The notes beneath the pieces are model-generated. The model worked only from the letters and a program-made list of their open reading frames with translations, had not been told where the DNA came from and ran no database searches. The position numbers and the translations under genes are program-made. Shown here piece by piece: positions 1 through 32,000 of a stretch of 32,000 nucleotides of DNA (position 1 is the first letter of the stretch; every line of letters starts with the position of its first letter). The stretch covers positions 90,001 to 122,000 of the forward strand of contig CAYNZZ010000001.1 in the NCBI GenBank assembly GCA_964401865.1, given 5' to 3'. Source of the stretch: an uncultured Erysipelotrichaceae bacterium. Lineage in GTDB: Bacteria > Bacillota_I > Bacilli_A > Erysipelotrichales > Erysipelotrichaceae.

Positions 1-620
1 TAGTTGAACCGTTAATTGAAATCGGTGGATCATTAGTTGTTGGTGCAATACTTGGCTTTATTTTTACTATTTCGTTAAAGATTCATAAACTAAGAGATAA
101 TAGGCAAATTCTCATTTATGTTTATATATTTATCGCTTTATACATATCTTCGATATTTGGTTTGAGCGATTTATTGACATGCATGGCTATGGGAGCAGTA
201 TTGTGCAATATCTATAATAACTCTGATAAGATTATGGAAATTGCTGATACAGTAACTCCTCCTATCTTTATGTTATTCTTTGTGCTTTCGGGGGCGGATC
301 TGAAACTAAGTATTTTGCCTTCGATAGGACTAGTGGGTGTTATTTATATTGTTGTTAGATCAATTGGTAAAATTATTGGCGCAACAGTTGGTGCAAAAAT
401 ATCAAAAGCTGAAGATTGCGTTCAAAAATACTTAGGATTCGCTCTGCTTCCTCAAGCTGGTGTGGCCATTGGTTTAACAGTAGTAGCTAAAACGGTTGTG
501 CCTGAATATGCCGAAACCATTAGAGCTGTCGTATTGTGTGGAACATTGATTTATGAATTAATTGGTCCAAGTATTGCAAAATGGTCGCTTAAACAAGCGG
601 GCGAAATCAAAGAAGCTTAA
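1..620 (+). CDS. Cation:proton antiporter (Na+/H+ exchanger family), C-terminal portion; 5' end lies outside the window
   Basis: The reading frame starting at base 3 is open through to TAA at 618-620. The track ORF 162..620 merely begins at an internal TTG. The sequence is made of hydrophobic TM segments, and the ...GFALLPQAGVAIGL... stretch is typical of Na_H_Exchanger/CPA-type permeases. Confidence 0.7.
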   Translation, partial: VEPLIEIGGSLVVGAILGFIFTISLKIHKLRDNRQILIYVYIFIALYISSIFGLSDLLTCMAMGAVLCNIYNNSDKIMEIADTVTPPIFMLFFVLSGADLKLSILPSIGLVGVIYIVVRSIGKIIGATVGAKISKAEDCVQKYLGFALLPQAGVAIGLTVVAKTVVPEYAETIRAVVLCGTLIYELIGPSIAKWSLKQAGEIKEA

Positions 621-621
621 A

Positions 622-2334
622 TTAATCCAAAATATATTTAAAGAAATCTTCGTGATCTGGATAGAAAGAAATCATTTGGTCGTAGAAGTATTGTTTCATC
701 TCTGGCGTAATGTCAGAGATTTTTTCATATACTCGGACGTTTATGTCATCTATTTTTGTTTCATGAATTAAATTGTATGTGTTTTTAAACAGTGGTTCAT
801 TCCATATAGCGTTAGACAAGACTTCGAAAATGTGTTGGTATTCCTGATCGGAATATAAAATGGGATCGAAAGTCACGATGTATTGAATGTATTCAATATC
901 TTTAGGGAAACCATCTCTTAAATCCAAGGTAGCAAAATCAATTTGTGGCATATCTAAATCTGGTAAAATTGCATTTCTGATTAGGCTGTCATTAATGATT
1001 GAGTTTCCAGATGCAATGTAGGCAGACTGCCAATCTTCTATTAAAATTGATTTTAAATAATAAGAAAAATCAACAACATCTTGTTTGTATTCTAAGACCT
1101 GTGGTCTTTTTCTAACATTAGTAAAAATAGGCATAGTATTCGAAGGGAATGCAAACACAAAACAAGATTGTATGAATAATAGTGCTAATAGAGATAGTTT
1201 AAAAAACTTATCACTTATATTTAAAATGTTCCAAAGACCATATCCAAACAAAATAACGATAGGAAGAGTAGTAATGAAATAATGGTGATATTCAAATGAT
1301 TGAATATTCCAAAATAATATTGTTGGTATAGAAATTAGCAAAGCGATCGTTATTGCTTCTAGACTTTTTTTGTTAATAAATAATTTAATTAGCGCGTATA
1401 TTGAAATGATTAATATTAATGGTGAATAAAAGTTTATTAATGATATTAATTTTCCATCACGATCATAAAAAGCGTAAGCCTCTGCTAAATTACCATGTAT
1501 TACACGATCAAAGAATGGGTAAAAGAATATCAAAATTGCCAATAACATGATCAAACCAGAGGAAACGATCTTTAAGAAATCAATCAAAGCATTTTTACCA
1601 ATAGGTTTAAAGCAATAATAGTGTAAGTATTTAATAAATAGACATAAATAAATTGCAACAATAGGATATAAATACCATCTTCTTAAAAAGATTGCACAAA
1701 AAGCATATACATTAACGAGTAAAAAATCGCTTATTTTAATGTCGCCAAATTTTGGAATAAAAATAATCATATAAATCATTAATATGAAAAATAATCCAAT
1801 ACAATCAACTTCCCCATAGAATATAGTTAGATATAACGGATAAAAAATTATAAACGATACTAAAGGCAAATAAGGATATTTGTCAGTATAGGTAAAATAT
1901 ATTATTTGTAAAAGAATGATTGTTGGGATTAAAAAATAGTTAAAAATCATTAAGCAAAAATATCCATAACTATTATTAAAAAAAGATAATCCTAAGCCAA
2001 ATAAAGCTGGTAGGTAACTGTAATCGTGATAATTCATAGAATTATATACGACATTTAGTATTTCTTTAGGGTTTTCAAAAAACAGCTTGTTAAGTTCTAA
2101 TGATCTAACCCAATGCCCGGCATAGTCATAGGAATAAATGGTGTCTTCAAATTTAAAAAAAATATAAATGGAAATTGAGCCAATGAACGCAAAAACCAAT
2201 GTATTAATGAGAATGTGTTTAAAATGCTTTTTAATTGCGATCTTGTAATTATTTTTGTGGTATAGATACAAAAAAGATAAAAGTAAAATAAGTGGATAAA
2301 TGCCTATTAGCAATAGTCTTATAATATTGTTCAT
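622..2334 (-). CDS. Polytopic membrane protein, putative GT-C-fold extracytoplasmic glycosyltransferase (function inferred from context)
   Basis: 570-aa ORF with about a dozen hydrophobic spans followed by a roughly 150-aa soluble C-terminal domain. An early loop has the acidic/aromatic patch FEDTIYSYDYAGHW. It is divergent from LtaS-like and GtrB/CsbB-like GT2 genes, the usual partners of GT-C enzymes. I recognised no diagnostic motif. Confidence 0.4.
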   Translation of the reverse strand: MNNIIRLLLIGIYPLILLLSFLYLYHKNNYKIAIKKHFKHILINTLVFAFIGSISIYIFFKFEDTIYSYDYAGHWVRSLELNKLFFENPKEILNVVYNSMNYHDYSYLPALFGLGLSFFNNSYGYFCLMIFNYFLIPTIILLQIIYFTYTDKYPYLPLVSFIIFYPLYLTIFYGEVDCIGLFFILMIYMIIFIPKFGDIKISDFLLVNVYAFCAIFLRRWYLYPIVAIYLCLFIKYLHYYCFKPIGKNALIDFLKIVSSGLIMLLAILIFFYPFFDRVIHGNLAEAYAFYDRDGKLISLINFYSPLILIISIYALIKLFINKKSLEAITIALLISIPTILFWNIQSFEYHHYFITTLPIVILFGYGLWNILNISDKFFKLSLLALLFIQSCFVFAFPSNTMPIFTNVRKRPQVLEYKQDVVDFSYYLKSILIEDWQSAYIASGNSIINDSLIRNAILPDLDMPQIDFATLDLRDGFPKDIEYIQYIVTFDPILYSDQEYQHIFEVLSNAIWNEPLFKNTYNLIHETKIDDINVRVYEKISDITPEMKQYFYDQMISFYPDHEDFFKYILD

Positions 2335-2340
2335 GATTTA

Positions 2341-2362
2341 ATTATAATTGCTGTGGTATAAT
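2341..2362. promoter_or_regulatory. Back-to-back -10 boxes in a 36-bp divergent intergenic region
   Basis: On the plus strand, TGgTATAAT lies at 2354-2362, 8 nt before ATG 2371. On the minus strand, TATAAT (plus-strand ATTATA at 2341-2346) lies 6 nt before the ATG at 2334-2332. Neither gene has a Shine-Dalgarno. Confidence 0.45.
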
Positions 2363-2370
2363 TTTGAAAG

Positions 2371-4236
2371 ATGAAAACAAGCACAAAAAGGACAGTTATA
2401 TACTTCTTAATTGAGATATTGTTTACTTTACTGATAGGTGGGTATTTTTTTTATTTGAAACAAGCTTATTCGGTTGATACTATTTATTCTCAACCCTTAT
2501 TTAATATTGTTATTTTGGGGCTGATAATCTTAATTTGGACCATCGGGCCTATGCTAAATCGTTATGTAGTTTATGCTTATAGTTTTTTGTTTGGGATATA
2601 TTTAATATCGCAGGATATATATTTTAGAGCTTTTGGACAATTTTATCGTTTTAACACAGCTATTTCATTGTCGAGCGAAGTAATCGGGGCGAAAGATAGT
2701 GCTTTAGAATTTGTAACCATTAATGATATTGCGCCACTTATTTATTTAACGGTAGTTACTGTAATATTTATTATTTTATATTTTGTACTACAGAGAAAAT
2801 GTTTTAAGTTGATATATCGTATTCCATATAAGATTGCATTTTTATTATTAATTATTCCGATGATGAATAATTGGAATGCATATAACGGTTTGCTAGATGA
2901 AGCTCGTCATCAAGAAGATTCTTTCCAACTAAATAAAACTGATTATTACATATATGATGTCATACCTAATGTCAATCAATTTGTTGAAAAGTTTGGAATT
3001 ATCCCATTTGGTTTAAGAGATGCTATATCATTATATGAAAGTGATGTTATAGGAGCTAATGATTATCAAGAAATAAGTGATTTTCTGAAGAGCAAGAAAA
3101 AACACCAGGATAATGCGATGACTGGCATATTTGAAGGCAAAAATATTATTTTTATCCAAGCAGAATCATTTATAGATGCAGCAATTGATGAAAGATTGAC
3201 GCCCACATTATATAAGATGAAACATGAGGGCATCAATGTTGTTGATTTTGATACGCCATTGCTTGTTGGTTCGACAAGTGATACGGAGTTTATGACCAAT
3301 ACATCTATAATTCCAAGTAGCGAGGGTTATGCGATATGTTATAAATACCCATACAATACTTTTGATACTACGCTTGCTAAGATGTTTAATGATATTGGGT
3401 ATAATACAATCGCATATCATAATAATTATTCGACTTATTATAATAGAAATGTGGTTTTCCCTAATTTTGGCTATAATCAATTTGTTGATTGTACGGGTTT
3501 AGGACTCGAAGATGAACAATTTGATTCAACCGTATTAGAAATATTAAAGTGGATATATGTCGAAACAGATAAGCCGTATTTAGCGTATTGGATTACATAT
3601 TCTGGGCATCAACCGTATTCGTATAATTCAGTTGGGGTAAACCAAAGCGATGTTGATAAAATAAAAAATGTTTATCCTGATTTAAACGAAGAATATGTTG
3701 CTTATCTAGCTAAAAATATGGATTTAGATAAGTCGCTTTCTTTATTTATGCGTGAGCTTGGTAAAGTTGGCAAACTAGATGATGTAGTATTTGTTTTCTT
3801 TGGCGATCACATTGTAAAAGGTATAGATTTTGAATCGAACTATTTTTATGAACAAACCGGTCGAGAAAATAGTATGAGTAAAAGATATACCGATCTGTTT
3901 ATTTACAACAGTGCGACCGAGCCAATGGAATATAGAAAAGTGTCTACAGTTTTAGATATTCTCCCTACCATCGCTAATATGTGGAGTTTAGATATTGACT
4001 ATTCAACAGTTCTCGGTAATGATATTTTTGATGAAGACTACAGAGGTTTTTACTTTTCTGATTATGGCATAATCAAAACCAATGATTTTACATATGACTA
4101 TATCAATGATAATATCTCTATTCAAGGTAACATAAGTCAAGATGAGGCTTTGAAACAAGCGAGTGAGTTATTGAAAGTCAAAGAGATAGCTGGAAAAATC
4201 TTAAAATCTGATTATTTTAAAAAACAGGAGAAGTAA
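2371..4236 (+). CDS. LtaS-family lipoteichoic-acid synthase/primase-like enzyme (membrane-anchored sulfatase-fold phosphoglycerol transferase)
   Basis: 621 aa with N-terminal hydrophobic spans and an extracellular sulfatase-type domain. Motifs seen are FIQAESF, the catalytic-Thr-type motif VGSTSDTEF, and FFGDH near the C-terminus, which is the LtaS pattern. Confidence 0.8.
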   Translation: MKTSTKRTVIYFLIEILFTLLIGGYFFYLKQAYSVDTIYSQPLFNIVILGLIILIWTIGPMLNRYVVYAYSFLFGIYLISQDIYFRAFGQFYRFNTAISLSSEVIGAKDSALEFVTINDIAPLIYLTVVTVIFIILYFVLQRKCFKLIYRIPYKIAFLLLIIPMMNNWNAYNGLLDEARHQEDSFQLNKTDYYIYDVIPNVNQFVEKFGIIPFGLRDAISLYESDVIGANDYQEISDFLKSKKKHQDNAMTGIFEGKNIIFIQAESFIDAAIDERLTPTLYKMKHEGINVVDFDTPLLVGSTSDTEFMTNTSIIPSSEGYAICYKYPYNTFDTTLAKMFNDIGYNTIAYHNNYSTYYNRNVVFPNFGYNQFVDCTGLGLEDEQFDSTVLEILKWIYVETDKPYLAYWITYSGHQPYSYNSVGVNQSDVDKIKNVYPDLNEEYVAYLAKNMDLDKSLSLFMRELGKVGKLDDVVFVFFGDHIVKGIDFESNYFYEQTGRENSMSKRYTDLFIYNSATEPMEYRKVSTVLDILPTIANMWSLDIDYSTVLGNDIFDEDYRGFYFSDYGIIKTNDFTYDYINDNISIQGNISQDEALKQASELLKVKEIAGKILKSDYFKKQEK

Positions 4237-4254
4237 ACTAATTGAGGAAGATTT

Positions 4255-5178
4255 ATGGAATTATTAACAATTATTACACCATGTTATAACGAAGAAGAAA
4301 CAGTATCTTATTTTTATGATGAAGTTAAAAAGGCATTAGGTAGCATTGAACTTGATTATGAGATAATTTTTGTCAACGACGGTTCTAAAGATAAGACAAT
4401 AGAAAAGTGTTTAGAATTAAAGAAGAAAGATCAAAAAATTAAAATCATTAATTTCTCTCGTAATTTTGGCAAAGAAGCCGCAATGTTGGCAGGATTAAAG
4501 GAATCAAAGGGCGACTATGTTGTTATTATGGATACCGATTTACAAGATCCACCTAGTTTGCTTCCACAGATGCTAGAATATATTAAAAGTGGAGAATACG
4601 ATAGTGTAGCTACTTATCGAGTGTCTAGAAAAGGTGAACCAGTAATTAGATCATTCTTTGCGAGAATGTTTTATCGTTTGATCAATAAAATGATTGATGT
4701 TGAAATAGTAGATGGCGCGAGAGATTATCGTTTGATGACAAGAGAAATGGTAAACGCAGTCTTGGAATTAGGAGAATATCATCGTTTCTCTAAAGGAATA
4801 TTTGCATGGGTTGGCTTCAATACCAAATACTTAGAATATGAAAATGTTGAAAGAGTGGCCGGAGAAACAAAATGGTCGTTTTGGAAGTTGTTTAAGTATG
4901 CGATTGATGGTATCGTAGGTTTTACCACTATTCCGTTGAGATTGGCTACTATTGCTGGTGCATTGGTGTCGATGTTCGGATTCTGTTACATGATATATAT
5001 TGTTATTAAAGCCTTGTTGTTTGGTGATCCGGTTGCTGGATTTCCTAGTTTGATTGTAATAATTGCACTTATTGGTGGTATTCAATTATTATTCTTAGGA
5101 ATTATTGGTGAATATTTAGCCAGAACTTACATGGAAAGCAAAAAAAGACCTATATATATCGTGAAGGAAATAATCTAA
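4255..5178 (+). CDS. GT2 polyprenol-phosphate glycosyltransferase (GtrB/CsbB/ArnC-like)
   Basis: 307 aa with ITPCYNEEE, DTDLQDPP (DxD) and two C-terminal TM helices. The SD GAGGAAG lies just upstream, and the gene starts 18 nt after the LtaS-like stop. Confidence 0.85.
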   Translation: MELLTIITPCYNEEETVSYFYDEVKKALGSIELDYEIIFVNDGSKDKTIEKCLELKKKDQKIKIINFSRNFGKEAAMLAGLKESKGDYVVIMDTDLQDPPSLLPQMLEYIKSGEYDSVATYRVSRKGEPVIRSFFARMFYRLINKMIDVEIVDGARDYRLMTREMVNAVLELGEYHRFSKGIFAWVGFNTKYLEYENVERVAGETKWSFWKLFKYAIDGIVGFTTIPLRLATIAGALVSMFGFCYMIYIVIKALLFGDPVAGFPSLIVIIALIGGIQLLFLGIIGEYLARTYMESKKRPIYIVKEII

Positions 5179-5189
5179 TAACAAATAAG

Positions 5190-5248
5190 AAGATATAGCA
5201 ACGAAATGAATTTTGGATTAGTTCATTTCACGATATATCTTTTTATTT
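5190..5248 (+). terminator. Rho-independent terminator after the GT2 gene
   Basis: Long imperfect hairpin. The outer stem is AAGATATA (5190-5197) with TATATCTT (5234-5241), and the inner stem is GAAATGAA with TTCATTTC. A T-run TTTTTATTT follows. Confidence 0.6.
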
Positions 5249-5348
5249 CTTTACCCTGTGTTTGTTTTGAGTTAGTTTTTGTCTTTAAATAGACATTCAT
5301 TTATTGAAATGATAAAATCATTAAGTGATAAAAAAGAAAGGATGGTCT

Positions 5349-6020
5349 ATGATAAATAAATTATTTAAAAATAAGAAGAAAAGACATATCAATTTATTAT
5401 TAGTAATATTGCCTTTTATATTATTGATTGGTGTTTTTGGATTCGTTGCTCTTTCGTCGGCTAAATCATTGCTTGGCAATGGTTCAACTCCTTCTGGAAT
5501 ATCCAATTCTATTGAAAGTATGGATTATCATTTGAGAAATGGGGCTACTGAATTACAAAAAGAATATTTTAAAGAATTATCTGATTTATGTTCAGCTGAA
5601 ACCAAAGATAAAGAAGAAATAGCGAAATCGGTAGTAAAGAATTATATTGCTGATTTTTATACTTGGACAAATAAAGCTGGTTCATATGATGTAGGAGGAT
5701 TATATTATGTTCATTCTCCTTCGAAGAGCAATATCTATGCCTATGCAAGAAATAATTTCTATAAATATCTAACAAATTATATTGCTGAATATAAGAGTGA
5801 GAATTTATTAGAGGTTGAATCAGTTGAAGTTGAAGGTAATAAAATATCTGAGCCTTACAATTATAATGGAGTTAACTATGATGCGTATTATTATCGCGCT
5901 ACATGGAAATATGTAAATCATAGTGGTTTTGATAATAGTGACTATTTAACAAGCCAAAACTTTTTAGTTATTGAAAATCAAGATGGACGCTTTGAGATTG
6001 TTCAAGCGTATGGAGATTAA
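5349..6020 (+). CDS. Hypothetical N-terminally membrane-anchored extracytoplasmic protein
   Basis: I prefer the ATG at 5349 because the SD AAAGGA (5337-5342) lies 6 nt upstream. The track start at 5325 is a GTG without an SD. The protein has a basic N-terminus, one TM segment (LLLVILPFILLIGVFGFVALS) and a Tyr/Asn-rich soluble domain. I recognised no family. Confidence 0.6.
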   Translation: MINKLFKNKKKRHINLLLVILPFILLIGVFGFVALSSAKSLLGNGSTPSGISNSIESMDYHLRNGATELQKEYFKELSDLCSAETKDKEEIAKSVVKNYIADFYTWTNKAGSYDVGGLYYVHSPSKSNIYAYARNNFYKYLTNYIAEYKSENLLEVESVEVEGNKISEPYNYNGVNYDAYYYRATWKYVNHSGFDNSDYLTSQNFLVIENQDGRFEIVQAYGD

Positions 6021-6023
6021 TCT

Positions 6024-8447
6024 ATGACAAAGAATAGTAAAAAAGGAAAGCAAATATTTAGTATTGCTACAGCCGTGCTTACTTTAGTGGCTAATATATT
6101 AGTTATTGTAGTAATGTTCATGGCCAATAAATATTCTGGTATTGAAACAAAGGCAATTTATAGTGTTTTTGCAATGGCTGTATGTGCTTTAGTTATCTTG
6201 GATATTGTATTCTTTGTTGGATACAATTATCGTGATCAAGTATTAAAAATTGTTACTTGTGCTATTGCGTTAGTATTAACTATTGGTGGTGGTGTCGGAA
6301 CATATTACATCTCAAGAGTTGATAGAGCTATTAATAATATCGTTAATGTGCAAGAAGGTGATACTTATGAAACAATTAGAGTTGTCTTTGCGACATACGA
6401 TAATAGCGCGATTAAATCAGTAGAAGATTTAAAGGGCAAAAATGTCGGTAGTTTAAATAATAGTGGTGTTAGTGCTGCTAGTGTTGGACAAAAATATTTA
6501 ACTGATAATGGCATTAGCGCTAATTTTAAAACGTATAATATGACTAGCGATTTATACCAAGCCTTAGTTGAAGGTGAAGTTGATGCCGCTATTTTCCCTA
6601 ATACATACCGTTCACAATTAAAGAGTGACGATGAATCTTTTGATGAGTTATTAGATAAAACAGTTGATATATACTCATTTGAAGAAAATGTTGTAACAAC
6701 TAATTCTAGTACATCAAATATTGATATTTCCGTTGAACCATTTAATATCTTATTGATTGGTTACGCACCAGAACCAGGTGGTGGCGGACTTACTGATACT
6801 ATCATTGTGGCATCAGTTAATCCAAAAACCATGACCGCTTCCTTAGTGTCTATTCCACGTGATAGTTATGTTCCTATTTCTTGCTACAACAATGCTAGAA
6901 GTAAGATAAATGATGCAGGTGCCGCAAGTAAAGCTTGTTTAATGGAAACAGTAAGCAATCTATTAGAGATTGATATCAATTTCTATATGGAAGTAAATTT
7001 TGAAGGATTAGTTGAGATTGTTGATGCTTTAGGCGGTATATTAATCAACTCACCGGTTGAATTCGTTGGACAAAGTGCGTCATCTAATCGTGGTGAAATG
7101 ACTGTATGGGTTCCGGCTGGTGAATATTTAGCCAATGGTGAACAAGCCCTAGCTTTTGCAAGAGAAAGACACGCAATGCCTAATGGGGACTTTGATCGTC
7201 AAATCCATCAACAACAAGTTATATCGGAAATTGTTAGAAAATTTATGGATTTAAAAGATATCAACCAAGCTCTATCAGTTATGGATGCAGCGGGCGAAAA
7301 CTTCTCAACTAACTTGAGCATTAAACAGTTGACAAGTATTTTCAATTATATGCTTACAGCTCCAAACTATACTGGATTGCCTCAATTCAACATGATTCAA
7401 ATGAAGAGTTCGAGAGTTACCGGTTATACTAGATGGTTCTATAGCTATTCAATGAGACTTCCTCTATGGAGTTATTATCTATGGGATGGTTCAATTAGAG
7501 ATAATGTTAAATTGTTAGATGAAACGCAAGGTGAGTATAGCTCATATAGTGACCAACCGACATTATTTAATTTCTTTGTCGAATATCCATATCAAAGTGC
7601 ACCACTTTATTATGAATATTATGATGAGCCAATGGTTCCGGAAGATATGCCACCATACTATCCTCGTTTGACAAGTATGACATATGAAGAAGCGATGGCT
7701 TGGGCAAGTGCTAACGGCGTAACTTTAGAAGTCATTTCAATTAATGAGGGTGAAGCAGGATATGACGCTAATGCGATTGGCAGTATTGTCGATCAATATC
7801 CTCGATATGGAGCACTTGTTTCTGAATATGGAACAGGTACAATTACTGTTATCGGTTCACCACTAAATGAATCAGATAAAGTTCCTAACTTTGTTGGTAA
7901 ATCAATTTATGATGTATATGATTGGGCAAATGCTAATGGATATTCAGTAACTGAAATCATTGAAGCAAATACTGATTCTTCTTTAGCTGGTAAGGTAATA
8001 AGTCAAAGTATTAATGCAGGCACAAACAAAGCGCTTCACGATACTATCGAAATTAAATACTATGAAATTCCAACTATTTCAGTAGCTGACTTAGATGCTG
8101 GAATATATAGATGGACAGAAGCAGATATTAATGCTTGGTTATCTAACGTTGGCATATCATCTACTCCTAAGTTTGTATACGAAGAAACTGATAAGTATGG
8201 CGAAGGACTGTTGATTGGTTATAGTGTTAGTAAGCCGGTAACTAAGTATTCGACATTTACATTTGTTATGGCTAAAAAACCGACAGAAATAATACCGCCA
8301 GAAACAAGCGACCCAACAGATACGCCTACAAATCCGCCGACCGGAACAACTACTCCATCACCGAAGCCATCTGAGCCGACCGGAACAACTACTCCATCAC
8401 CGAAGCCATCTGAACCAGCCGATAATGGTGAATCTGAAGTTCAATAA
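6024..8447 (+). CDS. LytR-CpsA-Psr (LCP) family glycopolymer phosphotransferase with extra domains (N-terminal TM block, PBP-like segment, C-terminal PASTA-like repeats, Pro/Thr-rich tail)
   Basis: 807 aa. The LCP core reads FNILLIGYAP...GLTDTIIVASVNP...SIPRDSYV...NFEGLVEIVDALGG...GEQALAFARERH...GDFDRQIHQQQV. Upstream of it is the segment IRVVFATYDNSAIKSVEDLKGKNVGS...ALVEGEVDAAIFP, which resembles a periplasmic-binding-protein fold. Downstream are three roughly 65-aa units, for example VPNFVGKSIYDVYDWANANGYSVTEII...GKVISQSINAGT, which resemble PASTA domains. Confidence 0.85.
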   Translation: MTKNSKKGKQIFSIATAVLTLVANILVIVVMFMANKYSGIETKAIYSVFAMAVCALVILDIVFFVGYNYRDQVLKIVTCAIALVLTIGGGVGTYYISRVDRAINNIVNVQEGDTYETIRVVFATYDNSAIKSVEDLKGKNVGSLNNSGVSAASVGQKYLTDNGISANFKTYNMTSDLYQALVEGEVDAAIFPNTYRSQLKSDDESFDELLDKTVDIYSFEENVVTTNSSTSNIDISVEPFNILLIGYAPEPGGGGLTDTIIVASVNPKTMTASLVSIPRDSYVPISCYNNARSKINDAGAASKACLMETVSNLLEIDINFYMEVNFEGLVEIVDALGGILINSPVEFVGQSASSNRGEMTVWVPAGEYLANGEQALAFARERHAMPNGDFDRQIHQQQVISEIVRKFMDLKDINQALSVMDAAGENFSTNLSIKQLTSIFNYMLTAPNYTGLPQFNMIQMKSSRVTGYTRWFYSYSMRLPLWSYYLWDGSIRDNVKLLDETQGEYSSYSDQPTLFNFFVEYPYQSAPLYYEYYDEPMVPEDMPPYYPRLTSMTYEEAMAWASANGVTLEVISINEGEAGYDANAIGSIVDQYPRYGALVSEYGTGTITVIGSPLNESDKVPNFVGKSIYDVYDWANANGYSVTEIIEANTDSSLAGKVISQSINAGTNKALHDTIEIKYYEIPTISVADLDAGIYRWTEADINAWLSNVGISSTPKFVYEETDKYGEGLLIGYSVSKPVTKYSTFTFVMAKKPTEIIPPETSDPTDTPTNPPTGTTTPSPKPSEPTGTTTPSPKPSEPADNGESEVQ
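8337..8414 (+). repeat. Two tandem copies of a 39-bp unit inside the LCP gene, encoding PTGTTTPSPKPSE twice
   Basis: The copies at 8337-8375 and 8376-8414 are identical except for the last base (G versus A). They are in frame with the LCP ORF. Confidence 0.95.
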
Positions 8448-8457
8448 ATTCTTTATA

Positions 8458-8490
8458 AAGGCATGTGCTTGATTGTACATGTCTTTTTTA
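8458..8490 (+). terminator. Rho-independent terminator after the LCP gene
   Basis: Stem AAGGCATGTGC (8458-8468) pairs with GTACATGTCTT (8475-8485), including two G-U pairs. The loop is TTGATT and a T-run follows. Confidence 0.7.
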
Positions 8491-8534
8491 TGTAAAATAA
8501 TAAATAAGTTTAAAAGAGGGGTTATAGGGCTAAT

Positions 8535-9998
8535 ATGGAGAAAAAAGAAGATTTACGCTTTTATACGACATTGTCAATTGCATTAATATTCATGTTTGGC
8601 ATGCGATATGTGCCGTCATTTCCTGGCTTAAGTGCTTCAGGGATGCAAGTGATTGGTATTTTTATTGGAGTGTTATTATTGTGGCTTACAGTTTCGATAG
8701 ATTGGCCCTCGATATTATTATTAGGAGCATTAGCTTTAGTTCCTGAACTAAAATTTAGTACAATCTTGTCAGGTTCTTATGGCAATTCAACTTTTGTTTT
8801 TTTGATGTTTACTTTCGTGATAACTTATGCTTTATCAAAGACGAGCTACATCAAAAGAATCGCATTATCATTCATCACTTCTAAGATAGCTCAAAAAGGA
8901 CCATGGCATTTTGTGATTTTATATTCGCTTTCAATTATTTTTTTAGGTATGTTTATCTCGCCAACGGTGCTATTTTTTGTATATCTGCCTATTGTTGAAG
9001 AAATTTACGAATTATTAAAGCTAAAAAAAGGCAATAAACTGGCTGCTTTATTAATGATGTCTACTGTAATTATGTGTGGAATTTCTAGCGGTATGACACC
9101 AATAGCCCATGTTTTCCCGCTCATCAGCATGGGCTTATATTCTGATATGTATGGAATGACTATTGATTATGCAAGATATATGATGATTGCTATTCCGGTT
9201 GGATTTTTGACATTTGCGTTAGTGCTTTTAGCCTTTAAATTATTTTTAAGACCAGACATGTCTTCGTTTAAAAATTTTGACATCAGCAAAATTACTGGCG
9301 TTAATAAAGAGATTAGAAGAAGTGAAAAAATCACTCTAGCAATATTTATCTTAGTTGTATGTCTATGGATTATTCCAGGGTTGATGATGTTGGTTATTAA
9401 AAGTGGTCCAATTTATGATTTTTTAAATTATTTTGATAAATTTGGTACTGCAATGCCTCCGCTTATTGGTTTGGTGCTATTATGTGTTATTAGGGTGGAC
9501 AACAAACCTTTGTTAACTATTGGTGAGGCTATGTCAAAAGGAGTTTCTTGGCCTAGTTTGATTATGTGTGCAGGAACATTAGCTTTGGGCAGTGCTTTAA
9601 CTAATGCTGATGTAGGTGTAACCGCATGGTTATCAAATGGTTTATCACCAGTTATTTCGCTTTTGTCTCCAACTATTATGGTATTGATATTCACCTTATG
9701 GGCAGCTATTCAAACTAACTTGTCTAGTAATATGGTTACAGCTACGCTTGTTACAACGGCTGCTTTAACTATTACCTCGGGAATGAATGAAATATGTATT
9801 CCTGGGCTTGTCGTAATAATAGGGATGATGGCATCGTTTTCTTTTGCCACACCGCCAGCAATGCCATGTGTAGCTGTGGCGGCAAGTAGCGGATGGACCA
9901 ATACTATGCAAATGATGAAATATGGATTTGTTGCAATGCTTATCGCTGTCGTTATATCGGTTGTCGTTGGCTATCCAATTTCACTTATGATTTTTTAA
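8535..9998 (+). CDS. DASS/SLC13-like anion:sodium symporter family permease
   Basis: 487-aa all-helical membrane protein. Two hairpin-tip-like motifs, GISSGMTPIA and LSSNMVTATL, recall the SNT motifs of DASS transporters. The substrate is unknown. Confidence 0.55.
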   Translation: MEKKEDLRFYTTLSIALIFMFGMRYVPSFPGLSASGMQVIGIFIGVLLLWLTVSIDWPSILLLGALALVPELKFSTILSGSYGNSTFVFLMFTFVITYALSKTSYIKRIALSFITSKIAQKGPWHFVILYSLSIIFLGMFISPTVLFFVYLPIVEEIYELLKLKKGNKLAALLMMSTVIMCGISSGMTPIAHVFPLISMGLYSDMYGMTIDYARYMMIAIPVGFLTFALVLLAFKLFLRPDMSSFKNFDISKITGVNKEIRRSEKITLAIFILVVCLWIIPGLMMLVIKSGPIYDFLNYFDKFGTAMPPLIGLVLLCVIRVDNKPLLTIGEAMSKGVSWPSLIMCAGTLALGSALTNADVGVTAWLSNGLSPVISLLSPTIMVLIFTLWAAIQTNLSSNMVTATLVTTAALTITSGMNEICIPGLVVIIGMMASFSFATPPAMPCVAVAASSGWTNTMQMMKYGFVAMLIAVVISVVVGYPISLMIF

Positions 9999-10012
9999 AA
10001 GGGGTAATGCAA

Positions 10013-10465
10013 ATGTTAAAAGAAGGAATTAAAGCTCCAAATTTCAAATTAAAGGATTCGTATGGAAATGTCAGAGAGTTAAGCGAATGGAAGGGTAAGA
10101 AGATAGTTTTATATTTTTATCCAAAAGATGATACACCTGGTTGTACCGCTCAAGCGTGCAGCTTCAGAGATAATTACAGTATGTATGCCGAAAAAGATGT
10201 GGTTTTAGTAGGCATCAGTAAAGATACTGTTTCTTCACATTTAAAATTTATTAATAAATATGATTTACCATTCATCCTATTAAGCGATAAAGAAAAGGAA
10301 GTATGCAGTACATATGATGTTTTAAAAGAAAAATCTATGTATGGCAAAAAATACATGGGCATAGTAAGAAGTACATACATAATTGATGAAGACGGTATAA
10401 TCATTAAGAGTATGGATAATGTTGATCCCAATACTAATGCACTTGATGTATTAAAGTATTTATAG
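10013..10465 (+). CDS. bcp: Thiol peroxidase Bcp (thioredoxin-dependent peroxiredoxin)
   Basis: Motifs APNFKLKDSYG...VLYFYPKDDTPGCTAQACSFRD. I chose the ATG at 10013 because the SD AAAGGGG (9998-10004) lies 8 nt upstream. The track start at 9893 would overlap the transporter gene. Confidence 0.9.
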   Translation: MLKEGIKAPNFKLKDSYGNVRELSEWKGKKIVLYFYPKDDTPGCTAQACSFRDNYSMYAEKDVVLVGISKDTVSSHLKFINKYDLPFILLSDKEKEVCSTYDVLKEKSMYGKKYMGIVRSTYIIDEDGIIIKSMDNVDPNTNALDVLKYL

Positions 10466-10497
10466 AATTTAAAAAGCAAGAATTTAGATTATATATT

Positions 10498-10526
10498 CAA
10501 GAGGCAAATAAAGCCTCTTATTTTAT
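10498..10526 (+). terminator. Rho-independent terminator after bcp
   Basis: CAAGAGGC, then loop AAATAAA, then GCCTCTT, followed by ATTTTAT. Confidence 0.65.
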
Positions 10527-10547
10527 ATTACGATATGCATAACATTA

Positions 10548-10576
10548 TTAAAAAAATCACAATTTTACGATATAAT
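10548..10576 (+). promoter_or_regulatory. Candidate promoter of the hydrogenase operon
   Basis: TTAAAA (10548-10553), a 17-bp spacer, then TATAAT (10571-10576), 29 nt before ATG 10606. The SD AAGGA lies at 10593-10597. Confidence 0.4.
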
Positions 10577-10605
10577 TTTATCAAGGAAAGAGAAGGATAA
10601 TAATT

Positions 10606-12072
10606 ATGGGTTTGTTTAAACATGACGCTCGAGTTTTGAAATTCGATATTTTAAGAGAAGTGGCAGAAGAAACTTTTGAAGGAAGACTTAAAGATGAATC
10701 AATACAGAAATATATCCATCAATTAGCACCGGGAAATAAAACGCAATTCAGGTGTTGTGTATATAAAGAAAGAGAAATACTTAGGCAAAGAGCTAGACTG
10801 TCAATGGGTAAAATGGCTAATGACGAAACAGTTCATCGTCCTAAGCAAATAGTACAGGTAATCAATGCAGCATGTGATGGCTGCACAATCAGAAAAATAC
10901 AAGTTACTGATAATTGCCGTAAGTGTATGGCGAAAAGTTGCATGGGAGCTTGTCAATTTGGCGCTATTTCAATGGGTGAAAATAGAGCGAGCATTGACTA
11001 TGATAAATGTCGAGAGTGTGGCGCTTGCGCAAGGAGTTGCCCTTACAACGCTATTGTAGTTACCGAAAGGCCGTGTAAAGCTTCTTGCCCGGTTGATGCG
11101 ATAGGTTATGATGAGGATGGCATCGCAGTAATAAACGAAGACAAATGTATTAACTGTGGACGATGCCAAGCGGCATGTCCATTTGGAGCTATCGAAGATA
11201 TTTCTTGGATAGTACCAGTGGCTGAACTGCTTAGAATGAAGGCTAAAATGATAGCTATTGTCGCACCATCTATACAAGGACAATTTCCTAATACCAGTAT
11301 CGGACAGATTAAAAAAGCAATCAAAATGTTAGGTTTTGAAGATGTGATTGAAGCGGCTATTGGCGCAGATATTGTTGCGTATTATGAACACGAAGAATTA
11401 AAGGAACACATTAAAGATGGCAAGACATTAACTACTTCATGTTGCCCGGCTTTTGTAAACATGGCTAAAATACATTTCCCTGAAGTGTACAAGGAAAATG
11501 TATCGACAATGGTATCGCCAATGATGGCAACCGCTTCTTTGATTAAAGAAAAATATCCTGATTATGGATTAGTGTTCGTTGGACCATGTTTAGCCAAAAA
11601 GCAAGAAGCCATGGAAGAATTCACGAGCATCGATTATGTTTTAACCTTTGAAGAAATGGCGGCAATGCTTATTGCCAAGAAAATTCATCCATCAGAGCTT
11701 GAAGATGACGAAGAAGAAAAACTAGTCACGACATTTGGTCGTAATTTCGCTCAAGGCGGCGGTGTATCTAAAGCGGTGATACAAGTCAGTCAAGAAAAGG
11801 GTGATGACTCATTTACTTCATACTATGCTGATGGAGCATTTGATTGTAAAAAACAATTAACGCTCATAAAGTTTGGTAAATTTCCATATCAGGTATTGGA
11901 AGGTATGTGTTGTGATGGTGGATGTATCAATGGTCCATGTACAATTGAGGATGCCCTTGTAACAAAAGGCAGAATGAATAAAGAAAATATGGGTCGTGAT
12001 ACTAAGATTAAAGAATCAGTTGAACACTACAATATAAAGGAAAGCGGTGTAGCTCTACACCGTGAAAAATAG
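10606..12072 (+). CDS. [FeFe]-hydrogenase, putative catalytic subunit (multi-ferredoxin N-terminus plus H-cluster domain; resembles the 'monomeric/group B' type)
   Basis: 488 aa with several CxxCxxCxxxCP ferredoxin motifs (CRECGACARSCP, CINCGRCQAACP). The H-cluster motifs are L1 TTSCCP (about 11431-11448), L2 GPCLAKKQE (11581-11607) and L3 EGMCCDGGCINGP (11899-11937). Confidence 0.85.
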   Translation: MGLFKHDARVLKFDILREVAEETFEGRLKDESIQKYIHQLAPGNKTQFRCCVYKEREILRQRARLSMGKMANDETVHRPKQIVQVINAACDGCTIRKIQVTDNCRKCMAKSCMGACQFGAISMGENRASIDYDKCRECGACARSCPYNAIVVTERPCKASCPVDAIGYDEDGIAVINEDKCINCGRCQAACPFGAIEDISWIVPVAELLRMKAKMIAIVAPSIQGQFPNTSIGQIKKAIKMLGFEDVIEAAIGADIVAYYEHEELKEHIKDGKTLTTSCCPAFVNMAKIHFPEVYKENVSTMVSPMMATASLIKEKYPDYGLVFVGPCLAKKQEAMEEFTSIDYVLTFEEMAAMLIAKKIHPSELEDDEEEKLVTTFGRNFAQGGGVSKAVIQVSQEKGDDSFTSYYADGAFDCKKQLTLIKFGKFPYQVLEGMCCDGGCINGPCTIEDALVTKGRMNKENMGRDTKIKESVEHYNIKESGVALHREK

Positions 12073-12081
12073 GAGGATAAG

Positions 12082-12339
12082 ATGATTACAGTACAGATAT
12101 GTTTGGGGAGTGCGTGTTATGTGCGCGGAAGTAAAAAAGCTGTTGATATTTTGAAGAAATCAATAAGTGAGAATAACTGGGAAGATAAAGTTGAACTTCA
12201 AGGGAGCTTCTGCAAAAAATATTGTGAAAGAGAAACCGGATTAGGTATCACTGTAAATGGTGAATATTTAGAAGGTGTTGGTATTCATAACTTAAAAGAA
12301 ATATTTGAAAGTAGAATTAATGAACTATTATGCCAATAA
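12082..12339 (+). CDS. Small thioredoxin-like [2Fe-2S] ferredoxin (NuoE/HndA-type fold)
   Basis: 85 aa with Cys pattern Cx4C...Cx3C (ICLGSAC ... SFCKKYC). A strong SD AGGAGG lies upstream. Its stop overlaps the start of the next gene. Confidence 0.7.
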   Translation: MITVQICLGSACYVRGSKKAVDILKKSISENNWEDKVELQGSFCKKYCERETGLGITVNGEYLEGVGIHNLKEIFESRINELLCQ

Positions 12340-14006
12340 TTAAGCTGAGTGAAGATAATTGTCATCATTGCATGCGCTGTGTCAGAGCTTGTCCTACCAA
12401 TGCGATGACCTATATAAACAACGAACCGGTTATTAATGAAGAAGAATGCATTTTATGTGGGAAGTGTTATGCGATATGCCCGCATAGTGCTAAAAGAGTA
12501 AGCAGTGATATAAAAATAATTCAAAACTGGATCGATAATAAAGAGAAGGTTGTTTTGAGTGTAGCACCTAGTTTTGTCCGTGTTTTTCCATCGTTTAAAC
12601 ACTTAAAGAGTTCGTTGATTGAAAAGGGTTTTTATGCGGTTGATGAAACATCAAAAGGAGCTAAAAAAGTATCGGAACAGTATTTGGCTTTGATGAATGA
12701 AGGCAAAATGGACAACATTATCTCAACTTGCTGCCCAGCTATTGTTGATTATGTTGAAAAGTATTTCCCTGAATGTGTCAAATATCTTGCACCAATAGTA
12801 TCGCCAATGATAGCTCACGCTAAAGAATTAAAAGAGGAATACGGAGATGTTAAAGTAGTATTTTTAACGCCTTGTATTGCTAAGAAAAAAGAAATTCTTA
12901 AAAAGGAAGTAGCTGGCTATGTCGATGCGACGATATCGATGGAAGAGATGATGTATTTGCTCGATGAGGATTTTTCTGGCGATATTCCGGATTATAATGA
13001 TGAAGAAAAAATGGTATCGAGAATCTATCCAAGCGGTGGCGGTGTGCTTAAAACTCTTCCAAATAGTGAGAAGTACAAGATGATCCATATTGAAGGCATT
13101 AAAAACGCCAAATCAATACTTGAGACGCTATCAAGAGGAGAATTGCATAATTATTTTATAGAAATGTCATCTTGCGATAATTCTTGTATTAATGGTCCAC
13201 TACTTGTTCATTTGAACGACAGCGAATTTAAGGCCATTGACATTATGGAAAACGAGGTTAAAAACTTAGAGCCAATCAAAGATGGAATCGCTGATGAAAA
13301 ATTAGTGACTAAGTACCAGGAAAATCCAATCGTTCCTCAAGAACACAGTGAAGAAGAAATTAAAGATGTACTTAATAAAATGGGTAAGACCAGTAAGGTT
13401 TTGGAGTTGAATTGTGGAGCTTGCGGATATGATACATGTCGCTTAAAAGCTATAGCGGTTCTTGAAAATAAAGCGGATATTAATTTGTGCCTGCCAAAAG
13501 CCTTAAAAGATGCTAAGTCATATTCTAATCTCATTATTTTAAATACTCCTAACGGCATAATTGTACTAGATGAGAATTTAAAAATTGAAGAAATCAATCC
13601 GGCTGCCAAGGCGATGTTTGAAGTTGAAAATATTAACGTGATTGGTTTACCGATCGAGATGCTATTAAACGATAATGGTTTAATGCGCAAGATTAAACAG
13701 GTTCATAATGCTCAGTTTTATAGATGCGCATACGAAAAGTATGGCTTAATTATTGAACACGCCATTATTAAAATACATGAAAGCAAGAAGATAATTCTGA
13801 TTTTAATGGACTTGACAATCGAAACCAAAAGAGAGAAGACGTTAAGTGAAATCAGAAAACAGACAATTGAAGTAACTGACAGAGTTATTGATGAACAAAT
13901 GCGTACCGTTCAGGAAATCGCTTCATTGCTTGGCGAAACAACAGCTAAAGCCAAGGTTGCCCTTAATAAATTAAAAAGAGAGCTAGAAGATGATAGAGAT
14001 ATGTAA
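12330..14006 (+). CDS. hydS: Sensory-type [FeFe]-hydrogenase (HydS-like, group C): ferredoxin domain + H-domain + Cx2Cx4Cx16C + PAS + C-terminal helix
   Basis: 558 aa with N-terminal CHHCMRCVRACP and CILCGKCYAICP. The H-domain motifs are L1 STCCP (12723-12737), L2 TPCIAKKKE (12864-12893) and L3 EMSSCDNSCINGP (13161-13199). The pattern CGACGYDTC-x16-C runs from Cys codon 13413 to Cys codon 13488. A PAS-like segment follows (NTPNGIIVLDENLKIEEINPAAKAMF...), then a helical tail. Confidence 0.8.
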   Translation: MPIIKLSEDNCHHCMRCVRACPTNAMTYINNEPVINEEECILCGKCYAICPHSAKRVSSDIKIIQNWIDNKEKVVLSVAPSFVRVFPSFKHLKSSLIEKGFYAVDETSKGAKKVSEQYLALMNEGKMDNIISTCCPAIVDYVEKYFPECVKYLAPIVSPMIAHAKELKEEYGDVKVVFLTPCIAKKKEILKKEVAGYVDATISMEEMMYLLDEDFSGDIPDYNDEEKMVSRIYPSGGGVLKTLPNSEKYKMIHIEGIKNAKSILETLSRGELHNYFIEMSSCDNSCINGPLLVHLNDSEFKAIDIMENEVKNLEPIKDGIADEKLVTKYQENPIVPQEHSEEEIKDVLNKMGKTSKVLELNCGACGYDTCRLKAIAVLENKADINLCLPKALKDAKSYSNLIILNTPNGIIVLDENLKIEEINPAAKAMFEVENINVIGLPIEMLLNDNGLMRKIKQVHNAQFYRCAYEKYGLIIEHAIIKIHESKKIILILMDLTIETKREKTLSEIRKQTIEVTDRVIDEQMRTVQEIASLLGETTAKAKVALNKLKRELEDDRDM

Positions 14007-15177
14007 TCATGTAGAAGCGTGCTACAAATCATTAAATAAATATAAAGAAGAGTTGTGCGGAGATAATGTCAGGTTAAGACGCAATAAAGATTTTTTTCAT
14101 GTGGTATTGGCCGATGGTTTGGGATCGGGTGTTAAAGCCAATATATTATCTAATCTAACATCGACCATTATTTCTGAGATGGTTTCCAGTGGCGAAGAAC
14201 TTGAAGATGTTATTGATACAATGTTACATACTCTTCCGGAATGTAAAGATAGGGGTATAGCCTATTCAACTTTTTCTATCGCTCAAGTATATAACGACGG
14301 ACTAGCTTACATTGCTGAGTTTGATAATCCAAGGGCTATCGTTTTAAGGGATGGCGAGGTTTTAAACCTTACTTATATCGACAGAATGATTTTTGATAAA
14401 GAAGTACATGAAACAGTATTTAAAACTAAAGAAGGCGATGTAATAATTCTATTTTCTGACGGTTTGATTCATGCCGGTTTAGGAAAAACACTTAATTTTG
14501 GTTGGGATCATGAACAAATTCAAGAATTCGTTAAGAGTAGTTTTAGACCTACCGATAATGTAGAAGATATGGCAAATATCTTACTTGCCAATGTCAACTA
14601 TTTATATGGCGGCGAGTGTGGCGACGATTCGACCGTTGCGATTATGAAAGTCGTTAAAGCTAAAAAGACTATGGTTATGGTTGGCCCACCGCAAGATAGA
14701 AACGATGATGAAAAGGTAGTTCAAAAATTATTGACTGCGACCGGTAAAAAGGTATGCTGTGGTGGCACTACTTCTAATATTGTCGCTAGAGAACTCAAAA
14801 AAGAAGTTACAATGGACAGCCTATCGCTATTAAGTGTCGATGTTCCGCCCATTGTTCACATTGAAGGAATTGATCTGGCTACTGAAGGGGTACTTACTTT
14901 ACAAAAAGTCGATTCATATTTGCATAAGATGGTTAAAGATAAAGGTTTGATGAAAGAGGTTCTTACATCAAAAGATCATGATGGTGCACTTGATTTATTG
15001 AGAGTCTTAATACGTGATTCAACCGAAATAACATTTATGGTTGGACAAAGTGACAATCCTGCTCATAAGGCTTTAGCTTATTCAACAATCAGTTTAAATG
15101 CCAAAAAACAAGTTATCGAAGAAATTGCGAAAAATTTAAGAATGCTTAATAAAATTGTTCATTTAGAATATTATTGA
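13990..15177 (+). CDS. PP2C/SpoIIE-family serine phosphatase with an uncharacterised roughly 170-aa C-terminal domain
   Basis: 395 aa with metal-binding Asp motifs VVLADGLGSGVKA, LFSDGLIHAG and GDDSTVAIMKV. The ATG at 13990 overlaps the end of the HydS-like gene by 17 nt. I recognised no motif in the C-terminal half (from about nt 14660). Confidence 0.8.
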   Translation: MIEICNHVEACYKSLNKYKEELCGDNVRLRRNKDFFHVVLADGLGSGVKANILSNLTSTIISEMVSSGEELEDVIDTMLHTLPECKDRGIAYSTFSIAQVYNDGLAYIAEFDNPRAIVLRDGEVLNLTYIDRMIFDKEVHETVFKTKEGDVIILFSDGLIHAGLGKTLNFGWDHEQIQEFVKSSFRPTDNVEDMANILLANVNYLYGGECGDDSTVAIMKVVKAKKTMVMVGPPQDRNDDEKVVQKLLTATGKKVCCGGTTSNIVARELKKEVTMDSLSLLSVDVPPIVHIEGIDLATEGVLTLQKVDSYLHKMVKDKGLMKEVLTSKDHDGALDLLRVLIRDSTEITFMVGQSDNPAHKALAYSTISLNAKKQVIEEIAKNLRMLNKIVHLEYY

Positions 15178-15240
15178 TATTTCATATAAAGTTCACATTA
15201 ATCACATAGTGAAAACACAATTGTTAAATATAATGATATT

Positions 15241-15337
15241 ACAGTTAGCTAATAGTTTATCCCCCTTAATATCTTTAACAAAAGCTAAACTGTTATAATA
15301 AAAAAGGTGTAGACTCCTTTCCTACACCTTTTATTTT
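15241..15337 (+). ncRNA. Candidate small RNA or structured 3' UTR with two C/U-rich (anti-SD-like) loops
   Basis: TATAAT at 15229-15234 lies 6 nt upstream. Hairpin 1 pairs 15241-15250 with 15283-15293 (10 bp, one bulge), and its 32-nt loop contains UAUCCCCCUUAA. Hairpin 2 is the terminator, whose loop is ACUCCUUUC. This rests on structure alone. It may simply be the operon 3' end. Confidence 0.25.
15303..15337. terminator. Strong bidirectional rho-independent terminator between convergent units
   Basis: AAAGGTGTAG (15303-15312) pairs with CTACACCTTT (15322-15331). An A-run lies on the 5' side and a T-run on the 3' side, so the hairpin works on both strands. Confidence 0.8.
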
Positions 15338-15402
15338 AAAAACATTAAGGTTTATATCGCCTAAATAAAGGGTGATTAAACCTTTATTTATATTTTATAT
15401 TA

Positions 15403-16095
15403 CTAATCCGGATCATCACCAATACGGTCATGTTTCATATTGGCATATACTTTAGCTAAAAATTCATCGGTATATACCTTGTCATATATTTCGCCTAAAA
15501 AAGTCATCGGCTTTTTACCTTCTAATCTTTGAGCTTGCCTAAATAGAGCAGTATATGATACAAACATATTCAACGCCATAAAGATAACCAGTATCGGAAG
15601 CATAATCTTGCCCAATTTATATGGTATCATCTCGATCAGTTTAGATAAGAAAGGGTAGATGAAACGCATAAATACTAAGCCACCAAGTCCCCAAAACAAC
15701 ATAAATGGAACAGTAGTTCGGCCACCGATGTTGAGAAACATGTTGCTATAATCCCAAGAGTTAGCGTGGAACAAAGTTTCACCAATCCAACTTAAACTAT
15801 ATTCGGCAATTCCGCCAATTAAAGCTGAATAAATATAAGTCTTCCACCAAGGTCTATTATCGTTATGTTTTCCAAGAAGCAAAGCAAAACCAGCAAAGCC
15901 AAAACCATATATCGGATTGAATGGACCATAGATAATTCCTTGCCTTGATTCCCAAATGCCCCCAGATCTTATAAAGTAAAGAATTTCTTCGTAATAGGTA
16001 CCAATGATACAACCGATAAAGAACATGAAGAATATTTTGGCAAAACACCATCCTTGAGCAAACACATTACTTTTATTAGTACCGACATCTTTCAT
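15403..16095 (-). CDS. Integral membrane protein of the 'putative ABC-transporter type IV' / DUF1113-like family
   Basis: 230 aa with six hydrophobic spans. The pattern ...YYEEILYFIRSG...GIIYGPFNPIYGFG... matches my recollection of that family. The function is unknown. Confidence 0.55.
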   Translation of the reverse strand: MKDVGTNKSNVFAQGWCFAKIFFMFFIGCIIGTYYEEILYFIRSGGIWESRQGIIYGPFNPIYGFGFAGFALLLGKHNDNRPWWKTYIYSALIGGIAEYSLSWIGETLFHANSWDYSNMFLNIGGRTTVPFMLFWGLGGLVFMRFIYPFLSKLIEMIPYKLGKIMLPILVIFMALNMFVSYTALFRQAQRLEGKKPMTFLGEIYDKVYTDEFLAKVYANMKHDRIGDDPD

Positions 16096-16610
16096 ACTTT
16101 AATTCTAGCATGACATTATATATCAAGAAAATATCCTGAAATATAGATATAAATAAAAAGGGTACAAACCCTCAACACTCTAATTGTAGCATATAAAAAA
16201 ATTTAATAATAGACTTGTATGCATATGTACATCTGTTATTATGTAAGTGAGGAAAGGGCGATATATTCGTAAAGGTATAAACCCATGGACAAAGACCAAT
16301 AAAAAATCAACTGTCTGCATCTAACGGTTGATGAAATAATTACAGTAAATAAACAATTAGATTTAGATATGGGAAAATATCATGATCGAAAGTTAGATAG
16401 TAGATGTTATTGATAGATAAATATGACCAATATAAATGTTATAACAGGTAAATAATAAGGTTATAATAGTTGGTTTGAGTAGTATTTAGTGTATTAATTT
16501 AGACTCCTTTCTGATAATGTTTAGATACATTATGATTGCAGAATATATGCAGTAAAAGAAGCATCCAAGTACAATGGTGTAATGTATGAGGATGCTTTTT
16601 ATCATGTTAC

Positions 16611-16639
16611 TTGTAAGATAGACATTTTTTAAGTAAAAT
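16611..16639 (+). promoter_or_regulatory. Candidate promoter of the metG T-box leader
   Basis: TTGTAA (16611-16616), a 17-bp spacer, then TAAAAT (16634-16639). This would give a leader of about 210 nt, a normal T-box length. Confidence 0.45.
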
Positions 16640-16645
16640 GAAAGT

Positions 16646-16845
16646 ACAGTTTTGATGGATAGAGTAGACAAATTAAGGCTAAAGAGAGTTTCTGATTGGT
16701 GCGAAGAAATGTTGATGTTTGTTGAAGATGGATCTTGAACTTTGTGTCTGATATGTAAGACATGACGTAAACTTGCGTTAAGAGTTAAAGGAACAAATTA
16801 AGGTGGTACCGCGCTCTTGCGCCCTTTGTGCTACCTTTTTATTTT
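16646..16845 (+). promoter_or_regulatory. T-box riboswitch leader (Met-specific by context) with terminator/antiterminator
   Basis: The T-box core AATTAAGGTGGTACCGCG lies at 16796-16813. The terminator pairs AAGGTGGTAC (16800-16809) with GTGCTACCTT (16828-16837), with inner GCGC/GCGC pairs, and is followed by the rest of the T-run TTTTTATTTT, which as a whole spans 16836-16845. Stem-I-like TGATGG...AGAGTAG lies at about 16652-16668 and AAAGAGAG at 16681-16688. It sits directly upstream of metG. Confidence 0.85.
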
Positions 16846-16856
16846 GGAGGAAAGAT

Positions 16857-18770
16857 ATGGATAAAAAAACATACTATGTAACTACACCAATTTATTACCC
16901 AAGTGCTAATTTTCATGTTGGGCATTGTTACACAACTTGCATTGCCGATGCTTTGGCAAGATATAAGAGATTGAAAGGTTATGATGTATTCTTTTTGACA
17001 GGTTCAGATGAACATGGGCAAAAGATTGAAGATAGAGCCATGAAGGCTGGCGTAACTCCTAAGGAATTTGTCGATCCTATTATCGATAATGCTAAAGATT
17101 TATGGAAAAGTTTAAATATCAGTTATGATAAATTTATTCGCACAACTGATCCTGAACATATTGCTTGTGTACAAAAAGTTTTCCAAAAGCTATATGACCA
17201 AGGAGATATTTATAAAGGTTCATATGAAGGCTGGTATTGTACACCATGCGAATCATTTTGGACTGAATCGCAATTGGTTGATGGTAAGTGTCCAGATTGC
17301 GGAAGAGAAGTTAAACTCACAAAAGAAGATGCTTATTTCTTAAAATTGTCTAAATATCAAAAACAGTTAGAAGAATATTTGAATAAACATCGTGATTTGA
17401 TGCAGCCAGAATCTCGTTACAACGAAATGTTAAATAACTTCTTAAGACCAGGCCTAAAAGATTTATGTGTTTCAAGAAGCAGTGTTAAATGGGGCATTCC
17501 AGTAACATTCGATAAAAGTCAAACTGTTTATGTATGGGTTGATGCTTTGACTAATTATATAAGCGCTCTTGGTTATTTGAGTGATGATGATTCTTTATAT
17601 CAAAAGTTTTGGCCAGCTGATTTACATTTAGTTGGAAAAGAAATATTCCGTTTCCATACAATTATTTGGCCTATTATTTTAATTGCTTTAGGTTTGCCAC
17701 TTCCATCGAAAGTATATGGTCATGGATGGTTGACTATTGGCGGTGGTAAGATATCAAAATCTAAGGGTAACTACAAAGATCCAAGAGAGTTTATTAAAGA
17801 TTATGATGCTGATACACTAAGATATTTCATTTTAAGCGAAGTTCCTTTTGGTTCAGACGGTAATTTCTCCGAAGAACTAATGGTTGAAAGAAGAAATTCT
17901 GATTTAGCAAACGTTTTAGGCAATCTAGTAAACCGTACTGTTTCAATGACTAATAAATACTTTGGTGGGTATGTAACAAAAATCAGCAACATCACCCCAT
18001 TAGATGAAGAAGTAATCACATATTTGAATTCATTAGATAAAGAAATTGAAGAAAAGATTGATGCTCTTAACATCCCGTCGGCTTTATCATCAATTTTTGA
18101 TCGTTTAAAGAGATTGAATAAATATATTGATGAAACTATGCCATGGGTATTGGGTAAAAATGAAGATGATAAACCAAGATTAAATGATGTGTTATACACA
18201 ATATTAGAAGGTATTAGAATTTGTACAGTTGCTTTGAGAGCTTTTATTCCTGAGACAAGCGATAAAATATTTGAGCAGTTAAATTCTGACTTAAATGATT
18301 ATTCAAGCATTGTATTCGGTAGTGAAACGAGTTATAAGGTTCAAGAAAAACCTAGTATCTTATTTGCAAGAATTGATGAGGAAGAATTAAAGAAAAAACT
18401 TCAAGAAGAAGAAACAGTTAAAGTCCAGCATTTAAGTGAAATCACAATTGATGATTTTACAAAGAGTGAATTAGTGGTTGGTGAAATAAAAGAATGTAAG
18501 AAACATCCTAAGGCTGACAATCTTTTAGTATCACAAGTTGATATTGGGGATGGCGAGATTAGACAAATTGTTTCAGGAATTGCAGCTTACTATAAACCGG
18601 AAGAATTAGTTGGAAAGAAAGTTGTCGTAGTAGCTAACCTAAAACCGATAAAATTAAAAGGTGAAATGTCAATGGGAATGTTGCTATGTGGTGAAAATGT
18701 CGATGAAAATGGCAAGACAAGACTCGAACTGCTTTCAAGTAGTCTTGTAGCCGGAAGCAAGATTAGATAG
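16857..18770 (+). CDS. metG: Methionine--tRNA ligase with C-terminal tRNA-binding (Trbp111/EMAP-like) domain
   Basis: HIGH-type motif PSANFHVGH, KMSKS-type motif KISKSKG, a zinc knuckle CTPCESF...CPDCG, and the C-terminal stretch DDFTKSELVVGEIKECKKHPKADNLLVSQVDIG. The ATG at 16857 is preceded by GGAGG (16846-16850). The track start at 16803 lies inside the T-box terminator. Confidence 0.95.
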   Translation: MDKKTYYVTTPIYYPSANFHVGHCYTTCIADALARYKRLKGYDVFFLTGSDEHGQKIEDRAMKAGVTPKEFVDPIIDNAKDLWKSLNISYDKFIRTTDPEHIACVQKVFQKLYDQGDIYKGSYEGWYCTPCESFWTESQLVDGKCPDCGREVKLTKEDAYFLKLSKYQKQLEEYLNKHRDLMQPESRYNEMLNNFLRPGLKDLCVSRSSVKWGIPVTFDKSQTVYVWVDALTNYISALGYLSDDDSLYQKFWPADLHLVGKEIFRFHTIIWPIILIALGLPLPSKVYGHGWLTIGGGKISKSKGNYKDPREFIKDYDADTLRYFILSEVPFGSDGNFSEELMVERRNSDLANVLGNLVNRTVSMTNKYFGGYVTKISNITPLDEEVITYLNSLDKEIEEKIDALNIPSALSSIFDRLKRLNKYIDETMPWVLGKNEDDKPRLNDVLYTILEGIRICTVALRAFIPETSDKIFEQLNSDLNDYSSIVFGSETSYKVQEKPSILFARIDEEELKKKLQEEETVKVQHLSEITIDDFTKSELVVGEIKECKKHPKADNLLVSQVDIGDGEIRQIVSGIAAYYKPEELVGKKVVVVANLKPIKLKGEMSMGMLLCGENVDENGKTRLELLSSSLVAGSKIR

Positions 18771-18824
18771 TTATTTAACTTAAATCTAACTTTAGCTTTG
18801 TTAGAATTAAAAAGGAGGAAAGTT

Positions 18825-19289
18825 ATGAAAAAATTATTTATTGGATTATTAAGTGTGATGTTGGTGTTTTCTTTAAGTGGATGTGGCACTAAAAACGAAA
18901 ATGTCGAGGGTACTTTAGATGAAATTATGGATAAAGTGTATGATGGCATAAGCCAGGAAAACTTGCCAATGATGTTAGGAAGAATTGAAGTAAGTGCTGA
19001 TAATGCTATGTGGTATCTAGGCACTGATTCAATCGAATATGAGGAAGGGCTCGCTAGTGAATCGGGTGTCGGTTCAATTGCTCACTCGGTAGTGCTACTT
19101 AGAATGAAAGATGCTTCAGCAGCTACAAAGGCGGTCGAAACATTGAAAGAAACGGTCGATCCACGCAAATGGATATGCGTTGAAGCCGATGAATTGGTTG
19201 TTGAGTCTAAAGGAGATTTAGTTATCGTTATTCTTGATGGCAATGGTAACACCGAAACATTTAAAAATAATTTCTTGAATCTAAAATAA
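18825..19289 (+). CDS. Lipoprotein (possibly DUF4358-like)
   Basis: The ATG at 18825 follows the SD AAAGGAGGA (18811-18819). The signal peptide MKKLFIGLLSVMLVFSLSGC carries the lipobox LSGC. The DUF4358 resemblance is a recollection-level guess based on size, the lipobox and its position next to MBOAT/DHHW genes. Confidence 0.7.
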   Translation: MKKLFIGLLSVMLVFSLSGCGTKNENVEGTLDEIMDKVYDGISQENLPMMLGRIEVSADNAMWYLGTDSIEYEEGLASESGVGSIAHSVVLLRMKDASAATKAVETLKETVDPRKWICVEADELVVESKGDLVIVILDGNGNTETFKNNFLNLK

Positions 19290-19317
19290 AATAAAAAGGC
19301 GAGCCTATGGTATATTA

Positions 19318-19346
19318 TTGATATCTAAAAGGTTCGCTTTTATAAT
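19318..19346 (+). promoter_or_regulatory. Near-consensus sigma-A-type promoter ending 6 nt from the MBOAT ATG
   Basis: TTGATA (19318-19323), exactly 17 bp of spacer, then TATAAT (19341-19346). The ATG is at 19353 and no SD lies between. Confidence 0.55.
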
Positions 19347-19352
19347 GAGAGT

Positions 19353-20735
19353 ATGATTTTTTCTAGTATTACATTTATCTTTTATTTTTTACCATTGGTA
19401 TTGATTTTATATTATTTATCGCCAAGGAAATATAGAAATATAGTTCTTTTTGCGATGTCTTTAGTTTTTTACTTTGTGGGTGAAAGAAAACTGACTGTTA
19501 TATTTGTAATATCGATAATATTTCATTATTTATGGGGGCTTTTACTAAGCAAAAACCCGCAAAAGAAATATTTAGTTGCTGGCATACTTTTCGATATTGC
19601 ATTGCTTACCTATTTTAAATACAGTAACTTTTTTATCAGTAATATCAATCAACTGTTTGGTATCGATATAGATTTACTCAGCTTAACTCTGCCGATCGGC
19701 ATATCTTTTTTTACTTTCCAAGGGATGAGCTACCTTGTGGATGTTTATCGAAAAGATATCGAAGTGCAGAAATCGTTTATTAATTTTGGCACATATATTT
19801 CTTTTTTTCCACAATTGATTGCCGGACCGATAGTTCGTTATAAAGATGTCGAAAAGGAGTTGACTTCAAGAAAAGAAAATACGGAAGACTTTGTTTTAGG
19901 GATTAAAAGACTGATTATTGGTTTCGCTAAAAAGATTATTATTGCCGATAGCTTTGCTTTATTGATTAAAAATCTTAGTGCGATGGTGGATAAGACAATT
20001 TTATCAACCATTTTAGAAGCTTTATCATATACGTTCCAATTATATTTCGACTTTAGCGCATACAGTGATATGGCTATTGGTCTAGGCTTATTTTTTGGTT
20101 TTCATTTTTTAGAGAACTTTAATTATCCTTTGTTTGCGAGCAGTATTACTGATTTTTGGCGCAAGTGGCATATTTCTTTATCTTCGTGGTTTAAAGATTA
20201 TGTCTATATCCCTCTTGGTGGTTCTAGGGTAAAAAAGTATCGCCACATCATTAACATCTTAGCTGTTTGGTTATTGACCGGTTTTTGGCACGGTGCTAAC
20301 TGGAACTTTATTTTATGGGGATTGTATTTTGGTATTATCCTGATAATAGAAAAGTTTTTCCTTTTAAAACATCTAACTAAACATAAAATAATTTCATTCT
20401 TTTATACCTTTACTGTTGTGGTGATTGGATTTGTGATATTTAATCACAGTGATATTAAAGAATTATTCGTATTTTTAGCTAACATGTTTGGATTAAACGG
20501 ACTCCCTTTCAGTAATGCTATGACGATTTATTATCTTAAGAGTTCAATAGTTTTATTTATATTAGCTTTTATATTTGCTTCACCACTTGTAAAGAATTTG
20601 TCTATAAAATTAAAAACAAAAGATTATAATTTATACTTTGCGATAAATTCAGTTGTCTTGTCGTTGCTTTTAATTCTTTCGATCAGCTATCTTTTAAGTG
20701 CCTCGTTCTCGCCGTTTTTATACTTCAGGTTTTAA
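19353..20735 (+). CDS. MBOAT-family membrane O-acyltransferase (DltB/AlgI/PatA-like)
   Basis: 460-aa polytopic protein with FWRKWHISLSSWFKDYVYIPLGGSR and the conserved-His block TGFWHGANWNFILWG. Confidence 0.9.
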   Translation: MIFSSITFIFYFLPLVLILYYLSPRKYRNIVLFAMSLVFYFVGERKLTVIFVISIIFHYLWGLLLSKNPQKKYLVAGILFDIALLTYFKYSNFFISNINQLFGIDIDLLSLTLPIGISFFTFQGMSYLVDVYRKDIEVQKSFINFGTYISFFPQLIAGPIVRYKDVEKELTSRKENTEDFVLGIKRLIIGFAKKIIIADSFALLIKNLSAMVDKTILSTILEALSYTFQLYFDFSAYSDMAIGLGLFFGFHFLENFNYPLFASSITDFWRKWHISLSSWFKDYVYIPLGGSRVKKYRHIINILAVWLLTGFWHGANWNFILWGLYFGIILIIEKFFLLKHLTKHKIISFFYTFTVVVIGFVIFNHSDIKELFVFLANMFGLNGLPFSNAMTIYYLKSSIVLFILAFIFASPLVKNLSIKLKTKDYNLYFAINSVVLSLLLILSISYLLSASFSPFLYFRF

Positions 20736-20736
20736 T

Positions 20737-21789
20737 ATGAAAAATAAAATTATAATCATACTATTTATGACATTTATCATTACTGGTACATTGTTTACTT
20801 CCTTAAATAAGGAAGAAATTTCATATACCGAGAGAAGAAAGCTCAAATCATTTCCCAGTCAATTCAATAAAGATTACTTCAATGACATTGATGATTATTT
20901 GAGTGATCACTTTATTTTTCGTGATTTATATTTAAAGATTCATAGCTTTAGTGCTATTTATCTTTTTAATAATCAGGATATTGATGGTGTGTATCAGGAT
21001 GGTGATTATTTATTTATGACGGACAGAGTGATTGATGATAAATCAGTCGATAACTTTGTAAATAAGATCAATGCCATTTCTAATGATTACTTCACCAATA
21101 ATAATAAATATTTTATGCCCATACCATTAAAAAATCACTATCTTGTAGATAATGACTTAGATTATAGCTATGATGAATTACTTTCTAAGTTAGATAAGAT
21201 AGATGCCGAGCTTATTGATATAAAAGATGACTTAACTTTAGAAAGCTATTATTATAGTGATTTACATTGGCGACAGGAGTATTTGGATAAAGTAATAGAC
21301 ACTTTTTTTGAAAAGACAGGTTTAATTCATATAAAAGAAGATTATACTGAGAATAGCTATACACCATTTTATGGCTCATACTACGCTTATTATGGCGGTA
21401 TTGCCAAATACGATAACATCATTTATTTGAATAGTGAATCATTTGATGATATCAAAATCTACTCACTAGATAAAAATGGTGAAACTTCAGTTTATGACAA
21501 AAGTGCACTAGGGTCTATTGATTCATACAGTGTATATCTCGATGGTCCTAGCTCATACTTAAAGATAGAAAATCCTAATTCCATAACCGAACAGAAACTG
21601 ATTATTTTTAGAGATTCTTATGCTTCGAGTTTAATTCCGCTTTTAATTCCTTCGTTTAAACAGATTGAAGTAGTGGATTTAAGATATTATAACAGCAGTT
21701 ATTTAAAAGAGTTGAATTTAGATTCAGAAGCTACAGTATTATTTATCTATGGTTCACAAATAATCAATAATAGTTATTCTTTGCGTTAG
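20737..21789 (+). CDS. DHHW-family / AlgJ-AlgX-like extracytoplasmic acyltransferase partner of the MBOAT protein
   Basis: The ATG at 20737 lies 1 nt after the MBOAT stop. The protein has an N-terminal anchor MKNKIIIILFMTFIITGTLF. The family motif reads SDLHW here (YYYSDLHWRQEY), and the C-terminus has IIFRDSYASSL. The track start at 20698 overlaps the MBOAT gene. Confidence 0.7.
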   Translation: MKNKIIIILFMTFIITGTLFTSLNKEEISYTERRKLKSFPSQFNKDYFNDIDDYLSDHFIFRDLYLKIHSFSAIYLFNNQDIDGVYQDGDYLFMTDRVIDDKSVDNFVNKINAISNDYFTNNNKYFMPIPLKNHYLVDNDLDYSYDELLSKLDKIDAELIDIKDDLTLESYYYSDLHWRQEYLDKVIDTFFEKTGLIHIKEDYTENSYTPFYGSYYAYYGGIAKYDNIIYLNSESFDDIKIYSLDKNGETSVYDKSALGSIDSYSVYLDGPSSYLKIENPNSITEQKLIIFRDSYASSLIPLLIPSFKQIEVVDLRYYNSSYLKELNLDSEATVLFIYGSQIINNSYSLR

Positions 21790-21828
21790 GGTGTTATAAT
21801 AGATATAAATTTTAAGGAGTTTATAGTT

Positions 21829-22749
21829 ATGGGAATGAATCAAATTATTTTTGTAGTTTTATTAATCGTTTTAATATTTATGTTATCTAAAAATGTCAAA
21901 ATGTATAAAAGAATAAAACTTAATAAGCAATATGTAAATATATTTGGTGAAATGTTTAATTCAGGAAGAGATGAAGAGGCATATACTACCATTTCTAAAT
22001 ATGTTGCTGAAACTGAGAATGTTGAATTTAAGAATAAAGGTCGTATCTTTAAACTGTTTTTTGAATTGAGGGATGGATACGATTATCATGAAACACTTAA
22101 TCAATTAGATTTCAAAGAATTATTTTATGAAAAAGATAAAGTCGAGATGCAAAAGATAATCTTTAATAGCGATACTTTTATTTGGGTTGTCGCTTTATTA
22201 GCCAAGGCTAGAAAATGTGATGCACAAGATTTGATTGATGAAGTTATGAATAAGATAGATGTATATCAAGATATTTTACATAATTATGTTGAATATACAA
22301 TGTGCAAGAGTGTACAAAAATCACTTAAAAAAGAGGATGATTTAGGAAATACTTTCCTGAGAGATCTAATCAATGGTGATTATACTGAATATAAATATGA
22401 TAAACGCTTAATTGGTTTTTACAAAAAGATTGCTGCTGCATTTTTAGCTTACAACGGCGAGGAATTGAGTGATTTTGAAAAAGACGATGTAAAATTGTTT
22501 GCCACTTCCATTGTAGGTAAATCAGTTTTAAGTGATTTAGACCTATATGAAGAATATCAACCGGTTTTACAAGTTGATGCAAAGGAAGATGAAAATGCTG
22601 AAGCAGACGAAGAAACTTTAGATGGCGAAAAAATTGTTGATGATGAAAAAAACGAAGAGTTAAAAACAGAAGAAGTAGAAATTTCCGATGATAAAAATGT
22701 AGAGATGTCAACGGAATCAGAATCTAAGGAAGAAAAGGAAGAAGAATGA
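21829..22749 (+). CDS. Hypothetical N-terminally anchored protein with a highly acidic Glu/Asp/Lys-rich C-terminal tail
   Basis: 306 aa. The SD TAAGGAG lies upstream. It has one N-terminal TM (IIFVVLLIVLIFML), a helical body, and a low-complexity final 60 aa or so (DENAEADEETLDGEKIVDDEKNEELKTEEVE...KEEKEEE). Its stop TGA overlaps the pth ATG. Confidence 0.6.
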   Translation: MGMNQIIFVVLLIVLIFMLSKNVKMYKRIKLNKQYVNIFGEMFNSGRDEEAYTTISKYVAETENVEFKNKGRIFKLFFELRDGYDYHETLNQLDFKELFYEKDKVEMQKIIFNSDTFIWVVALLAKARKCDAQDLIDEVMNKIDVYQDILHNYVEYTMCKSVQKSLKKEDDLGNTFLRDLINGDYTEYKYDKRLIGFYKKIAAAFLAYNGEELSDFEKDDVKLFATSIVGKSVLSDLDLYEEYQPVLQVDAKEDENAEADEETLDGEKIVDDEKNEELKTEEVEISDDKNVEMSTESESKEEKEEE

Positions 22750-23300
22750 AACTGATTGTCGGCTTAGGAAATCCGGGTAGCAAGTATGATAGAACCAGAC
22801 ATAATGCTGGTTTTTTCGTCTTGGATATTTTGACTGAAAAACTTAATTTATCTTTTAAAGAAGAAAAGAGACATCAGGCACTAATTGCGACCCTAAAAAA
22901 AGATGATGATACTTACCTTTTTGCAAAGCCTTTGACTTTTATGAATTTAAGTGGTGAGGCAGTATTTTCGATTGTGAATTATTATCATATCAATAGTGAT
23001 GACATCATCGTCATACACGATGACTTAGATTTGCCAGTTGGTAAATTGCGTCTTAGAACTGGTGGTTCTAGTGGCGGACAAAAAGGCATGGGGAATATTA
23101 TTACACTATTAAAGACTCAAAATATTAAACGAATCAGGGTCGGCATTTCCAATAACAAGCAAATTAAAGACTATGTACTGACTAAAGTTACATCTGAAGA
23201 ATGGCAAAGTTATGAAGAATCATGTAAGAGAGCCGCAGAAGCGGTGATTATGTCTTTTGATAATACTTATGAAAGAGTAATGAATAAGTATAATGGATAA
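22746..23300 (+). CDS. pth: Peptidyl-tRNA hydrolase
   Basis: MKLIVGLGNPGSKYDRTRHNAGF..., HDDLDLPVGKLRLR and GGQKGM are the canonical Pth motifs. Confidence 0.95.
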   Translation: MKLIVGLGNPGSKYDRTRHNAGFFVLDILTEKLNLSFKEEKRHQALIATLKKDDDTYLFAKPLTFMNLSGEAVFSIVNYYHINSDDIIVIHDDLDLPVGKLRLRTGGSSGGQKGMGNIITLLKTQNIKRIRVGISNNKQIKDYVLTKVTSEEWQSYEESCKRAAEAVIMSFDNTYERVMNKYNG

Positions 23301-23311
23301 AGCTATTATTT

Positions 23312-26300
23312 ATGAAATATGATTTTTTATTTAATAGAATCGATAAGCTGATTAAAGATGATGAAAATCATTCTCTTTTGTCGTATAGTTCAGTGATTGA
23401 AGAGGCATTAAAGCTGGTTCTATACGCAAAAAATAAAGATAAGTTAATCGTCATTAAAGAAAATGCTTATTTGGCAACTAAAATGTATGAAATATTAAAT
23501 CCATATTTTGAAAGTAACGAAGTAATTTTATTTTTGCCAGAAGAATCTTTACGTGCCGAAGCCATTGTGGCATCATATGAAAACAGAGCCGAAAGATTAT
23601 ACGCTTTGTATCGGATAATTAAAGGCAATTTTAAAATCATCGTTACATCGCCATATGGTTATATTCGTCATTTGCCAAATAAAGAGCTTCTTTTAAGCTA
23701 TTTATTAAATATTAAAGTTGGCGATATTTTAAAACGCGATGATTTGATTCAATATTTAAATCGCGTTGGTTATGAAAAAGCCAGCCATGTATCGTCACCA
23801 TTACAGTATGCTGTCAGGGGTTCGATAGTGGATGTTTATAGTGTTAATTATCAAAAACCAATTAGGATTGAATTTTTTGATGACGAAATAGATTCGATTC
23901 GCTTTTTCGATTTAAATAGTCAAGCGACAATAGAAGTTATTAATGAAATAGAAATATGTTTTGCGAAAGATGTATTTTTTGATGATGAAGAAAAAGAAAG
24001 GTTGAAGTCTGAATGTGAGGGCATAAGTGGCGAAGTCGATTTAGATGTCGAGTATATAGAAAAGGATATCTATGCTTCTAATCAATACTTTTACCGTTCT
24101 TTTTTCTCTAATGCTCATTTGAAAGATTATTTAGATGACTATTTTTTATATTTAAGTGATAAAGATAAAATAAGCGAGCATTTACATTTTTTAGGTGATG
24201 AAACAGTTAATTATATCCAAGAAATGTTTGCCGATAAAAAACTACCGCTCAAATATCAGGTGTATGGCGATTTCCATCGCTTATGCATGCATGAAAAAAT
24301 GATAGAAGCAATTCCTTTTTATAGCCCCTTTCCGTTAATAGTTGAAGTTGATTTGCCACATATGAATCTTGTGAGTCTGATTAACTTGATCAAAAAAGAT
24401 GAACACCAATATGTGGTGGTGGCATTAGGCGGTAAAGAATATACTGAAGTTAAAGGGATACTCGATAAAAACGATATTAAATATCACGAAATAAAAGATG
24501 ATTTAAAAGAGGGAATTAATCTTTTAAATGCAGCATTGTTAGGTGGCTTTGAAATAAAATCGTTGGCTCTTGTTGTATATACGGCTAGTGAACTGTTTAA
24601 AAACAAAAAAAGAGTTGGTCGTTTTGGGCAGAAATATGAAGAAGCAACTGTTTTATCTTCTTATGAAGAACTTAAACCTGGCGATTATGTCGTTCATGAT
24701 CAGTATGGTATCGGGCAATTTTTAAAGATTGAAACCAGAGAAGTAAACGGTATTGCCTTAGATTATTTAAAGATTATCTATCGTGGCAATGATGAACTAT
24801 TAGTACCGTTATCACAATTTTCATTAGTTAGAAAATATGTTTCTAAAGATGGGGTCGTACCTAAACTACATAAGTTAGGAACTAAGGATTGGCAAAATAC
24901 TAAGGCTAAGGTTGAAGCCAGTGTCAGCGATTTGGCCAAAAGGCTAGTTAAATTATATGCTCTTAGAGAAGAAAAAAGCGGATTCGCTTTCAGCAAAGAC
25001 AGCAAGATGCAAAGGGAGTTTGAAGATGAATTTATCTATGACTTAACCGATGATCAAGCTAGAGCAATTAAAGAAGTGAAAGAAGATATGGAAAGCAAAA
25101 AGCCGATGGATAGACTTTTGTGCGGTGATGTTGGTTTTGGCAAGACAGAAGTGGCTATTCGTGCTAGCTTTAAGGCTGTGGTGGACCATAAGCAAGTAGC
25201 TTATTTGTGCCCGACAACTATTCTTTCTTTGCAACACTATGAAACTTTTAAAAATCGTTTTGCTAATTATCCGGTTAGAATCGAATTATTGAATAGGTAT
25301 ATTACACCGGTTAAACAAAAAGAAATATTGAAGGATTTAAGCGAAGGTAAGATTGATATCTTAATTGGCACTCATCGCATCTTATCTAAAGATATTGTCT
25401 TTAATGATTTAGGTCTTTTAATTATTGATGAAGAACAGCGATTCGGTGTTGAACACAAAGAGAGAATCAAAGAATTCAAGAATAATATTGATGTCTTGTC
25501 ACTTAGTGCCACACCAATTCCGAGAACCTTACAGATGTCACTGGTAGGTATTAGATCATTATCAACTCTTGATAAGGCCCCAAATAATCGTTATCCAGTT
25601 CAAACCTATGTTGTATATAAAAAGATGGGTTTAATTAAAGAAGTAATTATGCGTGAACTGGTGCGTGGCGGTCAAGTCTTCTATCTTTTCAACAATATCG
25701 AAGAAATATATCTGGTAGCTAGAAAGATTGAAAAAGAAATACCTCAAGCAAGGGTTAAAGTTGCCCATGGTCGCATGAGCAGAGAAGAGATGGAAGATGT
25801 CATGATGGAATTCTATGATGGAAGCATTGATGTCTTAATATGCACTACAATTATCGAAACCGGTATTGATATACCAAATGCTAATACCATTATTATTGAC
25901 AGTGCTCAAAACTTCGGGTTATCACAACTCTATCAGATTAAAGGTCGTGTTGGAAGAAGCGATAAGGTTGCTTATGCTTATCTTTTGATACCCGAGAAGA
26001 AGAGTTTAAATGAGAAAAGCGAAAAACGGCTCGAAGCAATTAAAGAGTTTACAGCTCTTGGCAGCGGATATAAAATTGCGATGCGTGATTTGGCAATCAG
26101 AGGTGCCGGTGATTTATTGGGACCTAAACAATCAGGGTTTATTGATAATGTCGGCTTGGATTTATATTTGATGATGCTTCATGATGCTATTGCAAAAGAA
26201 AAGGGTGAAGAAGTAAAAGAAGAAAAACCAAAGACCAGCATCAACATCCCTATTGCTTCATACATTCCAGAAAATTTCTCGGAAAGTGATTATGATAAAT

Positions 26301-26680
26301 TGTCACTATATCACGAACTGGATGCTATTGATAATAAAGAAGATTTGTTAGCATACTATCTTAGAGTTCAGGATGAATACGGCAAATTGCCTAAAGAAGT
26401 TAAAGCCTTATTTGATAAAAAGCGTATGCAGATATTTATTGAATTAGAAGATGTTGAATCAATAAAGGTTATTGGTAATGATTTTAAAGTTACTTTGACT
26501 AAAAAACGTTCAGATCAAATTGATGGGATGAAATTATTTGAATTATGTAATAATATATCTAGAGATATTAACATCAAATATACGAAGTCAAAATTAGAAT
26601 TGACAATTAAGAATCGAAAAGATGATATCCAAAAGATTATTAAACTAGTTGATTCATTAGATAAGGTAAACAAGCAATGA
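23312..26680 (+). CDS. mfd: Transcription-repair coupling factor Mfd
   Basis: 1122 aa with the RNAP-interaction region GDYVVHDQYGIGQF, helicase motifs LLCGDVGFGKTEVA, DEEQRFGV, SATPIPRT and QLYQIKGRVGRS, and a TRG-like region. It lies directly after pth, as in many Bacillota. Confidence 0.95.
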   Translation: MKYDFLFNRIDKLIKDDENHSLLSYSSVIEEALKLVLYAKNKDKLIVIKENAYLATKMYEILNPYFESNEVILFLPEESLRAEAIVASYENRAERLYALYRIIKGNFKIIVTSPYGYIRHLPNKELLLSYLLNIKVGDILKRDDLIQYLNRVGYEKASHVSSPLQYAVRGSIVDVYSVNYQKPIRIEFFDDEIDSIRFFDLNSQATIEVINEIEICFAKDVFFDDEEKERLKSECEGISGEVDLDVEYIEKDIYASNQYFYRSFFSNAHLKDYLDDYFLYLSDKDKISEHLHFLGDETVNYIQEMFADKKLPLKYQVYGDFHRLCMHEKMIEAIPFYSPFPLIVEVDLPHMNLVSLINLIKKDEHQYVVVALGGKEYTEVKGILDKNDIKYHEIKDDLKEGINLLNAALLGGFEIKSLALVVYTASELFKNKKRVGRFGQKYEEATVLSSYEELKPGDYVVHDQYGIGQFLKIETREVNGIALDYLKIIYRGNDELLVPLSQFSLVRKYVSKDGVVPKLHKLGTKDWQNTKAKVEASVSDLAKRLVKLYALREEKSGFAFSKDSKMQREFEDEFIYDLTDDQARAIKEVKEDMESKKPMDRLLCGDVGFGKTEVAIRASFKAVVDHKQVAYLCPTTILSLQHYETFKNRFANYPVRIELLNRYITPVKQKEILKDLSEGKIDILIGTHRILSKDIVFNDLGLLIIDEEQRFGVEHKERIKEFKNNIDVLSLSATPIPRTLQMSLVGIRSLSTLDKAPNNRYPVQTYVVYKKMGLIKEVIMRELVRGGQVFYLFNNIEEIYLVARKIEKEIPQARVKVAHGRMSREEMEDVMMEFYDGSIDVLICTTIIETGIDIPNANTIIIDSAQNFGLSQLYQIKGRVGRSDKVAYAYLLIPEKKSLNEKSEKRLEAIKEFTALGSGYKIAMRDLAIRGAGDLLGPKQSGFIDNVGLDLYLMMLHDAIAKEKGEEVKEEKPKTSINIPIASYIPENFSESDYDKLSLYHELDAIDNKEDLLAYYLRVQDEYGKLPKEVKALFDKKRMQIFIELEDVESIKVIGNDFKVTLTKKRSDQIDGMKLFELCNNISRDINIKYTKSKLELTIKNRKDDIQKIIKLVDSLDKVNKQ

Positions 26681-26940
26681 GAATAGATAAATATTTAAAA
26701 GTGGCAAGAGTATTAAAACGCCGAGTTGTAGCTAAAGAATTGGCCGATCAAGAAAGACTGATTGTTAATGGGCGTAAGGTTAAAGCCAGTTATGAAGTTA
26801 AAGTTGGGGATGAAATAGAGATCGTTTTCGGTCATCGTGTATTAGCAATTAGAGTATTGATGGTGTTAGAGCACACTAAAAAAGAAGAAGCTTGTTTAAT
26901 GTACGAAGTAATTGGCGAAAGGAGTAATGATAATGAATAA
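26677..26940 (+). CDS. rqcP: S4-domain RNA-binding protein (YabO/RqcP-like, Hsp15 family)
   Basis: 87 aa. MRIDKYLKVARVLKRRVVAKELADQERLIVNGRKVKAS..VKVGDEIEI is an S4 alpha-L motif. Its position after mfd and before divIC matches Bacillus yabO. The start overlaps the mfd stop. Confidence 0.65.
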   Translation: MRIDKYLKVARVLKRRVVAKELADQERLIVNGRKVKASYEVKVGDEIEIVFGHRVLAIRVLMVLEHTKKEEACLMYEVIGERSNDNE

Positions 26941-27268
26941 TACCCACGTGAAAACAAAGAAAAAAAGAAAACCAAAAAAGATTGTCATGAAAGTGGTATC
27001 TATTGTAGTAATATTTGTTGCCATTTATATGCTTATCGGCGTTGGCAAAGAAGTAAGTACAACACTGATGTTACAAAGACAGGCCGAAGAAGCTGAAGAG
27101 CAATTAAAGATATTGGAAGAAGAAAATGCTTCTTTGATTCAAAAAAGAGATAAATTGGAAGATCCAAATTATGTAGAGACATATGCCAGAGGTGAGTATA
27201 TGTTTTCCAAAGATAATGAAAAAATTTTCTATCTTCCTTCCGACAACGCCGATGCTAGTGAAGAGTAA
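26933..27268 (+). CDS. divIC: Septum formation initiator family protein (DivIC/FtsB)
   Basis: I chose the ATG at 26933 because the SD AAAGGAG (26918-26924) lies 8 nt upstream. The protein has a basic N-terminus, one TM, the coiled coil QRQAEEAEEQLKILEEENASLIQKRDKLEDPNYVE, and then ARGEYMFSKDNE. Confidence 0.8.
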   Translation: MNNTHVKTKKKRKPKKIVMKVVSIVVIFVAIYMLIGVGKEVSTTLMLQRQAEEAEEQLKILEEENASLIQKRDKLEDPNYVETYARGEYMFSKDNEKIFYLPSDNADASEE

Positions 27269-27278
27269 TATTATGAAT

Positions 27279-27313
27279 AAAGCCCTATTACATATATTGT
27301 GCAATAGGGCTTT
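27279..27313. terminator. Bidirectional terminator between convergent divIC and the 119-aa gene
   Basis: AAAGCCCTATT (27279-27289) pairs with AATAGGGCTTT (27303-27313) around a 13-nt loop. A/T runs lie on both sides. The hairpin abuts the minus-strand stop at 27312-27314. Confidence 0.7.
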
Positions 27314-27671
27314 ATAATTTGACTTTAACTAGTTTACTGGTCAGAAATTCTTTTCTGGCTCCATTAATCATGGATCTAGAAATAGATTTTTTATTGCTTT
27401 CTTTATAATCTTTTCTAACTAAATAGATTAATGTAAAGATGACGAATGCTTTTTTAAAACTACTAACGGATTGTTTGAACTTATTAGTGGTAAGTTTTAT
27501 CGATTCATTTATCTCTTCAATGTGATTGGTGGCTTGAATGATATTTTCATTTAAATGTTTGGCTATGTTCGATGCTTTAATTAACATTTTTATAAGTAAT
27601 ACTAAAATGATAACTATAACAGCCACATAAGCATAAATAATATATGAATTAATCAATCGCAGCATTTCCAT
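27312..27671 (-). CDS. Small membrane-anchored coiled-coil protein (possibly DUF948-like)
   Basis: 119 aa with an N-terminal TM (IIYAYVAVIVIILVLLI), then a helical segment and a second hydrophobic stretch. It lies 4 nt downstream of yigZ on the same strand. The family guess is weak. Confidence 0.5.
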   Translation of the reverse strand: MEMLRLINSYIIYAYVAVIVIILVLLIKMLIKASNIAKHLNENIIQATNHIEEINESIKLTTNKFKQSVSSFKKAFVIFTLIYLVRKDYKESNKKSISRSMINGARKEFLTSKLVKVKL

Positions 27672-27675
27672 AATC

Positions 27676-28272
27676 TCATTTTATCACTTTTTGTACTTTT
27701 GTAATACCGATAATTGTAGGCTTATTTCCTCGAGTATATTCTAGGATTGTCTCTATTTGTCTATCGTCGTTAAGAGCGAAATGATAGATAACATTTTCGC
27801 TGTAATCTTTTTTTAAATCAATGGTGTTATTAGTTAAATAATAATCTATTTTATTGGCTGTTTCATAATCTAATACCAACTCATATAATGGATAATCTAT
27901 TTCGATGTATTTATCGGTCAATTCAATAGCTTTTGATGTACTGTTAGAATAGGCACGAATTAAACCGCCAGATCCAAGTTTGATGCCACCAAAATATCTG
28001 ACAACATAACAAGCCACTCTATTTAATTCGTTGTGTATTAAAACATTGAGTATTGGCATGCCGGCAGTACCACTTGGCTCGCCATCATCACTAGACTTCA
28101 TTAAATCATCAAAGATAAATGCACTACATACATGTGTGGCATCATAGTGTTTCTTTTTGATGTTTTTAAGCTCTTCTTTATAATCGTCAGCACTTTCTAA
28201 CTTGACTAAATAAGTGATAAAGCGTGATTTATTGATGACGATTTCGTTTATGACAGAATCTTTGATATACAT
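27676..28272 (-). CDS. yigZ: YigZ/IMPACT-family protein (UPF0029)
   Basis: 198 aa with INKSRFI..., the hallmark DDGEPSGTAGMPIL, and RYFGGIKLGSGGLIRAY. Confidence 0.85.
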   Translation of the reverse strand: MYIKDSVINEIVINKSRFITYLVKLESADDYKEELKNIKKKHYDATHVCSAFIFDDLMKSSDDGEPSGTAGMPILNVLIHNELNRVACYVVRYFGGIKLGSGGLIRAYSNSTSKAIELTDKYIEIDYPLYELVLDYETANKIDYYLTNNTIDLKKDYSENVIYHFALNDDRQIETILEYTRGNKPTIIGITKVQKVIK

Positions 28273-28278
28273 GTTTAA

Positions 28279-28287
28279 ATTATATCA
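28279..28287 (-). promoter_or_regulatory. Extended -10 box 6 nt upstream of the yigZ ATG
   Basis: The minus strand reads TGATATAAT, then TTAAAC, then ATG (28272-28270). There is no SD. Confidence 0.4.
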
Positions 28288-28407
28288 ATTTTCAATTGAA
28301 TATTGAAAAAAGTTGATCGTCTAAGAACATTGTTGACAAATATTATATAGATAAAAAATAGCTTTTTATACATTTGCACACTAGCTATATGCATATATGT
28401 ATATACA

Positions 28408-28416
28408 TGCTATAAT
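28408..28416 (+). promoter_or_regulatory. Extended -10 box 7 nt upstream of the first MATE ATG
   Basis: TGCTATAAT (28408-28416), then GTCTCTC, then ATG at 28424. None of the three candidate ATGs (28424, 28436, 28445) is preceded by an SD. Confidence 0.4.
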
Positions 28417-28423
28417 GTCTCTC

Positions 28424-29770
28424 ATGAGTCAAAAAATGGATAAAATGGCAAATTGGCCAGTAGGAAAACTATTATTCTCAATGGGTATACCAGCGGTATT
28501 TTCGATGCTCATTCAGGCGATGTACAATGTCATCGATTCTGTTTATATTTCTCAATATTCACAAGATGCTTTATTTGCGGTAGGGTTAGCTTCACCTTTA
28601 CAGATGGTAGGACTATCACTTGCGCTAGGTGGAGGTGTGGGTGTTGGTACTTTATTATCGAGAAGGCTTGGGCAAAAAGATTATCGAGAAGCCAATGCAA
28701 TTGCAACGACTGGCATTTTGATAACAATAGTACATATCTTAATAATTATCTTGCTTGGATTCTTTGGTATTAAACCCTTCTTGTCGTTATTTACTGATCG
28801 GATAGAGATAATTAATTATGGTTATGATTATTTGATTATTGTTATGACTTTTTGTTTTGGGCAATTCTTTTCGATTTTGTTTGAAAGAATTTTACAAGCA
28901 CAAGGCAATATGATGTTACCGATGTTTTCGCAGCTGATTGGGGCGATACTTAATATCGTTTTAGATCCGGTATTTATTTTTGGTAATTCATTTATACCGT
29001 CTTTAGGCGCAAAAGGCGCAGCCATCGCTACAGTTATTGGACAAATATCAAGTATGATATTCATTGCACTAGCTGTATTTATTGGCAAGCATCAAGTTCG
29101 CATCTCTTTTGAAGGTTTGAACTTCGATAAACAAAGACTTAGTGATATATATGCAGTTGGTTTACCAACGGCAGTTATGAATATGATTTCTTCTGTAACA
29201 ACCACATTGATGAACGGAGTGCTGGTTAAATTCTCTGAAAATGCTGTGACAAGTTTAAGCATTTATTTCCGTTTGCAATCATTCGTGTTTATGCCAATAT
29301 TTGGATTTAATCAGGGTGCGCTACCTATTCTTTCTTATACATATGGATCAAATAATGCGCAAAGATATTCAAAAACAGTGAAATTATATGCTTTGACAGC
29401 TATTGTTTGTATGATATTTGGAACATGTATTTTCGTCTTTAAGCCTGATTTATTGTTGTCATTCTTTGAAATGGATAGAGAGCTTTTTGATATTGCGGTA
29501 ATGACTTTGAGAATTATTGCAATGTCATTTGTATTTGCGGCAATTTCTATTGTAGTATCAACAGTATTTCAATCGTTTGGTAAGGGTATGATTTCGATGA
29601 TTCAACAAGTATTAAGACAACTTGTGGTTTTAATACCGTTAGCATATCTGTTATCACAGTTTAATAATCTAAATCTTGTATGGCTTGCTTATCCAATTGC
29701 TGAATTAGTGGTCGCATGTATATTTGCTCCATTAGCCTACAAGGCTTATAAAAGATATTTTAGGATATAG
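28424..29770 (+). CDS. MATE-family multidrug/toxic-compound efflux transporter
   Basis: 12-TM protein with the N-terminus ...GKLLFSMGIPAVFSMLIQAMYNVIDSVYISQ typical of MATE/NorM-like proteins. The start is uncertain within 28397-28445. Confidence 0.85.
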   Translation: MSQKMDKMANWPVGKLLFSMGIPAVFSMLIQAMYNVIDSVYISQYSQDALFAVGLASPLQMVGLSLALGGGVGVGTLLSRRLGQKDYREANAIATTGILITIVHILIIILLGFFGIKPFLSLFTDRIEIINYGYDYLIIVMTFCFGQFFSILFERILQAQGNMMLPMFSQLIGAILNIVLDPVFIFGNSFIPSLGAKGAAIATVIGQISSMIFIALAVFIGKHQVRISFEGLNFDKQRLSDIYAVGLPTAVMNMISSVTTTLMNGVLVKFSENAVTSLSIYFRLQSFVFMPIFGFNQGALPILSYTYGSNNAQRYSKTVKLYALTAIVCMIFGTCIFVFKPDLLLSFFEMDRELFDIAVMTLRIIAMSFVFAAISIVVSTVFQSFGKGMISMIQQVLRQLVVLIPLAYLLSQFNNLNLVWLAYPIAELVVACIFAPLAYKAYKRYFRI

Positions 29771-29789
29771 AAAAGATTATAAAAATAAC

Positions 29790-29830
29790 AATACCCCAAA
29801 TCTTAGGCATCTAGGAGAAGGGGTATTTTT
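29790..29830. terminator. Bidirectional terminator between MATE gene and the orphan HTH gene
   Basis: AATACCCC (29790-29797) pairs with GGGGTATT (29820-29827). TTT follows on the plus strand, and GTTATTTTT follows on the minus strand. Confidence 0.6.
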
Positions 29831-29868
29831 ATGCATAATAATTTCTAATCCTCAAACATATTATTTTA

Positions 29869-30960
29869 TTAGAGATTAAGGCTATTAAATTTTGGTAGCT
29901 TATTAATTAAAGCTGCTATTTCTTTATCATTTACTTTGGTATCGACAAAAATAACAATATCGTAATAATCGTTATTTCTGTAATTTTTTAATCCGCCAAG
30001 TTCATTACAAATATAACATTCATCAAAAACAATCTCGCTAAGTTTTTGACTATTATAATCGATTCCAAATTTCAATATCTCTATTGCTTGATTTTTATAT
30101 TTGTCTAAATGATTTAAAGTGTATCTTAAACAATTGTTAATTATAGGGTTGATTAAGTTATATGTAATAGAATCAACCTGACATTTTCTTTTTTCGATAT
30201 TTCCAAGTTTATATTCATAAGGTTTTATTTGAAACATTGAATGAAATAAATCATCATTATCTAATATGATTTCTAAAAATTCATCCTGACAAAAAATACA
30301 TTCTTCTGATCCATAATGACCATTTGTTAAAAACATATTGTATGAGTCAAAAATATCATAAAATAGTTGAGCATCATTCATACTGGCAACAAGACGAGCG
30401 AATTCAATAAGATTTTTAAAATTAATAAATATTAAATCATTAGTTTTTTTGGACTGAAAATGATTGTGATACCATTTTATCTTTATCCCATACTCATCAT
30501 GAAGGTACCTAACAGCGTTGATTGAATTATATTCCACTACATAATCAAGAAAGCTATTTTCAAATTCATCGATTCGAGAAATAATAGAATGACCACTCCT
30601 TGTAGTCAATAAATCGAGTTCTTTTTTATATAATTTTGGATCATCTAAGTACGCATAATATTCAAATCCTTTACTAAATGGCACATTATCTTTTTCAATA
30701 GGTAATTTATATGCATCTTCATCTAGCAATCTAGCTAGTGAAACTCCAAATATTTTTTCTAAAGGAATGATAAATTCATATTTAAGAGGTCTTTCTTCTT
30801 TTAACATTTTTGAAAAATTAGATTTTTCTTTATTGGCAAATTCATATGCTTCTTGTCCTTTGATTCCTAATTCATTAGCGATTTTAATGAGTAAATGACT
30901 ATACATCTTTATTCCTTTTAGTTTCATGTAATGATCAATATTGTTTTTTAAGCTATTCAT
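29869..30960 (-). CDS. Orphan protein: N-terminal XRE-type helix-turn-helix domain plus roughly 280-aa unknown domain with two E-C-x-x-C knuckles
   Basis: 363 aa. The SD GGAAG lies 7 nt upstream of the ATG at 30960. The HTH-like N-terminus reads LKNNIDHYMKLKGIKMYSHLLIKIANELGI...NFSKMLKEERPLKYEFIIPLEKIFGVSLARLL. Later come GSEECIFCQDEF and FDECYICNELGG. I recognised no family for the remainder. Confidence 0.6.
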   Translation of the reverse strand: MNSLKNNIDHYMKLKGIKMYSHLLIKIANELGIKGQEAYEFANKEKSNFSKMLKEERPLKYEFIIPLEKIFGVSLARLLDEDAYKLPIEKDNVPFSKGFEYYAYLDDPKLYKKELDLLTTRSGHSIISRIDEFENSFLDYVVEYNSINAVRYLHDEYGIKIKWYHNHFQSKKTNDLIFINFKNLIEFARLVASMNDAQLFYDIFDSYNMFLTNGHYGSEECIFCQDEFLEIILDNDDLFHSMFQIKPYEYKLGNIEKRKCQVDSITYNLINPIINNCLRYTLNHLDKYKNQAIEILKFGIDYNSQKLSEIVFDECYICNELGGLKNYRNNDYYDIVIFVDTKVNDKEIAALINKLPKFNSLNL

Positions 30961-31147
30961 TTCTTTACTTCCATATCTTATATTATTTATTTTATATATT
31001 TTTGTCTATTTTTGTAGTCATTTACGACAACTTTTGTAGTCTATTTTGACTCTCATAATATTTTGAGTAAAAAACGAATCGTCAAATTTGACAACATATT
31101 TTATTGGACATTGTAGAATATTCACCTTCAAAAATTTACTTATCTAA

Positions 31148-31176
31148 TTGTCAAGTCTTACATTTAAATTTAATAT
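31148..31176 (+). promoter_or_regulatory. Candidate tex promoter
   Basis: TTGTCA (31148-31153), a 17-bp spacer, then TAATAT (31171-31176). The SD GAGGT lies at 31193-31197. Confidence 0.45.
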
Positions 31177-31205
31177 TTTGTATTATTTTTGTTGAGGTAA
31201 ATCGA

Positions 31206-32000
31206 ATGGAAGAAATAATTAAAAAAGTAGCAGATGAATTAAATATTAAACCAATTCAAGTTGAGAATACTTTGAATTTATTAGAAGATGGCAATACTGT
31301 TCCTTTTATTGCGAGATATAGAAAAGAGATGACTTTTAATCTTGATGAAGAAGCCATTGCTTATATTCAAAAGGAATATGCTTATCAGGTTAATTTGAAG
31401 AAGAGAAAAGAGGATGTTTTAAGACTTATTGAGACACAAGGCAAATTGACCGATGAAATAATCAGTGCTGTGAGTAGCGCAACAAAACTAAATGAAGTAG
31501 AAGATATCTATCGCCCATATAAACAAAAAAGAAAGACAAGAGCTACTGAGGCAATAAGAAAAGGACTTAAACCATTAAGTGATTATTTGCTTACTATCAG
31601 TAACAACAAAGACATCGAAAAAGAGGCATCAAAGTATTTAAGTGAAGAAGTTACAAGTATTGAAGAAGCAATTAAAGGAGCGCAGGATATAATTGCTGAA
31701 ATGGTTAGCGATGATACTAATAATCGTAAGAAAATAAAGGCTTCAATTGAAGGCTATTCTTATGTCGTGACCAAAGCTAAAAAGAACCATTCTGATGAAA
31801 AAGGGGTTTATGAATTATATTATGATCATAAAGAGAAGATTAAATATATTGAATCACATCGTGTAATGGCGATTGAAAGAGCAGTAAACGAAAAAGTTAT
31901 AACTTTAAGTTTTGAATATGATAAAGAATATCTTATCAATTTTGCCTATAATGCTTTGAGCAGAAAAAGACATTTTGTGGGTGAAGAATTGGTTTTAGAA
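31206..32000 (+). CDS. tex: Tex-like transcription accessory protein (YqgF/S1-domain family), N-terminal 265 codons; 3' end outside the window
   Basis: The frame is open from ATG 31206 to the window end. It is absent from the ORF track because it has no stop in the window. Hallmark sequences are ...NTLNLLEDGNTVPFIARYRKEMT... and EDIYRPYKQKRKTRA. Confidence 0.9.
   Translation, partial: MEEIIKKVADELNIKPIQVENTLNLLEDGNTVPFIARYRKEMTFNLDEEAIAYIQKEYAYQVNLKKRKEDVLRLIETQGKLTDEIISAVSSATKLNEVEDIYRPYKQKRKTRATEAIRKGLKPLSDYLLTISNNKDIEKEASKYLSEEVTSIEEAIKGAQDIIAEMVSDDTNNRKKIKASIEGYSYVVTKAKKNHSDEKGVYELYYDHKEKIKYIESHRVMAIERAVNEKVITLSFEYDKEYLINFAYNALSRKRHFVGEELVLE

Follow-up and report, generated by a model that had tools for sequence, protein, structure and literature searches.

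Four genes in the window, a 32,000-nucleotide stretch of DNA from an uncultured Erysipelotrichaceae bacterium, are an ordinary though well-preserved example of a four-gene unit known from fermenting gut bacteria. They encode, in order, a group B hydrogenase, a [2Fe-2S] protein, HydS, and a PP2C phosphatase (10606-15177, all on the + strand), and the locus is reasonably likely to be a hydrogen-metabolism operon of the hfs/HydS type from a Bacillota bacterium resembling Erysipelotrichaceae. Comparison with 80 genomes from several phyla, each carrying a relative of the phosphatase, revealed that what stays constant is the triplet of [2Fe-2S] protein, HydS, and PP2C phosphatase, and that the catalytic hydrogenase is not part of this invariant unit. 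The novelty implied by the original prediction is not supported, as "[FeFe] group C3, phosphatase-linked (putative)" has been a HydDB class since 2016 (PMC5037454) and the pairing of group B and sensory hydrogenases is that of the published hfs operon (PMC8924675).

Layout of the operon and its products

Features are collected in Table 1. The four co-directional reading frames have the lengths originally predicted, and their junctions, a 9-nt gap between ORF1 and ORF2 followed by overlaps of 10 nt (ORF2/ORF3) and 17 nt (ORF3/ORF4), proved exact. A ribosome-binding site, AGGAGG, overlaps the ORF1 stop codon, while ORF3 and ORF4 start within the preceding gene (ORF4 17 nt inside hydS) behind weak Shine-Dalgarno sequences, which is consistent with the translational coupling proposed for sensor and phosphatase. 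The 5′ boundary of the unit is the hairpin of the upstream peroxiredoxin gene bcp. The promoter-like element that had been predicted is well placed, about 30 nt 5′ of the ORF1 start codon, but promoter-like matches in this AT-rich region are not enriched over shuffled sequence (27 versus 33.5 expected), so it is position that makes the candidate plausible. The strong terminator noted after the operon corresponds to a hairpin reading GGTGTAG-loop-CTACACC and then TTTTATTTT on the + strand, which probably ends the operon as an intrinsic terminator working in both directions. We infer that the four genes are transcribed as one unit.

Table 1. Coordinates of features of the operon within the window
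Feature	Position	Strand	Detail
Terminator-like hairpin of upstream bcp (peroxiredoxin)	10499-10519	+	7-bp stem, 4 GC pairs, T-rich tail
Sigma-70-like promoter candidate TTAAAA-17-TATAAT	10548-10576	+	10/12 matches, top-scoring site of the region
ORF1	10606-12072	+	488 aa
ORF2	12082-12339	+	85 aa
ORF3	12330-14006	+	558 aa
ORF4	13990-15177	+	395 aa
PP2C (SpoIIE/RsbU/RsbX-type) Ser/Thr phosphatase domain, ORF4 residues 1-223	13990-14658	+	PF07228, 60.7 bits
C-terminal 172-aa domain (CTD), ORF4 residues 224-395, and stop codon	14659-15177	+	Rossmann-like alpha/beta
Strong hairpin, convergent genes	15302-15332	. (- in site listing)	12-bp stem

ORF1, correctly anticipated as a catalytic-type hydrogenase, is a monomeric group B ("colonic-type", HfsD/HydA2-like) [FeFe]-hydrogenase. 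The model TIGR04105 (FeFe_hydrog_B1) scores 553 bits over residues 5-449 (cutoff 450), and Pfam Fe_hyd_lg_C matches at 1.8e-60. A Cys-rich N-terminus is followed by two ferredoxin-like 4Fe-4S motifs and then by the H-domain, with the motifs TSCCP, GPCxxKxxE, and MCCxxGC at positions 277, 326, and 432. Full-length relatives (38-83% identity) adjoin the sensor module in 46-48 of the 80 genomes.

ORF2 is a miniature, HfsA-like ferredoxin of the thioredoxin-like [2Fe-2S] type, with ligands C7-x4-C12...C44-x3-C48. Alone it scores 21.6 with 2Fe-2S_thioredx, below the gathering score of 24.8; its family profile matches the C-terminal [2Fe-2S] domain of T. maritima HydA (7p5h_A 571-640) at E = 2e-15 and HydC (8a6t_C) at E = 1e-10. 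PF01257 (NuoE/HydC C-terminal domain) is matched by 45 of 46 family members, and the four Cys ligands (Cx4C...Cx3C) are invariant in all 67 sequences. Judged by profile and ligand motif, the small protein of the HydS module is a true thioredoxin-like [2Fe-2S] ferredoxin, in agreement with the small 2Fe-2S protein first proposed.

ORF3 is a putative sensory HydS-type [FeFe]-hydrogenase of group C with M2f architecture. Two N-terminal [4Fe-4S] motifs (2 x Fer4, residues 4-54) precede an H-domain (residues 72-290; Fe_hyd_lg_C, 6.7e-43), a C-terminal four-Cys cluster (residues 360-389; PF04060 FeS, 9e-10), a PAS domain (approximately 402-500), and a C-terminal helix (approximately 505-558). The predicted HydS type with a PAS domain withstood HMM comparison, in which PAS_8 matched residues 402-448 with 24.5 bits (GA 21.8) and the NCBIfam models for groups A and B stayed below their cutoffs. 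The H-cluster ligands C135, C182, C282, and C286 align with C300, C355, C499, and C503 of CpI and are conserved in 75-76 relatives, and C362, C365, C370, and C387 of the C-terminal motif are conserved in 76-77. The second shell is sensor-like, with T180 and S280 at the positions of M353 and M497; relatives have G/S/T and N/S/L there, respectively, and never Met, at frequencies matching those published, and the missing Met at both positions is a published signature of slow sensor-type enzymes (PMC10055695).

The closest biochemical reference is TmHydS from Thermotoga maritima (PMC10055695), a characterised group C/M2f sensor. Both share the order of two N-terminal [4Fe-4S] motifs, H-domain, C-terminal [4Fe-4S] motif, and PAS domain, a Ser in place of M497 (S267 in TmHydS), and a small amino acid in place of M353 (Gly in TmHydS, Thr in ORF3). 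They differ at the proton-relay position (C299 equivalent), where TmHydS has A131 and ORF3 retains Cys (C134, within STCCP), which suggests that ORF3 may have a higher turnover rate than the model sensors. The same Cys is kept in 39 of 75 phosphatase-linked relatives, and it occurs in 17% of sensory sequences (PMC10055695); loss of the relay Cys is not universal among sensory enzymes, so its presence in ORF3 is no bar to group C membership.

The module in 80 genomes and in described systems

The HydS gene lies directly upstream of the phosphatase gene in all 80 genomes, and the gene for the small [2Fe-2S] protein lies upstream of HydS in 71-73 of the loci. A group B hydrogenase stands beside the module in 48, upstream as in the window in 17 (mainly Erysipelotrichaceae), downstream as in hfsABCD in 28, and divergently in 3; it is absent from the other 32. 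Flanking genes vary between genomes while the four-gene cassette is kept, which argues against a chance association. The module's neighbours elsewhere include Rex (15 loci), AdhE (12), a small protein kinase (6), and HydABC subunits (14-15), as would fit a role in controlling redox and fermentation genes, and Rex, AdhE, and the small kinase, as recurrent outside partners, are candidate targets. A STAS substrate or anti-sigma kinase neither recurs across the 80 loci nor appears among the 20 other ORFs of the window that were scanned with Pfam. The same scan, which left out a 363-aa ORF at 29869-30960 (- strand), found no kinase, STAS protein, transcription factor, NuoF, or hydEFG, as originally stated. 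Rex, AdhE, the small kinase, and HydABC are likewise absent from the window, and because of this the signalling output is not visible there, again as anticipated.

The same four gene types make up hfsABCD of Thermoanaerobacterium saccharolyticum and T. thermosaccharolyticum, to which the locus is likened by published descriptions (PMC11837493, PMC8924675). The small protein HfsA "matches part of [FeFe] large subunits" (Shaw 2009; PMC5707799; PMC11837493), HfsB is the hydrogenase with the PAS domain, HfsC is a serine phosphatase, and HfsD is a hydrogenase of group B linked to ferredoxin (PMC5707799, PMC11837493). The order is D-A-B-C in the window versus A-B-C-D (small-HydS-PP2C-group B) in hfsABCD, a circular permutation and not a separate system, and the host here is mesophilic, low-GC, and gut-type, unlike Thermoanaerobacterium. 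Deletion of hfsA or hfsB, and not of hfsC or hfsD, raised adhE expression in T. saccharolyticum, and deletion of hfsB also raised hydrogenase activity (PMC5707799). In T. thermosaccharolyticum, a delta-hfsABCD strain with hfsD alone shows the delta-hfsB phenotype (PMC11837493), which indicates that the phosphatase is dispensable for that output.

In gene content the locus also resembles hydA2-hydS of Ruminococcus albus, where the transcript for a ferredoxin-only hydrogenase also encodes a PAS hydrogenase, a putative H2 sensor, together with a Ser/Thr phosphatase subunit, and for which H2 feedback control has been proposed (Zheng 2014; Greening 2019, PMC6776011). That cluster (ferredoxin-only hydrogenase, AdhE, sensory hydrogenase) was 111-fold down at low H2 (PMC6776011). 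With AdhE and additional regulatory elements it runs to eight genes, and none of these extras occurs in the window; the catalytic hydrogenase of R. albus is assigned to group A1, whereas ORF1 belongs to group B. Long clusters of this kind (Rex-AdhE-kinase-small-HydS-PP2C-HydB) were found at three surveyed loci (L033, L057, and L069). The HydDB definitions of groups C3 and B both fit the window by description, with no difference apparent: the Ser/Thr phosphatase adjacency of C3 is seen in the 17-nt hydS/PP2C overlap and in 80 of 80 relatives, and the "colonic-type (putative)" group B of gut anaerobes probably couples oxidation of reduced ferredoxin to H2 evolution (PMC5037454).

H2 sensing by [FeFe]-type sensors in fermenting anaerobes bears on the hydrogen economy of gut and rumen and on engineered ethanol production. 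The locus leaves the overall picture unchanged, and it is the survey that sharpens the question, through the invariant triplet, the true [2Fe-2S] ferredoxin, the constant second domain of the phosphatase, and Rex, AdhE, and the small kinase as candidate targets.

The second domain of the phosphatase

The prediction of a PP2C phosphatase stands for the N-terminal part of ORF4, and the 172-residue domain behind it had been missed. Profile matches to SpoIIE (5mqh, 3t91, 5ucg) and RsbX (3w40) and a Foldseek search with the full-length model (5mqh, E = 3e-14; 3pu9, TM 0.77) place ORF4 among SpoIIE, RsbU, and RsbX, with which it shares the catalytic fold and the acidic metal-binding residues; D25, D42, D157, D212, and D213 are invariant in 31 sequences. 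Unlike these enzymes, it has no N-terminal regulatory domain and no nearby STAS/anti-sigma partner, and its CTD is unique to it.

AF2 models the CTD with a pLDDT of 87 and a pTM of 0.85, and the motifs VGPP, CGGTT, DVPP, GxDLxTEGV, DGA, and SDNPA are invariant. Comparison with Pfam gave nothing above noise and comparison with PDB folds no significant match (best E = 0.02, TM below 0.36), the weak fold matches all being nucleotide-binding proteins. The 762 representative clusters containing the CTD all have the PP2C+CTD architecture or are fragments. On this sequence evidence, the CTD is specific to the HydS-linked phosphatase family, strongly conserved, and the one under-described element of the module. 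A tentative suggestion, more doubtful than the operon assignment, is that it constitutes a new regulatory domain and possibly the missing link of [FeFe] H2 sensing. It might receive a second input through a bound nucleotide or redox metabolite, serve as a docking site for HydS, or itself bear the regulated phospho-site. Should this be true, the chain would be most simply worked out in the minimal Erysipelotrichaceae four-gene operon, which has neither a kinase nor Rex nor AdhE beside it.

Proposed signalling route and its alternatives

The favoured reading, held with moderate confidence, is that an H2-evolving group B enzyme and a three-protein regulatory core of mini ferredoxin, HydS, and PP2C phosphatase are encoded on one transcript. 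Briefly, as read from the sequence, the ferredoxin-dependent group B enzyme would vent reduced ferredoxin as H2, and HydS would bind H2 at a complete H-cluster whose surrounding residues appear tuned for slow turnover, while exchanging electrons with its dedicated [2Fe-2S] protein through the FeS relay. By analogy with relatives, the H2 or redox state of HydS would then be relayed by way of its C-terminal cluster, PAS domain, and helix to the phosphatase, synthesised in stoichiometric amounts through translational coupling, which would dephosphorylate a Ser/Thr phosphoprotein encoded elsewhere. Hydrogenase and fermentation enzymes such as AdhE would in this way be adjusted in expression or activity, and H2 production and ethanol formation would track ambient H2 pressure.

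This reading is supported by the identification of all four proteins by domain and motif, by the conservation of the gene arrangement in 80 genomes with differing flanks, and by the R. albus, T. saccharolyticum, and HydDB literature (PMC6776011, PMC5707799, PMC5037454). It is weakened by the C-terminal cluster of TamHydS, which is unresponsive to H2 (PMC13104023), by the phenotype of hfsD alone, by the relay Cys of ORF3, and by a promoter that lacks statistical support; that the phosphatase target is unknown in every system studied (PMC11376134) also counts against it. Feedback from sensor through phosphatase to hydrogenase is a published hypothesis for R. albus HydS/HydA2 and Thermoanaerobacterium HfsABCD (PMC5707799, PMC6776011, PMC11837493), and reviews of 2024 and 2026 still call the sensing mechanism unknown (PMC11376134, PMC13104023).

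An unlikely alternative to the sensor is a single heteromeric catalytic hydrogenase, in which HydS and the [2Fe-2S] protein are electron-transfer subunits of the group B enzyme and the phosphatase is a post-translational on/off switch acting on a phospho-site of one subunit. The hfs genes were originally described as "the" hydrogenase behind H2 production (PMC8924675), the tight or overlapping junctions suggest co-assembly, the nearest match of ORF2 is the [2Fe-2S] domain at the C-terminus of a multimeric HydA, ORF3 keeps the relay Cys, and the scanned window ORFs reveal no external target. However, in 32 of the 80 loci the small-HydS-PP2C triplet either has no gene for a group B hydrogenase within 9 kb or adjoins HydABC instead; hfsD is functional alone in vivo (PMC11837493); and the M353/M497 positions, never Met in ORF3 and all its relatives, bear the slow-sensor signature.

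It is similarly improbable that HydS senses the redox state of the ferredoxin or NAD(P)H pool in place of H2, with electrons entering by the [2Fe-2S] partner and FeS relay, a metabolite bound by PAS or CTD, and the H-cluster acting only as an electron sink. Such a role would suit the almost universal dedicated [2Fe-2S] partner, the frequent linkage with the NADH-responsive systems Rex and AdhE, and the PAS domain, published as a possible redox sensor (PMC11837493). In the model, conserved CTD residues lie at strand C-termini, as is typical of a Rossmann-like ligand-binding crevice, and the weak fold matches of the CTD are all nucleotide-binding proteins. Yet strict conservation of all H-cluster ligands in 75-76 relatives argues that H2 chemistry matters, and the R. 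albus response follows the H2 level (PMC6776011).

The substrates of SpoIIE, RsbX, and RsbU are small alpha/beta domains that carry the phosphate at the beginning of a helix (STAS partner switching). It is very unlikely that the phosphatase acts inside the module, on conserved Thr residues of its own CTD (CGGTT, T260/T261, at a helix N-terminus) or on a HydS site, either of them phosphorylated by a kinase encoded elsewhere, with the CTD phospho-state as output: the substrates of these nearest PP2C relatives, the invariant GGTT motif, the fusion of the CTD to HydS-linked phosphatases only, and the kinase gene adjoining the module in 6 of 80 loci speak for it, but the CTD has no detectable STAS-fold similarity and its invariant motifs could equally be ligand-binding.

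The four-gene cassette and its products

The operon in the window belongs to an already known type of system, and its gene content equals that of hfsABCD of Thermoanaerobacterium, with the order D-A-B-C representing a circular permutation of the latter. HfsB has been described as a PAS hydrogenase, HfsC as a serine phosphatase and HfsD as a ferredoxin-linked group B hydrogenase (PMC11837493; PMC8924675). The hydA2-hydS cluster of R. albus is the other case on record (PMC6776011). Since 2016, HydDB has listed the classes "[FeFe] C3, phosphatase-linked (putative)" and "B, colonic-type (putative)" (PMC5037454).

Location of the cassette genes and neighbouring features in the window
Feature	Position	Strand	Details
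807-aa protein	6024-8447	+	
Peroxiredoxin ORF	9893-10465	+	190 aa; AhpC/TSA, Bcp-like; overlaps the transporter gene before it
Hairpin ending the peroxiredoxin gene	10499-10519		upstream of ORF1
Promoter-like TTAAAA-17-TATAAT	10548-10576		after the peroxiredoxin hairpin
ORF1, group B [FeFe]-hydrogenase	10606-12072	+	488 aa
ORF2, small [2Fe-2S] protein	12082-12339	+	85 aa
ORF3, HydS-type hydrogenase	12330-14006	+	558 aa
ORF4, PP2C phosphatase	13990-15177	+	395 aa
12-bp hairpin between convergent genes	15302-15332		downstream of ORF4; in + strand reading followed by TTTTATTTT
T-box leader upstream of the methionyl-tRNA synthetase gene	16643-16829	+	Rfam RF00230, 108 bits

The ORF coordinates bear out the junctions originally noted, namely a 9-nt gap followed by overlaps of 10 nt and 17 nt. 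The ribosome-binding site AGGAGG ahead of ORF2 overlaps the ORF1 stop codon, and ORF3 and ORF4 both start within the preceding gene at weak SD sequences, an arrangement that, at the sequence level, fits translational coupling of these two genes. All four genes are presumably co-transcribed. Promoter-like sites show no enrichment, with 27 found against 33.5 expected from shuffled sequence, so that the one preceding ORF1 is a plausible promoter by virtue of its position only. An Rfam search found no regulatory RNA in the operon leader, the T-box before metG being its sole match.

ORF1 scored 553 bits against TIGR04105, "monomeric [FeFe] hydrogenase, group B1" (cutoff 450), and contains the H-cluster motifs TSCCP, PCxxKxxE and MCCxxGC. 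Taken singly, ORF2 scores slightly too low for Pfam's thioredoxin-like [2Fe-2S] family. A profile built from 46 relatives, 45 of which match PF01257, aligned with T. maritima HydA at its C-terminal [2Fe-2S] domain (7p5h_A 571-640, E = 2e-15) and with HydC (1e-10), and the four cysteines (Cx4C...Cx3C) are invariant in 67/67 relatives.

ORF3 combines an H-domain with two ferredoxin-type 4Fe-4S motifs, the four-Cys motif of PF04060 and a PAS domain that exceeds the Pfam threshold, a composition that confirms the HydS-type identity originally proposed for it. Recent papers place this M2f architecture in group C, with TmHydS as type example (PMC13104023). All cluster cysteines are conserved among relatives. 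In place of the two methionines found beside the H-cluster of catalytic enzymes, ORF3 has T180 and S280; Met never occupies these positions in 75-76 relatives, and such replacement is the published sensory signature (PMC10055695). Whereas TmHydS has alanine at the proton-relay position, ORF3 retains the cysteine (STCCP, residue 134). Among 75 phosphatase-linked relatives this position is Cys in 39, Ala in 29 and Ser in 5, making the relay cysteine more common in this set (39/75) than among sensory hydrogenases as a whole, for which a share of 17% is reported (PMC10055695).

Conservation of the module and its proposed mode of action

With each species represented by one genome, a full-length phosphatase relative turned up in at least 560 genomes, the best 80 of which, including Bacillota, Bacteroidales, Treponema and Calditrichales, were analysed (L-numbers denote individual loci). 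A HydS-type gene lies directly upstream of the phosphatase in 80/80 loci, itself preceded by the small [2Fe-2S] gene in 71-73. The group B hydrogenase is found upstream on the same strand, as in the window, in 17 loci, immediately downstream in 28 and divergent in 3, and is absent within 9 kb in 32. On these counts (n = 80), the small protein, HydS and the PP2C phosphatase together make up the invariant unit, a triplet of which the catalytic group B hydrogenase is a frequent yet dispensable neighbour.

For the operon in the window, the best-supported reading is the published model. A slow, H2-binding HydS with its dedicated [2Fe-2S] partner would control the co-translated PP2C phosphatase, which would in turn act on a phosphoprotein encoded elsewhere, so that hydrogenase and fermentation genes would be tuned to H2 pressure; here we infer both the contact between HydS and phosphatase and the direction of control, while the identities of the proteins, their catalytic residues and conserved cofactor ligands, and the conservation of synteny are shown. 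Genetic studies of hfs in Thermoanaerobacterium show a regulatory role: deletion of hfsA or hfsB, though not of hfsC or hfsD, increases adhE expression and ethanol yield, and loss of hfsB also raises hydrogenase activity (PMC5707799), but hfsD alone in a delta-hfsABCD background leads to the same phenotype (PMC11837493). Reviews from 2024 and 2026 call the signal-transduction mechanism unknown (PMC11376134, PMC13104023). Less probable than the published model are a HydS that senses redox state instead of H2 and a phosphatase target located inside the module itself. A heteromeric catalytic hydrogenase complex ranks low, as many loci carry the triplet but no group B hydrogenase.

Rex neighbours the module in 15/80 loci, AdhE in 12/80, and NuoF- and NuoE-like HydB/HydC together with a group A hydrogenase in 14-15/80; the full cluster Rex-AdhE-kinase-small-HydS-PP2C-HydB is present in L033, L057 and L069. 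A small APH/RIO/Pkinase-like kinase of 250 aa, a candidate counter-kinase of the phosphatase, occurs near the module in six of the 80 loci (L069, 6188-6943; L033, L049, L057, L066, L078). In five of these it immediately precedes the small [2Fe-2S] gene, following Rex and AdhE in four of the five, and in L078 it lies downstream of AdhE. Eight loci (L082, 10161-11681; L021-L025, L034, L068) carry directly downstream of the phosphatase a protein of ~500 aa, absent from the window, which matches no Pfam family and displays only a weak zinc-ribbon-like stretch (residues ~376-413); it is possibly a further module component in those lineages.

In Erysipelotrichaceae relatives, a DJ-1/PfpI gene often stands before the cassette (L011, L012, L014-L016, L037) and a DUF1349 gene after it (L007, L011, L012, L014, L016), whereas the peroxiredoxin gene and a convergent gene for a CmpB-like membrane protein flank it in the window. 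These differing flanks indicate that the cassette has moved as a unit. The locus in the window provides a clean minimal example.

The phosphatase and its C-terminal domain

ORF4 carries a SpoIIE-type PP2C domain (Pfam) with acidic residues invariant among relatives, and its nearest structures are SpoIIE, a Sphaerobacter phosphatase, Rv1364c and RsbX. Its relatives comprise ~8000 matches, all of about 394 aa; the closest named ones stem from Anaerorhabdus, Solobacterium and Holdemania, which points to an Erysipelotrichaceae-like host. The identical protein, with unchanged neighbours, is present on over 20 public contigs.

The under-described part of the locus is the C-terminal domain of ORF4 (CTD, residues 224-395), which has no Pfam assignment; a permissive Pfam search of it yielded only GatB_Yqey (E = 0.008) and DUF6967, both discarded as chance-level. 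The CTD is as conserved as the catalytic domain and contains the invariant motifs VGPP, CGGTT, DVPP, GxDLxTEGV, DGA and SDNPA. AlphaFold gave a confident alpha/beta model of the CTD alone (pLDDT 87, pTM 0.85; full-length ORF4, 85 and 0.84), in which the conserved motifs sit at the C-terminal ends of strands, a predicted placement reminiscent of ligand-binding Rossmann-like domains. Foldseek detected no significant solved relative of the CTD (best E = 0.02), and homology to a STAS-like substrate domain was rejected, no STAS structure being among the fold matches. When 1.8 billion representatives were searched exhaustively, the CTD was recovered in 762 clusters, always as PP2C plus CTD or as fragments. 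As P0125, the one short match checked as a stand-alone CTD protein, proved to be a gene call truncated at a contig end, short matches were not counted as a separate architecture.

Surrounding genes

The 20 further ORFs of the window scanned with Pfam encode envelope, transport and housekeeping proteins, among them an LCP-PASTA protein, a transporter, a peroxiredoxin, MetRS behind the T-box, Pth, Mfd and DivIC, with no kinase, STAS protein, transcription factor, NuoF-like flavoprotein or hydE/F/G among these 20. The original prediction that the signalling output is not visible thus holds for the 20 scanned ORFs, a 363-aa ORF (29869-30960, -) lying outside the scan. Five ORFs of 119-570 aa lack a Pfam match at E <= 1e-4 (622-2334, -; 5325-6020, +; 18798-19289, +; 21829-22749, +; 27312-27671, -); the gene calls on identical public contigs include four of them, the 570-aa ORF being outside contig coverage.

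The position of the T-box implies that the mechanical ORF start at 16803 (GTG) over-extends metG, whose product is 637 aa long in the gene calls of identical contigs. For the peroxiredoxin, such calls give 150 aa with the start MQMLKEG. The 807-aa protein joins a membrane segment at its N-terminus to a region resembling periplasmic-binding proteins (Phosphonate-bd/NMT1), two PASTA domains and a LytR-CpsA-Psr domain, a combination unusual among LCP enzymes; a Pro/Thr-rich tandem repeat (TGTTTPSPKPSEP x2) forms its C-terminal end.
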